Shown: positions 1-64,000 of the stretch, piece after piece
Layout of the letters: every line of letters begins with the position of its first letter
Position numbering within the stretch: the stretch's first letter is position 1
Notes under the pieces: generated by a model
Seen by the model: the letters and a program-made list of their open reading frames with translations, nothing else
Database searches by the model: none
Told to the model about the DNA's origin: nothing
Assembly (NCBI GenBank): GCA_963827235.1
Contig: CAWHAE010000010.1
Span: 640,001 to 704,000 of the forward strand
Source: an uncultured bacterium
Lineage (GTDB): Bacteria > Chloroflexota > UBA5177 > JANWHV01
Direction: 5' to 3'
DNA length: 64,000 bases
Made by a program: the position numbers and the translations under genes

Positions 1-504
1 CAAGCGCGCGCCGATGTACACCACGTCGACCTCCTCGCCGGCTTCGTGGCGGTGGTAGGTCCACGCTCGCCTCTCCCGGCGATAGATCTCGACGGCCTGA
101 TAGTCGGCGTTCACCAGCATGTACTCCTCAACGCTCGCACAGGACTGGTAATTGCGCAGCTGGCGGCCCCGGTCGACGCGCTCGGTGCTCGGCGAGAGCA
201 CCTCCACCACCAGCCGTGGATATGCTATCTCGTCGTCCTCGGCGTTCTCGGCGTCGCGCTCGTCGCACGTCACGCCGACATCAGGGTACACCTGCACCGC
301 CTCGGAGAGACGAACGCGCATAGCGGAGTTGCAGGCGCGGCACGGCAGGCCGGCCACCGCCCCGGCGAGCAGGCTGAACGCGTTCCCGGCCAGCGTGTTG
401 TGCCGCCGCGTCCCGCCGGCCATGAGGCTGATCGCGCCGTCGAAGTACTCGTGCTTCGGCTCCACGCCGGCCCGCTCCATGGCGCGATACTGCTCGACGG
501 ACAT
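1..504 (-). CDS. Uma2/DUF820-family putative restriction endonuclease (3' end runs off window)
   Basis: Manual minus-strand translation: MSVEQYRAMERAGVEPKHEYFDGAISLMAGGTRRHN...VEVLSPSTERVDRGRQLRNYQSCASVEEYMLV. Typical Uma2 motifs. An in-frame ATC at 534 behind a strong RBS may be the true start. Confidence 0.9.
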   Translation of the reverse strand, partial: MSVEQYRAMERAGVEPKHEYFDGAISLMAGGTRRHNTLAGNAFSLLAGAVAGLPCRACNSAMRVRLSEAVQVYPDVGVTCDERDAENAEDDEIAYPRLVVEVLSPSTERVDRGRQLRNYQSCASVEEYMLVNADYQAVEIYRRERRAWTYHRHEAGEEVDVVYIGARL

Positions 505-629
505 GGGTGCGAACCCGGCTTGCTCAGCGACGATCGTCCTCCTCCGGCGACCGGACCGGCACGGCTTACCTGCCCGCCCGGTCACGTCATGCTGCGATCC
601 TCATGGTAACCCAGGCGAAGGAACCCAGA

Positions 630-720
630 GGGGAGCGGGCGCCTCCGACCGCGGTCGGATGGCAGGGCACGGGGAGCGGGCGCCTCCGACCGCGGTCGGA
701 TGGCAGCAGACGGGGAGCGG
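630..720. repeat. 41-bp tandem repeat (2.2 copies) of dispersed repeat family B, with palindrome TCCGACCGCGGTCGGA
   Basis: GGGGAGCGGGCGCCTCCGACCGCGGTCGGATGGCAG starts at 630 and 671; a third GGGGAGCGG starts at 712. Confidence 0.9.
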
Positions 721-783
721 GGGTGGTGCGGCGGTGGGAGCGGCGAGCCTGTCGAGCATGGGGTGACCTCGCTTTCGCGTATG

Positions 784-833
784 GAACATCTGTTCGACTA
801 TCACCATCGTAGCACGGGATTGGGCAAAGTCAA
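784..833 (-). promoter_or_regulatory. Sigma70-type promoter with a LexA (SOS) box just downstream of the -10
   Basis: Minus strand: TTGACT-16nt-(TGc)TACGAT, then CGAACAGATGTTCC (GAAC-N4-GTTC at 784-795). Confidence 0.7.
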
Positions 834-929
834 GGAAGACATGGTGCGGCCATTTTCGGGTGATCGGCGGCCCGCGGAGCGCCAGGAATCGGCGTTCGAC
901 GCCCCCAGATCAGGGCATCACAGCGCCGG

Positions 930-1340
930 TCACCCGGGAGACCGACCCGCTTCCTCGTGCGCACGCATGTACTCGACAACCTCGATCACTGCCTGAAGCT
1001 TATCGTCGGGAAGCTTGCTCGCGCCATCCTCGACCAGTTGCAGGGCTTCTTCGCGAGCCACCTTGTCTTCCGGCGGCAGCTTCTCGACGCCGAGGCTTGC
1101 CTCGAGATACTCCCCGCCTTCGGCGAAATAGCCCAGAGGCACCTCAAAGAACGAGGCCAGTGCCTCCAGAACGCTGAGACCGGGGTTGCTCATCGCTCCC
1201 GTCCGCAGTTTCCACACGTAGCTCGCCGTGACGCGGTTCCCCGTGGCGCGCTGTACCTGGCCATAGGTGAACTGCCGGCCTTGCACGCTTCGTCGCGCAC
1301 TGAAGAGCCAATCAACCTTCTGCGCAAGTGTCTTGCTCAT
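930..1340 (-). CDS. XRE/EspR-like helix-turn-helix DNA-binding protein
   Basis: TLAQKVDWLF...VTASYVWKLRTGAMSNPGLSVLEALASFFEVPLGYF matches the EspR-like HTH pattern. Confidence 0.85.
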   Translation of the reverse strand: MSKTLAQKVDWLFSARRSVQGRQFTYGQVQRATGNRVTASYVWKLRTGAMSNPGLSVLEALASFFEVPLGYFAEGGEYLEASLGVEKLPPEDKVAREEALQLVEDGASKLPDDKLQAVIEVVEYMRAHEEAGRSPG

Positions 1341-1897
1341 GTATCCACCAAACCCATGTATTCACCCACTCCTTCCGACCTCTCGATAGCCACGCCATTG
1401 CCGGGTCGGCGCGCTGTACAGGTCGCCACGCCGCCACGTTGCAGTCGAAGCCCTCTTGCTCAACAGCACTCAGGGCACGGTCACGTGCGGAGTCTGGAAC
1501 AAGTACGGGAGACATCGGTACGTGGCCGGCGACTACGTGCTGGGAACAGTCACGAATCAGCGAACAGCCAAGATCCGTCAGCAAGCCGTGCCTTCTCGGA
1601 GCACGGCACTACCGAAATCCCGCCAGCGCACCCCACTGCGAATCCGTCCTGCCAGGGCGCGCAACGCCTGTGACTTGCCAGTTGACACAGCACGGCAACG
1701 CACGGCGCCACAAGACGGTAGTTCGCATTAGAACCACTGACATTATACCACCGCGTGCAAGAGCATTCCGAGCGGACAGAGAGGCAAAAGCGCACTCCGC
1801 GCCAAGGAACGTCGCGCACGGTCACACTGTCCGTCCTGGACCGGCCCGGCCGGCATCGCGGCGATTCTCGCGGGCCTGCCCCGCTCAGCGTGCCGCG

Positions 1898-2101
1898 CTA
1901 GGAGATGGACTCCGTGTCCGACTTGAGGGCGCCGTCAACTATGCGTTGTGCATCGAGCACCCCTTCTTCCGAGGCAAACTCAAGCACCAGACTGGCGGCC
2001 TTGAGAGCAATGTCTCGGGTGATTGCGCTCGACACCTTGAAGCTATCCATGAGCAACTCAGCCTCTTGCTTGGTGACCGCGAGCAGTTTTGTCTCTTCCA
2101 T
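1898..2101 (-). CDS. Small hypothetical protein (67 aa)
   Basis: MEETKLLAVTKQEAELLMDSFK...; protein-like composition; AGGTAGG RBS-like sequence upstream. Confidence 0.55.
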   Translation of the reverse strand: MEETKLLAVTKQEAELLMDSFKVSSAITRDIALKAASLVLEFASEEGVLDAQRIVDGALKSDTESIS

Positions 2102-2342
2102 CGGAATACCTACCTGTTCGTACCGATGCGGTTGCGAGCTCGAATATGGCCATCCGCCGTCCATCCAACTTCGCCTCGGCTCCGACTGTGTTCGCTCCTT
2201 CGCGCCTGATTGCTTTCGATTGGCACGAGCGTGCGTACCACCAACTCACATTCTATGTCCAGTGCGTTACACGCGCGTGCAGCGCCGGGCCGGAGGAAAT
2301 CCCGATGAACCGATTCGGATTCTTAGGGAAGAAGTGCGTGGT

Positions 2343-2426
2343 CGGGTCGCCGTGGGTGCCCGGAAACGCAGATGACGCAGATACGAGGAGATGACGCAGA
2401 TGACGTGCGGCGCGAGGCGGTAGCGT
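2343..2426 (+). repeat. Dispersed repeat family A, copy 1 (ACGCAGATG-type units)
   Basis: 80/84 nt identical to 6941-7024; core GGAAACGCAGATGACGCAGAT. Confidence 0.95.
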
Positions 2427-2508
2427 CCGTGGCGAGGTGAGCCGCGCCAACCTGTGCGGCTGTGCACCGGCGTGCTATAGTCAGACCAAGGCGCAGGAGA
2501 ACACCACG

Positions 2509-2730
2509 ATGCAGCACCGGCATCTGAACCACGAAGGATTTACCCCCACAGCAATCGACGACATCATCGATCGAGGCGGCCTGAACGACTGGCTTGATCT
2601 CCGCGCTGCAATACTGGACGACCAGAGTCTACGCGACGATCTGCTCCGCATCTGCGCAGCACACACAGGCGATCCCTACGCACAGCGATACCACTTCTGG
2701 GAGCAGTATGCCCGACACGCGCACACCTGA
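2509..2730 (+). CDS. Putative antitoxin of the downstream nucleotidyltransferase toxin
   Basis: 73 aa, MQHRHLNHEGFTPTAIDDIIDRGGLNDW...; AGGAG RBS; TGcTATAGT upstream; overlaps the toxin start. Confidence 0.7.
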   Translation: MQHRHLNHEGFTPTAIDDIIDRGGLNDWLDLRAAILDDQSLRDDLLRICAAHTGDPYAQRYHFWEQYARHAHT

Positions 2731-3520
2731 GTGGGAGCGCGTGCTCCTCGCAGCAGCGCACCTTCAACGGATCTTGCCCGGCGCAGTCCTGGTAGGCGGG
2801 ACCGCATCAGCCGTGCACGCCCATCACCGCGACTCCACGGACGCCGACCACATCCTGTACGATCTTCGCGACCGCTTCGACGCCGTGCTGGCCGAACTGG
2901 AAGCGGTCGCCGGCTGGAGGACCGCCCGCGTCCAGCGCCCGGTGCAGATTCCCGGCAGCCTCGACGGCATCGACACCGGAATCCGCCAACTGATACGCAC
3001 TCAGCCGCTGGAAACCACGCAGGTCACGATTGAGAACGCCACCTTGACGGTACCGACGGCGCAGGAGGTCCTCCGGATCAAGGCAGCCCTCATCCTGCGC
3101 CGCAACGCGACCCGTGATTACCTCGACGTCGCCGCGCTGTCGGACACCCTCGGGCGGGAGTCGACCCTGGACGCGCTCGCCAACCTGGACGCACTCTACC
3201 CGCAACCTACCGGCGCCTCGGCGCTGCAGCAACTCGCGATCCAGCTGGCACAACCGCTGCCGTTCGACCTGAATACCGTCTCGCTGGCGGAATACAAGCA
3301 CCTCGAGCCACGATGGCATGACTGGAATGAAGTCAAACACGCGTGCACGGACGTGGCTATCGGCCTGTTCGATCGGCTTGGCCGGCAGCGGGCAAAGCCA
3401 ACGTCGCCGGCCGTGCCCCGCGACGAGACCCTGCGCGCCAAGGCGGCCCAGCCGGCCCCGCCGCACACCGCATCAGCACCCGGCAACACGCCGCAGGACA
3501 ACGAGCTGCGTCCCGACTGA
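2708..3520 (+). CDS. AbiEii/AbiGii (DUF1814)-like nucleotidyltransferase toxin
   Basis: AVLVGGTASAVHAHHRDSTDADH (GGTA...R.S.D.D) and LRIKAALILRRNATRDYLD motifs. Confidence 0.85.
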   Translation: MPDTRTPEWERVLLAAAHLQRILPGAVLVGGTASAVHAHHRDSTDADHILYDLRDRFDAVLAELEAVAGWRTARVQRPVQIPGSLDGIDTGIRQLIRTQPLETTQVTIENATLTVPTAQEVLRIKAALILRRNATRDYLDVAALSDTLGRESTLDALANLDALYPQPTGASALQQLAIQLAQPLPFDLNTVSLAEYKHLEPRWHDWNEVKHACTDVAIGLFDRLGRQRAKPTSPAVPRDETLRAKAAQPAPPHTASAPGNTPQDNELRPD

Positions 3521-3599
3521 ACGCACCATCGGGACCCACGGGATAGAGACTAACCCCGAGGAGCACAGGCCGCCACCGCAAGGCATGGGAACAGTGTCC

Positions 3600-3629
3600 G
3601 CGTCCATCCGCGGCTTCCGCGTTTCCGGC
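3600..3629 (-). repeat. Family A-related repeat in inverted orientation
   Basis: Minus strand CCGGAAACGCGGAAGCCGCGGAT versus CCGGAAACGCAGATGACGCAGAT at 2360. Confidence 0.75.
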
Positions 3630-3641
3630 AGGCGCAGCGCC

Positions 3642-4268
3642 CTACTGCAGGGACAGCCTGACCAGCACCGGGCGATGATCCGACACGCCGTCCCACGGCC
3701 CGATCGAGGCGCTCACCGCGCGCCACTGCCGGGTGTGGAACACGTAGTCGATGCGCACCAGCCACATGGGCACGAGCTGGCCGAGCACCGTGAAGCGGCC
3801 GCTGCCGGGAGAGTCCGCGCCGGGGAACGTGTTGCCGAGGCCCCAGCCGGCCTCGCGCCAGGAGTCGACGAGCGCCGAGGTGACGATGCCGTAGGGATTG
3901 TTCTGGTCGGTGCTGTTGAAGTCGGTGGTGACGATCAGCGGCGTGCCGCCCTGCCGCCGCGCGAAGGCGACCAGAGCGCGCGCGTCCTCGGCGCGCCGGC
4001 GGACCTCGGTCTCGATCATGGACGGCCTGAAGATGGTGGAGACGGCGTGCACGCCGGCGACCAGCGTGTGCGCCGTGCCCACGGTGACGTCGACCACGAT
4101 CGGCGTGCCCAGCCACGTGCCGCCGATCCGCAGGCCGGTATCGCGCGCCGGCAGCCGGCTGAGCACGCCCATGCCGCCGTCCGCGTCCGGGTGCAGAAAC
4201 TGGTAGGGATAGCGAGCGCGCAGGTCCCGCGCGATCAGCGCTGCCGTCGCCGGGTTGATCTCCTGGAG
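3642..4268 (-). pseudogene. 5'-truncated duplicate of the EEP-family gene at 7699-8712
   Basis: LQEINPATAALIARDL...SDHRPVLVRLSLQ is near-identical to the C-terminal 208 aa of the 7699 ORF. Homology stops abruptly at ~4268; the N-terminal TM region is missing. Confidence 0.9.
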
Positions 4269-4349
4269 CGACACGCGCAGCGGATGTTGGGGCGCAGCGT
4301 GTGGTGCTTGGCGGCGAGGAAGGCTGCTGCCGGCTCAGGCAGGAGCATC

Positions 4350-4380
4350 GCTCCGCGATCTCCGCGATCTCCGCGTCCGC
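4350..4380. repeat. Short tandem repeat (CTCCGCGAT)n
   Basis: ctccgcgatctccgcgatctccgcgtccgc; 9-nt period, as in family A. Confidence 0.7.
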
Positions 4381-4448
4381 TTGACGGCACGGCCGCCGCA
4401 CTTCGCTCGACTCCCGCACGCGTTGTCGCAGGCATGCGGCTAATTGGC

Positions 4449-6617
4449 TCAGGTCTTCCGCGCTCGCACCGCGGGCGAGGGTGGCGAGGACCAGTCGCTC
4501 GCGCGCCGCCGTGGCACGACGGACTCGTGCTCCCCCGCCGTGCCCCCGCTGCGTGACAGCACGAACCGGCCGACCAGCTCCTGGAGCTGGCTCGCCAACG
4601 CCGCAAGCTCCTGCGCCCCGGCCGCCATCTCCTCCACCGATGCCGTCTGCTCCTCCGTGGAGGCACTGACCTCCTCCGCGCTCGCCGCGCTCTCCTCGCT
4701 CACCGCGGCGATGCTCTCGATGGCACCGGACACCTGCTCCGCGCTCGTGCGCAGCGCCGTACTGGCCTCCAGGGTTTGCCGCGCTACCTCGGAGACCTGT
4801 CCTGCAGCAGTCGACACCCGTCCCACGTTCCCGCTCATCTGCTGAACGGCAACACCGATGCTCTGCACCTGCGCCGTGGTGTTGCTCACCGCACCCAGGA
4901 TGCTCTCCAGCGCGCTCCCTGCTTGCTGGCCCAGCCCGGCGCTGCGTGCTACCTCGGCGTCTCCCTCCTCCATAGCCTGAACCACGTCCCTGACTTGCGC
5001 CTGGATGGCGGCGATGCGCTGGGTAACGCCCTTGGTTTCGCTCGACGCGCGCTCGGCCAGCTTGCGCACCTCTGCCGCCACCACGGTGAAGCCTTTGCCA
5101 TGCTCCCCGGCTCGGGCAGCCTCGATGGCAGCGTTCAGGGCCAGGAGATTGGTCTGCTCGGCGATGTCGTCGATCGCCTCCACGATCTGTCCGATCTCGC
5201 GGCTGCTCTCACCCAGCGCGTTGACCTGCTGGGCGGAGCGGGCGACCGCGGCGCGCACCGAGGCGATGGACGCGATGGTCTGGCGTACCGCCTCACCGCC
5301 ATCCCGGGCCGTTCCTGCTGCCCGTTCGGCCTCGCCGCTCACGGCGGCGACCTGCGTCGTGCTGTCGGCGAGGGCCGTGCGCAACTCGGCCAGGGCTTGG
5401 GCGGTTTGACTGCTGGCGCGGGCCAGCGCGTTGGCGCCGGTCGCCAACTGCTCAACCAGCTGAGTCACGGCGGCGACCTGCGCGGTGGCCTCCGTAGCAC
5501 TCCTGCTCTGGTCGGTGTTATCGCGCGCCACCTCTTCGATGGCGCGGGCGATCTGGGTGCTCGCCTGGCCGACCTGCTGGCTGGCCTGCGCCAGCTGTCC
5601 GCTACCGCTGTCCACCTGCGTGGCACTGGCCGCTACCCGGCCGATCAGATCCGCCAAGGTGCTGCGCGTCTGCTCGTACGCTGCCAGCGTGGCATGCACC
5701 TTGTCCACGATGCCGCGCATCGCCTCTGCCGTCTGACCCGTCTCGTCACGGCTCCGATAGCTCGGCGCCTCCATGGCGACCTCGACGGTTTGCGTGAGGT
5801 CGCCCGTCGCCAGCGCGCCCATGCCCGCAGCCAGCGCGTCGCTTCCCGCCATGACGGAACGCGCCGCGTGCTGCACCTGGGCCAGGGGCCGCGAGACCGC
5901 GCGAGCGATGACGAGGGCGATGCCCAGCCCCAGGAGTACGGCCAGGCTGCCGAGCACGATGCTCAGGACCAGGACGAGCCGTGCCGCGTCCGCCTCCTGG
6001 CTCGATGCCTGATCGATCTCTGCCTGCACGACGTCGATGTAGCTCTGCACCTGGTTCAGGGACGGCACATAGGGAATGGTCGTATAGCCGTAGAAGGCGG
6101 CGTCCCACTGGTGTTTGCGTGCCAGCACGAAGTTCTGCTCGTTGCCCAGCGTGTAGCCACCGTGCCCGTCGACGACGTCGTAGCGGGTGCTGTGGTCGAG
6201 CCCCGCCTTGTCGGCCGCGGTCAGCGGGCCGCTGCCGAAGTAGAAGGTGTGGAAGCGGTTGATCACGGCGCGTTGTGCCGGCGTATCTCCGAGCGCAGTA
6301 GCCGTGGCCAGGGTGGTGCGAATCTGCCCGATCTCCGTGTAGTAGGTGCTGAAGAGCGCTCGCGAGTGGGCAGGGTCGTGGATGAGCGCGCCTTGGGCCC
6401 AGAAGCCGTCGTCGTCGGCGCCCCGTACAAGGACGTAGAGGTCACGGGCCATCTCGCGTGCCGGGTAGAGATGGTGGACCATGCGATCGGCAATCGAGGC
6501 TTGTTGCCGGCTGGCGAGCGTGTCGGCGACGAGCGCGCCGCACATCAGCAGCAGCACTGTACCGAAACCGGCCAGCAGCTTGGGTGTGATTCTCAGGTTC
6601 CGAAACCACGCAATCAT
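4449..6617 (-). CDS. Membrane-bound methyl-accepting chemotaxis protein
   Basis: Two TM helices, a HAMP region and the signature [38 protein letters not shown]. Confidence 0.97.
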
Positions 6618-6806
6618 CTGCCCCTCCAGGTCGTTTGAGTCGCCACAAGGCTCATGTCCATCGGCGGGATTCGGCTGGCTTGCCGCTCCCAGAGCGCCGG
6701 TTCGATCGAGATTGCGGAGATGACCAGCAGCTACATCGCTGAACAGTACGTGCGACGATGCACGAGTGGAGGGACCACCCTGGCTTGCACCAACTATCTA
6801 CTATGA

Positions 6807-6833
6807 CTATCGGCAGAGCCAGGTCGTTCTTTA
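6807..6833 (-). promoter_or_regulatory. Sigma28 (FliA/SigD-type) promoter upstream of the MCP
   Basis: Minus strand TAAA-gaacgacctggctct(15 nt)-GCCGATAG, matching the TAAA-N15-GCCGATAA consensus. Confidence 0.8.
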
Positions 6834-6870
6834 GTCTGTGCGAGAAGCATTTCGCAGATGGCGGGCGGGC

Positions 6871-6938
6871 GCCTCCAGCCGCGGCAGGATGGCAGCGTAC
6901 GGGCCGGCCGGGGTACCCACCCCAGTGGGTCGCGGGTG
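6871..6938 (+). repeat. Dispersed repeat family B, intergenic copy
   Basis: GCCTCCAGCCGCGGCAGGATGGCAGCGTACGGG...; related to 630-720 and 38167-38270; its reverse complement matches 35817-35884 at 61/68 nt. Confidence 0.9.
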
Positions 6939-6940
6939 GA

Positions 6941-7024
6941 CGGGTCGCCGTGGGTGCCCAGAAACGCAGATGACGCAGATACGAGGAGACGACGCAGATG
7001 GTGTGCGGCGCGAGGCGGTAGCGT
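6941..7024 (+). repeat. Dispersed repeat family A, copy 2
   Basis: 80/84 nt identical to 2343-2426. Confidence 0.95.
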
Positions 7025-7250
7025 GCACGGCGATCGGGGCGAGCCGGGGCCGGCCACGGCGGCCGGCTCCCGGCATGCCGGACTGCACGGACAGCCTCAC
7101 CAGCACCGGGCGTATCGCCGCGCCTGTTCACGGCGGCAATGCCGTGACGCGCTCGGGACGCCGGCCGCCAACGCTACGTACGTCAGCAGGTGAAGTTGCC
7201 TGCCCGAGGAGGGACAATGTCGATGAGTAGAAAGCTGGTCGAGTACGATC

Positions 7251-7290
7251 GTGCCGCCGAAAGATCAAGATAGTCGCATGGATACACTGA
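7251..7290 (+). pseudogene. xisH: XisH remnant (internal deletion)
   Basis: GTG-CCG-CCG-AAA-GAT (MPPKD, an XisH-like start) is joined to AAG-ATA-GTC-GCA-TGG-ATA-CAC-TGA (KIVAWIH*, an XisH-like end) that overlaps the xisI ATG. Confidence 0.6.
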
Positions 7291-7580
7291 GAGATGCGCT
7301 TCGGCAAGCCATGGAAGGTTATGCGGGCCGCGCGCTCAATGGCTACAGCTACGTGCTGACGAGCGCGGACGAGAGTGTTTTCGCGGTCGTCTCTGTCGGT
7401 CGCGTCCAGGATCGGCAAATCGTCGATACCGGCCTCGTGGCTCGCCTGGCCGGCGGACACATCGTCGTCGAGCGCGATATCAACGACAAGCCCCTCGTCG
7501 ACGCGCTGACCGGGGCGGGCATTCCGCGGGACCGCGTTGTGCTCGCGTATGAGGGCGAATCGGTCACCGAAGCCGCGTAG
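7278..7580 (+). CDS. xisI: XisI-family protein
   Basis: C-terminal HIVVERDINDKPLVDALTGAGIPRDRVVLAY resembles the XisI fold signature; 100 aa. Confidence 0.8.
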   Translation: MDTLRDALRQAMEGYAGRALNGYSYVLTSADESVFAVVSVGRVQDRQIVDTGLVARLAGGHIVVERDINDKPLVDALTGAGIPRDRVVLAYEGESVTEAA

Positions 7581-7656
7581 GGCCGCCAGGCTCACCCACG
7601 CCGTGACGAGCATACCGGCTTACGGACGAGCGTCGCTGCACGATCCGCACCCATAA

Positions 7657-7686
7657 GCGTCCATCCGCGGCATCCGCGTTTCCGGC
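7657..7686 (-). repeat. Family A-related repeat in inverted orientation
   Basis: Minus strand CCGGAAACGCGGATGCCGCGGATGGACGC. Confidence 0.75.
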
Positions 7687-7698
7687 CAGCGCCGCGCC

Positions 7699-8712
7699 CT
7701 ACTGCAGGGACAGCGTCACCAGCACCGGGCGATGATCCGACACGCCGTCCCACGGCCCGATCGACGCGCTCACGGCGCGCCATTGCCGGGTGTGGAACAC
7801 GTAGTCGATGCGCACCAGCCACATGGGCACGAGCTGACCGAGCACGGTGAAGCGGCCGCTGCCGGGAGAGTCCGCGCCGGGGAAGGTGTTGCCGAAGCCC
7901 CAGGCGGCCTCGCGCCAGGAGTCAACGAGCGTCGAGGTGACGATGCCGTAGGGGTCGTTCTGGTCGGTGCTGTTGAAGTCGGTGGTGACGATCAGCGGCG
8001 TGCCGCTCTGCCGCCGCGCGAAGGCCACCAGGGCGCGCGCGTCCTCGGCCCGCTGCCGGACCTCGGTCTCGATCATGGACGGCCTGAAGATGGTGGAGAC
8101 GGCGTGCACGTCGGCGACCAGCGTGTGCGCCGAGCCCACGGCGACGTCGACCACGATCGGCGTGCCCAGCCACGTGCCGCCGATCTGCAGGCCGGTATCG
8201 CGCGCCGGCAGCCGGCTGAGCAGGCCCATGCCGAGGTCGTCGTCCGGATGCAGGAACTGGTAGGGATAGCGGCCGCGCAGGTCCCGCGCGATCAGCGCTG
8301 CCGTGGCCGGGTTGAGCTCCTGGAGGCCGATCACGTCCGCGTTCGAGGCGAGCAGGGCGGCCACCACGCCGGCAGGGTGCTCGTTCGTCTGCAGCATGTT
8401 GAAGGTCTCGACGCTGAGAGCCGGACCGCGCCCCGGCGCCACGTGCTTGGGCAGGAACAGCGGGCCGAAGCCGACCAGCAGAATGCCGAGCACCACCAGG
8501 CAGCCGGCGACCGCCGTGCGCGATCGCGCCAGGGCGGCGCAGACGACGGCGAGGGGCAGCGGCACGAACAGGTAGAGGGCGAAGGCGTTGGCCAGGAACA
8601 TCCACCAGGGGTGGTCGCCGAACGCCAGGCGAAGCAGCAGCCAGGCGAGCACCGCGAGCGCGTAGACCACCGCCGCGGCGTGCAGAGTCCGCCGTATGCC
8701 GAGCCGGTTCAC
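7699..8712 (-). CDS. Endonuclease/exonuclease/phosphatase (EEP) family membrane protein
   Basis: Three N-terminal TM helices; TFNML, ADVIGLQE, TDFNST, RIDYVF and SDHRPV motifs. Start may be GTG 8712 or ATG 8778. Confidence 0.92.
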   Translation of the reverse strand: MNRLGIRRTLHAAAVVYALAVLAWLLLRLAFGDHPWWMFLANAFALYLFVPLPLAVVCAALARSRTAVAGCLVVLGILLVGFGPLFLPKHVAPGRGPALSVETFNMLQTNEHPAGVVAALLASNADVIGLQELNPATAALIARDLRGRYPYQFLHPDDDLGMGLLSRLPARDTGLQIGGTWLGTPIVVDVAVGSAHTLVADVHAVSTIFRPSMIETEVRQRAEDARALVAFARRQSGTPLIVTTDFNSTDQNDPYGIVTSTLVDSWREAAWGFGNTFPGADSPGSGRFTVLGQLVPMWLVRIDYVFHTRQWRAVSASIGPWDGVSDHRPVLVTLSLQ

Positions 8713-8907
8713 TGCACGATCTGCCTCGCCAGCGGGGAGCGATATATAGGGATGCGGCGTATGCCGCCGCAGTCGCATGGTACAGGATCCCGCTCCTGCG
8801 ACATGCTCTGTCCCGGGATGCAGCTAGGGCACTGCCAAGCGTCAAGCCTGAGGCTTCGACGCGAGGATCGGACGCGACTACGTGCGGTGCCCGGAGCGGA
8901 AGTACCG

Positions 8908-10302
8908 TCAGCGCGCGATCGCACGCGAATTGATGGGGTGTTCAGCCGACCTACCGGGAGCGGGGGCACCGAGACGCCAGATATCCGCACGGGAAGATTG
9001 CCGAGTGGCGCCCGTCGTGTCCACCAGGATCTGCGCGCCACGGGCAACCCGGGTGAAGTCGATCGCGCTGTGCGCTACCAGGACGACCACGGCATCCGCC
9101 TCACCCAGCTCTTCATCCGAGAGCGGCACGGATCGCAGGTCCGTGGATCCGTTCTTGCCGAACACCGTGCCGGAGACGCGAAACACCGGCACATGCGGAT
9201 CGTGGTAGCGTACGTCGGCACCCCGCGTGCGCAACAGCTCGATCACGCGCTGCGACGGCGAATTGCGCGCGTCGTCGACGTCGCGCTTGAACGCCACGCC
9301 CAGGGCCAGAATGCGCGAGCCGTTGACCGATCGCTGATGACTGTCCAGCGCCCTGGCGATCAGGTCGACGGTGTGGAACGGCATGTTGTCGTTCGTCTCC
9401 GCTGCCAGCTCCACGAACCGCGTGTAGAAGTCGAACTCGCGTGCCTTCCAGCTCAGGTAGAACGGATCGACCGGGATGCAGTGGCCGCCCACGCCCGGGC
9501 CGGGATAGAAGGGCATGAAGCCGAAGGGCTTCGTCGACGCGGCGTCGATCACTTCCCAGATGTCGAGTCCCATCCGCTCGGCCAGCATGGCCAGCTCGTT
9601 CACCAGCGCGATGTTCACGCTGCGAAAGGTGTTCTCCAGCAGCTTGGCCATCTCCGCCGCCCGGGCCGAGGACACGGCGTGCACTTTCCCCGGCGCCACA
9701 CTCTCGAACAGCAGCAAGGCCAACCGCCCGCCCTCGGGTCCGGCCCCGCCCACCACCTTGGTCACGGTACCGATGTCGTAGTGCGAATGGCCGGGGTCGA
9801 TGCGCTCGGGCGAGAAGGCAAGGAAGAAATCGCGCTCGTGCATGAGGTCGCCCGCCCCCTCCAGGATGGGAAGCACCAGCTCCCCCGTGGTGCCCGGGTA
9901 CGTCGTGCTCTCGAGCACCACGAGCTGGCCCGGTCGCAGCGCCGCGGCGATGGCGCGTGCGGCTTCCGTGATATAGCTCAGATCGGGCACCTTCAAGGTG
10001 GTGTACGGCGTGGGCACGCAGATGAACACCGCGTCCGGCGACGGGTCGAGCGCCTGATAGTCGGTGGTCGCCGACAGCTTGCCAACCTGCACCAGCGGCG
10101 CCAGACGGCTGGACGGCACGTCCGGAATGTAGCTCGTGCCGGCGCGCAGCGACTCGATCTTGGTCGTGTCCAGGTCGACACCGACCACGTGGTAGCCGGC
10201 CTCGGCGAACTCCGTTGCCAGGGGCAGCCCGACGTAGCCCAGGCCAATCACGCAGACCTGCGCCGTGCGCTCGCGGATGCGCCTCTCCAACTCGGTATTC
10301 AT
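8908..10302 (-). CDS. Nucleotide-sugar (UDP-GlcNAc-type) 6-dehydrogenase, WbpA/WecC family
   Basis: VIGLGYVGLPLA, ESTTYPGTT, FSPERIDPG, AEMAKLLENTFRSVNIA and PGPGVGGHCIPVDP motifs. Confidence 0.95.
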   Translation of the reverse strand: MNTELERRIRERTAQVCVIGLGYVGLPLATEFAEAGYHVVGVDLDTTKIESLRAGTSYIPDVPSSRLAPLVQVGKLSATTDYQALDPSPDAVFICVPTPYTTLKVPDLSYITEAARAIAAALRPGQLVVLESTTYPGTTGELVLPILEGAGDLMHERDFFLAFSPERIDPGHSHYDIGTVTKVVGGAGPEGGRLALLLFESVAPGKVHAVSSARAAEMAKLLENTFRSVNIALVNELAMLAERMGLDIWEVIDAASTKPFGFMPFYPGPGVGGHCIPVDPFYLSWKAREFDFYTRFVELAAETNDNMPFHTVDLIARALDSHQRSVNGSRILALGVAFKRDVDDARNSPSQRVIELLRTRGADVRYHDPHVPVFRVSGTVFGKNGSTDLRSVPLSDEELGEADAVVVLVAHSAIDFTRVARGAQILVDTTGATRQSSRADIWRLGAPAPGRSAEHPINSRAIAR

Positions 10303-10671
10303 ACAGGCTTAGCATGCACTACCGAGGCATGCGCTGGCAAGAGCCTCGGCCGATAAGAGCGCCCCCAATTGGTCCCGAACCACAACAGAGTTCCCGGATC
10401 AGCCTGTCTGGGAAGCTGGATGGAGTGTGACTATGTAGCCCACAGTGGGGGACGCAGAGCTTGCTTGCAGGAACGAGGAGAGCGAGCGACGCAGGGTCGA
10501 GGTCAGTCGCCAATCCGCCGACGATCGCCGGCTGCTTGGCCCTGGGGCTCGGCACCGCCTTGTCGCGAGAGTGCCTGCAGACGATCCACCTCGCGCCCGG
10601 CGCCACAGCCCGAAGCAGGCGCTGGACTGAGCGAAGTCGAACCGCCGCCAGCCAGTGCTACACCGCGCTTA

Positions 10672-11817
10672 TCACTTGTGCCGTCGTCTACGTCTAGCCA
10701 ACGCCTTCTCGTACACTGCTAGAGTCTCTTGCGCAGCACGTTCCCACGTGAAACGCTTTGCTCTCGCAAGGCCCTTCGAGCGCAGTTCTGCTGCGAGTGA
10801 AGGATTAGCGAGCACCTGGCTGATGGCGTCAGCGATGGCTCGCACGTCACCCGGGTCAACGGTCAGCGCGGCGTCCCCAACCGCCTCTGGCAGCGAGGAA
10901 ACGTTGGAGGTGACCACCGGAGTGCCACAGGCCATGGCTTCGAGCGGCGGCAGGCCGAAGCCTTCGAACAACGACGGAAAGACAAACACGTCAGCGGCGC
11001 TATAGAGAACGGGCAGGTCTTCGTCGGCCACATATCCTGTGAAAAGGACTCGCCCTTCAAGCCCAAGTCGCTCGAACGTCTCGTCTATCTCTCGCGTCTG
11101 CCACTGTCTCTTGCCGGCTATCACAAGCGTCACACTGGGATGACTTCGCTTGACCGCGGCGTAGGCCTCGTAGAGGCGTGCGATATTCTTCCGGGCATTG
11201 ATACCGCCCACGTACAGCAGGTACGGAGCAACTATGCCGTATCTTTGGAGGATTCGGCTAACCTCGCTGTTGTGTGTGACGGGTGCGAACCGTCGATCTA
11301 CTCCCGGATATATCACCTCGACACGGTCTTGCGCCACGTGAAGGCAGCGTGTGAGATCCCGCGCCGATGCTACGCTAATGGTGATAATTGCGTCTGCCAG
11401 TTTGGCGGCGTAGGGAAGGTGCCACCGATATCGCCAATTGTCGACAAGGTTGTGTGTTTCGGGACATGTGTAGGCGAAAGCGTCGAAAACAGTCGCAACT
11501 CTGGCGATGTTGCCGAACGGCCCGAAGAATGGTGCGAGGCCGTTGGGATCATGAAGAAGGTCAACACGGTAGTGCCGCGTGCGGAGCAGAAGCTGGAGGT
11601 TGCCGACCGTAAGGAGCGACGGCAGCAGTCCACTGAAGCCGAGCGGTCGACGCTCAAAGTGCGGCCATAGCCTCTGATGGTCCTCTCGTTCTGTCGTCAT
11701 AAGTATGAAGGAGGCGTTCCCGCTAGCGGACTGCATCGCCCGCAGCAGATCAACTGTGTAACGCCCGATTCCCGTGGGGCTACGGTCAAGTCCGTAGGTT
11801 ATGTATCCGATTCGCAA
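10672..11817 (-). CDS. Glycosyltransferase family 4
   Basis: FVFPSLFEGFGLPPLEAMACGTPVVTSN motif. Confidence 0.95.
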   Translation of the reverse strand: MRIGYITYGLDRSPTGIGRYTVDLLRAMQSASGNASFILMTTEREDHQRLWPHFERRPLGFSGLLPSLLTVGNLQLLLRTRHYRVDLLHDPNGLAPFFGPFGNIARVATVFDAFAYTCPETHNLVDNWRYRWHLPYAAKLADAIITISVASARDLTRCLHVAQDRVEVIYPGVDRRFAPVTHNSEVSRILQRYGIVAPYLLYVGGINARKNIARLYEAYAAVKRSHPSVTLVIAGKRQWQTREIDETFERLGLEGRVLFTGYVADEDLPVLYSAADVFVFPSLFEGFGLPPLEAMACGTPVVTSNVSSLPEAVGDAALTVDPGDVRAIADAISQVLANPSLAAELRSKGLARAKRFTWERAAQETLAVYEKALARRRRRHK

Positions 11818-11893
11818 CGTGAGGCTCCCCTCTCACTGGCTATGCGGCCGGACACTATGTGCGCTTTGGAGGATGAGGATCGGCGTGCCCCGC

Positions 11894-12805
11894 TCATTGC
11901 ACGTTGAGCCATAGTACCAGCTCGCGGTAGGGAGCCGGATGCCCATCGCGGAGAAGCAGGACGTCGATTTCCTGGTTTTGGCCCGCTCGATCCAGGTCAA
12001 TCCTGATGGGCTGTTGCAGTCCCTGGCCGTCTCTCAAGCGGAAACCGGCCGAGTGCTTGATAATCCTGCCGTCGTACCGGACCTCTATGCTGTAGCTGGC
12101 AGCTACGCCTTCCCGGTTGTTGACACCCAACATGATCGAGAAGTCTGCACCTCGAGCTACCGCCCGCGGGTAGTTCTCGGCGAGACCCTGCGCTCCCAGG
12201 GCGTAGAACTCGGTCAAGCGGTCTTGAGGGCCGGGTGTGACCGCCACGTACACGGAGTAGGCAACCATGGCCAGCGCAATGATGCCGGCCAGGATGACGA
12301 CTCGACTACCATGATCCATCTTGGCCCACCACGTTGCCGGTGCAACCGCGGGGACAAGCCGGGGGCGGATGCGCACCCCAACCGCAGCATTGCCCGATAG
12401 CCGCTTTCGCCGAACGGCGGCAATGCCGGCAGTGACCAGAAGCCAGACCGACAGCGAAAGGGTAATCGGCCACGGTCTGATGCCCCACGGCATGAAATTA
12501 AGGAACAGCGCGAGCAACGGAACCACGGCGAGGCTCAAGCCAAAGCTAATACCCACTCGCGCCGGCCCATCAATGTCATCGGCCCTGACAAACACGGCAG
12601 CCGCCAAACCATAGCCCGGAGCAAACAAGACCGCCAACAGCCCGACCGGTATGGACAAAACAGGTATCGACAACGGCATCAGCGCTGGGAGCGCCAACGC
12701 AAGCAAGCCAAGCGCGAGCAGGTCGTGCACGCCGCTGGAGGGGCGATGCACAGCACCGTTACCGGCATCAGCATTCTGTTCAGCGGATGATCCGGTTAGC
12801 GACAT
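11894..12805 (-). CDS. DUF1616-domain membrane protein
   Basis: LFAPGYGLAAAVF, SFGLSLAVVPL, PWGIR, TEFYALGAQGLAENYP and PYRELVLWLNV motifs. Confidence 0.85.
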   Translation of the reverse strand: MSLTGSSAEQNADAGNGAVHRPSSGVHDLLALGLLALALPALMPLSIPVLSIPVGLLAVLFAPGYGLAAAVFVRADDIDGPARVGISFGLSLAVVPLLALFLNFMPWGIRPWPITLSLSVWLLVTAGIAAVRRKRLSGNAAVGVRIRPRLVPAVAPATWWAKMDHGSRVVILAGIIALAMVAYSVYVAVTPGPQDRLTEFYALGAQGLAENYPRAVARGADFSIMLGVNNREGVAASYSIEVRYDGRIIKHSAGFRLRDGQGLQQPIRIDLDRAGQNQEIDVLLLRDGHPAPYRELVLWLNVQ

Positions 12806-14031
12806 GCTGCGTCATGCCTTTGGCGTCGCCTGGCTCGCTCTAGCACGCTCTGGTAGACGTCCATTATCTGTCCAGCCGCGCGGGACCAGGTGAACTGAGC
12901 CGCTTGTTCCAGACCATGTTGACGCAACGCTGCTTGCAGGCTTCCGTCGTCTGCAAGGACCTTTTCAATCGCGGCGGCAAGTTCAGCCACGTCATACGGA
13001 TCTACAAGTAGACCGGCGTGACCTACTACCTCGGGCAGCGACGACGCCCTGGAAGCCACAACCGGCGTGCCACATGACATTGCTTCCAGTGCGGGCAATC
13101 CAAACCCCTCATAGAGGGAAGGAAATACAAACACCTTTGCTATGTTGTAGAAATGCACCAGGTCGATATCACTAACTTGATCGATGAAGTCGACTTTTCC
13201 CATGAGTCCCGATCGTCCAATGTGGTCCATCAGTTGCCGGCGCTCTGCTTCGAACTGAGCCGCCCCAACCTTCAGCAATCGGGCCTCCGGCCACCGGGCA
13301 GCCACTCTGACAAACGCATCGATCAAGCGGCGCAAGTTCTTTCGCGGATCTTCGGAGCCGACGTAGAGGACATAGGGCACGCCTGGCTGGAGACCGTATC
13401 GCACGTAGAACTGATCGGGTACCACCATCGGCTTGAACAGTGCTTCGTCCACTCCGTTATGCACCACGTGGATGCGAGAGGCGGGATAACCCAAGAGCCC
13501 GATGACATCTCTACGCGTGCATTCTGAGCAAGCGACGATAGCCGACGCCTTCCTCAGCCCTGCCGCCATCAGGCTTACGGCCACTCTATCATAGAACTTC
13601 ATGTAACCCGTCAGCGCGGGTTCGTTTCGAAATTTGAGATGAATTACATCATGCACGGTGATGACGGTCCGACTGCCTCTCTGACGCAATGCGATACCGG
13701 TTGCCAGATTCTGGCTGGCAAGATGCAGTATGCCGCAGCTTGGCTCGTCCGGCACTACGATGGGATAGGTAGCAAAGAATCGATCCAGATTAAGGCCATG
13801 TGCTTGTGCTCCGCGAGCCAGCCAGGCAGGAACTGGTGGGCGAGCACTTTCCACAATGTTGACGCGTGCACCGAGGAATGACAGTGCCGCTTTCAGATCT
13901 GATGCGTAACGAGATAAGCCAGTCAGACTGCCACTCGCACCGACCATCAAGCTGACGTTGGTATTCTTCTCGACCTCATACGGCTGCATACCTCGGTATT
14001 CCTTCCGCGGCCCCTCCAGTCGCCGTTTCAC
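12796..14031 (-). CDS. Glycosyltransferase family 4
   Basis: [10 protein letters not shown] and [25 protein letters not shown] motifs. Exact start uncertain. Confidence 0.93.
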
Positions 14032-14129
14032 ATCCGCCTAGTCTTTCGGCATGTGGGCAGCGCACCTATCATCGAGTACGAGCCCTCATATTGCCGCACT
14101 GGCGCCGGGTAGCAAGTACACCGCTCCTA

Positions 14130-15533
14130 TCAGCGTTCGTCAGTGGATGAGTTCTCTCGAATGGTGCGGGTGCCGGGGTAATATACTGTCTCCGCTATCT
14201 TCCTAACGACAGAGCTCCAGCTCAGATTGTCCATAGCGTACTGCTTCGTGAACGGGCGAAGGTCGCGCAGAGCCCCTGGATCCGCTGCAACTTGTCGCAG
14301 AATCTGGGCCAAGCCGCCAAAGTCGCCCGCATCGAAGAGATACCCGGAACGTCCGGGAACAACGTGGTCTTTGGCGCCAGCGATGCGGCTACCTATGACC
14401 GGAGTACCGCAAATCATGGCCTCTGGGATGACCCTGCCGAAGCCTTCCGCGTAGCTTGGCAGAAGCAGAGCGTCGGCTGCGGAATACCACACCGAAAGGT
14501 CTGACTGTGCCAGCCAGTCAGACTGGGATACGATATCGCCCACGCCCGTCTTGCCGATAGTAGCTGCAACCGCCTTGGTCTGAGGGCCCTTGCCGAACAT
14601 CTGCACCTTGACCCTACCCTTCCGCAGTTCCACCTTGCAGCGTTCCACCGTCTCGACCAGTTCGACCACCGCCTTCTCCCGCGAAAGGCGCCCGACGTAC
14701 AGAAGGAGCGTGCTATCTTCCGGAATATGCAGTGTCGCCTTTGCGCCGGGAACCTCGTAAAAGCGCCGAGGATCGACACCATATGGTATCTCGTAGATCA
14801 GCTCTTCTGGACTGCCCGTCTCGTGCCAGGCCTGCACCATCTCGTGGCTAGTAGCAATAACCCGTGTGCCCGTAGTCGCCGTCTTGCGTGCTGCCCACTT
14901 AAGACACTGAGTGTAGAAGAAGGAGTAGGGATTGCCGCTCTGGTGCTGCAGTTTGTGGAATATATTGCCCGGAACGGTCAGGACGCAAAGGGCCGACTTC
15001 TTCTTCGCCGGCGCCAGCGGCTTGCCGGCTGCAAGACGCTGAAAGATATTGCCGGGAACGGTGAGGACGCGAATGGATCTATTAGTCTTCGACGGGGCTG
15101 AACTCACTGTGCCTGCAAACCGATCAACTAATGCGCGCATTCGGCTCGGAGCTCCGTCAGCTACCTCGCTGCGAAAGAGCGAGTTATACACCGCGGTAGA
15201 CACATACTCGGGCGCGTGGACGATATCCGGGCTGAGCTGATGGGCCACTCTGGCCATTCGCAGGCAGATCCAAAGATGGCCGACGAACCAGCGATAGCCG
15301 GTAGGCGGTACCTTTATGGTATGCACCCGTACGCGCTGATCAGGCACCAGTTCCTGCGCATACGGCCCGACTACATGCACGTCGTGGCCGAGCTCAACAA
15401 GCTCACTGGCCATGTCCCAAACAACATCGGACAAGCCAATCCGGCCCGGTTTGTCCAACTCCAGAATGTAATCGAGAAAGACAATCACGAGCCTTGGCTT
15501 TGGAATATCTGTCAGCCCCACTGTTGGCCTCAT
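14130..15533 (-). CDS. Glycosyltransferase family 4 with an internal duplicated segment
   Basis: YVGRLSREK and PSYAEGFGRVIPEAMICGTPVI motifs; VLTVPGNIF occurs twice. Confidence 0.9.
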   Translation of the reverse strand: MRPTVGLTDIPKPRLVIVFLDYILELDKPGRIGLSDVVWDMASELVELGHDVHVVGPYAQELVPDQRVRVHTIKVPPTGYRWFVGHLWICLRMARVAHQLSPDIVHAPEYVSTAVYNSLFRSEVADGAPSRMRALVDRFAGTVSSAPSKTNRSIRVLTVPGNIFQRLAAGKPLAPAKKKSALCVLTVPGNIFHKLQHQSGNPYSFFYTQCLKWAARKTATTGTRVIATSHEMVQAWHETGSPEELIYEIPYGVDPRRFYEVPGAKATLHIPEDSTLLLYVGRLSREKAVVELVETVERCKVELRKGRVKVQMFGKGPQTKAVAATIGKTGVGDIVSQSDWLAQSDLSVWYSAADALLLPSYAEGFGRVIPEAMICGTPVIGSRIAGAKDHVVPGRSGYLFDAGDFGGLAQILRQVAADPGALRDLRPFTKQYAMDNLSWSSVVRKIAETVYYPGTRTIRENSSTDER

Positions 15534-17167
15534 TTCTGAAAGGGATTCTGCGGTCTCAACCTGTACACCTGCGCCTCACCGTTATCGTATATCCGAAGCG
15601 CATCAGGTGGTAGAGGAAGCGCTACACCGAGACGAAGTGATTGCTGCCGAATGACATCCGACACGACTAGCGTGCGCATAAATGGGCGAAGTACGAAGCC
15701 GCTTATGCGATTTCCGTTTACCCAATCACCTTCAACCGTTTCAAATGCCGTTGCGAGCCGCTCATCAAAGCCAGCCCATATCTCCTCCCCCGATAGGCGG
15801 TGAACAGCCCAAACCATGGCCGACACTTCCGGATGTACATAGAAAATCCACTTGTTGCTGACCACTGGTTCGGCCGTCGCCTTGAACGTGGAGAGCACTG
15901 TCAGGCCAAGAAGAGTGCACGCGCCTAATGCTTGCACTGGGCGCCTGACTAATGCAGCCGAGGGCACTCTCATATCAGTCCACGCGGCAGCAACCAACGC
16001 AACGCCAAAGATAGAAACGGACGGGAAGACTCGTTCCTGCAGATTCCCGATCGAGCCGGATATATCCGCCACAGCCGACACTAACCCCTGTATGGCGAAA
16101 GATGCATAGAATAGCCAGAGGTACCAAGCTGCGTCACGCTTTGGCGCGTAACCCTTCACAATCCAAATCCACCCTTGGCGGACCCAGAGTGAAAACGAAA
16201 GCACCAAGATTATCCAGTCCGCTGCGGACACGGTGAAGTAAACAGGGAGATTAATCCACGCTCCTGATACCTGGGTATACGCTCCAGTCGTTGCACCGCT
16301 ATGGCTAAAGTCAAAAAGTAGTACGGCAATTTGCGAGAGAACGTTCTTTAGCAAGGAGATATCCGTAACTGCGGGAGGATACGCGTAGTACGTGAAGAAG
16401 AATCCAAGGATAAGCAGCGTAATGACCCAGTACGAGGCGCGCTGAAGTACACGTGCCGGATTGGAGCCAATATGTGGCCTGTATTTCGCTATTGAAGCAC
16501 CGAGAAGCAGAGAAAGAAGTAGTGCCATTGTGAATGACTGCCCGATAAGATTGTTGCTTGCAATCATGGAGAACGCCGCTACATAGAACAGAATGCCGTA
16601 GCTTGCAGACAGGTATGGCCGATCTCGCACCTTCAAGACGCGAACAAGCCAGTAGAGGCAGAGCAGCAGTAACGACCGCGTGAACTTCTCATGTGAGCTT
16701 CGAAGGATAACGAACAGGAACTCAGGTTGTGCGAATAGCAAGGATGTAGCTATGGCTGCCCCCCACGCACTGCCGACCAACTCGCGGTAAAGCAGCCAGG
16801 CGGGAAGAACAACAAACGCTGCCAGGAGCGGATACACAACCTGCTGGAGCGTAGTTACGCTGAGTCGAGTGACGCCCAAGATGTACGTCGATACTGCCTG
16901 AAACGCGAACCCATTTGGATAGGCTCCCGTTCCGTTGGCGTCTGCCGCTATCAGACGGCCCGTGTGCGCTACGGGACGGATGTAGAGACTGAACAAAGCA
17001 CTGTCGCTCTCGCTCCACGCACCACCATATCGCAGAATGAAGTACGAACCGATCGCCAGGACCAAGACGAACGGCACAAGGAGCATCAACCAGGTGCTGT
17101 CTGGCGCCGTCGGTGGTGTGCCTTGTGCGTCTGCCGCCTGCGCTCTGCTACTAGTCTTGAGATTCAT
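15530..17167 (-). CDS. Polytopic membrane protein, GT-C/polymerase-like
   Basis: About 11-13 hydrophobic segments, an acidic ESD motif after TM1 and a soluble C-terminal domain; translationally coupled within the glycan operon. Confidence 0.7.
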   Translation of the reverse strand: MNLKTSSRAQAADAQGTPPTAPDSTWLMLLVPFVLVLAIGSYFILRYGGAWSESDSALFSLYIRPVAHTGRLIAADANGTGAYPNGFAFQAVSTYILGVTRLSVTTLQQVVYPLLAAFVVLPAWLLYRELVGSAWGAAIATSLLFAQPEFLFVILRSSHEKFTRSLLLLCLYWLVRVLKVRDRPYLSASYGILFYVAAFSMIASNNLIGQSFTMALLLSLLLGASIAKYRPHIGSNPARVLQRASYWVITLLILGFFFTYYAYPPAVTDISLLKNVLSQIAVLLFDFSHSGATTGAYTQVSGAWINLPVYFTVSAADWIILVLSFSLWVRQGWIWIVKGYAPKRDAAWYLWLFYASFAIQGLVSAVADISGSIGNLQERVFPSVSIFGVALVAAAWTDMRVPSAALVRRPVQALGACTLLGLTVLSTFKATAEPVVSNKWIFYVHPEVSAMVWAVHRLSGEEIWAGFDERLATAFETVEGDWVNGNRISGFVLRPFMRTLVVSDVIRQQSLRLGVALPLPPDALRIYDNGEAQVYRLRPQNPFQK

Positions 17168-19617
17168 CGACTTCGTCCTTGATCATGGGCGTAGGTCCGT
17201 GCTAGGAGCCCAACGATTGCCAGCACTGCCACGACTGCCAGGAGAGAAACAGCCGTAAGTGTTGACTGTACAGAGCCACCCGCGTTCAGCACCACATTTA
17301 TCGTCGATGCATCCGGTGCGATCACTCTGATCTGGGCTCCAGAATACGAGAACACTCCGCCGCCCGGGAGCCGCAGCTTCGGCATCACCGCCCAGGTTCC
17401 TGCTTCAGGCGGCGCCCACTGCATCGTAACCTCGGAGTGCTGACCGCCGAGCAACGCAACCGTACGCGTCGCCACTTTCGTGTCTGCTTCGCCGGCCAGA
17501 CCCGCCCACAGCTCAAGCGTTGCGTCGGAAACATCTTGCAGCCCGAAGTTGTGCAACACGATCGGAATCAGGTTTGGCTGCAACTGCTGCAGCGTAAGCA
17601 TCTTTTGGGCGATTGTTGCAGACAGAACGGGCGGCGTAAGAGGTTGTGTGGCCATTCTCCCGTTGTACTTCAGAAGGAAGTCGCCGGCATGGACGTGGCC
17701 GAGAAGGTGAGTAAGCCTACCACCAATCTGGAAACCAGGCTTCAGATGAAGGGTAAACTGAAACCCCCCGGTCCATGCTCTCACGCTATCAATGCTCGCG
17801 CTCGTGAGAGTCAGCTCAGCACCGGGTGAATTGTCGATCCAAGTTGCCATCTCAACTGAGTCGCGCGGCGTTCCGGCGTAGTGCCGCAGCCGGGCACCCA
17901 AGGAATTCCAGCTAGCACTATCCGTCGGGGGGCTCGCTTCGAAAAGTGCAGGTCTGTATGGCGATTCCTTTACCTGAACGCCATTCGCTCCGGCGTAGAT
18001 CAGAAAACCATCCAGGGCGTATAGCTGCTGTAATGGTTTGCCGGACGCTGTGTAGCCGCGCGCGGTCGACTCCGGAAGAGGGACGCGCGCACCTTTCTCC
18101 AGGGTCCAGCTGTCGATATACGGACTGCCTGCCAGATTATGCAGCGTGATGACCTGTCCGTCCCCGAGGTCCCATATGCCCCCGTCAGCATCCAAGAGGT
18201 GAAGCCGGTCGTCAACCGGGCTAAAGTAGAGTCTGGGCGGGCTGTCGCTGGACACTCGATACTCGCTACGCAGGCCCGCCTGCGCTATCTGGTACGAGTC
18301 CGTGCGGGGCGCATCCTCCCATCCCAGCAAATAGGCCGGTCCGGCGTCGTGGCTCGAATACTCATAGATGCCCTCATTGGAGACATAGTTCGTACCGTCC
18401 GTAGCGACGAACGTCACGATGGGCCAGCTTCTGTTGACAACCCAGGCAGGATACGTGTCATAACTCGGAGCCTCTGCTTTCAGCGCGCCTCCGGCAAGCG
18501 ATGTGACGGTTGTGAAAGGATTGGTGCCCATGACATCGACTTTGTACTCCATGTCTTCATAGGCTGGTTTCTCCGCCCAGGAGTAGCGAATCCATTCAAT
18601 ATCCGAAGGAGTTGCCACCTGGTACTGGGGGTAGAAGAAATTCGTTGTCCACTCATCCAGAGCAGGATAATGCTCGGTGCGAACTATCAGGTCTGGGTAA
18701 GGCACGTTGTGCCCAGATAGATCGTAGAATGCAAAGGGCGCTTCAAAGTCAACGCGATTGACAATCCGGGGATCAAGGCTACTGAGTGTGTAGAGCGCGT
18801 AACTGCAGGCTTGATTCCGAACCGTAACTAGCTCAGAAAAGTAGACAATCATGCCGTGCTGCCAATCCACGCCGATTGGCGGTGAATACAGTCCCACCAC
18901 CTGCTCGTACCCTTGTGCAGTTGCAATGTAGGGCCACAAGGGCGAGACACTCCGCACTATTCGTCGGGGTCGGGCACACTTGCTCTCCGCGTAGTTCGTC
19001 CGAAAGTACGCGCTACCCTCAAAAGGAGGTATGAGACTGCGCCATTCCCAAAGAGGAATCCCAGTGTGTTTCGGGTCACGGACCGTTATGTCGACTGCAG
19101 GTTCACCGGGACTCACTCGTGAGGGCCATCCGCCAAACCGGAACTCTTGGGGGTCGTACGAGGCGCCCCACATCGAATACATCGGCCCGTATATCCGGAT
19201 GTTGAGGTTGTAGCTGGGCTTCCCATCTCGCACCCACCATCCATCCTCAGTCTGGATCGTGATGGCGAGGTCATACTGGGGACCAACCTCCAGCGTTTCT
19301 TGACTCACCGTGGTTGGCAGAGTGGCGCTGCCCGGAAATGGCTGATAGACCTGGGCGAGCGCGACGCTCGCACCGATCTTCTTGCTCAGACGGACTGCAA
19401 GCGTCGGGTGATCAGGGCCCCGGCTCTCAAGATAATAGAGAAGTACGCCCTGCCCGGCGGCCCCGGCCGTCAGTTGCTCCAACGTCGCTCCGCTTTCGCT
19501 GACATAGCGCGTCAATACCCGGTCCGGGCCTACACTGGCCCGGGAAGTATTGCCAGCTATCGTGCAAACCCAGCAGCACCCGCATGCAACCGCAAGGCCG
19601 TACAGGAGTCGTCTCAT
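17164..19617 (-). CDS. Large exported protein with a C-terminal CARDB/Ig-like domain and TM anchor
   Basis: N-terminal signal-like segment; LHNFGLQDVSDATLELWAG...VTMQWAPPEAGTW (CARDB-like); hydrophobic tail followed by a short basic end. Confidence 0.75.
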   Translation of the reverse strand: MRRLLYGLAVACGCCWVCTIAGNTSRASVGPDRVLTRYVSESGATLEQLTAGAAGQGVLLYYLESRGPDHPTLAVRLSKKIGASVALAQVYQPFPGSATLPTTVSQETLEVGPQYDLAITIQTEDGWWVRDGKPSYNLNIRIYGPMYSMWGASYDPQEFRFGGWPSRVSPGEPAVDITVRDPKHTGIPLWEWRSLIPPFEGSAYFRTNYAESKCARPRRIVRSVSPLWPYIATAQGYEQVVGLYSPPIGVDWQHGMIVYFSELVTVRNQACSYALYTLSSLDPRIVNRVDFEAPFAFYDLSGHNVPYPDLIVRTEHYPALDEWTTNFFYPQYQVATPSDIEWIRYSWAEKPAYEDMEYKVDVMGTNPFTTVTSLAGGALKAEAPSYDTYPAWVVNRSWPIVTFVATDGTNYVSNEGIYEYSSHDAGPAYLLGWEDAPRTDSYQIAQAGLRSEYRVSSDSPPRLYFSPVDDRLHLLDADGGIWDLGDGQVITLHNLAGSPYIDSWTLEKGARVPLPESTARGYTASGKPLQQLYALDGFLIYAGANGVQVKESPYRPALFEASPPTDSASWNSLGARLRHYAGTPRDSVEMATWIDNSPGAELTLTSASIDSVRAWTGGFQFTLHLKPGFQIGGRLTHLLGHVHAGDFLLKYNGRMATQPLTPPVLSATIAQKMLTLQQLQPNLIPIVLHNFGLQDVSDATLELWAGLAGEADTKVATRTVALLGGQHSEVTMQWAPPEAGTWAVMPKLRLPGGGVFSYSGAQIRVIAPDASTINVVLNAGGSVQSTLTAVSLLAVVAVLAIVGLLARTYAHDQGRSR

Positions 19618-21137
19618 GATGGCTCCGGATTCCCTGCGCTAGGCCAGCCAAACCCGATCAACAGCGAACTGCCCAGGCAAAGCAGCCCAGCAACCACCAT
19701 CAGGAGCATGCGACAATTCATGGAACCAATGCCTCGCGACAGGCTGTACATAAGCATAGCGATAGAGCCGGCCACCAAGACAGCTATGACCATCCTTCCC
19801 AAGTGCAGTCTGTAGCGGCGATCATCCACGAGAAGGTACAAACCAATAGAGAGGCCCAGGAGACTCGCGACGGTATGCGCCAGTGCAAAAACCGAGAGCG
19901 AGTCATGAGTGAGATCAAGCAGAATCGAGCCGCCAACAAGCAAGAACGCGAGCGAAGCGCAGGCTGATAGCATGGCAGCGCCGATCCTGTCCTGAGCCAC
20001 AAGCGTCCATATTACCAGTTGAACACCCAGGGAAGACACGATCATAGGCGCTAAGAACCTCAACGGTGTGCTGGCGAAGGCGTACTTATTCGCGAACAGG
20101 ATTGCGAGCAAGTCTCCAGAATAGCATATGAGGACCGTTGATCCGGCAATGCCACCGCACATCAGTATGCGGTAGAACACATCAAAGTAGTTGGCTGCCT
20201 CGGACCGCTTCTTCTGTGCCAGAAGCCAGCAATACCGGGGATAGTAGACCGCGTTCTGCATAATGTTGGATGCGCTGGCAGGAAACGTGGCGATAGAAAG
20301 CGCAAGACCAAAAGCCGCGTCCTCAGTGTAAAGGTTTAGAGAACCAAGGATAAGTGTTCCAAACATTCCGCTGAAGGCGGTGACTAGTGTCAGAATGTAG
20401 ATTCTACTAGCCGAAATAAGATCCCTGCGAAGCTCTCGATAAGCTAGTCGACGTAGTTGTGACTTAATCTTGAGGAGCGGAGGGAAGCAACCGATGGCGA
20501 TGCACATGGAAGGAAGGTAGGACAGGGCCACCAACGTGAAGATTAGACCGAAACGTGGGCGGTGCAAACCAATGGCGATTACTGAGGCGAGATAGAGAAG
20601 CGGAGGAAGCACCTGGAGCAGAGAGCCAAATACTGCCCATCCATAGCCTTGCAGAAACGAGACAAAGAAGTCGGTGATCAGCGCAGCCGAGCCAACGGCC
20701 AGGCCTGCGGCCACTGTGTCCATCTGTGCGGCCTTCAATAGGCACGCAGCGATCAGTAGTAGACCACAGGTGGCCACACGAGAGACTGAGAGGTGCGTAG
20801 CTTCTCGCAGGATAGTGGCATCGGTTGGCAGGGCGCTGTATCGAGCAGCCACAATCCTGCCTCTCGTGCCCAGTCCCATGCTGCCCACGAGTATGACCAC
20901 ACCCACAACGCTGAAGAAGAACACGACCTTGCCGTATTCGTCGGCGGGCATCGCGCGTGCAAGCAGTAGGCCGGTCGCCGCAGTGCTGACCGGCAGCGTG
21001 AAGCTCGCCGCTCCAACGAGCGCTATCTTCCAGCTCAGCCTGGAAGATACCGATCGAGCGAGCCTGCCAGGTTGGAAGCGGTGAATGCCTAACACCTGCA
21101 TCAGTCGCTCACAGCCCGGCTTGGCGGCGACCCACAA
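19614..21137 (-). CDS. Wzx/MOP-family oligosaccharide flippase
   Basis: LLARAMPADEYG start, about 12-14 TM segments and LFANKYAFASTPLRFLA. Confidence 0.85.
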   Translation of the reverse strand: MWVAAKPGCERLMQVLGIHRFQPGRLARSVSSRLSWKIALVGAASFTLPVSTAATGLLLARAMPADEYGKVVFFFSVVGVVILVGSMGLGTRGRIVAARYSALPTDATILREATHLSVSRVATCGLLLIAACLLKAAQMDTVAAGLAVGSAALITDFFVSFLQGYGWAVFGSLLQVLPPLLYLASVIAIGLHRPRFGLIFTLVALSYLPSMCIAIGCFPPLLKIKSQLRRLAYRELRRDLISASRIYILTLVTAFSGMFGTLILGSLNLYTEDAAFGLALSIATFPASASNIMQNAVYYPRYCWLLAQKKRSEAANYFDVFYRILMCGGIAGSTVLICYSGDLLAILFANKYAFASTPLRFLAPMIVSSLGVQLVIWTLVAQDRIGAAMLSACASLAFLLVGGSILLDLTHDSLSVFALAHTVASLLGLSIGLYLLVDDRRYRLHLGRMVIAVLVAGSIAMLMYSLSRGIGSMNCRMLLMVVAGLLCLGSSLLIGFGWPSAGNPEPS

Positions 21138-21224
21138 CCCAAGACCACGTCGTCACTGTGCGACACCTCACCGTCCGGACTCGCGTGTACGAAGAGAGGC
21201 ATTTCAGCGCACCAGTATCGTTGT

Positions 21225-22382
21225 TTACCACCGCACACGCCGCCCGCGACTGAGAAGATCAAGAGTCGGTGCCGCCCATACGGCGAAGTCTATCAAGGTG
21301 AGTGCCGGCAGGCACACCCAAAGCCGTCGTGGCGGCTTCCCGTAACCGAGGCGGGCCGCCATACCTACGTAGCGTATCTTGGCACAGACAGCCTGGCTGT
21401 ACAGGACCAGCCACGCGTAAGTGGGCAGACGCCCGAACACAGCTGAAAGAGAGGGCAGAAGCAGCATTACGAGTCCAGTGTGCGATGTCCTGAGCGTGAG
21501 CATGACGTCACGTTTCGACTTGTAGACCCGACCGAAGATCAACAGGTTGCGCAACCACCGAGACTGCTGTCGCCTATATGCTGCCAGAGTGCCTGGGTAC
21601 TCGGTAGCGACGACGCTTGACGCGACGTGCCGAATGCCGGCTCCGCGGTCGATGAGGCGCCGCGCAAGGTGATAGTCAGTGCCGGTCGCAGCCAAGAAGT
21701 CCAGGCCTCCTATGGTGCTGATGGCCGCTCGCGTTACAGCGGCATTCCGGCCCAGCAGGCCCTGCGCGTACGCGGGCGAGGAGGCATTGGATGCCAAATC
21801 CCGCGCCCATAGATAGTAGGGCAGTACTCTGCTGATCTGTCGATCCAGAGGTCGCGACCAGCCCGTCGTGACGACCTCCTCCTCGTTGACGATTGGCTCC
21901 AGAAGCCGAAGCAACGCCTCGTCATTGAGGCGACAATCAGCGTCAGTGAGATACATGACCTCGCCAACCGCACGCTCGAAACATCGGGCGAGAGCGTGCT
22001 GCTTGCCTTCGTTCGGTACTTGCTCCAGTACGACAATCCGCGATCCCGCGTGCTGCTTAGCCAGGTCAAACGTGTGATCGGAGCCGCCGGCGCACAGGAC
22101 GAGCTCGCAGTCAGGATAGGTCAGCGCCAGAAAAGAGGCGATATGTGCTTCAATGTGTGCCTGTTCATTCCAGGCGGCTACGAGAACGCTAACCTTCGGC
22201 GTGCGGGGCAACGAAGGCAGCTGCCGTCGCTGTGCCCGCAGCCTTTGCACGCTCGCCTTGTCGGTTTGCCACAGGAGCCAGTTCCGCGCCAGCACCGATA
22301 AAGTAGCGATAGCCACACATTGTTCCAGGTGACGGTTCAACGTGGTGCCGGCCTGCTTCAATAGCCGCATCATCGCATCCAA
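21225..22382 (-). CDS. Glycosyltransferase family 2, processive-type
   Basis: VSVLVAAWNE, GKQHAL, LTDAD, TD and QQSRW motifs. Confidence 0.92.
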   Translation of the reverse strand: MDAMMRLLKQAGTTLNRHLEQCVAIATLSVLARNWLLWQTDKASVQRLRAQRRQLPSLPRTPKVSVLVAAWNEQAHIEAHIASFLALTYPDCELVLCAGGSDHTFDLAKQHAGSRIVVLEQVPNEGKQHALARCFERAVGEVMYLTDADCRLNDEALLRLLEPIVNEEEVVTTGWSRPLDRQISRVLPYYLWARDLASNASSPAYAQGLLGRNAAVTRAAISTIGGLDFLAATGTDYHLARRLIDRGAGIRHVASSVVATEYPGTLAAYRRQQSRWLRNLLIFGRVYKSKRDVMLTLRTSHTGLVMLLLPSLSAVFGRLPTYAWLVLYSQAVCAKIRYVGMAARLGYGKPPRRLWVCLPALTLIDFAVWAAPTLDLLSRGRRVRW

Positions 22383-23695
22383 AACTCAGGCGCACTCGTT
22401 GTCGCCCAGGGTCGTCCTTTTTCCCAGAGATAGACAAGGCGGCCATTATGACTTCGAAACGCCAGTGTCCTTGAATCCTCGACCATGCGCAGGAACCTAC
22501 CCCGAAAGATGCAGTATTGCTCAAATTGGACGCCGCGCTCCGCGGGCGGTACGGTGCCTGAAACGTGAGCGGTCAGATACCGAAAGGCCTTGTCGCACCA
22601 CCCCACCACGTGCAACAAGTCCCTGGCGTCAGGAAGCCAGTCGGGTCGGCCGCTGGCCTGGCCGCCGAATCCAGTTGCTGTCTGGAGGCCGCCGGAGGTG
22701 TCCTGCCCACTCAGCATGTATGCCTCCGTAGCGCCAAGTCTCACCTCACCAGCATACGGTCTGAGGAGGTCGACGGCTCGCAGGACATCCCCTAAAGCAG
22801 CGAACCAGGCCGGAAAGCGGCTCGATCGTGAGTTGGCATAGACTACCGTTGGAAGCGAACCATCTGCCAAAGCCCATCGCTCGACAAAGAGCATGATCCG
22901 CCTTGCAGCGTCCAGATATCGCTCGCTCTTGGTCCAGGTGTAGGCTGCGACGAGTGCAGGTACGCAACGCGCATTGTAGATGGGAAAGTACTTCTCTACG
23001 ACTCGATCGCCAAGGGAATTCTGAGCGATTGCGCCGTCCAGTCTGCCGGCAGTTCCCCTCACCTGGTACTGCAAGATGCGCTCGATGTTCGGGAGCGCAT
23101 ATTGTTCGACCCAGGATCCGTCTCCGGTGAGCTCAGCGAGCAAGAACAGTGCTTCGCAGGCAGTGGCGGCCTTGTTCGGCACAAAAGAGCTTGTGCTGGG
23201 GCTGTCCCGGAACGAGCGCGTTTGTGCGTCCCACAACTTGACGAGATAGTAGGATTCCAGGTTGCGCTGAGCGCATGCACCGTATTTTTGCCATTCCGCG
23301 GAGCCAATCCGCCTTAAGGCCAGGGCAAGCCTCAGCAGGCCGGCATCGCAGGCCGCCTCATGAGGCGTGCCAGCGCTGGCTGGGTTGATCTCAAACGCCG
23401 AGGCCACGAAATGACCGGTCTCCAATTGGCCGGCGACAAGGTCATCGCCGGCCCGACATGCCTTGCGTAGCCAGCGCTCTTCGCCTGTGCGGACCCAAAG
23501 CTGCAAATAGCCGGCGATAATCCCTTCATATCGCCAGTCCATGGCGGGACCAGTAAAAAGCAGGCTCTGTTGCCACCAGTGGGCTACCGGGCCACCGTAC
23601 CCTCCGCCATCGGGCCCACGCATGGTATCCAACCACGCATCCAACTGGGCGACTGCAACGTCCACATGGCTGGTCGCACTCACAACAACCGACAT
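22370..23695 (-). CDS. Hypothetical protein, probable (alpha/alpha)-barrel glycan-modifying enzyme
   Basis: Repeated helical motifs (LWVRTGEERWL, LAELTGDGSWV, AYTWTKSERYL) typical of six-hairpin folds. Confidence 0.7.
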   Translation of the reverse strand: MSVVVSATSHVDVAVAQLDAWLDTMRGPDGGGYGGPVAHWWQQSLLFTGPAMDWRYEGIIAGYLQLWVRTGEERWLRKACRAGDDLVAGQLETGHFVASAFEINPASAGTPHEAACDAGLLRLALALRRIGSAEWQKYGACAQRNLESYYLVKLWDAQTRSFRDSPSTSSFVPNKAATACEALFLLAELTGDGSWVEQYALPNIERILQYQVRGTAGRLDGAIAQNSLGDRVVEKYFPIYNARCVPALVAAYTWTKSERYLDAARRIMLFVERWALADGSLPTVVYANSRSSRFPAWFAALGDVLRAVDLLRPYAGEVRLGATEAYMLSGQDTSGGLQTATGFGGQASGRPDWLPDARDLLHVVGWCDKAFRYLTAHVSGTVPPAERGVQFEQYCIFRGRFLRMVEDSRTLAFRSHNGRLVYLWEKGRPWATTSAPEFWMR

Positions 23696-24417
23696 TAGAC
23701 CCCGGATCCCGCCGCAGTCCGTCGAAGAATAGCCAACGCTACCGTCGACAGTGTCACCCGGAGGCCGGACGTCCGATATGCCAGGCGGCCCGCGAAGTGA
23801 AAGCGATCTGCAAGGTCCGGGCGGTCAAGTCGCTCCAGGACCCGGCTGACTTGGTTCAACGCGATGGCGGCAGGTGAATGCAGGCCGTAAACGCCGCTGA
23901 CGCTAAACCCACTGCACTTCAGGGCCCGGTAGAGGCGCCAGACTGCAGCCGGGTTCATGGCCACTGGATGACCCACCCACGTTCGACGTTCCGGAAGTAG
24001 GCGCGCCAGGGGCAGGGAGAGGATCAGAGCAAGCGGCGCTCCCGGCAATAGCTGGCAGGAAATCCTGTCGAGCTGCGTTCGCCAGTCTTCAACCATGGGC
24101 TCGAGCCATAGAGCGGCGCGTCCGTGCTGTGTTGTACTAACTGTCAAACGCTGTTGCACTTCTCGCTTCAGCTGCGGCACATTACAGTAAACCAGCACGC
24201 TGTCGCTCGCGGCACTTGTTAGCACCGCCGTTGCGACGTCGAGCGCATAGCGATACTCGAGCGGTGCCAGGTCGTACACGGGAAGAGCAACCCCGATCGC
24301 GGTGGCATCGTTCAAGCATACTTCCGACGTTCGCATGAGCACCGACTCCCGTGGAGCTTCCAACCGCCTACAGCTGTGCTTCAATACCCAGGAAGGACCT
24401 GAGCAGTGCGCCGACAT
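23695..24417 (-). CDS. Hypothetical protein, degenerate methyltransferase-like C-terminus
   Basis: LDRISCQLLPGAPLAL and LYRALKCSGFSV resemble SAM-MTase tails; no GxGxG motif. Start uncertain. Confidence 0.55.
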   Translation of the reverse strand: MSAHCSGPSWVLKHSCRRLEAPRESVLMRTSEVCLNDATAIGVALPVYDLAPLEYRYALDVATAVLTSAASDSVLVYCNVPQLKREVQQRLTVSTTQHGRAALWLEPMVEDWRTQLDRISCQLLPGAPLALILSLPLARLLPERRTWVGHPVAMNPAAVWRLYRALKCSGFSVSGVYGLHSPAAIALNQVSRVLERLDRPDLADRFHFAGRLAYRTSGLRVTLSTVALAILRRTAAGSGV

Positions 24418-24423
24418 CTCGTC

Positions 24424-25458
24424 CTACGTCCGCAATATCAGCCGCGCCGCGTTCGCGTAGTAAACCTGCAGAAGGATATCGTCGGGTAGGCTGACGCCGT
24501 AGATGTTCCAGCGCCCTTCACGGCTGATCGGGCGGGCGCCATACGGGAAGTACTCGTCCTCGGTCTCGAGGAATCGGCAATAGGGTGCGTAGACAGACAC
24601 ATCATTTGGCATGAAGTCCAGGCCAAACAGGATGCGATCTGGATGCCGCTCGAATAGCCGGCGCGCTGAATAGGGCTGCCGACCCAACCCGGCCACACTG
24701 GACGAAATGTCTATGTTGAACTGCGGATAGGTATCCAACATCCTGCTGACCCAGGCCAGATCCTCAACGTAGCATCCTACGTGAGCGCCGATGAAGGTGG
24801 TTCTCGGATGGCGGCAAACCAGGTGTTCGAATTGCTCGATAAGGACTGCGAAGCGTGGGAACCGCGAGTCGTGGAAATCGTACCAGGGATGCGCGCGCAT
24901 GTCCTCCCACCGCTCATTGAATCGGTTAGGCGGTTGAAAGAAGGCCGGCGCATCCGCCACGTGGACCATAACCGGAATGCCAAGCTGACCCGCCGCCTCC
25001 CACATGTCAACAAGGCGGGCGTCGTCCACCGGAATCAGACGGCCATGCCTATCACGCAGGCAGAGCCCGAGGTCCTTCCAGACCTTTAGACCACGTGCAC
25101 CACGACGCACGCTGTCCTCTAGCTGCTTAGCCATTCGAGCACCAAAATCCGGCTTGGCCAGTAGGTGCCAGTCGTTGCGAGCGAACGTCACGAATCGGCC
25201 GGGGTGGGCTCGGTCGTATCAATCCAGGTTCGCCTCTAGCTCTGCCCCCCACATTCCGTCCAAATTGCAGATCGTGCGAATATTGCACGCGTCGAGAATG
25301 CCAAGCAGGTCCGAGACATTCGGGCACCTCCAATCGAGATCCGCGGTTCGCCATCGGCCCAGGTGACTATGCGCGTCGACGGCGGTGAACCTGGGCTGAC
25401 TGACATGATGCTGCCCGTTGACCAGCATCGACCGCGGCTCATAATCGGCCAGATACAT
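24424..25458 (-). pseudogene. Amidohydrolase_2 family gene interrupted by an in-frame TGA at 25219-25221
   Basis: VDAHSHLG...ELEANLD*YDRAHPGRFVTF...GLKVWKDLGL...IGAHVG...RILFGLD; the two ORF pieces share one reading frame. Confidence 0.88.
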
Positions 25459-25571
25459 ATCGTGGCGTGACGACCAAGACCGCCACATGTCGACGCACTG
25501 CCGCACGACAGGCCGAAGGCGCCTGAACTTCACTTGGGTCAGTTTACGTTTCTCGGGGCATGGGCCAAATG

Positions 25572-26876
25572 TCACGGGTCTGGGACCTGGCGAGATACAT
25601 CTGGACGCATTGCCCACTCAGGTCGGGATGTGCCCCGTTGCCACGCGAGCACCTGTTCGTAGACCTCCTCCAATTGTTCGCCAATGCATTGCCAGTCATA
25701 GCGGGACTCAACTTTGCGTCGCCCGGCAAGGCCCATAGCTTTGCGTGCCATCTCATCGCCGAATACTCGACTGATTGCCTCTGCGAGAGCCGCAGCGTCG
25801 GCCGGCGGCACCAGCAAGCCGTCCCGGCCGTGGTCCACGACCGTCCGGACACCGGGCAGATTGCTTGCGATCACCGGGGCGCCACTGGCCAGCGATTCCA
25901 GCAGCACGAGACCAAAAGCCTCACCCATGGTGGTCGACGGCAGCACTGTAACGTCCGCGAGCCGGTAGTAATCAGGTAAGTCGCAGTCGGCAACTCGACC
26001 GGCGAAACTCACTCGATCGGCCAAGCCCAGGCCGGCCGCGGCCGCTTCGTACTGGCGCCGCAGATCTCCATCGCCAACAATTACGCTCTTCACGTTGGCA
26101 GGCAAAGCGGCGAGCGCAGAAAGCAGCACATCCACGCCCTTGAAATAGTGAGCTCGATCCAACCCGGCTACCAGAAGCACAACCCTATCGCCCGGCGAGG
26201 CGCGGTACCGCTCGCTCAACTCGCGTGAAGGAGCACCCGGCGCAAAGACCGAGGCATCAACTCCATTGGCGAGCGCGCCGATCTGCCGATGGCGGAGCAT
26301 GGGCCGGACATGCGAGGCGCGTCCGTAATCCGCCGACGTGAACAACACCCGCGCCGCCGAACGCAATGTGATGTGCCCAACTGAAGCGCGTAAGATCCGC
26401 TCTACTCCACCGAGCAGCCCGTTCAGGAGTACATCCTGGTGGTAAGTGATCACGAGAGGAATACGCCGCACGCGGGCGGCAAGCGCGGTGGCCTCACCAC
26501 CCAAGAACGGGTAATGGAGGTGGATCACGTCGAAGGCGTGAAGAGCCACGACGAGCTGTGGGGTAAGCGGCGCATTACCGACGCGCACCAGCGGGCGGAA
26601 CCGGTGGACGTGGACACCGTCGCCTACGGACTCCGCGGGGTACCCGGGTGCGGCGGCCGTGAACACATGCACGCAGTGGCCACGACGCGCCAGTTCGCGA
26701 GCATCATGGAAGCAGACGTTGCCCGTCCCGCCGCGGTAAGGCGGATACGTCGCCGTCACATGCGCGATCCGCAGCCTTGGGGACTTGCGCGTGCGGCGCC
26801 ACGTACGTGGCGCTAAGTCTGGCGCATCTGAGCCACCGTCGACGATAGCCGATGCGTTAGCGGGCAGATCCGTCAT
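25572..26876 (-). CDS. Glycosyltransferase family 4
   Basis: YPPYRGGTG, YFKGVDVL and LPSTTMGEAFGLVLLESLASGAPVI motifs. Confidence 0.95.
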   Translation of the reverse strand: MTDLPANASAIVDGGSDAPDLAPRTWRRTRKSPRLRIAHVTATYPPYRGGTGNVCFHDARELARRGHCVHVFTAAAPGYPAESVGDGVHVHRFRPLVRVGNAPLTPQLVVALHAFDVIHLHYPFLGGEATALAARVRRIPLVITYHQDVLLNGLLGGVERILRASVGHITLRSAARVLFTSADYGRASHVRPMLRHRQIGALANGVDASVFAPGAPSRELSERYRASPGDRVVLLVAGLDRAHYFKGVDVLLSALAALPANVKSVIVGDGDLRRQYEAAAAGLGLADRVSFAGRVADCDLPDYYRLADVTVLPSTTMGEAFGLVLLESLASGAPVIASNLPGVRTVVDHGRDGLLVPPADAAALAEAISRVFGDEMARKAMGLAGRRKVESRYDWQCIGEQLEEVYEQVLAWQRGTSRPEWAMRPDVSRQVPDP

Positions 26877-26969
26877 CGCATCCCTGCGCTTCCCCGACAG
26901 CTTAAGGACGGCTCACTGGCGGTCGAGCGCGGAGTCACAATACCGGCCCACACGGCCTGCAGGGTCGGT

Positions 26970-27203
26970 CTAGCCGGCACCGGCGATCTTCACTCCCATG
27001 ATGCACACGAGACTGACGAGAAGGGGCAGAATGCCGATATTCAGCACACGCCCCCACCGAATGGCGCGTGTGCTGTTACCCGCCGATGCTACCTCTTTCA
27101 TCACCAGGAGCGCAATAAGGGTCAGCGTCAGCATCAGACCCAGCGCTGCTCCGAATGTGATCACCGTCGTGGTCGTAACCGTCGTCGTCACCGTCGTCAT
27201 CAA
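26970..27203 (-). CDS. Small Thr-rich two-TM membrane protein heading the glycan operon
   Basis: MMTTVTTTVTTTTVITFGAALGLMLTLTLIALLVMKEVASAG...LNIGILPLLVSLVCIMGVKIAGAG; strong GGGAGG RBS. Confidence 0.85.
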   Translation of the reverse strand: MMTTVTTTVTTTTVITFGAALGLMLTLTLIALLVMKEVASAGNSTRAIRWGRVLNIGILPLLVSLVCIMGVKIAGAG

Positions 27204-27519
27204 GATCCTCCCGCCTTGCGCCCATCGCCCGGAATCAACACTTCACATCATCCCTGAGTCCTTCTGTCGTCGTTCGAGGTCGCTCGCGCACCAGGAGAAT
27301 ATGGCGTACTTCTGTGCCGGTATGTTGTTCTATTCGTCCAGGATATCGATAACCGTCGAGAAGTTCAAGACGATCAGCCCCACGATCCGACCGCTCGGCA
27401 AGGCCAGCCGAGCATAGTAAACACCCAGCGCGCGGGAAGACGCACTGAGCAGCCAAGGTGAGCGCTAGAAACTGAGCAGACCGATCGTCGCCAAGACCAA
27501 TAGCACGATTGGTCAGCCT

Positions 27520-27619
27520 CACCTTAGCACAAAAGAAACGGGTCCGCAATGGTGGCAAGACATTATAGCGGTTCCCTTCGAAACTGCAATAGCATTATCC
27601 AGCTATGTCACGGTAGTAC
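27520..27619 (-). promoter_or_regulatory. Conserved tandem promoter/operator block, copy A
   Basis: Minus strand TTGCAG-16-TATAAT and TTGCGG-17-TAAGGT, plus palindrome ATAGC-N8-GCTAT; 73/100 nt gapless identity to 30396-30495. Confidence 0.85.
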
Positions 27620-27679
27620 AGACGGCAGGTCTTCCACCGGCTCCGGGCGCTAACGAATGCGGCTGCAGGCCGGCCCGGG

Positions 27680-27830
27680 AGACCGGGGGGCAACTCGATG
27701 CGCTGTTCATAAGCAGACGAGTGTGGCTCGTAGTGGCCCTCCTCGTGCTTGCCGTGACCGGCTACCCCGCCACGCTGGAGCGCAAGACCTCGCCGGCAAT
27801 GATCGCCGGGCGCACCGCCTTGAACCTTCG
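27680..27830 (+). pseudogene. Remnant of the 5' end of a DUF4012 gene paralogue
   Basis: VWLVVALLVLAVTGY...AMIAGRTALNL aligns with LLLLFLALLAAAGY...TMAGRTALNL of the 30570 gene. Confidence 0.75.
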
Positions 27831-27997
27831 CGAGCTGGGCCAACGGGTACCAGGCGACTCATCGCGAACGTCGTGCGTGAAAGCAGCCATGCTGCCTCTT
27901 GCCAGTGATATGCTACAGGAAGTCCGGCCGCAGTTACCGCCGAAGCCAGCAGGGGCAGGGCGCGATCACAGGCACTCCCGAGTCTAGGGACGAAAGC

Positions 27998-29068
27998 ATG
28001 AAGGACCAGGTTCCCCGAGCCAGCGTCATCATAGTCAGCTGGAACAGCCGAGAACATCTCCAGACGTGCCTGAACTCGTTGCTAGAGCACAGAGGCGATG
28101 ATTGTGAAGTCGTACTGCTCGACAACAATTCCGTGGACGGCAGCGCCGACTTTGTCGAGCAATCTTATCCGTGGGTTCATCTCGTGCGCTCGCAGGTCAA
28201 CTGCGGCTTCGCGGCAGGGAACAACCGAGCCGTCGCCGCCTCGAGTGGCTCCTACGTGGTCGGGCTCAATCCAGACACGGAGGTGACCGCTGGCTGGCTT
28301 GACGCTTTGCTGAGGCCGCTGGAAGGGCCCCGGAATGGGAGGACAGGATCGCTCCGAGTTGGGCTTACAACGCCGCGGCTGCTGATGATGCAGAACCACG
28401 ACATAGTCAACGCATGTGGCGACATGACGCACTACACGGGCATCACGATTTGCCGGGGTTTCGGTCAGCGCAGCGAGCAGCCCGAGTTCGCCCGGGCACG
28501 CGAGGTGTCTGTAATATCCGGCGCTTGTTTCGCTCTAAGCCGCGCACTTTGGGATGAGTTGCACGGCTTTGACTCAAACATCTTCGCATACCTAGAAGAT
28601 ACCGATCTCTCCTTGCGAGCACGGACGCTGGGCTACGGGACCCTATACGTGCCAGATGCAATTGTCTATCACAGGTATGGAAACTCATTCCCAGCCAGCA
28701 AGTTTTATTATCTGGAACGCAACAGAGAACTGATGATTCTGAAGGTCTTTTCTGCACGTACGATTCTGCTCATGCTGCCGGCGCTCCTGCTAACCGAGTG
28801 TATTACTTGGGCGTTCGCGTTATGGAAAGGACCAGCATACATTGCAGAGAAGGTCCGCGCCTATGCCTGGCTCATAGCGCATGCGCCCACGGTGATCGCC
28901 GCTCACAACGTTGTGCAGCGCAGGCGCACGCTCGGCGACTCCGCCATTTTACAGGCTCTGACCCGGAAGTTGGATTTTTCGCAGCTGCTGCCGCCCGGGG
29001 CGGCCCGCCTCGCCGGGGTCGCTGCAAATCCGCTCTTTATTCTCGTGCGGATGTGGCTGGGAAGGTAG
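27998..29068 (+). CDS. Glycosyltransferase family 2 (WbbL/rhamnosyltransferase-like)
   Basis: SVIIVSWN, DNNSVDGS, GFAAGNN, LNPDT, SGACF and YLEDTDLSLR motifs. Confidence 0.93.
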   Translation: MKDQVPRASVIIVSWNSREHLQTCLNSLLEHRGDDCEVVLLDNNSVDGSADFVEQSYPWVHLVRSQVNCGFAAGNNRAVAASSGSYVVGLNPDTEVTAGWLDALLRPLEGPRNGRTGSLRVGLTTPRLLMMQNHDIVNACGDMTHYTGITICRGFGQRSEQPEFARAREVSVISGACFALSRALWDELHGFDSNIFAYLEDTDLSLRARTLGYGTLYVPDAIVYHRYGNSFPASKFYYLERNRELMILKVFSARTILLMLPALLLTECITWAFALWKGPAYIAEKVRAYAWLIAHAPTVIAAHNVVQRRRTLGDSAILQALTRKLDFSQLLPPGAARLAGVAANPLFILVRMWLGR

Positions 29069-29231
29069 TTGCTGGATCTGCACACGTAGACCCAGCATCG
29101 GGTGGCCCGTGAGAGACATCGCCCGGCCCTGCTGGTATGTGCTGAGTAGCATTCCGGTTGGGGTGCCCATCCAGGCCAGCCATCAGACCAGCAGGTTCGC
29201 CCCGCCTAGTCTGCACAACAGCCCACAAAGC

Positions 29232-30284
29232 TCATCCATTGAGAGCACTTGAGCGGTCAGCGATCGGCCAGACCGGCCGACCCTCGGGAACCAGAGACTC
29301 AGCTGGCTGCGCGCTCGGTCCGCGCTCGGCTTCAGACTCCCGCGGGCGGGCCAAGAGCCATGTGCCCTCGCCGGCGCTGAGCAGCAGCCCAACAAAAAGA
29401 CAAATCACACCGATATTAGAGAAGAGCGCCGCGGCCAGCAAGCTGACGATACGCAACTGGCCGGTCGTGCCGTACGAGCCCAATGCACGGGCCGCGAGGC
29501 ACATCGCCGCGACCAGGTTAAGGGCTCCCGGTACGCCGAAGAAGACGAGTGGATGTCTCTTGCTGAACAGGTGCAAAATTCCGTGCAGCACGTTGAGCCC
29601 GTGCGCAATCGGGTTGCGCTTGGCCGGCTCCTCATAGCAGACCGTGATCGGAACCTCCGCCACACGCAGCCCCAGCTCCCCTGCCTGAAACTGCAGCTCG
29701 GACATCACCGACCAGCTGCGGACTTCGAACACGATTCGCTGTATCGCCTGCGGTGAGAAGGCGCGAAACCCGCTCTGCGAGTCCGTCAGCCGTACGCCCG
29801 AGCTCATATTGGTTGCCACCGTCAGCGCGTGCTGGCCAAGCTTGCGAATGGTGGGTACGGGGCTGCGAAGACTGAGGAATCGCGATCCCACCGAGATATC
29901 TGCCTCTCCGGCCAGCACCGGCTCCAGCACAGTTTCGATCTCGGCGGCGTGGTGCTGCCCGTCACCATCGATCAGCACAAGCGCGGCAGCACCGAGATCA
30001 CGAGCCTCGCGGAAGGCGCTGTTGATGGCCTGACCGTAACCCCGGTTGCTACCGTGTCGAACCACGAGGGCGCCAGCTGCCCTGGCGATCTCCGCGGTAT
30101 CGTCGCTCGATCCGTCGTCGATCACCACGACTATGTCGACGTACCTTCCCACGCTGAGGACGACGCTGCCAATGAATCGCTCTTCATTGTAGGCCGGAAT
30201 CGCCGCCACAACCGGCCTCCTACTCAGGCCGGCCTGTGCAGCATCCGACTCCGTCGTGACATCGTGGACCGATAGAGTCGCCAT
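29232..30284 (-). CDS. Glycosyltransferase family 2, DPM1-like polyprenol-phosphate glycosyltransferase with two C-terminal TMs
   Basis: IPAYNEERFIGSVV, DDGSSD, IDGDGQH, VGSRF and TDSQSGFRAFS motifs. Confidence 0.93.
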   Translation of the reverse strand: MATLSVHDVTTESDAAQAGLSRRPVVAAIPAYNEERFIGSVVLSVGRYVDIVVVIDDGSSDDTAEIARAAGALVVRHGSNRGYGQAINSAFREARDLGAAALVLIDGDGQHHAAEIETVLEPVLAGEADISVGSRFLSLRSPVPTIRKLGQHALTVATNMSSGVRLTDSQSGFRAFSPQAIQRIVFEVRSWSVMSELQFQAGELGLRVAEVPITVCYEEPAKRNPIAHGLNVLHGILHLFSKRHPLVFFGVPGALNLVAAMCLAARALGSYGTTGQLRIVSLLAAALFSNIGVICLFVGLLLSAGEGTWLLARPRESEAERGPSAQPAESLVPEGRPVWPIADRSSALNG

Positions 30285-30395
30285 CGCCGACACCCCCGTC
30301 CTATGACCAACGCGTGGACCCAGCAGCCTCGGGTCCTGCACCCCTACCGCCGCTATGCACCAGGTCGGGCACCAATTGTGCATTTGAGCCGGCTT

Positions 30396-30495
30396 CACCG
30401 TAGCACAAAAGGAAAGAGATCGCAATGGTGGCATGCCATTATACCAGGGCCGTAAATGAATGCAATAGGATTGTTCAGCTATTGAAAGGCAGTAC
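30396..30495 (-). promoter_or_regulatory. Conserved tandem promoter/operator block, copy B
   Basis: Minus strand TTGCAT-16-TATAAT and TTGCGA-17-TACGGT, plus palindrome CAATAG-N10-CTATTG. Confidence 0.85.
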
Positions 30496-30569
30496 TTTCG
30501 GGTGGTGTTCCCAGCGCCTAATCGGCGCGGTTGTATACTGAGCGCAGCAATCCGGGGGGGAAACCGGCC

Positions 30570-32499
30570 ATGCCGCACCGCAAGAGACGACGATCGCGCT
30601 ACGTGTTGCTTCTCCTGTTCCTTGCTCTGCTGGCGGCGGCCGGCTACCTGGGCGTGCAGGCCCGCGACGTGTGGACGGACACCATGGCGGGCCGCACGGC
30701 GTTGAACCTGGGACTCGACTCGTTGCAGACGGACCGGATTACGCGGATCACGCAGCAGCAGGTCGACGTCGCGCGCGCCTCGTTCCGGCAGGCCTACTCC
30801 GACTTCAGTCGGGCGCGCGGCAAGCTCGATCCCTGGGGCGACCTGGCCGCCGACCACGGTTCCTTCCTGCCCGGGCCGGCGGCGCAGGCGCGCGGCGCGG
30901 CGCCGCTGCTCGACCTGGGCCGGACCACGGCGGCCATGGGCGAGACGCTCTGCGACGGGCTCGGCCCGCTGGTCGCCGTGCTCCACGACGCCCCATCCGG
31001 CGCGACCGCGACCGCCCCGGTTCTGCTCTCCGACCGCGGCCGGACGGCTTCGACGCTCGAGCGCCTCACGGCCAGCCTGGAGCAGGCACAGGGCTCGTTC
31101 GCTTCCGCCCAGGCGCTGCTGGCAAAGGCACGGGCGATCCGCGCTCGCCTGGCCGCGCTGCCGCCTGTCGACGGCACCGCCTCGCTGCTCGCCACCTTCG
31201 ACCGCGACGCCGGCAAGCTGGCCTCCGCCCTCACCTATGCCCGCGCCCTGCCGGGCATGCTCGGCGGCACACGGCCGCACTCCTACCTGTTCCTGTTCCA
31301 GGACACGGCCGACCTGCGGGCCACGGGCGGCTTCATCGGATCGGCCGCCGTGATCTCGGTCTCGCAGGGCCGGCTCACGGAGACGGACTACGAGAGCACC
31401 GGGCTCGGCGCCCCCAGCGGCGGCCTTGCCCTGCCCGAGAGCAAACCCATGGCGCCGCCGGCTCCCCTGCTCTACTACATGCACGGCTCGCACCTACAGC
31501 TCTGGGACGCCAACTTCTGGCCCGACTTCCCCACCTCCGCCGCCACGATCGAGCAAATCTTATGCCACGGCCACCGGGTCGCACCTGGACGGCGTGGTGG
31601 CGCTGAACCCGTCCACCATTTCCTACCTGCTGCAGGCCCTGGGACCGCTGCCCATCCCGGACTACCACGAGACGCTGACCGCCGCCAACGCGGTCGATCG
31701 GCTGGAGTACTACGTGCACAACCGCACGGGCGCGGCGAGCGACCCGAACCGCAAGCGCTTCCTGGTCGAGGTCGTGCACGCCGTGCTGCAGCGGCTGACC
31801 GCCATGCACGGAGACACGCCGGTCGCCGTGCTCGACGACCTGGTCTCGGCCCTGGACGATCGCAGTATGATGATCGCTGTGACCGACACGACCTTCGCCG
31901 GCGGGCTGCGGCAGGCACACTGGGACGGCGGTCTGAGGACGGATGCCGGCGATTACCTGGGCGTGTTCGACCAGAACGTGGGGGACAGCAAGCTGAATCC
32001 GTACGTGGACCAGGCCGTGACCTACGACGTGACGCGACAAGCGGACGGCAGTCTGGCCGTCCGGGTGACGATCGCCTACCGCGACCACGTCACGCATCCG
32101 GAAACCTGGATCGCCCGGCCCTACTACCAGGATTACCTGCGCATCGCCGTGCCGGGCGGCGTCACGGCGATCGACCAGTCCGGCTACGACGACACCTTCT
32201 GGCCGGACGAGCTGTCGCGCGGCCGCCACCTGATCGCGGGCGGCCTCACGGTGCCGGCCGGATCCAGCCGCGCGATCGCGGCAACCTACGTCGTGCCGGC
32301 CCGCGATTCCGGCGCGAGCGCCTACAGCCTGCTGGTGCAGAAGCAGTCGGGCAGCCGGCCATGGTCGCTGACCGTGCGCGTACACGACGCCGGCCGCACG
32401 TGGAGCGCGAGCCTCACGCTGCGGCACGACGTGCGGCTGTCCGTGCCCTGGAGCGCGCCCTCGGGCCCGCTGCGCGTGCAGAACGCCATGCCGGATTGA
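30570..32499 (+). pseudogene. DUF4012-domain membrane-anchored protein, frameshifted at ~31560
   Basis: YLFLFQDTADLRATGGFIGS and DANFWPDFPTSA in the first frame; YATATGSHLDGVVALNP, NVGDSKLN and YSLLVQKQSG in the second. One extra T in ATC-T-TAT. Confidence 0.88.
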
Positions 32500-32509
32500 T
32501 CGGCGCCTG

Positions 32510-34117
32510 ATGACACTCTTCCGCCTCCGGCCGCCCGACATCCACGGCACGCCGCCGCGAGACGCCGCCTCGAGCGGAAGCGCACCGGACGCGTCCGCGG
32601 CCCGCGCGGGAACCGTGACCAGGGTGAGCGCCGAAGATGCTCTCGGCCCCGCTTCGTCGCCTCCGGGTCCGCCCGAGCCGATCACACCGCAGAACGAGCG
32701 GCTGCGTCAGAGCCGGGCAGGCCGGCTCCTCGAGGCGGCCACCCGGCCGCGGCGCCGGGCGATCGCGGCACTGCCGGGCAAGACGCTGGCAGAGCGACCG
32801 GGCGAGGCCACGGCGACGATGCCGGCCAGGGCGATCCTGGCCCTGCCGGGCAGGACGCTGGCAGAGCGATCGGCCGAAACGGCGACGGCGAGCCCGGTCG
32901 GGGCGAGCACCGCCATGCCGGCTGAGATGCCGGCAGACCTGCCGGGCCACACGTTGACGGCCGGCCCGGCCGGATGGACCACAATCATGCCGGATAAGAC
33001 ATCGCGGGACCGCACCGACGAGACGGCGACGGGCAGCCCGGCCCGGGCGGTTGCCGCCGTGCCGGCCCGGAGCGTGGCCGTCTCGCCCGACAAGGCGGTG
33101 GCGGCGGCGCCGCTGACGCAGATCGCGGCAGCGGCGGTGGCGCCGGCGGCGCGCACCGCGCCGGCGGCAGGGAAGCCGATCGCGGCCTTGCCCGGCTGGT
33201 CGGCGGCGCCGCCGGGCGCGGGCGAACTCGACGAAGCCGGGGCCGCGAACGGCGTGGCCGTCGCCGCGGCAGGCGGGGCGGCGATCGCGGATGCCACCGC
33301 CGGGAGCGCCCGGATCGCGCGGGTCTTGCCCGGCCTGCCGAGCAGCGCGCGAGGCATGCTGATCCTGGCCGTCGCCGCGCTGCTCTGCGTGGCGGCGGCC
33401 GAGACCATGGTGGCCTACGGCGACCCGCGCATCGGCATCGGCATGCACATCGCCCTGCTCGCCCTCACCCTGGTCCTGGCCGCGCAGGCGGGCGACGCGC
33501 GCTGGCAGGGGTTCTTCATGGCCCTGGCCTTCGCGCCGATCATTCGCATCGCCAGCACGGGCATGCCGCTGCAGAACTTCGCGCAGCCCTACTGGTACGT
33601 GCTGACCAGCGTGCCGCTGTTCATCGCCGGCTACCTGGTGGCGCGGGAGTGCGGCCTGCGGCGCGCGGACATCTGCCTGCGACTGCCGGACCTGGGCAGC
33701 CTGCCCACGGACCTGGCAGTGGCGGCGGCTGGCGTGCCGCTGGGCTACGTCGAATGGCGAATCCTGCGGCCCGCACCCATGGTCGAGAGTCACTCCGTGG
33801 CCTGGCTGGTGGCAGGCGCCCTGATCCTGCTGATCTGCACGGGCCTGGTGGAGGAGCTGCTGTTCCGCGGCGTGCTGCAATTCGTGGCCATCCGGCTGTT
33901 CGGCGTGCGCGGCGGCGTGCTCTTCTCGGCGGGCCTGTTCGCCACGCTGCACATTGGCCACCTCTCGGTCCTTGACGACGTCTTCGTGCTCGGCGTGGGT
34001 CTGCAGTTCAGCCTGGCGGTGCGCTACAGCCGATCGCTGCTCGGCGTGACCCTGGCCCACGGCCTGATCAACGTCATGCTGTTCATGGTCCTGCCCCTGG
34101 GCCTTCTGCCGACCTGA
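32510..34117 (+). CDS. CPBP-family intramembrane glutamic protease with a long Ala/Pro/Thr-rich N-terminal extension
   Basis: GLVEELLFRGVLQ, FATLHIG and LAHGLIN motifs. Confidence 0.92.
   Translation: MTLFRLRPPDIHGTPPRDAASSGSAPDASAARAGTVTRVSAEDALGPASSPPGPPEPITPQNERLRQSRAGRLLEAATRPRRRAIAALPGKTLAERPGEATATMPARAILALPGRTLAERSAETATASPVGASTAMPAEMPADLPGHTLTAGPAGWTTIMPDKTSRDRTDETATGSPARAVAAVPARSVAVSPDKAVAAAPLTQIAAAAVAPAARTAPAAGKPIAALPGWSAAPPGAGELDEAGAANGVAVAAAGGAAIADATAGSARIARVLPGLPSSARGMLILAVAALLCVAAAETMVAYGDPRIGIGMHIALLALTLVLAAQAGDARWQGFFMALAFAPIIRIASTGMPLQNFAQPYWYVLTSVPLFIAGYLVARECGLRRADICLRLPDLGSLPTDLAVAAAGVPLGYVEWRILRPAPMVESHSVAWLVAGALILLICTGLVEELLFRGVLQFVAIRLFGVRGGVLFSAGLFATLHIGHLSVLDDVFVLGVGLQFSLAVRYSRSLLGVTLAHGLINVMLFMVLPLGLLPT
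32755..32900 (+). repeat. 72-bp (24-aa) coding tandem repeat in the CPBP N-terminus
   Basis: RAIAALPGKTLAERPGEATATMPA / RAILALPGRTLAERSAETATASPV. Confidence 0.8.
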
Positions 34118-34186
34118 AGGCAGCGCTTGCTTGACGAGACGAATGGGACTATAGTAATGGCGGGAAAGTACTAGAGGAAACCCGCA

Positions 34187-34912
34187 GTGAGGGGTCGTGG
34201 AATGATGGCTACGATCGCGAGCGTGCCTCGCAAGGCCGTGGTGTCGATTGTCGCGGTAGTATCGCTCCTCGGATCGCTTGGAGCGATCGCTCCGAGCGCC
34301 TCGCAGGCCGCTCACGCTTCGACGATCGTCGCGGCCAGCAGCGCCGGCGCCCACGGCGTGGACGGCTCCGGCGGCGGCAAGTCCGGCGGCGGCGATGGTA
34401 AAGGCAACCAGGGCGGCGGCAAATGCGATTCCCACGACAAGAACGGATGCAACCCGGGCGGGGGCGGCGGTGGCGGCGGGTGCGATCCGCGCGACTCGAC
34501 GCAGCCGTGCCATCCGGGTGGCGGCGGCGGGAAGCTGCCCATTCCGACGTGCCCCGGGCGCAGCGCGCACGACCCCGATCGCGACCATTGCTGGCTCCCC
34601 GTGCAGTTCCCGGACCCGGGCAAAGACAATAATCATGGCTTGGGCTTCGACGTACCCGTCTCCCGCGACGGCAAGGGCATCGGGCAGAACTGCTCGCTGT
34701 CGGTGACCGTGGCGCCCAACGGCCAGTTCGCGCTCAACGTCAATACGCCGGACGGCAAGCCGGTCGCCTCCTACTCGCCGCCGATCACGGCGTCGCCGCC
34801 GGCCGGCCTGGCGCACCCGGTGCTGCAGGAGCTGACCAAGAACGGCTTCGCCACGGTGAGCGGCAACCAGATCGGCCATCCGGGCGTGTTCGTGTGGGTA
34901 GCGGGCAGGTAG
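34187..34912 (+). CDS. Secreted Gly/Cys-rich protein
   Basis: Signal peptide ending ...ASQAAHA; Gly linkers separate Cys pairs; promoter TTGCTT-17-TATAGT at ~34127-34155. Confidence 0.8.
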   Translation: MRGRGMMATIASVPRKAVVSIVAVVSLLGSLGAIAPSASQAAHASTIVAASSAGAHGVDGSGGGKSGGGDGKGNQGGGKCDSHDKNGCNPGGGGGGGGCDPRDSTQPCHPGGGGGKLPIPTCPGRSAHDPDRDHCWLPVQFPDPGKDNNHGLGFDVPVSRDGKGIGQNCSLSVTVAPNGQFALNVNTPDGKPVASYSPPITASPPAGLAHPVLQELTKNGFATVSGNQIGHPGVFVWVAGR

Positions 34913-35009
34913 TGACGGTAGCCGTGCGCGGTGACCGCCGCGCACTCTACGGGTGGTGAAGCGCGTGAGAGCGGCGCGAGCGAACCGCGTGGAGTAGCAG
35001 CTGTCCACC

Positions 35010-38000
35010 ATGAACCCTCGAACGAACGCCGTCGCGGCACTGGTTGCCGCGGCGGCGTTCGCCGTCTACGAGGCAACGTCCAGCCACGGAGTATCCTGGG
35101 CCCTGGGCGTGTCGGACAGCGGCGAGCTGGCGGCGGCGGCGCACGTGCTCGGCGTGCCGCACCCCACGGGCTATCCGCTCTACATGCTGCTGGGCTGGCT
35201 GGTGAGCAACGCGCCGCTGGGCGCCGACCCGGCATCCAGGCTCACGGCGCTCTCGGCGATCTGCGGCGCGCTGGCCTGCGGCCTGGCCTGCCTGCTGGTC
35301 GCCGCCCTGGCGTCCGGTGACGACCACTCCGGGCTCCCGCCTCCGGTCCGGCGCGCACGGGCACCACGGCCAACCGGGCCGGCCACCGGCTCCGATCGGC
35401 CGGAGTGGACACTCCTCGTGGGGCCGCTGTGCGGCGGCGCGGCCTGCGCGGGACTCTCGTCGCTGTGGCGCCAGTCCACGGCGCCGGAGACGCGGCCCCT
35501 GGCGATGTGCCTGGTGCTGGGCGCCCTGCTCCTGCTCCTGCAGGCCTGCCGCCGCCGCGACCGCGGTCTGCTGATCTGGTCCTGGGCCGTCTGGGGCTTC
35601 GCGCTGGCCGACCACCTGCTCTGCCTGGCCCTGCTGCCGGCGCTGGCGATCGGCACGGTGGTGCTGTCGCTCGATCGCGGCAGCGCAACGGATGCAGCCG
35701 CGCCGCCGATCCCGTCGCCGGACGCGGATCACGGACTCGAGGAGCCCGCCCCGGCGCCGGGCATCACCATGGACGGCCCGCAAGCTCCGGCCGCCGGCAG
35801 CCTTCCCACCACGCCACACCCGCGACCCACCGCGGCGGGTACCCCGGCCGGCCCGGACCCTGCCATGCTGCCGCCGCTGGAGGCCGCTGTTCCCGCAGCC
35901 GGCCCGGACCCTGCCATCCTGCGACCGCAGTCGGACCTCGCGCTGCCATGCGACCGCAGTCGCAGGTTCGCCCTGTGCGCGCCGCTCGCGATTCTCCCCG
36001 GCCTCTGTCTCTATGCCTACCTGCCGCTGCGCGCCGGCGCGCACCCGTCGCTCGACTGGGGCGATCCGGAGACGCCCGGCCGCTTCCTCGACACGATCAC
36101 GGGATCGCAGTACAGCGACCTGATGGGCGTCCCGATGCCGGATCTGGGCGCGCGGCTGATCGACCGACTGGGCGACATGGGTTCGGTGCTGGGCGCTCCC
36201 CTGGCGGCGGCCGCGCTGCTGGGAGCCCTGCTGCTGGCGTGGCGATCGCGGACGGCGGCGGCGCTGCTGGCGGCGGTATGGCTCACCGCCCTGCTGCAGT
36301 CGTCGCTCTACGCCGCCGGATCGGCGCCGGTGTACCTGCTGCCCGCCGAGGTGGTGGCCTGTCTGTGCGCCGGCTACGCGGCCGGCTGCCTGCCGCCGCT
36401 GCTTCGCGGCCGGGCGGCGCGCATCGCCGGCGTGGCCCTGCTTGCCGGGCTGGCGGCGCTCACGGCGGCGCACGACGTCTCGGATGTGCAATCCCTGCAG
36501 GCCGGCGTCCACGACCAGGACGTGACGGCGTTCGCGCGCGCCGCGCTCACCGGGCTGCCCGACCGCTCGCTGGTCGTGGTGTCGGGCGACGAGGACACCT
36601 TCGCGCTGTGGTACGCGCAGTTCGGCCTCGGTCTGCGCGCCGACGTGGCGGTGGTGAACGTGGATCTGCTGGCCTGGCACTGGTACCGGGACGATCTCCG
36701 GCACGGCTACCCGTGGCTGCAGTGGGGTCCGCCGTGGCAGCCGGACGGCGCGGCCGACGAGGTCACGCGCTCCACGGATCGCGAGGACGCGCTCGTGCGG
36801 GCCATGGCCGGCTACCGGCCGATCTACTTCACCAGCCTGATGGACATACCGGTGCAGATCTGCGCCCCGCACGGGATCGCCAACCTCTTCCAGTGCGTGC
36901 CGGAGGCGGGCCAGTTCGTGCCCACGGCCACGGCGAGCATGCCGGCGCCCGGGCGGCCGCGAGGCCGGGTGCGGATCGCCATCCAGCCGATCGCCAAGGT
37001 AATCGGCGATGCGTCCCAGGCGCCGGCGGGCGTGCTGCGGCAGAACGGCGGGCTGGACAACGTGACCGGCGCGGACCTCGGCTATCCGGCGCTCTACCGG
37101 GGCCGCTGGTACCTGGCCTTCGGCGACACGGCCTACGACGCGGGCAAGGTGGGCCAGTTCCCCTTCTTTCCCAATATCGACGCCCCGTCCAACTTCGTGG
37201 TCGCCACCTCGGCGTCCTCCGACCTGGATGGCGGGCTGCCGTTCAGCGGCTATCTCAACACGCGGCCGGCATACATGTCCAAAGCCTCGGCGCCCTTCCG
37301 GGCCATCGCGGGGCACGCCGACCAGTACACGCTGCCCGGGGGACTCTACACCGTGCGCTACCGCGGCCGGGAGACGCTGATCGCCCAGTACATGCTGGAT
37401 GGGAACGCGGGCGGCGACCTGCACTGGGCGGAGCGGTCGACCATCGCCGTGTTCGATCCGGCGGACGGCATGTTCCACGACTGGAAGGCGGCCGTCTACG
37501 ACTGGCACGCGGCGGCGGGCAGCCACTCGCAGTACGACTTCGGCAACAGCGTGTTCTGGGAGGACGGCGCGGAGCGCTACCTCTACATGGTCGGCGCCGG
37601 CACGGACCGCTTCGGCGGCGCCAAGATCGCGCGCATCCCCGTGGCATCCTTCCTCGACCCGAGGGACCACGCGGGCTGGTCGTACTGGCTGGGAGGGTCG
37701 TGGTCGGCTCCCACCGTGGACGAAGGCGCGATCGCACGGTCGGTGGCCTGGCTGATCCCGCCGCGCGACCCGGCGTGGTCGCCGGGCAAGAGCTACGCCA
37801 ACGACCCGCACCGGTGCGCGGACATGGGCATCGGCGAGTTCAGCCTGGTGTGGAATGCCTACCTCGGGCGCTTCCTGCTGTTGACCGGCACGGGCAGCTG
37901 CGGGTCGAGCGACCTCCGCATCTACCAGGCGGCGTCGCCGGCCGGACCGTGGACGGCATCGCCGGCGCAGATACTCGCTGCCGGCGATGCCGGGCAGGGA

Positions 38001-38136
38001 GGGGCGGGCCGGCGGCCTGTACGCCCCCTACAGCACGGACGAGATGGAGGCGAACGGCGGGCAGACGATCTACTTCCTCCTGTCGACGTACGGCGGCTAC
38101 GGCGTCTACCTGTACAAGGCCACGCTCTCGGCGTAG
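35010..38136 (+). CDS. DUF2723 (TMEM260-like GT-C) fused to a DUF4185-like propeller; frameshift near 37975
   Basis: DSGELAAAAHVLGVPHPTGYPLY, YAYLPLRA...DWGDP and GDEDTFALWY; then GADLG...FGDT. The conserved-looking end GLYAPY...IYFLLSTYGGYGVYLYKATLSA* lies in another frame and ends at 38136. Confidence 0.85.
35817..35936 (-). repeat. Family B repeat copies embedded in frame within the DUF2723 gene
   Basis: 35817-35884 is the reverse complement of 6871-6938 at 61/68 nt; a second partial copy lies at 35898-35936. Confidence 0.9.
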
Positions 38137-38166
38137 CGGGAGGGGCGAGCGACCTGCCTGAAATTG

Positions 38167-38270
38167 GCCTCCATCGGCGGAAGGATGGCAGCGCACGGGG
38201 CGACCGCGGTCGCGGAGAGACGTACCTCCATCTGCGGAAGGATGGCAGCGCACGGGGCGACTGCGGTCGG
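38167..38270. repeat. 57-bp tandem repeat (2 copies) of family B
   Basis: CCTCCATC(G/T)GCGGAAGGATGGCAGCGCACGGGGCGAC(C/T)GCGGTCG at 38168 and 38225. Confidence 0.9.
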
Positions 38271-38446
38271 GGATGAGGCCGGGAGGCCTCGATATATCTG
38301 CTATTTATGCTCTGCTATACTGGGTCTAGCACCATGGTGGACCGCTCGATTGGTGCAGTTTGCCGCGGCAGGACTGAGCAAGATGCCGCTCATGATCGTG
38401 CGCGGTAGACGGAGGCGACGAGTCGAAGTAGCGGTGAGTCAGGAGG

Positions 38447-39625
38447 GTGGCTGCAATGGGTGTGCGGACCAGCGTAATCGGCAGAAGCGTGGCGGTACTT
38501 GCACTCGTCTCGAGCTTGACGCTTTCAACAGGCTACCTCTCTCGAGCACACGCGGACTCCACGACGCCGATCTACCTCGTCACAGGAAGCGACGTGAACG
38601 TCGAGACGTTATGGCGCGACACGCTGATTCCCGACTTCACCAAGGCGTTCCCCCAGTACAGCGTCACGTACACGAACATCCTGCACGGCACCAACATGCA
38701 GGGTCTCGTGGTCAACAATCTCGTCGCCGCCAAGCAGGCCGGGCAGAAGACGGTTGACTACGATATCTTCGAGGACGCTCCCAACAACTACCAGTTCCCC
38801 ACCGGCTCGACGTTCAAAGACTACTTCCTGCCGCTGAACGCGGGCAACGTTCCCAACGTCGCAAAGATCGATCCCTCCGTGGAGCTCTCGGCTCAAGGCT
38901 ATGGCGTGGCCTATCGGGCCTCGGCCGTGGTTCTCGCCTACAACAGCCAGAAAGTGACCAATCCGCCGAAGTCCTTCGCCGACCTGATCGCCTGGATCAA
39001 GGCGAACCCGGGCAAGTTCACGTACTGCAATCCCAATGACGGCGGATCGGGCGGCAACTTCGTCATCGCGGCGATCCGGTCGCAGATGGATCCGGCACAG
39101 TACGTCCAGATGGCCAAAGTGCCCTACAACGCCTCGTTCGAGAAGGATTGGCCCAAGGCCTGGGCGCTGCTCAAGTCGATCCAGCCCGATCTCTTCGAGC
39201 ACGGCTTCTACCCCAACGGGAACCTCCCGATTCTCAACCTGCTGGCCAAGGGCAGCCTCACGGTGGCGACCGCGTGGTCCGACCAGAGCCTGAGCGCGCT
39301 CGGCACGGGGCTGCTGCCCAAGTACATCAAGCTCACGCAGATCAATCCGCCGTTCCCGGGCGGCCCCACGTTCCTCTCGGTGCCGAAGATGGCTCAGAAT
39401 CCGGCGGGCGCCAGGGCGTTCATCAACTTCGTCCTGCAGCCTGCCGAGCAGGCGAAGATCGCGCTGGCCATCGACGGATTCCCCTCGATCGAGTTCAAGT
39501 ACATTCCGAGCAGCGTGGTGAAGGCCCTCGGCCCGATCGCCACGGGCTGGGACTCGTTCTGGCCGGGCGGACAATACGCGCGCGACGTGAACGCGCTCTG
39601 GCTCAAGAACGTTCCTTCCAGCTAG
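38447..39625 (+). CDS. ABC transporter substrate-binding protein (PotD/YnjB-like cluster)
   Basis: Signal peptide; WIKANPGKFTYCNPNDGGSGGNF and ARAFINFVLQP motifs. Confidence 0.9.
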   Translation: MAAMGVRTSVIGRSVAVLALVSSLTLSTGYLSRAHADSTTPIYLVTGSDVNVETLWRDTLIPDFTKAFPQYSVTYTNILHGTNMQGLVVNNLVAAKQAGQKTVDYDIFEDAPNNYQFPTGSTFKDYFLPLNAGNVPNVAKIDPSVELSAQGYGVAYRASAVVLAYNSQKVTNPPKSFADLIAWIKANPGKFTYCNPNDGGSGGNFVIAAIRSQMDPAQYVQMAKVPYNASFEKDWPKAWALLKSIQPDLFEHGFYPNGNLPILNLLAKGSLTVATAWSDQSLSALGTGLLPKYIKLTQINPPFPGGPTFLSVPKMAQNPAGARAFINFVLQPAEQAKIALAIDGFPSIEFKYIPSSVVKALGPIATGWDSFWPGGQYARDVNALWLKNVPSS

Positions 39626-39646
39626 CTCGGGTCGATAGGCGACGCG

Positions 39647-40588
39647 GTGGCGGCGTCCTTCGATCTCAATGCCGTAAGAGCGGTGGCGGCTCCCCGCCGC
39701 CACCGCTCACTCAGGCTGCGCGAGCATCTGATCGCGTATCTCATGATCGCGCCTCCCGTGCTGTTCCTGGCCGTGATCATCGTCTATCCCGCGCTCAAGG
39801 CGGTGTGGGACACGCTCGCGGTGCAGCACGTCGTGGTGCATAACGGCGTGCAATCCGTCCAGCGCGCCTTCAGCTGGGAGGTCTACCGCCAGATCTGGAA
39901 CGACAAGCTGGCGCGCGACTCCATCTTCTACAGCCTGCGCGTGACCGTCACGTCGGTCGTGCTGCTGTTTCTGATCTGCTATCCGGTGGCGGCATATCTG
40001 CGCTTCAGACACGGCCCGGCCACCGCGGTGCTTCGATCGCTGTGCCTGATACCGCTCTTCATTCCCACGATTATCGCGGCATACGCGTTCATCTCCTTCT
40101 ACCAGCAGGGCAACTTCCTCGACGTGCTGCTGCAGGACACCCACGTCGAGCAAACGGTGTTCGGCGGCAACTATCCGCAGGTGATCGGCAGCACGAACGG
40201 CGTGGTATTGGGCCAGGTGTGGAAGAGCATCCCGATCACCGTGCTGCTGCTGGGTGCCGGCCTGGGCGAAGTCGACAACGCGCTGATCGAAAGTGCGCGC
40301 GACGTCGGCGCCGGATGGCTGCGCATATTCTTCAGCGTTCTCTTCCCCCTGACGCTGAGGCAGGCGCTGATCGCCTTTGCCCTGTCGTTCATCGGCATAC
40401 TGGGCAGCTTCACCGTTCCCTATCTGCTCGGCCCGACCGTGCCGCTCATGCTCGGCCCGATGATGGACCTCGACGTCAACCAGATGCAGGTGCTGGTCGC
40501 CCAGGGGCTGGCCGTGATCACGTTCCTCTTCGCGCTCGTGGTGGGGGCGCTCTATGCCGTCGCCGTGGCCGGACAGCGCTGGCGGTAG
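39647..40588 (+). CDS. ABC transporter permease
   Basis: EAA-loop LIESARDVGAGWLRIFFSVLFPL. Confidence 0.92.
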   Translation: MAASFDLNAVRAVAAPRRHRSLRLREHLIAYLMIAPPVLFLAVIIVYPALKAVWDTLAVQHVVVHNGVQSVQRAFSWEVYRQIWNDKLARDSIFYSLRVTVTSVVLLFLICYPVAAYLRFRHGPATAVLRSLCLIPLFIPTIIAAYAFISFYQQGNFLDVLLQDTHVEQTVFGGNYPQVIGSTNGVVLGQVWKSIPITVLLLGAGLGEVDNALIESARDVGAGWLRIFFSVLFPLTLRQALIAFALSFIGILGSFTVPYLLGPTVPLMLGPMMDLDVNQMQVLVAQGLAVITFLFALVVGALYAVAVAGQRWR

Positions 40589-40594
40589 CGCACC

Positions 40595-41482
40595 ATGATT
40601 GCCGACTCGCTTCACGACTCAGCCCCCGGTGCCTTGAAGCACACCGGCGGCTTGCGGTCCGCCGGCAATGCTCGCCTTTCGCGCCTGTTTTCGGGCACGG
40701 CCACCTGGATACTGCTGGTGCTCCTGGCAGTCTTCATACTGGGGCCGCTGTTCGTGATGGCGCTCTGGGCGTTCGAAAGCCAGTGGACGGGAACCGACCT
40801 GTTCCCGACAAGCTGGACGCTTCACTGGTGGTCGGACGTCTGGAACCTGACCGGCATTGTGGATGCCGTCAAGCTCAGTCTCGAGACGGCGACGGTGGTG
40901 ATGATCTGTACGACCGTGCTCTGCCTTCCTGCCTCGTACGCGTTTGCGCGCTTCCGGTTCTTCGGCCGCCAGGCCGTGCTGCTGGCCTTCCTGGCATCCA
41001 ATGCCTTTCCCAAGTTCGGACTGTACATCAGCATCCTGACCCTGCTCTACCAGATCAACTTCATGCAGACGTTTCAGGGCATCGTCACGATCCAGATGGT
41101 GGAAACGCTGCTGTTCATGATCTGGATCCCGACCACTGCCTTCCAGAACATCGACCGCAGCCTGGAGGAGGCGGCGAGAGACGCCGGGTGCTCTCAGGCC
41201 GGCGCGTTCGTGCGCATCACCTTGCCGCTCGCCGCCCCCGCCATCGCGGTGGCCATGCTGCTGTCGTTCGTGGCGGCGCTCGACGAATCGCAGGGCACGC
41301 TGCTGGTCGGGCTGCCGCATTACAAGACCATGCCGCTGATCATGTACGATGCAGTGAACAGCTACTCGCAACCCGAGGGCGCCGTCTTCGCCCTGATGCT
41401 CTCGATTCCATCCCTGCTGCTGCTCGTGGCGGCCCAATTCCTGGCGCGGGGTAGAGGTATTCGTATCCTGGGAGCGTCCTGA
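40595..41482 (+). CDS. ABC transporter permease
   Basis: LEEAARDAGCSQAGAFVRITLPLAAP. Confidence 0.92.
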   Translation: MIADSLHDSAPGALKHTGGLRSAGNARLSRLFSGTATWILLVLLAVFILGPLFVMALWAFESQWTGTDLFPTSWTLHWWSDVWNLTGIVDAVKLSLETATVVMICTTVLCLPASYAFARFRFFGRQAVLLAFLASNAFPKFGLYISILTLLYQINFMQTFQGIVTIQMVETLLFMIWIPTTAFQNIDRSLEEAARDAGCSQAGAFVRITLPLAAPAIAVAMLLSFVAALDESQGTLLVGLPHYKTMPLIMYDAVNSYSQPEGAVFALMLSIPSLLLLVAAQFLARGRGIRILGAS

Positions 41483-41483
41483 G

Positions 41484-42554
41484 ATGGCTGAGCTGGCGAT
41501 CAGGAACGTCGTCAAGTACTACGGCAGCGTGGAGGCCGTGGGAGGTATCTCTCTGACCGTGAGGAGCGGGGAGCTGCTGTGCATTCTGGGACCGTCGGGC
41601 TGCGGCAAGTCGACGACGCTGCGCATGATCGGCGGCTTCGAAGAAGCGGATGGCGGGGACATCACGATCGACGGCCGCTCGATCCTGCGGCTTCCTCCGA
41701 ACAAGCGTCCGACGGCCATGGTGTTCCAGAAGTACACGCTGTGGCCGCACATGCGCGTGTGGGACAACGTGGCATTCGGCCTCAAGCTGCGACGCCAGCC
41801 GGCCGCGGAGATCGCGAGCAAGGTCGGCGAGGCCCTGGAGATGGTCGGCCTGCCCGAGACGGCGAAGCGCTATCCGAGCCAGCTCTCGGGCGGCGAGCAG
41901 CAGCGCATCGCCCTCGCCAGGGCGCTGGTGCTGGAGCCCAAGGTGCTGTTGCTCGACGAGCCGCTCTCCAATCTGGATGCTCGTCTGCGCGTGCGTATGC
42001 GCGAGGAGATCAAGCGCATCCAGCGCCGCACGGCAATCACGTCCGTGTTCGTCACACACGACCAGGAAGAAGCGCTCTCGATGGCCGACCGAATCGCCGT
42101 GATGAGCCGGGGACACCTGGAGCAGGTCGACACCCCATCGAGCGTGTACGCGCGGCCGCAATCGCTGTTCGTGGCCGACTTCATCGGCACCATGACCACG
42201 CTCGACGGCATCTACCGCCGCGACGCACGGGCGATCGAGGTGGCATCCGCTCGCATGCCGGCGCCCGACGCGCCGTGGCCCGATGGGCAGCAGCTGCGCG
42301 TGGCCTTCCGGCCCGAGGACCTGCGACCGTCCGCCGTGCCCAACGGCGCCGCCCTGAAGGGCCATGTCGACGTGGTCATGGACCTCGGTCACTATCGCCA
42401 GGTCGAGGTGCGGCTCGAGGCCGGGCCCATGGTGAAGGTGTTCGTGCCCAAGGAGCACGTGCTGACCAGCGGCGAAGAGGTCCACCTGGCGCCCAGCCGC
42501 TACCTGGCCTTCACCGAACGCGGGGAGCCGATCGAGCAGGTCCTCCCGCACTGA
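41484..42554 (+). CDS. ABC transporter ATP-binding protein (PotA-like, C-terminal TOBE)
   Basis: GPSGCGKST, LSGGEQQR, LLLDEP and VTHDQEEA motifs. Confidence 0.96.
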   Translation: MAELAIRNVVKYYGSVEAVGGISLTVRSGELLCILGPSGCGKSTTLRMIGGFEEADGGDITIDGRSILRLPPNKRPTAMVFQKYTLWPHMRVWDNVAFGLKLRRQPAAEIASKVGEALEMVGLPETAKRYPSQLSGGEQQRIALARALVLEPKVLLLDEPLSNLDARLRVRMREEIKRIQRRTAITSVFVTHDQEEALSMADRIAVMSRGHLEQVDTPSSVYARPQSLFVADFIGTMTTLDGIYRRDARAIEVASARMPAPDAPWPDGQQLRVAFRPEDLRPSAVPNGAALKGHVDVVMDLGHYRQVEVRLEAGPMVKVFVPKEHVLTSGEEVHLAPSRYLAFTERGEPIEQVLPH

Positions 42555-42556
42555 GC

Positions 42557-43549
42557 CTACAGCGATCGGCCCGCGGCCGCGAGATCGCGCGGTGTATTCG
42601 TGGTCACACAGTCCGCTCCGGCGGCAGCGGCGCGCGCCAGTCGCTCCCGCCAGCGCGCCGTGCCGGCGTCCAGCGTCCAGAGGTCCAGCGACATGCCCAG
42701 GCGATGAACGAGGTCGGCCACCCCGGTGACGCCGTCGTCCAGCATGCGCTCGAAGGCTTGCAGCCGCAGGTGCACGTCGCGCGCTCCGGGCGCCAGGCGC
42801 AGGATGCCGCTCAGCCTATCCGCCAGGTACTCGGCCGTCGTGGTCAGCCGGCGCGAGGCGAGGGGGTGCCTGTCGAGGTAGCCGTAGGCGCCGCGAGGCA
42901 GGAACGCCGCGTGCTCTGCCGTGAGCTCGCTCTCCGGCAGCCAATCCAGGTAGAGCGCGGGATCGATGCTCATGAACAGGCCGGGATCGACGGCCAGCAG
43001 GCGTCGCAGGTTCCAGTCGGGACCGTTGAAGACGATCCGCTCCTTCGCCGGCTGGCACAGGCGCGCCAGCTCCTCGACGCGGGGCCAGGGCAACGGATCG
43101 AGGTCCTGCATGTCCAGCTCGACGACGGTGGGACCGGGGATGGAGGCGATCATCGCCACGACCTCGGCGAACAGCGGGGGCCGGTGTGCGGTTGCCTCAC
43201 CCTTCCACGCGAGGCGCAGGTCGCCGGCCTCGCTCCGCGTCAGGTCGCGGCACCGGCGGCCGCCGGCGACCATCCCGTAACCCTCCTCGAGGTCGTGTGC
43301 CACGAGGAAGTCGGCGTCTTGCAGCATCCAGAGATCGATCTCGGCGCGCGCCACCGGGGCACGCAGGCACTCCTCGATAGCCGGCAGCGAGTTCTCGGGG
43401 TACTCACCGCTCCAGTTACAGCGGTGCGCCTTGAGCTGCACCTCGCGGCCGGACGCCGTGCGAAAGTACGAGTCGGGGTGCAGGCTCGCCGTACCGTCTG
43501 GGGCATCGGATCGGTCGATCGGCATGGCATCAGGCTCCCGAGGCGACAA
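42557..43549 (-). CDS. Glycerophosphodiester phosphodiesterase-like protein
   Basis: AHRC...PENSL...EIDL...VAHD and GADCVTTNTP motifs. Confidence 0.8.
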   Translation of the reverse strand: MSPREPDAMPIDRSDAPDGTASLHPDSYFRTASGREVQLKAHRCNWSGEYPENSLPAIEECLRAPVARAEIDLWMLQDADFLVAHDLEEGYGMVAGGRRCRDLTRSEAGDLRLAWKGEATAHRPPLFAEVVAMIASIPGPTVVELDMQDLDPLPWPRVEELARLCQPAKERIVFNGPDWNLRRLLAVDPGLFMSIDPALYLDWLPESELTAEHAAFLPRGAYGYLDRHPLASRRLTTTAEYLADRLSGILRLAPGARDVHLRLQAFERMLDDGVTGVADLVHRLGMSLDLWTLDAGTARWRERLARAAAAGADCVTTNTPRDLAAAGRSL

Positions 43550-44459
43550 GAGCGCGCATGGCCATGACGACGTCGTGGTCGGCGTCCTCGTAGTGGTGGT
43601 AGTCGTGCTCGCTGATCAGCAGTCCATGGAAGCCGCGGGAGGTGACGGCCGCGAACACGTCGCGGAAAGGCAAGGTGCCGAGGCCGATCGGCAGGTGCAG
43701 ATCGCCGATGCCGAGGATGGCCACGTTCGTATGAGGAATGGCCTGGTAGAGGTTGAAGTCTCCCAGCCGGGCATGGTTGAAGCGCCCGAAATTGTCGGTG
43801 ATATGCAGGTGGGCAACGTACGGCGCGCAGGCGCGCGCCGCCTCGACGTGGTCGTAGCCGAAGAGATCGCCGGCCAGGTAGTTGTGTCCGAAGTCGTAGG
43901 TCATGCGCACCGATGGGTGGCTCAGACGATCGACGAACTCCACCACGAACTCGCTGCGCTCGACCTCGATATTCTCGATGCCCAGCACCAGGCCGTGTTG
44001 TCCGGCGAGATCCGCGGCCGTTGCAATGGCCGCCCGATAGCCTTCTTCGACCTCGCGATCGGGACTGCGTGCTTCGAAGTGGACTACCAGCACGCCGGCG
44101 CCGATCGCCGTCGCGAACCGCACGCTGGAGAGCAGAATATCGCGGTGCAGCTCCGGCTGCTGCCGGTCGCGCAGGTCGAGCACCGCCGGCGCGTGCACGC
44201 TGTAGCGGAGCGCGCTGGCGTGCGATGCGCATGCCGCGGCCACGACGTCGACGCGACGTTCGACCAGCTTGCCGCCGAGGATGCAGCCTATCCAATCCAG
44301 AGAAAGCTCGGCAGCGTCGTAACCGCCGGCAATCAGGCGTTCAAGGTGGGTTGCCACCTGCTGCGGTTGGCCGGCAAATGCACGGCCGCAACGGATGCTG
44401 CCGTTTGTACCCTGCCCGTGCGTAGACGCCTGAGAATGATCCGCCTGCATCGATACCAC
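43530..44459 (-). CDS. Sugar phosphate isomerase/epimerase (AP-endonuclease 2 TIM barrel)
   Basis: LGIEN, YDFGH, HLHITDN and GDLHLPIGLGTLPF motifs. Confidence 0.88.
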   Translation of the reverse strand: MVSMQADHSQASTHGQGTNGSIRCGRAFAGQPQQVATHLERLIAGGYDAAELSLDWIGCILGGKLVERRVDVVAAACASHASALRYSVHAPAVLDLRDRQQPELHRDILLSSVRFATAIGAGVLVVHFEARSPDREVEEGYRAAIATAADLAGQHGLVLGIENIEVERSEFVVEFVDRLSHPSVRMTYDFGHNYLAGDLFGYDHVEAARACAPYVAHLHITDNFGRFNHARLGDFNLYQAIPHTNVAILGIGDLHLPIGLGTLPFRDVFAAVTSRGFHGLLISEHDYHHYEDADHDVVMAMRALVASGA

Positions 44460-44795
44460 CTCCTCATCACTACCTGACTATCACCATACCACCGGCGGGC
44501 CGAGCAGGCAGGCCGGCGCTCCTCGAGGGGCGGAACTGAGAGCTCCGAGCCGGCGCTTCGGCAGGCCGATCCCGGGACCGCGGTCGTCTCGACCGCCTCC
44601 GGACATGCCCGGCACGGCTTCCATCGTCGCGAGACGACGAGCGGCCGCGCCACGATGTCCAGGTGCGCCCCGGTTCGACGATCGCCCGCGGCGGAGATAT
44701 ACTGCTACTACACTTGTGTTCACCCTTGGTGTGTGTCGATCGGGGAGAGAACTGGTATGCCTGGCCAACCGGTGGTGGTATCTGGGAGAACGGCT

Positions 44796-45032
44796 ATGGC
44801 GAAACTGATCTTCAGGTGGGGCGCGACGCGTGAGCATTGGTGGCACGTCGACCGGCCGTTTGACGATCCCGGCGGCAACGTCCTGGTCTGTGATTACTGC
44901 GGCCTGCGCACGACGTTAGCCTGCCCCCCGAGCACCCCATGTCCGAGGCGCGAAGGCAAGCAAGGCGACCGCTGGCTGCTCGCCGATGGATCCATTACGG
45001 CCGAGGTGCCCAACACCCGCGCGCGGTTCTAG
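44796..45032 (+). CDS. Small His/Cys-containing hypothetical protein, possible zinc binder
   Basis: HWWH...CDYCG...CPPSTPCP; GGGAG RBS. Confidence 0.6.
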   Translation: MAKLIFRWGATREHWWHVDRPFDDPGGNVLVCDYCGLRTTLACPPSTPCPRREGKQGDRWLLADGSITAEVPNTRARF

Positions 45033-45501
45033 CGGGCTGCCGCGCGCGTCGCTGCCCAGCCGGCGTTGAACCACACCCCCATGGGGCGGGCCGCCAGCGC
45101 CGAACGTCCCACCGGCTCCAGCCTGCCGGTGGATGGCGTGCTGGCCCTCGGCCTGGTGATACGCCCCGCCAAGCCGCTGGCAGGGGAACGGCTCGCGGGG
45201 ACATGAGCTACCCCTCCTCTCGGCGGCTGCTTCGCCCGGTAGACCGATACCGCCCGGCGGCCGGGCGATCGACACGACCGGCGCGACAGCGGGGCGCGCA
45301 AGGGCGAGCGATGCAGCGCGATGAGAGTGTTTGCGAGCGATCGTGCTGTGACTGGGAGTGCGGGCCGTCGTACGTTGGTCTCGCGGATCGACACACGGCA
45401 CATGCGTGACGACCAGGCTGGCGAACCGGGACCCGGGCTGTTGTGCTTCCGCTCACCGCGTGGTGGTGGCAGACCGCAGAGGAAACGGGGGGGTCACGAC
45501 G

Positions 45502-47310
45502 ATGGTCTTCCTGCTCGTGCTCGTGCTCGTGCTCGTGGCAGTGGTGCTGGTGTTCGTGGTACGTCGCCGCTACCGCATCCATATCAGGATCGGCGGATGG
45601 CTGCCACAGCGGATCTTCACGTACACGCTGGCTTTCGCGGCGCTGATCGCGGTGCTGTTCGCGGTGGCGATTCTCCTGACCATCGCCATTGGCACCGTCA
45701 CCCGCCAGCTTGGCGCGGTGAGCGCATCCGACCTCAGGAGCCGGGCCAGCCTGGCGGTAGCCGCTCTGATCGTCGGCTTGCCGATCTGGCTTGCGCTCTG
45801 GAGCGCGATCCGCCGGCGCCTCGCGACGTCGCCGGAGGCGCGGGATGCGCTGGAGCGCCGCGTCTTTCTGAGCGCGGTCTTCGCATCCACGGCGATTATC
45901 GCGCTCTTCTCGCTTCAAACGGCGTTGCAGGCGCTGCTGACGCTGCCCGGTCCCTCGAGCGACCATCTGCCGGCTGTCGACAGCTTCGATGCCGTTGCAC
46001 GCGCCTTGGTGTTCAGCACGGCCTGGCTGATCTTCGCCCGGCTCGGCTGGCGCGAGCGCAGTCCTCGCGCTCGCGACCCCATACACGACCTCGCCGTCTA
46101 CGCGATCGCGGTGTGTGCTCTCGGAGTTCTCTGGGTGGGGCTGATGGGCGCCGTCCAGCAGATCGCGATCGCCCTGGTTGGGCAAGAGCCGACCGATCAG
46201 CCGGCCCAGGCAGCCTGGACGATCTGGGGCCAGATCGGCAGCGAGCTGGTTGCCGGGGGCGGCGTCTGGGCGGCGTACCTGATCTACGACCTGGCCCGCG
46301 GCGGCCGGCGCCTGCTGCGCGTGCTGTATATCTACGGGGTTCTCGCCTACTCCGGGTTTGTGACGTTGCTGACCGGCGTGAGCGGGATATGCGAAACCTT
46401 GCGACGGGTATTCGGCTACCACCCGCCCGAGGGCGATTGGGTGTTCCTCTCCGACCCCAATCAGGTCACGCCGTGGGTCGTGTCCGGCGGACTGGTGTGG
46501 GCCGTCCACTGGCTGATCCTGCGCCACCAGGCACGACTCGTCGATGCCGCGCCGGCCGCCGGTGCCGTTCCGTGGCCACGGCGCCCGGCGCTGGCCACGA
46601 TGGCGTTCGTCGGGCTATGCACGTGGGTCTCCGGCGCGCTCTTCGCGGTCTGGATCGGCTTCGACGCCGTGTTCGGCAGCGCGGCCACGGAGGGCGGCCA
46701 GTATTGGTGGCGCGACACCCTGAGCACCGCCCTCGCACTGATACCGGTTGGACTAGCCGTCTGGCTGCCCAGCTGGTTATCGCTGCAGCGCGCGGCCAGT
46801 GTCGCGCCCAACCAGGAACGAACATCGTGGGAGCGGCGCCTGCTCGTGGGCGGCCTGGTAATTCTGACCGGGCTCAGCGCTCTCGGCTTCCTCATCGCCT
46901 GGCTGTGGCAGGCGCTGCGCATCGTGCTCGGCGATACGCTCGACGCCACCGTGCGTGCGAGCCTGGCTCAATTCCTTTGCCTGGCGCTGGCCACGGCGGC
47001 GGTAGCCGCCGTACACTGGCCGGTACTGCGCGACGACATGCGGGTGAAGCAGAGCCGCAAGCCGCGAACGCGCGTGATCGCCTTCATCACGGAGGGGTCG
47101 GGCGACCTGCTGGCAGAGCTACGCGCCGATCCCGGCCTCCATATCCAGGTTGCCGGGCGCATCGTCTGCGAGGAGCACATCACCGGCGCGGCGGACCTGC
47201 TGCAACGGCTCGCCGCGTCCGAGGACCGGGACCATCCCAGCGGCGCCCTGCTGATACTGGGTGCGCACGGCGGCAGCCTCTATCCATTTCTCAAGGGCGG
47301 CGCAGGATGA
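45502..47310 (+). CDS. DUF5671-like multi-repeat membrane protein
   Basis: Repeated ALIVGLPIWLALW, GGGVWAAY and LALIPVGLAVWLPSW TM units. Confidence 0.75.
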   Translation: MVFLLVLVLVLVAVVLVFVVRRRYRIHIRIGGWLPQRIFTYTLAFAALIAVLFAVAILLTIAIGTVTRQLGAVSASDLRSRASLAVAALIVGLPIWLALWSAIRRRLATSPEARDALERRVFLSAVFASTAIIALFSLQTALQALLTLPGPSSDHLPAVDSFDAVARALVFSTAWLIFARLGWRERSPRARDPIHDLAVYAIAVCALGVLWVGLMGAVQQIAIALVGQEPTDQPAQAAWTIWGQIGSELVAGGGVWAAYLIYDLARGGRRLLRVLYIYGVLAYSGFVTLLTGVSGICETLRRVFGYHPPEGDWVFLSDPNQVTPWVVSGGLVWAVHWLILRHQARLVDAAPAAGAVPWPRRPALATMAFVGLCTWVSGALFAVWIGFDAVFGSAATEGGQYWWRDTLSTALALIPVGLAVWLPSWLSLQRAASVAPNQERTSWERRLLVGGLVILTGLSALGFLIAWLWQALRIVLGDTLDATVRASLAQFLCLALATAAVAAVHWPVLRDDMRVKQSRKPRTRVIAFITEGSGDLLAELRADPGLHIQVAGRIVCEEHITGAADLLQRLAASEDRDHPSGALLILGAHGGSLYPFLKGGAG

Positions 47311-47766
47311 GGTGGAGCTGACCGGCGCCGGCGTGCGCTTCGCCCTTGCCGCCCCCTATCGCCGCACGGATGCGCCGGAGACACCGCCGGAGTAGTGCCG
47401 GTGCCACGACGCACGGTATGAGCGCATACAGCAGCCACGTCGCGCGGACGCCCGCGTCGAGCAATCCCGCCGCGCTCCGCAGCGTGCATATTGTTGACAG
47501 GATACTGGATCAGAGCCAAGGTGAAAGCCCATCCACATAACATCCCGGTCTGGACGCGATCAAGAAATATGCAGAGCGAATTGCCCGCGGGCCTCTGGTA
47601 GCGGCCTTCGGCATGGCACTCGAAAACGCGCCGGAAATGCGCGCAGTCGGCTGCTCGCCGGCCCGTGGTTACCGCTGATGCAGAGCCGCGCACCGACCGC
47701 ACGCGGCGGCGCGGCCTCGGCAAGACCCGCGGAGGCTAGCGGCCACGACGCTCCGGTCGGCGGACA

Positions 47767-48351
47767 CTATTCGGGCGCCGTCTCCGGCACGTCCGTGTGC
47801 CGGTAGAGGGCCGCGGTGGGAAAGCGGACGCCGATACTGGTCAGCGCCACGTCGTCTCGCGGCCCGTAGAACTCGAAGAGCCCCCAGCCCTGCTCCGTGC
47901 GCCGGTACACCTCGACGCGCTGATACTCGGTACCCACCAGGACGTACTCCTCAAGGCTGGGGCATTGCCGGTAGTCGTCCCACTTGCGGCCGCGATCGTT
48001 GCGCTCCGTGCTATCGGACAGCACTTCGAGCACGACGCGTGGCGCGTCGATCTCGCTTTGTCCCCGCCTGGCCACGCCGTCCTCGGCGCAGGTCACGACC
48101 ACGTCAGCATAGCTATACCGGCTTGCCGACACACGGGTTGCCAGATCGGAGTTGTAGACCAGGCAGGGCCCGTCGCCGACCGCGGCGTGCAGCGCGGCCA
48201 AAGCGTTCACCGTTATGGCCGAGTGCGCCTGCGAGCCGCCGGCCATGGCATAGATATAGCCATCCCTGTACTCGTGCTTCGTCTCGCCGGTCCGCTCAAG
48301 GTCCCGCCATTCATCGACGGTCATCCGCGCATCCTGTCTCGCCGCAACCAT
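47767..48351 (-). CDS. Uma2/DUF820-family putative restriction endonuclease
   Basis: KHEYRDGYIYAMAGGSQAH, EVLSDSTERNDRGRK and PSLEEYVLV motifs; GGAGG RBS. Confidence 0.93.
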   Translation of the reverse strand: MVAARQDARMTVDEWRDLERTGETKHEYRDGYIYAMAGGSQAHSAITVNALAALHAAVGDGPCLVYNSDLATRVSASRYSYADVVVTCAEDGVARRGQSEIDAPRVVLEVLSDSTERNDRGRKWDDYRQCPSLEEYVLVGTEYQRVEVYRRTEQGWGLFEFYGPRDDVALTSIGVRFPTAALYRHTDVPETAPE

Positions 48352-48582
48352 CGTTAGCCCTCCTCGCCCCTCATTGTATCTCCGACGATCGCACCGGTCG
48401 GCACGCCTGCCGCGGCCGTACTCGTGCCAAAGCTGGAGCCGCTGCGATCTGGCGGCTCGCTCGTCCCCACTTTTCCGAATAGCCGCGTGCAACTATGATC
48501 GAGCTGATCAGCCACTATGCCGGGGAAGACTGCATCCAGTCGCCGGCAAGGCAAGATCCGTACGGGATGGAGCTCGTGAGGA

Positions 48583-49470
48583 GTGATGAAGATGGCATCG
48601 TCGACAAAGGCGGACGGCACGGCCACCGGCGACCCCCGGCAGGGCCTCGAGCGCAGTCAAGGCGTCATGGCTGGAGAAGCGATGGCGGAGTTCATCTTCC
48701 ATTTGTTCGCGGGCAGGAACTACCTCTTCGTCACGAGGGCGGACGGTGTCGTGACGCGAATCTGGGACGTTCCGGGAATGCCATTCGACTTCCACGTTGG
48801 CGTGCCCGTGAAGGACGGCTCTCTGACCGCACAGGCGATACGATCCGGGTCTCGGCTCGCCAGATTCGTGCCACTGGAGAAGTCGCTCCACGGTTTTGCC
48901 TACTCCGGTCTCTGCATGCCCCTGAAGGAAGCTGATGGCTCGTTCGCGGGCATCTTGAGCATGACCATCCCGATGAACATGGAGCTCACGAAGGACATTG
49001 TCAGGGTTCTCGGAGATGCCACCACGACGGCGGGAGACATATCGACGTCGACCGAGCGTCTGCGCCAGACGATGGGCGCGCTGACCGGGATTACGTCGGG
49101 TGTGCGCGACGGGATGAGCGTGATTGTCGACGTCATCACGTTCATCCGAGGCGTCGCCGACCAGACAAACCTGCTGGGACTGAACGCATCGATCGAAGCG
49201 GCGCGGGCGGGCGCGTCGGGTGCCGGTTTCACGGTGGTGGCGCGTGAGGTTCGGAAGCTCTCCGAAAGCACGAAGGCAAGCATCACCGAGCTGAACGTCA
49301 AGCTCTCGGCGATGAACGAGACGCTCGCACGCATGGATCCGGAGATCGACGGTCTGAACGGCGCCATCGGCGATCTGTCGCGGTCGGTTACGACGATTCG
49401 TGAGATGACGGCGCGGCTGCATACTCTGGTGCGCGAGCTCGACGATGCGACCGCCCGGGCTTACGCGTAG
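48583..49470 (+). CDS. Soluble (cytoplasmic) methyl-accepting chemotaxis protein
   Basis: No TM segment; [38 protein letters not shown]. Confidence 0.92.
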
Positions 49471-49499
49471 CGGATCGACCGACATCTGTCTGGCATAGA

Positions 49500-49511
49500 A
49501 CGTGTACACGT
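49500..49511. promoter_or_regulatory. Palindromic operator of the TA operon
   Basis: Perfect palindrome ACGTGTACACGT just upstream of the antitoxin RBS. Confidence 0.65.
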
Positions 49512-49536
49512 ATACAGTCGGCCCCGGAGGACCAGC

Positions 49537-49761
49537 ATGCGACGCAAACTGACCATCACCATTGCCGACGAGGTCTATCGTGGCCTGCACCAACAGATTG
49601 GGCGCGGCGAGATCAGCCGCTTCATCGAAGGATCGGTCCGGCCACATGTGGTCGGCACAGACGAGCTGAAAGCCGAATGTCGCGCTGCGGCGGCAGAAAC
49701 GCGGGCCGAGCAAGAGGCACTGGCCTGGATCGAAACGGCGGTCGACGGGGCGCTCGATTAA
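49537..49761 (+). CDS. Antitoxin (RHH-type partner of MazF/PemK)
   Basis: MRRKLTITIADEVYRGLHQQIGRGEISRFIE...; its TAA overlaps the toxin ATG (TAATG). Confidence 0.8.
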   Translation: MRRKLTITIADEVYRGLHQQIGRGEISRFIEGSVRPHVVGTDELKAECRAAAAETRAEQEALAWIETAVDGALD

Positions 49762-49820
49762 TGCGCCGTGGCGACGTCTATTGGGTCGACTTCGACCCTT
49801 CACGAGGTGGCGAGATACGG
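49761..49820 (+). pseudogene. mazF: Truncated MazF/PemK toxin (first 20 codons only)
   Basis: MRRGDVYWVDFDPSRGGEIR; similarity is lost before the expected KxRP motif. Confidence 0.85.
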
Positions 49821-49998
49821 CATGCCGATCTCGGAGCCCCTGACGGAGCAGAACGGAGACCGCACCGGCCGCACGTACCTCTTGCAGTATTTCAAGAACG
49901 GGCGGCTCGAGTACCATCCCGAGCTGAGCGGCACGGCATACGAGGTGACGTCCGGGCAGGTGGGTCGCCAGCTCCTGCACCAGCGCGGGTGGCTCTAG
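49816..49998 (+). pseudogene. 3' fragment of a Chloroflexota-type surface repeat protein
   Basis: YGMPISEPLTE...LLQYFKNGRLEYHPE...EVTSGQVGRQLLHQRGWL*. Confidence 0.75.
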
Positions 49999-50155
49999 CC
50001 GTCCGTCAATAGGCAAGCGGGTTGCGCGGTGCAGCGGCGGGACGACGCATGTGGCGACGATCAGCCGAATTCGGCCGCAATCGCTGCCTGCTCATCGTCG
50101 ACGGACCGCTGGGGCAGCCGCAGAGTGGCAGCTGGCCCGACGCCCTCAGTGCTCT

Positions 50156-51345
50156 TCAGCGCGATCGTGTAGCCGTGCGCAGCCACAATGCAACCTGCGG
50201 CGCGCAGGCCTCCCAGGGCAACAGCTGCTCCCGGTAGTCAGCGAAGGCGTGCGAGCCATCCACGGCCTGATCGCCGGACTGGAGTTCGGTGGCTAGGCGC
50301 GTGAAGACACAGACCTCGAAGGGCCGGCGTAACAACCATCTGCGGCGGCGACGCCGGACCACGATCAGGCCCTGCCAGGCATCGGCGGCAAAGGACAGGT
50401 CCACCCGCTCGCGCAAGTACCGGCCGCCGCGGCGCTCGTGGTCGAGCGGGGCGCGAAGGGCGAGGATGAGCGAATGGTCCTGGCTCGTGGAGCGCAGCCT
50501 CAGAGCGCGCACCACGCGGAAGAGCCCGCTGCGATAGGCCCGGAAGAACTGCCAGAGCAGCAGCAGGTAGTTCTGGCCGGCGTAGGCCCTGAACGTCTCG
50601 CACTCCCGCTGCAGCTGCTCCGCACTGCCGCCGTCCGGCAGCGTCTGCCGGAGGGCCGCGCCGACCTCGGAGTCGGACTACTCCTGTTCGACGACCTCGA
50701 GCACGGCCGCCAGCGTATCCACCGGGTGCTCCGTCGTCTCCTGCTGACGCTCGCGCACGAACCCCAGCTCTGCCTTGCACTGCACGTGGATGTGGTGAAT
50801 CTGCTTGATGCACATCTCGGTCAAATCGTCCCGCGTCTGCATGCGGGCCTGCTGTATCAAGCAGAGGATGAGCGTCAGGCGTTTGGGGACGGTGACGTCC
50901 TTCAGCTCAGCTGCGTCCAGCGCCTTGCACTCTGCGGCAAAGTGCCGCCGTTTGTCCTCCGGCAGGTCAAGCAGGAACTGGTCGACGGCGCCGAGCGATT
51001 CGAGCCAGGCTAGGTGGTCGAGCAGTGCGGCCAGGTGCTTGCGGCTGGGTCGGCCTAGCTGTTGCTTGAGCGCGTGGTAGGGCGCGTGCGGCGCGGCGGC
51101 GATGGAGTCCAGCAGCGCCTCGTTGCGCGCCTGATTCGCGGCAGGGACACGCGCCGCGACCTGCTGGAAGTACCGGCGATTGATCACGGCGCGGACGCGA
51201 CCCACCAACTGGTCGAGTGTGCTGAAAGCCGGCAACTCGCGGCGCAGCCGGATGAGTACTTCGACCGCGACGCTGATCAGGTCGGCCGGATTGTCGAGCA
51301 CCTGTGCCGCCTACAGCACCGCCCGCGTGGCGTAGTGGCGCCTCG
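50156..51345 (-). mobile_element. tnpA: Tn3-family transposase remnant (N-terminal/middle part)
   Basis: DNPADLISVAVEVLIRLRRELPAFSTLD and RRPFEVCVF...LQSGD.AVDGS.AFADYREQLLPWE; in-frame TAG at 50678 and 51311. No DDE C-terminus or terminal repeats seen. Confidence 0.85.
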
Positions 51346-51377
51346 ATGCTGCCGCCCGCACCCAGGCATGCTCAACT

Positions 51378-51800
51378 TCAGGTCTCGTCGAACGTCCATG
51401 CGCACACGACCTGCGATTGCTCACGTGTCGCGCCTGCTGACCGATAGGTGGCGAGCGCCGCCACATTGTCGTCATCTGTGAGGACCCACATGCCGTAGCA
51501 CCCTCGTCCTCGCGCCAAATCCGCGAGCGCCCTGACGAGTGCCGCGCCACAACCCTGCCGACGATAGTGCGGATCAACGCTCAGCTCGTAGAGGAACATC
51601 TCGGTCCCCTTGTCGGGATGCGTCATTTCGACGCCGCTGACAAAGCCAACGGCCTGCTCGCCGTCGATAGCTACGAGCAGGTGATGATTCTCGCTCGCAA
51701 GAAAGCGTTGCGTGGAGTGCTCCTGAAGCGGATGGCCGAAGCATCGCTGCGCGTTTCCCAGCACGCTTGCGTCCCCTGGCCCAAGTCTCACGATGCGCAT
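51378..51800 (-). CDS. GNAT-family N-acetyltransferase
   Basis: LYELSVDPHYRRQGCGAAL and NVAALATYRSAG motifs. Confidence 0.9.
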   Translation of the reverse strand: MRIVRLGPGDASVLGNAQRCFGHPLQEHSTQRFLASENHHLLVAIDGEQAVGFVSGVEMTHPDKGTEMFLYELSVDPHYRRQGCGAALVRALADLARGRGCYGMWVLTDDDNVAALATYRSAGATREQSQVVCAWTFDET

Positions 51801-51949
51801 CGCGACCCCATTCTCCGTGGCTGCCGCTGGACACTCCCGGCAGGATCCAGGATGCTGCCTCGCAGGCGTGGTCTGGTGCCGTCAGCTTTCCTGCTCGCGC
51901 CCTGCCACTGCCCTCGCTCCGGTATCCAGGATACCAGCGTCTCATAACT

Positions 51950-52632
51950 GACGGCAGGTCCGCCAGCGTCACCGGCACGACCAATGCGCTCCTGCTCGCC
52001 GCGGCCGGCGTGCCGAGTGTCCGGCCCACGGCGTCCAGCGGAGCGTCCAGGTGTTCCACCAATGCCGCCTGCCCGGACCGCGCGACCTGGGGCAAGCGGC
52101 CACAGTCCTTGAGCGAGGCCGACAAGATCCTTGGTGGGCACTCCGGTGTGCCAGCATTCAGGCCTGTCGACGCGGCAAGCTGCCATTCCGCCTGTGCTTC
52201 GTCCATATGGTAGAGTGCGACAAAGGGCACATCGGCAGCATTGGTCGCCAGCACCGTCATGGCGACGGCGCAAACGTCCTCAACCGTCTTGGCCTCGCCC
52301 GTCAGCGATCCGAGCTCGCGGAGCATGCGCAGGCGTCGTTGGCCCAACACCCGCGCCGTCGTTTCGGGCACCGCCGTGAACACGCCGCCGATGCCCGCGG
52401 TTTCATCGCGAATCGGACTGTAGGAGAAGGTGAAGTAGCACTACTCGACATAGCCGGAGCGATCCAGTGGCAACAATTGTTCGGCGGACCACGTGACCTC
52501 CCCGCTGGTCAGCACGTGCTGGAGCATGGGGCCGATGAGACCCCAGATCTCGGGCCAGCATTGCCGGCCGCGCTGGCCCAGGGCTGTCGGATGTACTGTC
52601 GCGCGGAGCATCGGCCGGTAGGCGTCGTTGAA
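51950..52632 (-). pseudogene. Fragment of a PAS-GAF sensor histidine kinase
   Basis: FNDAYRPML...HPTALGQRGRQCWPEIW...GYVE*CYFTFSYSPIRDE...ETTARVLGQRRLRMLRELG; TAG at 52441-52443; both ends missing. Confidence 0.85.
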
Positions 52633-52843
52633 TGGAGCGCACGATGTGTGGGCAGGACTTCACGCTGGAGTACCTCGACACGCTGGGGCTCAAACTCGAG
52701 GCAATCGGACAAGTCCACACCGCCGGCGAGTGTTCCACGCCAGACGTCCCCGGCGTGATCACAAAACGCAATCAGAGGCGCGACCTCAGTGTTCGGCGCT
52801 TGCGCCGCGAGTACCGGGTCGGTGGCGTGTTCTGTCAGCGCGA

Positions 52844-53611
52844 CTAGTAAATCTTGGCGAGCACGCCGCCATCGACAACAACGTGTGTCCCGTTTATGAA
52901 GCTTGCATCTTCGGACGCTAGGAACACGGCTACGCGAGCGATCTCATCCGGCGTCGCGATACGACCCAGCGGATACTCATTCTCGATCCCCGCTCGAGCC
53001 GCTGCGGGGTCAGAAAAGCTGTCGAAGTACGCCTGATTCAGCGGCGTGTCCACGTCACCCGGACAGATGCAATTGGCGCGAATGCCGTCGTGCCCGTATG
53101 CTATGGCGATGGCGCGGGTCATCGCCAGGATTCCGCCCTTGGTGGAGCAGTAGACAGCAAGCTTCGGATCCGCCACCAGCCCCAGCACGGAACTGATGTT
53201 GATGATCACGCCGCCACGCGCGCGCTGCATGATGGGAATGGCGTGCTTGCAGGTGAGGAAGTAGCCGCCAAGATTAATGTCGATCATCGTTCGCCACTGC
53301 TCGTAGGTCGTCTCGTGCAACGGGACCTCATATTGCACAGCGGCGTTGTTAACAAGCACGTCGACCGTGCCAAACCTTGCCAGACAGGCATCCACCGCGC
53401 CGCGCACGGCGCTCTCACGCGACACATCGGCCTCGTGAAACGCGATCTCGGCACCCGGCGACGCTATCCCGGAAGCACCCTGGTTGCCGGTAGCAGGGAT
53501 CCGGTCAATGCCGAACACGGAAGCGCCCTCAAGCGCGAAGCGCTCGGCGATGGCTGCGCCAATGCCTTTGCTGGTACCCGTGACGATCGCCGTCTTTCCC
53601 CGAAGTCTCAC
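52844..53611 (-). CDS. SDR-family NAD(P)-dependent oxidoreductase
   Basis: TGTSKGIG, NNAA, YCSTK and ICPGDVDT motifs. Confidence 0.95.
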   Translation of the reverse strand: MRLRGKTAIVTGTSKGIGAAIAERFALEGASVFGIDRIPATGNQGASGIASPGAEIAFHEADVSRESAVRGAVDACLARFGTVDVLVNNAAVQYEVPLHETTYEQWRTMIDINLGGYFLTCKHAIPIMQRARGGVIINISSVLGLVADPKLAVYCSTKGGILAMTRAIAIAYGHDGIRANCICPGDVDTPLNQAYFDSFSDPAAARAGIENEYPLGRIATPDEIARVAVFLASEDASFINGTHVVVDGGVLAKIY

Positions 53612-53711
53612 TATCCCGTCCGCCCCATTCCGTGGTCAAGACCCAGGTCCACACGTCGCAGTCTACGCAAGTGCCGGCATAGTGTCCCGGCCTGGTGCTG
53701 TGCGGCCAGAG

Positions 53712-54641
53712 TCAGTGCATCTCCGCCGCGCAGGTTCCGATGGCCGGGCGGTAGTAATTGAACTGAACGTCGGGGTGGTCGGCGAGCAGCGACATCGGGA
53801 CACTGGAGTCCGGCAGGCGCTTCGAGATCATCAGTGCCGTCAGCCGCACACCGAACGGGTTGTCGTGCATCCCGGCATGCCAAATCGAGACTTTGTCCGC
53901 CTTCCAGGTCTCCAGCGGGCCGACAGACAGCGCCTGCGTGGGTACGCTCGCCACGTTGCCGCCACCGGACGTGCGAGCGTTCTGGACGATCGTCAGGGGA
54001 TGCAGGTTCACCACCCGTGCGCCGAGCGTCCTGTATTCGGCTGGGGACGGCGGCGCGTCCTGCCAGCTTCCCTGCCGCTGGACCGGATCGTTGAAGGCCC
54101 AGTGCTTCACGTCACCCTGACCGCCTTGCATGACGAGGCACCTTGCCGTGTCATATGACCTTGTATACTCGGCGAGGTTGGCCGCGGTGAGAAAGTGGAG
54201 ATTCTCATCGGGCATGCGGAAACGCCTGTCGATGCGATTGAAGCACAGTTCGAGGTCCGTGCGCGTGAAGCTCAGGGGATGTGTCACCGGCACTTCCTTC
54301 CCGTCCTGGTACCACTCGTCCATAGCCCAGAAGTGCCCGCTCCGCACGTCGATCTCCAGATCGTTCACTATCTGAGCGACGAGCGGTAGCTGCTCCGTGG
54401 GTCCGACCGGACCGCAAATGCCCGCGGGCGCGTCCGGACGAGCACGGCGCCACGCGGCCACGTACTCGAGGGCCTCGGCGAGATAGAACGATTCGAGCGT
54501 GTCGTACATCCGTACCTGGAACCCAGGGCGCGAGAGTTGCTCTATGTCTTGGGCAGACAGTCGAGCAGCATCGGCAAGAAGTTCATCGTCAAGCGTCGTA
54601 TAGTCCCACCAGGCGCCGGAAACATTGCTTGACCTGCGCAC
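53712..54641 (-). CDS. NagB/glucosamine-6-phosphate isomerase-like protein (divergent subfamily)
   Basis: [18 protein letters not shown] and [15 protein letters not shown] motifs. Confidence 0.8.
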
Positions 54642-54762
54642 GTGCCTCTCCCTTAACCAATAACGGCGCCATCGCGCCTACATTGAAGTCCCGGCGACTT
54701 GGGACTTGCTCCTTCCGCACATGAGCTGAGCCGCGGCGCGCATAGGCACAGTGCGTGACCGC

Positions 54763-55638
54763 TCACGCCGGCCCCAGCGGTGCCTCAGCAGTAGCCCGAT
54801 CCACCACGATCATGGCGTCGGAGTGTTCCTGGACAAATGTCACGGGGTATTCGACCACTACCGGACCGAAGAGCAGGACCCGCACCACCGTCTGCTTCCA
54901 GGCGCCGGTATCGCTGAGCAGGCGGATGCGCCGCGCTCCCAGCAGGTCATTCATCCCCAGCGTAATAGCCATGGGCGGCACGACAGGCGAGCAGCCGCCC
55001 ACCGAGCGTTGGCTCACCGCGATCAACGTGTCGTCGTTCAGGTTCAGGATCCGGGTCCGGGACGCCCGGAACTCTTCGGCCGTGACGGAGTACCAGGGCG
55101 AGCGCGGCGGCTCGTTGTACGCGATGTGGCCGCGATAACCAACGCCGCCGTACGTGGTATCCACTCCCCCCACCAGCGCGATGGCCTCGCTGATGGCGTC
55201 GATCGCATACACCGATGGGAAGTGCCGCTGCGCTTCCGGCACGGCGAGCTCCGCATCGATCGCACCGTAGAACAACCGGCGCATCGCGCCCTCGTAGCTG
55301 AAGCGATGGTCCAGCGGCAGCGGCCGTCCTTGCCAGTCCAGGCAATCATCCATGTGGAAGACATGCACGTTCTTCAGGCTTATGCGCTCGCGATTGACGA
55401 TCTCGGCAAAGTGCGCGTATTGCTTGGTAGGGCCGCAGGGCAGGATCCAGCGCGTGGGCTGCCCCTGGGCATTGTTGGCCTTGACTTCGTCGGCCATGTC
55501 GCGAGCGGCCCACCGGTGCACGTCCTCCGGCAGCGGCAGGATCTTGATTCGCGTCTTGGCCCGCGGATGGTCCTCCAGCGCCTCGGCCGGAATACTACAC
55601 CAGTCGACAAGATCGGCTGTCCTGATCTCTTGCGTCAT
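54763..55638 (-). CDS. NagB/glucosamine-6-phosphate isomerase-like protein
   Basis: ILPCGPTKQY, FHMDD, GGVGYRGHIAYNEP and PPMAITLGM motifs. Confidence 0.85.
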   Translation of the reverse strand: MTQEIRTADLVDWCSIPAEALEDHPRAKTRIKILPLPEDVHRWAARDMADEVKANNAQGQPTRWILPCGPTKQYAHFAEIVNRERISLKNVHVFHMDDCLDWQGRPLPLDHRFSYEGAMRRLFYGAIDAELAVPEAQRHFPSVYAIDAISEAIALVGGVDTTYGGVGYRGHIAYNEPPRSPWYSVTAEEFRASRTRILNLNDDTLIAVSQRSVGGCSPVVPPMAITLGMNDLLGARRIRLLSDTGAWKQTVVRVLLFGPVVVEYPVTFVQEHSDAMIVVDRATAEAPLGPA

Positions 55639-55808
55639 CAGGTATCCTGCTTTCCTCCATTGCGTGCAGCCCCGATGCTGCCGATCAACCATTGTGCGCC
55701 CAACCGAAGCCGCCGGTGTCATCATCATCCGGATGGGCACCCAACGCCAGCAGGCGACCAGGACCACCACGCTGATTCATGTCGTTCTCGCCTTCGCTGC
55801 CACTCCGA

Positions 55809-56789
55809 TCATGTCGCGCTATTCGTCTGCGACGCGAGCGTCACACCGTTCGCGTTGAAAGCCTCATACTCCGCCCACCGCGGCAGGGATGGGATTGAGC
55901 CCGCGCGCGTGGTGGACAGACTGGCCGCGCGTACGGCGACGGCGGAGGCAGCCTGCAGGCCGTCGCCGGCGTGAAGACGCGCCGCGAGCGCACCGACAAA
56001 GGCATCGCCGGCGCCGGTTGTGTCGACTGCCTGCACTTCCGGTGCCGGTACCTGCCAGCTGACGCCGTCGCCGTCGACCGCGAAGACCCCTGCGGCGCCG
56101 GCAGTGACCAAGACCGCCATGCCTGGACGTCTGCGCGCAAGCACCTGCGCCAGGTCTGCGGGAGCCCCCGATAGCCCGGCAATGACGGCAGCCTCATGTT
56201 CATTGGGCACCAGGATGTCGGTGAGCTGCAGCACCTCGTCGTCGAGCGGGGCAGCCGGAGCAGGGTTGAGAAGAGTGCGAGCACCGTTGTCACGCCCGAG
56301 GCGAAACGCCGTGGTGGCAGCCTCCAGCGGCGCCTCGAGCTGGCAGACGACCAGCGAGGCGCTGCGGATCAGCCATGCTGCCGCCCCTACGGTTGCAGCC
56401 TGCAGCTGGCTATTGGCGTCCAGGGCCGTGACAATGGCAGGAATGCCGCTCGGCGGCAGCAGCACGAAGCCCACGTCGGTTGGCCGCTCGCTCGTCATGA
56501 TCCCACGGCAGTCAATGCCTTCACGCTCCAGCAGCGCGCGACAGCGGCCACCCCGTTCGTCCCGGCCCAGCACAGTCACGAATGCGGTCGGCGCGGCCAT
56601 GCGAGCCGCGGCAATCGCCTGGTGGGTGGCCTTGCCGCCGTCTAGCGGCTCGGCGTAGTCGCAGCCGAGCACAGTCTCACCCTCGCGCGGCACCGCGGCG
56701 ACGCGCATGAAGAGACCCTGCACATGCGCGCCGACTACCACGATGGGCCCCAAACGCGAGACGCCGACCCCGTGCATGGCGCTGTCCAC
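55809..56789 (-). CDS. PfkB/ribokinase-family sugar kinase
   Basis: GGKATHQAIAAAR, LNPAPA, PNEHEA and DTTGAGDAF motifs. Confidence 0.93.
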   Translation of the reverse strand: MDSAMHGVGVSRLGPIVVVGAHVQGLFMRVAAVPREGETVLGCDYAEPLDGGKATHQAIAAARMAAPTAFVTVLGRDERGGRCRALLEREGIDCRGIMTSERPTDVGFVLLPPSGIPAIVTALDANSQLQAATVGAAAWLIRSASLVVCQLEAPLEAATTAFRLGRDNGARTLLNPAPAAPLDDEVLQLTDILVPNEHEAAVIAGLSGAPADLAQVLARRRPGMAVLVTAGAAGVFAVDGDGVSWQVPAPEVQAVDTTGAGDAFVGALAARLHAGDGLQAASAVAVRAASLSTTRAGSIPSLPRWAEYEAFNANGVTLASQTNSAT

Positions 56790-56804
56790 ACTCCCAGCGT
56801 TGCG

Positions 56805-57560
56805 CTACACGTAGCGAGCCAGATCGGCCCGGAAACGAAACCGATCATGGCGGTAGACGATGCGGCCTAACTCGATGACACGGCCGTGCTGGTCATAGAT
56901 GATTTGTCCACACTGCAGCAGGGGCGCTCCCGCCGGCAATTCCAGGAGAGCGGCGGACGACTCGTCGGCGGATACGGCCTCCACGGTATAGCTGCACCGC
57001 CGGTAGACGATGCCACTCCTGGATTCCAGAATGCTTACCAGCGAGGCGGTCGTGAAGTCCACCGCGACCAGCGACGGGCAGTAGCGCAGCGGCACCCTGC
57101 TGTGGTCGATGGCAATGACCATGCCGTCCAGCCGGCGCAGGCGGCGCAACTCGAAGATGTCGCTGCCCGGCGCGATGCCCAGCACCTCCACTTCATCCAG
57201 CGTAGCCGGTCGCGCCATCTGGAGGAGGACGTCGGCCGACGCCGTCAGGCCGCGCGCCGCCCCCATGGCCGTGAAGCTCATGTGCGAGGCCGGCGCCAGC
57301 GGGCCGCTCACCGGGCGCTCGACCACGAACCAGCCCCGACCGGCCACCGAGTCGATCAGGCCTTCCGCAGCCAGCGCCTCAAGCGCCCGGCGCAAGGTCA
57401 CCCGGCTGACGCCGAAGCGTTCACAGAGCAATCGCTCGGCCGGCAGCCCGCCACCCGGCCGGAACTCACCCTGCGTGATAGCCTCGGCCAGCTGCCTCTG
57501 CACCTGCGCGTAGAGCGGCTGGCCTGCCGCGCTGCCTGCGACTTGGGCGGCGATGCTCAT
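56805..57560 (-). CDS. GntR-family (HutC/UTRA) transcriptional regulator
   Basis: PLYAQVQRQL...LPAERLLCERFGVSRVTLRRAL, followed by a UTRA domain. Confidence 0.93.
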   Translation of the reverse strand: MSIAAQVAGSAAGQPLYAQVQRQLAEAITQGEFRPGGGLPAERLLCERFGVSRVTLRRALEALAAEGLIDSVAGRGWFVVERPVSGPLAPASHMSFTAMGAARGLTASADVLLQMARPATLDEVEVLGIAPGSDIFELRRLRRLDGMVIAIDHSRVPLRYCPSLVAVDFTTASLVSILESRSGIVYRRCSYTVEAVSADESSAALLELPAGAPLLQCGQIIYDQHGRVIELGRIVYRHDRFRFRADLARYV

Positions 57561-57645
57561 CGTCTGCTCCAGCATCGGCGTGTGATTCAAACGGTAGCGG
57601 CGCACCTCGCCGAACCTGGCTTGCTGCGCATACTGCGTTGTCACT

Positions 57646-57847
57646 ACTGTACGTGGCAGAACCATACCTGTCAATACCGGTATAGTAGCCGCGCGGAGCA
57701 GAGCGACATCCCGTGCGTCCGCATCCGGCCTGGCTTTGCTCGAGTCCACCCGCCAACAGGTGGAACGTGTGGCGGTGCACCACCGTAGGATGGGGTTTCG
57801 TCGATGCAACCTTCTGTATTGACAGGTATGCGTAGGTCTGGTACGGT
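57646..57847. promoter_or_regulatory. Mirror-image divergent sigma70 promoters
   Basis: Minus strand TTGACA-17-TACAGT; plus strand TTGACA-17-TACGGT; perfect 15-bp inverted repeat at 57663-57677 and 57816-57830. Confidence 0.85.
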
Positions 57848-58246
57848 AGTGGCGGTTTGGCAACGTGTTGGCAGCCGCAGAATTCGCAGTCTCTCTGGGT
57901 GCCTCAGATCCTGGGCGTTACTGTCGCCGGCTCGGCGAGGAGATGCGCGACACCCTGCGTCGCAGATTTGGGCGCTGGATCGAACGCGAGAATTCCGTGA
58001 GGCCCACCCCAGACTGGCGGCGGCACCGTAGCCTGGGAGCGTGCTAGGCCGGGTCGCCTACAGCAGGTGCCGGTCATGGCGCTGGCGCCAGTACCGAAGG
58101 AGGAACAGCAGGAGCAGCCGGTTGGCGATGCCGAATTCGCCATGACGGTAGATTGGCACAGACGAAGTTTGCTGTCGCGCGTAGCCCTCCGAACACTCGC
58201 TTGCTCACATGCACGCGCTGTTTGTCAAGAAAGGCTGGTGAACCTG

Positions 58247-59587
58247 ATGCACCTCACGCGCCTGTCCCGTCTTGCACTGCTGCCTGCGTTGCTCACTTTC
58301 AGCATTGGCGCTGCCTCCGCTCACACGCGGCAGACCAGCGCTCCGGCGCTGCAGGTGTACTTCGAGGGTACGGCCGCGGCATTTGCCGGCCAGCCGTCCA
58401 CGGATCGTCAGATCGTGGCCGATTTTGTCCACGATACCGGTCAGCCGGCACAGGCAGTGCCGAGCCAGGACCCGGTCAAGATACTGGCGTCGATCGAGTC
58501 CGGAAACGCGCCCGATCTGGTGATGCTAGGTTATGTGCGCTCGGATTGGCTGCAGCAAGGCGCCGTAGTGCCACTCGATAGCTATATGAAGGCCAGCCAC
58601 TTCGATCTCAGCAAGTTCACGGACGCTGCGTGGAACCAGGGCTACCTCAACGGCCACTACTATACGATGACGGCGGAACAGGATGCCATAGTCCTGTTCT
58701 ATAATAAGGATCTCTTCAAGCAGGCTGGGCTGGACCCCAACAAGCCGCCCCAGACGCTATCGGAACTGCTGCAGGATGCCAAGAAGCTGACCCTCTACAA
58801 TCAGGATGGCAGCATCAAGCAGCTCGGCCTGTTGCCGAATGGCAGCATCAACGGTGGCGGCGCCGACTTCTTCCAGCTTTGGGGCAATGTCTTCGGCGGC
58901 AGCTGGTATGACTCCGCCCATAAGAAGATCACCGCCACCGATCCCGCGAATATCCAAGGTCTGACGTGGCTCGCCAACTTCTGGAACCAATATGGGCCGT
59001 CCAAGCTGGATCGTTTCGAGTCGGGGTTTGGCACTTATCTGGGGCCGACCGATCCGTTCGTGCAGGGTAAGATCGCCATGCTCATCGACGGCGACTGGTG
59101 GCCGACGGACCTGCCAAAGGGCAGCCGTCTCACCCTCAACAACCTCGGCGGCACCTATATTCCCTATCCGGATGGCATGCAGAAGCAGGGTCACATCTCG
59201 GCGGTATACGGCGATGTGATGCTGATCCCCAAGGGATCGCGGCACCCCGACCTGGCCTGGAAATTCATCAACTGGTACATGCACAGCGAGCGCGAACAGC
59301 TCAACTTGCCTCAGACCCTAACCGGCTACCCGTTGCTGAAGTCTGCGCTGGCCAAGCCCCTGACCGGCACATTCGGAGCGGTCCCCCTCGTTAGGTACAT
59401 CGAGCAGGTGCTGCTCAATGTACACGGGGTGCCGAATCCGCTGGTGATGCCGATCACCGCGAAGTATCTGAAGAACCTCGATTTCGACGCCAATCGCGCA
59501 CTCCACGGACAGGAGTCGGCGGCGCAGGCCCTGGCTCATGTGCAACAATTGACCCAGTCTGAGCTCGATCAGACTCTGCAACAATAG
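58247..59587 (+). CDS. Carbohydrate ABC transporter substrate-binding protein (CUT1)
   Basis: Signal peptide; LFYNKDLFKQAGLDPNKPPQT and FVQGKIAMLIDGDW motifs. Confidence 0.93.
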   Translation: MHLTRLSRLALLPALLTFSIGAASAHTRQTSAPALQVYFEGTAAAFAGQPSTDRQIVADFVHDTGQPAQAVPSQDPVKILASIESGNAPDLVMLGYVRSDWLQQGAVVPLDSYMKASHFDLSKFTDAAWNQGYLNGHYYTMTAEQDAIVLFYNKDLFKQAGLDPNKPPQTLSELLQDAKKLTLYNQDGSIKQLGLLPNGSINGGGADFFQLWGNVFGGSWYDSAHKKITATDPANIQGLTWLANFWNQYGPSKLDRFESGFGTYLGPTDPFVQGKIAMLIDGDWWPTDLPKGSRLTLNNLGGTYIPYPDGMQKQGHISAVYGDVMLIPKGSRHPDLAWKFINWYMHSEREQLNLPQTLTGYPLLKSALAKPLTGTFGAVPLVRYIEQVLLNVHGVPNPLVMPITAKYLKNLDFDANRALHGQESAAQALAHVQQLTQSELDQTLQQ

Positions 59588-59599
59588 TCCGACAGTTGG

Positions 59600-59637
59600 C
59601 AGCCGGGACGTGAACGGACACGCTCGCGTCCCGGCTG
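59600..59637 (+). terminator. Strong stem-loop after the binding-protein gene (mRNA stabiliser or attenuator)
   Basis: CAGCCGGGACG...CGTCCCGGCTG, 11-bp perfect stem; no U-tract. Confidence 0.65.
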
Positions 59638-59699
59638 GTGGCTCCCCGGACCCGGTTGAGCGGCGTGCCCCAGCGGCACTGGCGGTCTAGAGACGGGGA

Positions 59700-60680
59700 T
59701 TGCGGGTGACACAGAGCACTGACGCGAACGGAAGGGGCACAGGCAGCACTGCCAGAGCTCGGCGCCTCAGCCCCTTCACGCGCCGGGCGATCATTACTGG
59801 AGTTCTCTTTCAACTGCCATGGCTGCTGGGGTTCGCCGTCTTTCTGCTCTATCCCGCGGTGGCATCCTTCTACTACAGCTTCACGCACTATTCTCTCTTG
59901 AGCGCCCCGCGCTGGATCGGTTTCGACAACTATCGCAATCTGTTCAGCGACCAGTTCTTCATCCAGTACGACAGCTGGGACCACTTCTTCCAATCCGCAG
60001 TCGGCAATACGCTCTATTTGATGGTAATTGGCGTGCCAGCCACCACCTTGTTTGCCTTCGTGGTGGCACTGCTGCTCAACTCTGATGTAAAGGGCATTGC
60101 ACTCTGGCGCACCCTGTGCTTCCTGCCAGCCGTGGTGTCGCCCCTCGTGGCCTCGATCCTCTGGGTCTGGGTCTTCAACCCGCAGTTCGGCATTGTCAAC
60201 GCCTTCCTGAGCTTCGTGCATCTACCGCAGCCGGGCTGGCTCAACGATCCCACGTGGTCAAAGCCGACACTCATCTTGCTCAATCTGTGGCAGGTGGGCT
60301 TCTCGATGATCATCTACCTGGCCGCCTTGCAGGGCGTGCCGAAGGAACTGTACGAGGCCGTGGCCATCGACGGTGGCGGCGTCTGGGCGCGGCTACGCTA
60401 CGTTACGATCCCGCTAGTCTCCCCGGTGACCCTGTTCAACGTGATCACCGGAATGATCGCCTCTCTGCAATTCTTCACCCAGGCCTACACTATTGGAGGC
60501 GCTTCCGGGAACCCGCAATCGTCGCTGCTGTTCTATGTCACATACATTTACACCAGTGCGTTCCAGAACTTCGACATGGGCTACGCCTCTGCCATGAGCT
60601 GGCTGCTATTCCTGGTGATCGCTATCTTCACTGGAATTCTGCTTCTTGCCTCCCGCCGGTGGATCTACTATGAGCGATAG
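59700..60680 (+). CDS. Carbohydrate ABC transporter permease
   Basis: WIGFDNY, LAALQGVPKELYEAVAIDGG and DMGYASA motifs. Confidence 0.95.
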   Translation: MRVTQSTDANGRGTGSTARARRLSPFTRRAIITGVLFQLPWLLGFAVFLLYPAVASFYYSFTHYSLLSAPRWIGFDNYRNLFSDQFFIQYDSWDHFFQSAVGNTLYLMVIGVPATTLFAFVVALLLNSDVKGIALWRTLCFLPAVVSPLVASILWVWVFNPQFGIVNAFLSFVHLPQPGWLNDPTWSKPTLILLNLWQVGFSMIIYLAALQGVPKELYEAVAIDGGGVWARLRYVTIPLVSPVTLFNVITGMIASLQFFTQAYTIGGASGNPQSSLLFYVTYIYTSAFQNFDMGYASAMSWLLFLVIAIFTGILLLASRRWIYYER

Positions 60681-60692
60681 ACAGGTGCGATC

Positions 60693-61568
60693 ATGGCCGT
60701 AACGGCGCGCTCGACTCTGCATCGGCGTGCCGTAGCGCGCCGGTACCTACAGGAGATCTTTGCCTCCCTGGGCGTGGCACTTGTGGTGGTGGTGTTCGTG
60801 GCTCCATTCTTGTGGATGATCATCACTTCGCTCAAGAGCCCCGAAGACATCATGGCCCATCCGCTCAGCTGGCTGCCTCAAGGCATCTATTTGCAGAACT
60901 ATTCCCAGGCTCTGCAGATCATTCCGTACATGCAGTATCTGGGCAACACGCTGCTGATCTGCGCTCTCAATGTGGTGGGCACAGTTATATCATGCTCTCT
61001 GGCAGCCTACTCCCTGGCCTGTGTACGCTTCCCGGGCCGCGGCATCCTATTTGGCCTGGTGTTGAGCACCATGATGCTGCCCTACCCGGTCACGATTATC
61101 CCGCTTTATCTGATCTTCCGCGACCTCGGCTGGCTCACGCTCGCCAGCGGCTATCTGCCGCTCGTCGTACCTGCATTCTTCGGCGCACCGTTCTTCATCT
61201 TCCTGCTGCGTCAGTTCTTCGCCAGTATTCCGGTGGAGCTGTCGGAGGCGGCCAAAGCAGACGGCGCTTCTGAACTGCGTATCTTCGCCCAGATCATCAT
61301 GCCCCTTGCTCGTCCTGCGCTGGCTACCACGGCAATGCTCACTTTCCTCTATACGTATACGGACTTCCTGAACCCGCTGATCTACATTAGCGATCCCAAC
61401 CGCTTTACACTCTCGCTGGGACTGCTAGGCTACTTTAACCAGCGTGGTGCTTCGTGGGGCCCCCTGATGGCCGCCTCCTTCATGTTTGCCATTCCAACCG
61501 GCGTACTCTTCCTCATTGCTCAGCGGACGTTCATCCAGGGCATCGCCACGAGCGGCCTGAAAGGGTGA
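60693..61568 (+). CDS. Carbohydrate ABC transporter permease
   Basis: FLLRQFFASIPVELSEAAKADGAS and QRTFIQGI motifs. Confidence 0.95.
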   Translation: MAVTARSTLHRRAVARRYLQEIFASLGVALVVVVFVAPFLWMIITSLKSPEDIMAHPLSWLPQGIYLQNYSQALQIIPYMQYLGNTLLICALNVVGTVISCSLAAYSLACVRFPGRGILFGLVLSTMMLPYPVTIIPLYLIFRDLGWLTLASGYLPLVVPAFFGAPFFIFLLRQFFASIPVELSEAAKADGASELRIFAQIIMPLARPALATTAMLTFLYTYTDFLNPLIYISDPNRFTLSLGLLGYFNQRGASWGPLMAASFMFAIPTGVLFLIAQRTFIQGIATSGLKG

Positions 61569-61919
61569 TCGGACGCCGATCCTTGAGCGCGGCCAGGGTG
61601 GCATCGCTGGGTATCGGTCGCGACAAGGTTCGCTGGGTATCCCAGCAGCGGTGAACCGCGCTCCACCGGTAATTTCGCACAAGCGGATCGACGCGCTCGC
61701 CTGTTCGCCGGATCACGGGCGAGGCCTCGGCCGGGTAGACCGACGGGTCGGCTGACGCCCCCGGCCGGCCTGGCTTCTGTCCGATCTCCGGCCAGGCGAC
61801 GCACCAGCAAGGGCCGATCTGCCCTTCCATTGCTCTACCGCATCCTCTATGATCAGGCTGCTTTACCTGGGTTGCAGGCTGCGCAGCCTTTGACTAGAAA
61901 CGGATAGGGCCGCGACCGC

Positions 61920-63644
61920 GTGAGGAAGGACCCGCTCCCGTCGCTCTGCCCCCGGCGCAAGGCAACAGCGGCTGCCGTTGGACTCGGCGTTCTCGGCAGC
62001 GGTTTGTTGATCCTCCAGTTTGCATTCCTCAGCCGGGTGGTCACCCGTGTGTTCCAGGACCACGCCGACCTGGCCGGGGTTGCCGCTCCACTGGCTCTGC
62101 TCGCCATCACGGTCGTGCTGCGCTCGGCCGCGGCATGGCTGGGTGAGGTGGCGGCCAATCACGGCGCCGCGCAGACCAAGGCCGCTCTGCGCCGCGCGCT
62201 CTTCGCGCACCTTGCCGAGCTCGGCCCGGCCTACGCCTCGGGCGAGCGGACCGGTGAGCTGGCCAGCGCAGCCATCGATGGCGTCGAGCGCCTGGATCCC
62301 TACCTGGTGCGCTACCTGCCTCAGCGCTATCTGAGCGGCATCGTGCCGCTGCTGATCGGCTGCTCCGTGCTCAGCCGCGATCTGCTAAGCGGCATCATTC
62401 TGCTGGCCACGGCGCCGATCCTGCCCCTGCTCATGGCGCTGGTCGGCAGCTATGCCGGGGACCACATGCGGGCGCAGTGGGTGAGCCTGGGCCGGCTCAA
62501 CGCGCACCTGCTGGATGCCCTGCACGGGCTGCCCACGCTCAAGCTGTTCGGGCGCGGCGAGGCCGAAATCGACCGCGTGGCGGAAGTGAGCGCCGACTTC
62601 CGTGAGCGCACGCTCAAGGTGCTGCGCTACGCCTTCCTGAACAGCCTTGTCCTGGAGTTCATGGCCACCGCGTCCATCGCCGTGGTGGCGGTCGAACTCG
62701 GCACGCGCCTGCTTACCGGTGGCATCGCCTTCCAGACGGCATTCTGGATCCTCCTGCTGGCGCCGGAGTTCTATCGCCCACTGCGAGACCTGGGCACGCA
62801 GCGGCACGCCGCCATGGAGAGCCGCACTGCCGGCGAACGGATCGCCGCGCTACTCGCCCTCCAGGCGCCTCGCAGGCACCTGGGCACACCGGTGGCGCCG
62901 CCCCGGGCGCCGCTCACCGTCACGCTCCAGGACGTGGGTTTCAGCTACCCCAACGGCGTGCGGGCGCTCGAGGGCGTCGACCTCACGCTGGCGCCGGGCA
63001 CGCGCACCGCCGTGGTGGGCAGAACTGGCGCCGGCAAGAGCACGCTGGTCAACCTCCTGCTGGCCTATATGGAGCCCTGCGCGGGCTCGATCTTGGTGAA
63101 CGGCCGCCGGTTGGACGAGATGGCGGCCGATGCCTGGCGTGCGCGCGTCGCTCTGGTGCCGCAGCGGCCCTACCTGTTCGCCGGCACGGTGCGCGACAAC
63201 ATCCGCCTGGCCCGGCCCGATGCGGGCGACCAGGATGTCGCGCGCGCCGCCGAGCTGGCAGGTGCCGCCGAGTTCATCGCCGATCTGCCCCTAGGTTACG
63301 ACACGCCGATGGGCGAGCGGGGCTTCCGGCTCAGCGGCGGGCAGGCCCAGCGCGTGGCGCTGGCCCGCGCCTTCCTCAAGGACGCGCCATTGCTCATCCT
63401 GGACGAGCCCACCGCTCACCTGGACCCGGAGAGCGAGGCGCTTATTCGCCGCGCCCTGGACCGCCTGGTACAGGGACGGACCGTGCTGATCGTGGCGCAC
63501 CGCCTGAGCACCGTACACACGGCGGACCAGATTGCAGTGCTGGCAGGCGGCCACCTCGTGGAGTCGGGCCGCCACGGTCTGCTGCTGGCCCGCCGGGGAG
63601 CCTACTTCGACCTGGTGCACGGAGCACTGGAGCGATCGGCATGA
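61920..63644 (+). CDS. cydD: Thiol-reductant ABC exporter subunit CydD
   Basis: YLPQ, TAPILPLLMALVG, GLPTLKLFGR, LLLAPEFYRPLRDLG and ABC motifs. Start uncertain. Confidence 0.92.
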   Translation: MRKDPLPSLCPRRKATAAAVGLGVLGSGLLILQFAFLSRVVTRVFQDHADLAGVAAPLALLAITVVLRSAAAWLGEVAANHGAAQTKAALRRALFAHLAELGPAYASGERTGELASAAIDGVERLDPYLVRYLPQRYLSGIVPLLIGCSVLSRDLLSGIILLATAPILPLLMALVGSYAGDHMRAQWVSLGRLNAHLLDALHGLPTLKLFGRGEAEIDRVAEVSADFRERTLKVLRYAFLNSLVLEFMATASIAVVAVELGTRLLTGGIAFQTAFWILLLAPEFYRPLRDLGTQRHAAMESRTAGERIAALLALQAPRRHLGTPVAPPRAPLTVTLQDVGFSYPNGVRALEGVDLTLAPGTRTAVVGRTGAGKSTLVNLLLAYMEPCAGSILVNGRRLDEMAADAWRARVALVPQRPYLFAGTVRDNIRLARPDAGDQDVARAAELAGAAEFIADLPLGYDTPMGERGFRLSGGQAQRVALARAFLKDAPLLILDEPTAHLDPESEALIRRALDRLVQGRTVLIVAHRLSTVHTADQIAVLAGGHLVESGRHGLLLARRGAYFDLVHGALERSA

Positions 63645-64000
63645 ACCGCCGCCTCCTCCGGCTGCTCCGGCCGTACCGCGGCCGAGTGCTGCTTGCCGTG
63701 TTGCTCGGCACCATCACCGTGGCCGGCAACATGGGTCAGCTCGGCACGGCCGCCTACCTGCTCGCCGCAGCGTCGCGCCACCCGCTCTGGATCACGCTCA
63801 CGATACCGCTGTACGTCGTGCAGTCCGCCGGGCTCGTGCGTGCGCTGGCGCGCTACGCCGAGCGCCTGGTCTCGCATGATCTGACCTTCCGCCTGCTGGC
63901 ATCCGTGCGCACGGCCTTCTTCGCCAAGCTGCTGCCCCTGGCGCCGGGCCGCCTGCAGAGTCTGCGCAGCGGCGACGTGCTGGCCAGGCTCTCCGGCGAC
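63641..64000 (+). CDS. cydC: Thiol-reductant ABC exporter subunit CydC (5' part)
   Basis: MNRRLLRLLRPYRGR...RALARYAERLVSHDLTFRLLASVR...LRSGDVLARL. Confidence 0.9.
   Translation, partial: MNRRLLRLLRPYRGRVLLAVLLGTITVAGNMGQLGTAAYLLAAASRHPLWITLTIPLYVVQSAGLVRALARYAERLVSHDLTFRLLASVRTAFFAKLLPLAPGRLQSLRSGDVLARLSGD

What the first reader, a model, noticed from the sequence alone, without database searches (positions are those of the whole stretch)
2343..8325. Two paralogous cassette sites with the same arms, inverted ACGCRGATG repeats and swapped cargo
Seen: site 1 is left arm 2343-2426, then cargo (nucleotidyltransferase TA pair), then right arm ~3600-4268. Site 2 is left arm 6941-7024 (80/84 identical), then unrelated cargo (xisH remnant plus xisI), then right arm ~7657-8325 (same EEP 3' end). 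At both sites the cargo is bracketed by inward-facing copies of one short-period motif: GAAACGCAGATGACGCAGAT on the left and GAAACGCGGA(A/T)GCCGCGGAT inverted on the right. Inference: these repeats mark an exchangeable cassette slot that collects small toxin/nuclease modules without an adjacent integrase. It would be an integron-like diversity hotspot and is the best candidate here for an undescribed system.
Basis: partly seen in the sequence, partly recalled or inferred. Interest (0 to 1): 0.82.

Follow-up and report, generated by a model that had tools for sequence, protein, structure and literature searches.

The report
Hairpin repeats with two stray inserts
The two "cassette slots" are copies of a small scattered hairpin repeat, normally gene-less and tied to a nuclease family of unknown function, that each took in a small foreign gene at a different breakpoint, so they look like a rearrangement hotspot and not an integron-like system.

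Summary
The arms are real: 80/84 and 630/669 identical. They belong to a genus-restricted family of inward-facing 9-10-nt-unit repeats. An empty 234-bp copy with the same interior lies 380 bp before the window. All 18 other pairs seen in five genus genomes and two metagenome contigs are 52-290 bp and gene-less, mostly with unrelated interiors. Only 2 of 3,620 small genes of this genome are bracketed: these two. The inserts have different junctions. Other XisI (0/24), AbiEii-like (0/5) and Uma2 (0/28) loci are not bracketed by such arms, whereas 13/24 GxxExxY nuclease loci are. A relative's intact GxxExxY gene abuts arms 91-93% identical to these; no such gene was found here. The two EEP copies diverged as coding genes (pN/pS 0.36), so site 1 is probably an imported or old, recently cut fragment. 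Best reading: REPIN/NIME-like orphan hairpins plus illegitimate recombination (0.6). A nuclease-driven capture slot is not excluded (0.17). Integron membership fails. No reads were available. The scan noted the GxxExxY-plus-arms design before on other DNA.

The parts
1..585 (-). Uma2-family nuclease gene, running off the window start; the empty element lies just past its 3' end (G000:C10:639629-639862)
   Evidence: PF05685 E 5.6e-31; empty element
2338..2443 (+). Site 1: left arm (units start at 2363) plus about 40 bp of element interior; the first 11 bp are flank shared with site 2
   Evidence: 92% to 6936-7033; 88.9% over 99 bp to the empty element
2509..2730 (+). 73-aa ORF, likely antitoxin/partner of the nucleotidyltransferase
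   Evidence: Homologue beside the NTase in all 6 other loci (one is an 11-residue contig-end match); weak DUF6922 lead at score 0.82
2708..3520 (+). AbiEii-like nucleotidyltransferase (type IV toxin-antitoxin-like), 270 aa
   Evidence: Homologues with PF08843; plasmid homologues annotated AbiEii/AbiGii; weak PADLOC AbiEii E 0.005
3596..3630 (-). Site 1: right arm (starts at 3625), 17 bp behind the EEP stop
   Evidence: matrix score 25.2; alignment to empty elements
3642..4268 (-). 3' 209 codons of a second EEP gene, cut at a non-homologous junction, frame still open
   Evidence: 94% to the full copy; pS 10.5%, pN 3.8%
4349..4376 (-). Solo arm of a related 9-nt-unit family (CGCGGAG units), the only three-unit copy in the genome
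   Evidence: (D12)
4449..6617 (-). Methyl-accepting chemotaxis gene between the two sites
   Evidence: PF00015; 3' part 96% identical to G000:C17:161661-163212
6860..6940 (.). Copy of a second, commoner intergenic repeat family (about 50 clusters), also at 630-711
   Evidence: copies lie beside Y1-transposase genes at C9:124771 and C9:589774
6936..7083 (+). Site 2: left arm (units start at 6961) plus about 80 bp of element interior
   Evidence: 88.3% over 137 bp to the empty element
7082..7112 (-). 31-bp third piece of the EEP 3' end at the left junction of insert 2
   Evidence: 93.5% to 3644-3674 and 7701-7731, E 6e-6 genome-wide
7278..7580 (+). xisI-family gene, 100 aa; upstream xisH tail unconfirmed
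   Evidence: PF08869; 50% identical to arm-less XisI of G003 and G004
7636..7686 (-). Site 2: interior tail plus right arm (starts at 7682); a 7-bp word at 7636-7642 repeats 7083-7089
7699..8778 (-). Full-length membrane-anchored EEP-family gene (YafD/VanJ-like by source names)
   Evidence: PF03372; homologue names

Best explanation
The arms are the ends of a small non-autonomous hairpin element, REPIN- or NIME-like: two inward-facing arrays of a 9-10-nt unit around 0-200 bp of variable interior. SHOWN: such elements and solo arms are scattered through the genus, mostly just behind genes; they are absent at matching sites in sister genomes; and the arm family travels with GxxExxY (PD-(D/E)XK) nuclease genes. 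INFERRED: that nuclease binds or nicks the arms and spreads them, and this genome has lost the gene, leaving orphans. One element settled right behind the EEP gene. Two versions of that arm-EEP unit diverged by about 6% while both EEP copies were still under selection. Each took in a small foreign module by break repair or illegitimate recombination inside the fold-back, at different points. The site-1 version now sits 4 kb away as a 1.9-kb fragment (2338-4268) with non-homologous ends, imported from a sister lineage or left from an old duplication. The cargo type reflects what survives as a lone insertion (self-contained addiction/nuclease modules), not selection by the repeat.
For: Empty copies share the interior with both sites. 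18 of 20 pairs seen are gene-less, 52-290 bp; 17 of the 18 fold better than shuffles (z -2.5 to -21). The exact arm pattern is in 4 of 5 genus genomes and 0 of 396 other phylum genomes; the fifth has degenerate arms. None of 15 G000 intervals matching arm sites of relatives holds an arm (against 38), e.g. a 27-bp gap in G000 where G002 has about 600 bp with three arms (L190). GxxExxY link: inward arms at 13 of 24 GxxExxY loci against 0 of 24 other XisI, 0 of 5 other AbiEii-like, 0 of 28 Uma2 and 0 of 15 EEP loci. L186 has an intact GxxExxY gene (TIGR04256, 114.7 bits) beside arms 91-93% identical to the window's, and G001 keeps a remnant beside three arms. Junctions differ: site 1 leaves the element at about 2443, site 2 at 7083 through a piece of EEP. 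EEP pN/pS 0.36, Fisher p 0.003; against the nearest outgroup 5 differences side with copy 1, 7 with copy 2, 4 with neither. Insertion of DNA into REPINs is anticipated in PMC3116915 (discussion read).
Against: Both filled pairs hold small toxin/nuclease-associated modules, which is a coincidence under a purely passive model. Uma2 may be enriched next to arms: 2 seen against about 0.5 expected (P 0.08), or 4 if the gene beside the empty element and one remnant are counted (P 0.002). The unit list behind the 13/24 figure was drawn from those same loci; a family-blind test gave 16/24, but it also missed the window's own two sites. No GxxExxY activity is shown, and in L186 and G001 the gene lies outside, not between, the arms. 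In G001 and G002 arms also lie near a Y1 transposase gene, so the cognate enzyme is not certain. Relatives were seen only 1.5 kb around each arm and three of them are fragmented, so larger filled pairs could be missed.
Confidence: 0.6

Rival explanations
1. Programmed capture slot: a nuclease acting in trans, most likely GxxExxY, cuts at arm pairs so that foreign DNA is loaded between them. Most loads are short non-coding pieces (the unrelated interiors), and now and then a whole gene.
For: Of 15 interiors compared, only one pair is related along its length. Two G000 interiors have no other copy in the genome. Both gene-sized loads are small selfish modules. A similar role was hypothesised for neisserial dRS3/NIME arrays (PMC1797815, passages). 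The same toxin-antitoxin pair sits between direct 66-bp hairpins of another family in G177.
Against: No shared crossover point; 0 of 18 other pairs carry a gene; 75 open stretches of interiors have no Pfam hit and no GxxExxY likeness; one G002 interior is a mosaic of other host repeats; no cognate gene found in G000.
Confidence: 0.17
2. Composite by recombination between dispersed arms: the genes were never inserted into one element. A left arm from one place and a right arm from another came to flank resident modules when arm copies recombined, mainly at site 1, where almost all of the interior is gone.
For: Solo arms outnumber pairs. The 8.7-kb region is a mosaic of pieces with paralogues elsewhere. 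Three pieces of the EEP 3' end show repeated local rearrangement.
Against: Site 2 keeps interior sequence on both sides of the insert in the right order. Both sites share 11 bp of outer left flank and the EEP right flank, which points to one ancestral unit.
Confidence: 0.15
3. Assembly artefact: two strain haplotypes were joined in tandem in a metagenome-assembled genome.
For: The bin has 9.06% contamination and holds near-duplicate contig stretches. EEP divergence under selection is what two strains would show.
Against: The contig is 1.08 Mb in a 21-contig assembly. The repeats are short (98 and 669 bp) and only 92-94% alike. The site-1 unit ends at non-homologous junctions inside the EEP gene, which overlap-based joining does not create. 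Even if true, the slot would differ between strains.
Confidence: 0.08

Closest known systems
REPINs with RAYT transposases (PMC3116915; abstract and discussion read)
   Same: Extragenic inverted doublets that fold into hairpins, doublets plus decayed singlets, lineage-restricted, patchy between sister genomes, a cluster next to a single small enzyme gene; DNA insertion into the doublet is anticipated there.
   Different: Each arm is a tandem array of a 9-10-nt unit, not a palindrome; the linked gene is a PD-(D/E)XK GxxExxY protein; copy number is low (about 10-30 per genome).
Neisserial NIMEs: dRS3 inverted repeats around RS elements (PMC1797815, passages), with the SsnA nuclease acting on NTS/dRS3 (PMC11893778; abstract, introduction, discussion)
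   Same: Conserved inverted ends around many unrelated 50-200-bp cores; mosaics with other repeats; a small stand-alone nuclease gene tied to the repeat; proposed role in recombination with foreign DNA.
   Different: Unrelated sequence, arms made of tandem units, few copies and no long arrays; the nuclease is not GIY-YIG and is untested.
Integrons and CALINs (PMC4889954, passages)
   Same: Small toxin-antitoxin-like genes between repeats, no integrase nearby.
   Different: Arms face each other instead of lying as same-strand attC sites; one insert per element, no array; junctions differ between sites.
GxxExxY gene between tandem-unit arms
   Same: Same class of unit and inward orientation; CACAGAT-type arms at L270, L277-L279; near-identical arms beside the gene in L186.
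   Different: Here the gene is missing from the genome and the arms enclose other genes.

Membership tests
Integron / CALIN | IntI tyrosine recombinase next to the cassettes (complete integron) | tested here: not met
   Nearest PF00589 match is C10:590421-590951, about 51 kb away; IntI-specific motif not checked
Integron / CALIN | Two or more attC sites on one strand separating cassettes | tested here: not met
   Arms are in inverted orientation, one insert per pair; no attC covariance model was run
Integron / CALIN | One fixed crossover point for all cassettes | tested here: not met
   Left junctions about 40 bp apart in element coordinates; site 2 joins through an EEP fragment
REPIN/RAYT | Extragenic inverted doublets that fold into hairpins | tested here: met
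   18 gene-less pairs, 17 with z below -2.4
REPIN/RAYT | Each REP is itself a short palindrome | tested here: not met
   Arms are tandem 9-10-nt units
REPIN/RAYT | Cognate RAYT gene flanked by the same repeat | tested here: inconclusive
   G000's two Y1 genes are flanked by other repeats; in G001 and G002 arms lie on one side of an IS200-like gene that has its own repeats
REPIN/RAYT | Excision/transposition intermediates | not testable with these tools
   No sequencing run was listed
NIME/dRS3-Ssn | Conserved inverted ends around many families of unrelated cores | tested here: met
   15 interiors compared, one related pair; mosaic interior in G002
NIME/dRS3-Ssn | GIY-YIG Ssn gene flanked by the repeat | tested here: inconclusive
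   No GIY-YIG hit among 108 flanking genes at E 1e-8; the family was not searched genome-wide
GxxExxY cassette with tandem-unit arms (scan notes) | Inward 9-10-nt-unit arms of this class | tested here: met
GxxExxY cassette with tandem-unit arms (scan notes) | GxxExxY gene between or beside the arms | tested here: not met
   None found in G000 by PF13366, own profile on six frames or the L186 protein; met in L186, remnant in G001
MITE / composite transposon | Constant interior, target-site duplication and a transposase with matching ends | tested here: inconclusive
   One interior subfamily has about five copies in G000, but interiors differ across the family; target duplications were not mapped because no empty site of the same species is available

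The most novel reading that the evidence does not exclude
The arm pairs are the working DNA of an undescribed capture system: a GxxExxY PD-(D/E)XK nuclease cuts at the fold-back, foreign DNA is loaded between the arms, and the unrelated interiors across the genus are a record of such loads. This locus would show the rare gene-sized loads (a toxin-antitoxin pair, xisI) and their exchange between lineages through the shared arms and the EEP flank.
Probability: 0.17. Interest if true: 0.75.

Novelty: new variant of a known kind. Interest (0 to 1): 0.42.

Why it matters
It removes the integron-like claim for this locus but ties a concrete, genus-specific repeat to GxxExxY proteins, a large nuclease-fold family with no known substrate. 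The L186 gene and its arms give a directly testable enzyme-substrate pair, like SsnA with NTS. If arm pairs also load foreign DNA, this would be a third enzyme class (after RAYT and Ssn) behind REP-like repeats and a route for gene gain without an integrase.

Tried and rejected
Reads: no run was listed for 2200-8400, so the assembly is untested. Slot behind EEP in relatives: the gene was not found with this query in the 4 other genus genomes; the 15 distant EEP loci lack inward arms. Structured RNA: no Rfam match in L001, L003, L186. Interiors as gene fragments: 0 of 75 open stretches hit Pfam; no GxxExxY likeness. Interior of the empty element in relatives: one weak match in 4 genomes, E 0.008. 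A weak GxxExxY-like tblastn hit at C12:329200 (E 0.018) was rejected: it overlaps another gene and the profile search found nothing. Viral scan with the L186 protein: no relative. xisH remnant: inconclusive. The 7-bp word at both ends of insert 2 as a target duplication: not adopted, since the left copy overlaps the EEP fragment. No sigma-70 promoter match in 2200-8400. No solved structure for the NTase. Literature: searches found no description of GxxExxY genes with such arms; most subscription papers and bioRxiv supplements are outside this library. PMC4679880 (passages) describes 7-nt direct repeats with a distribution like XisH/XisI but not inverted arms around genes. PMC2701414 and the two GxxExxY-mentioning papers were seen only as search listings.
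Full report
Source. The window is G000:C10:640001-704000 of an 8.0-Mb, 21-contig genome, 95.9% complete with 9.06% contamination. Earlier scan notes call it an uncultured Chloroflexota bacterium; I did not test that label.

Observation. The repeat units face inward at both sites. Most of the 'right arm' (627 bp) is the 3' part of an EEP-family gene, full length at 7699-8778 and cut at 4268 in the site-1 copy. Cargo 1 is a 73-aa ORF overlapping an AbiEii-like nucleotidyltransferase; the pair recurs together in 6 other phylum genomes out of 400. Cargo 2 is xisI; the xisH remnant is inconclusive.

The repeat is a dispersed element. A third copy lies 380 bp before the window and is empty: left arm, about 140 bp of interior, right arm, 234 bp in all. 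Its interior matches both sites and an empty copy at C12:1571629-1571831. A weight matrix finds 16 arms in G000 and none in the reversed genome; a few degenerate arms seen by eye fall below it. The exact pattern occurs in 4 of 5 genus genomes and 0 of 396 other phylum genomes; the fifth has degenerate copies. Across the genus and two metagenome contigs I found 18 further inward pairs (one with a degenerate right arm), all 52-290 bp and gene-less; 17 fold better than shuffles. Of 15 interiors long enough to compare, one pair is related, and one is a mosaic of other host repeats. About 35 solo arms were listed in relatives. None of 15 G000 intervals matching arm sites of relatives holds an arm, so the repeats are gained or lost per lineage.

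Is there a cargo bias? In G000 only 2 of 3,620 small genes are bracketed: the two here. Around 64 other arm loci I extracted 111 neighbours and scanned 108 (three left out: one long secreted protein and two paralogues of a gene already represented). Hits were mostly housekeeping; two Uma2, one Phd antitoxin, one PRiA4_ORF3 and one Y1 transposase were the exceptions. Uma2 is common in the genus (117 matches): about 0.5 expected, P 0.08 for two, P 0.002 if the Uma2 beside the empty element and a remnant at C9:348397 are added. So a mild tendency to co-locate is possible. From the cargo side, inward arms were found at 0 of 24 other XisI loci, 0 of 5 other AbiEii-like loci, 0 of 28 Uma2 loci and 0 of 15 EEP loci (loci with a flank under 300 bp dropped: 2 XisI, 2 Uma2, 3 GxxExxY). 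The xisI genes of G003 and G004, 50% identical to this one, have no arms. One AbiEii-like homologue (G177) lies between direct 66-bp hairpins of an unrelated family.

The partner gene. Inward arms of this class bracket 13 of 24 GxxExxY loci in the phylum (the unit list came from those loci, and a family-blind test gave 16 of 24 against 0-1 for the other sets but missed the window's own degenerate sites). Metagenome contig L186 carries an intact GxxExxY gene (TIGR04256) just outside a nested cluster of arms whose best matches in G000 are the window's left arms, 91-93% over 43-46 nt. G001 keeps an internally deleted copy of that gene beside three arms. No GxxExxY gene was found in G000 by four searches; the genome is not complete. 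A Y1 transposase lies near arms in G001 and G002 but has its own flanking repeats. That the nuclease acts on the arms is inference.

History of this locus. The inserts do not share a crossover. Site 1 follows the element to about 2443 and rejoins it near 3596. Site 2 follows it to 7083, passes through a 31-bp third piece of the EEP 3' end (7082-7112), then foreign DNA with xisI, and rejoins at 7636. Such chained short-homology joints suggest break repair, not site-specific recombination (inference). Both sites share 11 bp of outer left flank and the EEP right flank, so they descend from one unit and are not independent draws. The EEP copies differ at 10.5% of silent and 3.8% of replacement sites (ratio 0.36, p 0.003), with changes spread over both copies and no stop in the cut copy. 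They diverged mainly as working genes; the 2338-4268 piece was imported from a sister lineage or cut late. The wider 8.7 kb is a mosaic of pieces with paralogues elsewhere. An assembly artefact cannot be excluded without reads but is unlikely on a 1.08-Mb contig with non-homologous junctions.

Comparison. It works most like REPINs (PMC3116915) and neisserial NIMEs (PMC1797815) with a repeat-linked nuclease as in Ssn/NTS (PMC11893778). It is not a member of either: the arms are tandem units and the linked gene is GxxExxY. Integron and CALIN features (PMC4889954) were tested and not met, apart from an attC model search that I did not run. I found no paper on GxxExxY genes with such arms; the scan's own notes report that design in many other genomes. 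I had suspected the link from recall before reading those notes.

Verdict. Real observation; integron-like reading not supported; orphan hairpin elements with two one-off inserts (0.6), programmed capture (0.17), composite by arm recombination (0.15), artefact (0.08). New variant of a known kind, interest 0.42.

Noticed in passing
window 711-850; full copies G000:C9:349220, C12:351539, C14:29149: 5' remnant of an unnamed 340-440-aa ORF family (no Pfam hit) with several 95-98% identical copies in G000. Its upstream region has a palindrome like a LexA box (consensus recalled) and solo arms sit just upstream of the full copies; it may be a mobile, damage-induced gene that carries these repeats.
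   Followed up: partly
window 630-711, 6860-6940, 35817-35970, 38166-38273: Second repeat family, 53 clusters in G000, also beside two Y1-transposase genes. The copies at 35817-35970 and 38166-38273 lie inside a predicted 1,088-codon ORF (35010-38276), so that gene may be interrupted or carry in-frame repeat inserts.
   Followed up: partly
L306 (G177:C42) 6913-7974: The same AbiEii-like pair lies between two direct 66-bp hairpin repeats, next to a short PemK-like remnant (name from recall): a cassette-like layout with another repeat family.
   Followed up: partly
L190, L062, L247, L233, L220, L053, L041: At 7 of 64 arm loci the predicted neighbouring ORF ends on the TGA at the arm's outer edge, read from coordinates; arms may insert at, or supply, stop codons.
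   Followed up: no
window 4376-5930 and 8957-10352: Near-identical paralogues elsewhere: chemoreceptor 3' part 96% to C17:161661-163212, UDP-sugar dehydrogenase 99.1% to C9:915925-917320.
   Followed up: no
L289 (G003) and L291 (G004): At the same site behind a nucleotidyltransferase gene, G003 has a 135-aa ORF plus xisI while G004 keeps only xisI; loss of the upstream gene with xisI kept recurs, as in the window.
   Followed up: no
window 930-1340 and 1898-2164: HTH regulator (85% identical copy at C9:525467) and an 88-aa ORF with four paralogues: mobile-element debris left of site 1.
   Followed up: no
window 57642-57851: 36-bp inverted repeat pair 138 bp apart with promoter-like hexamers in both arms.
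   Followed up: no
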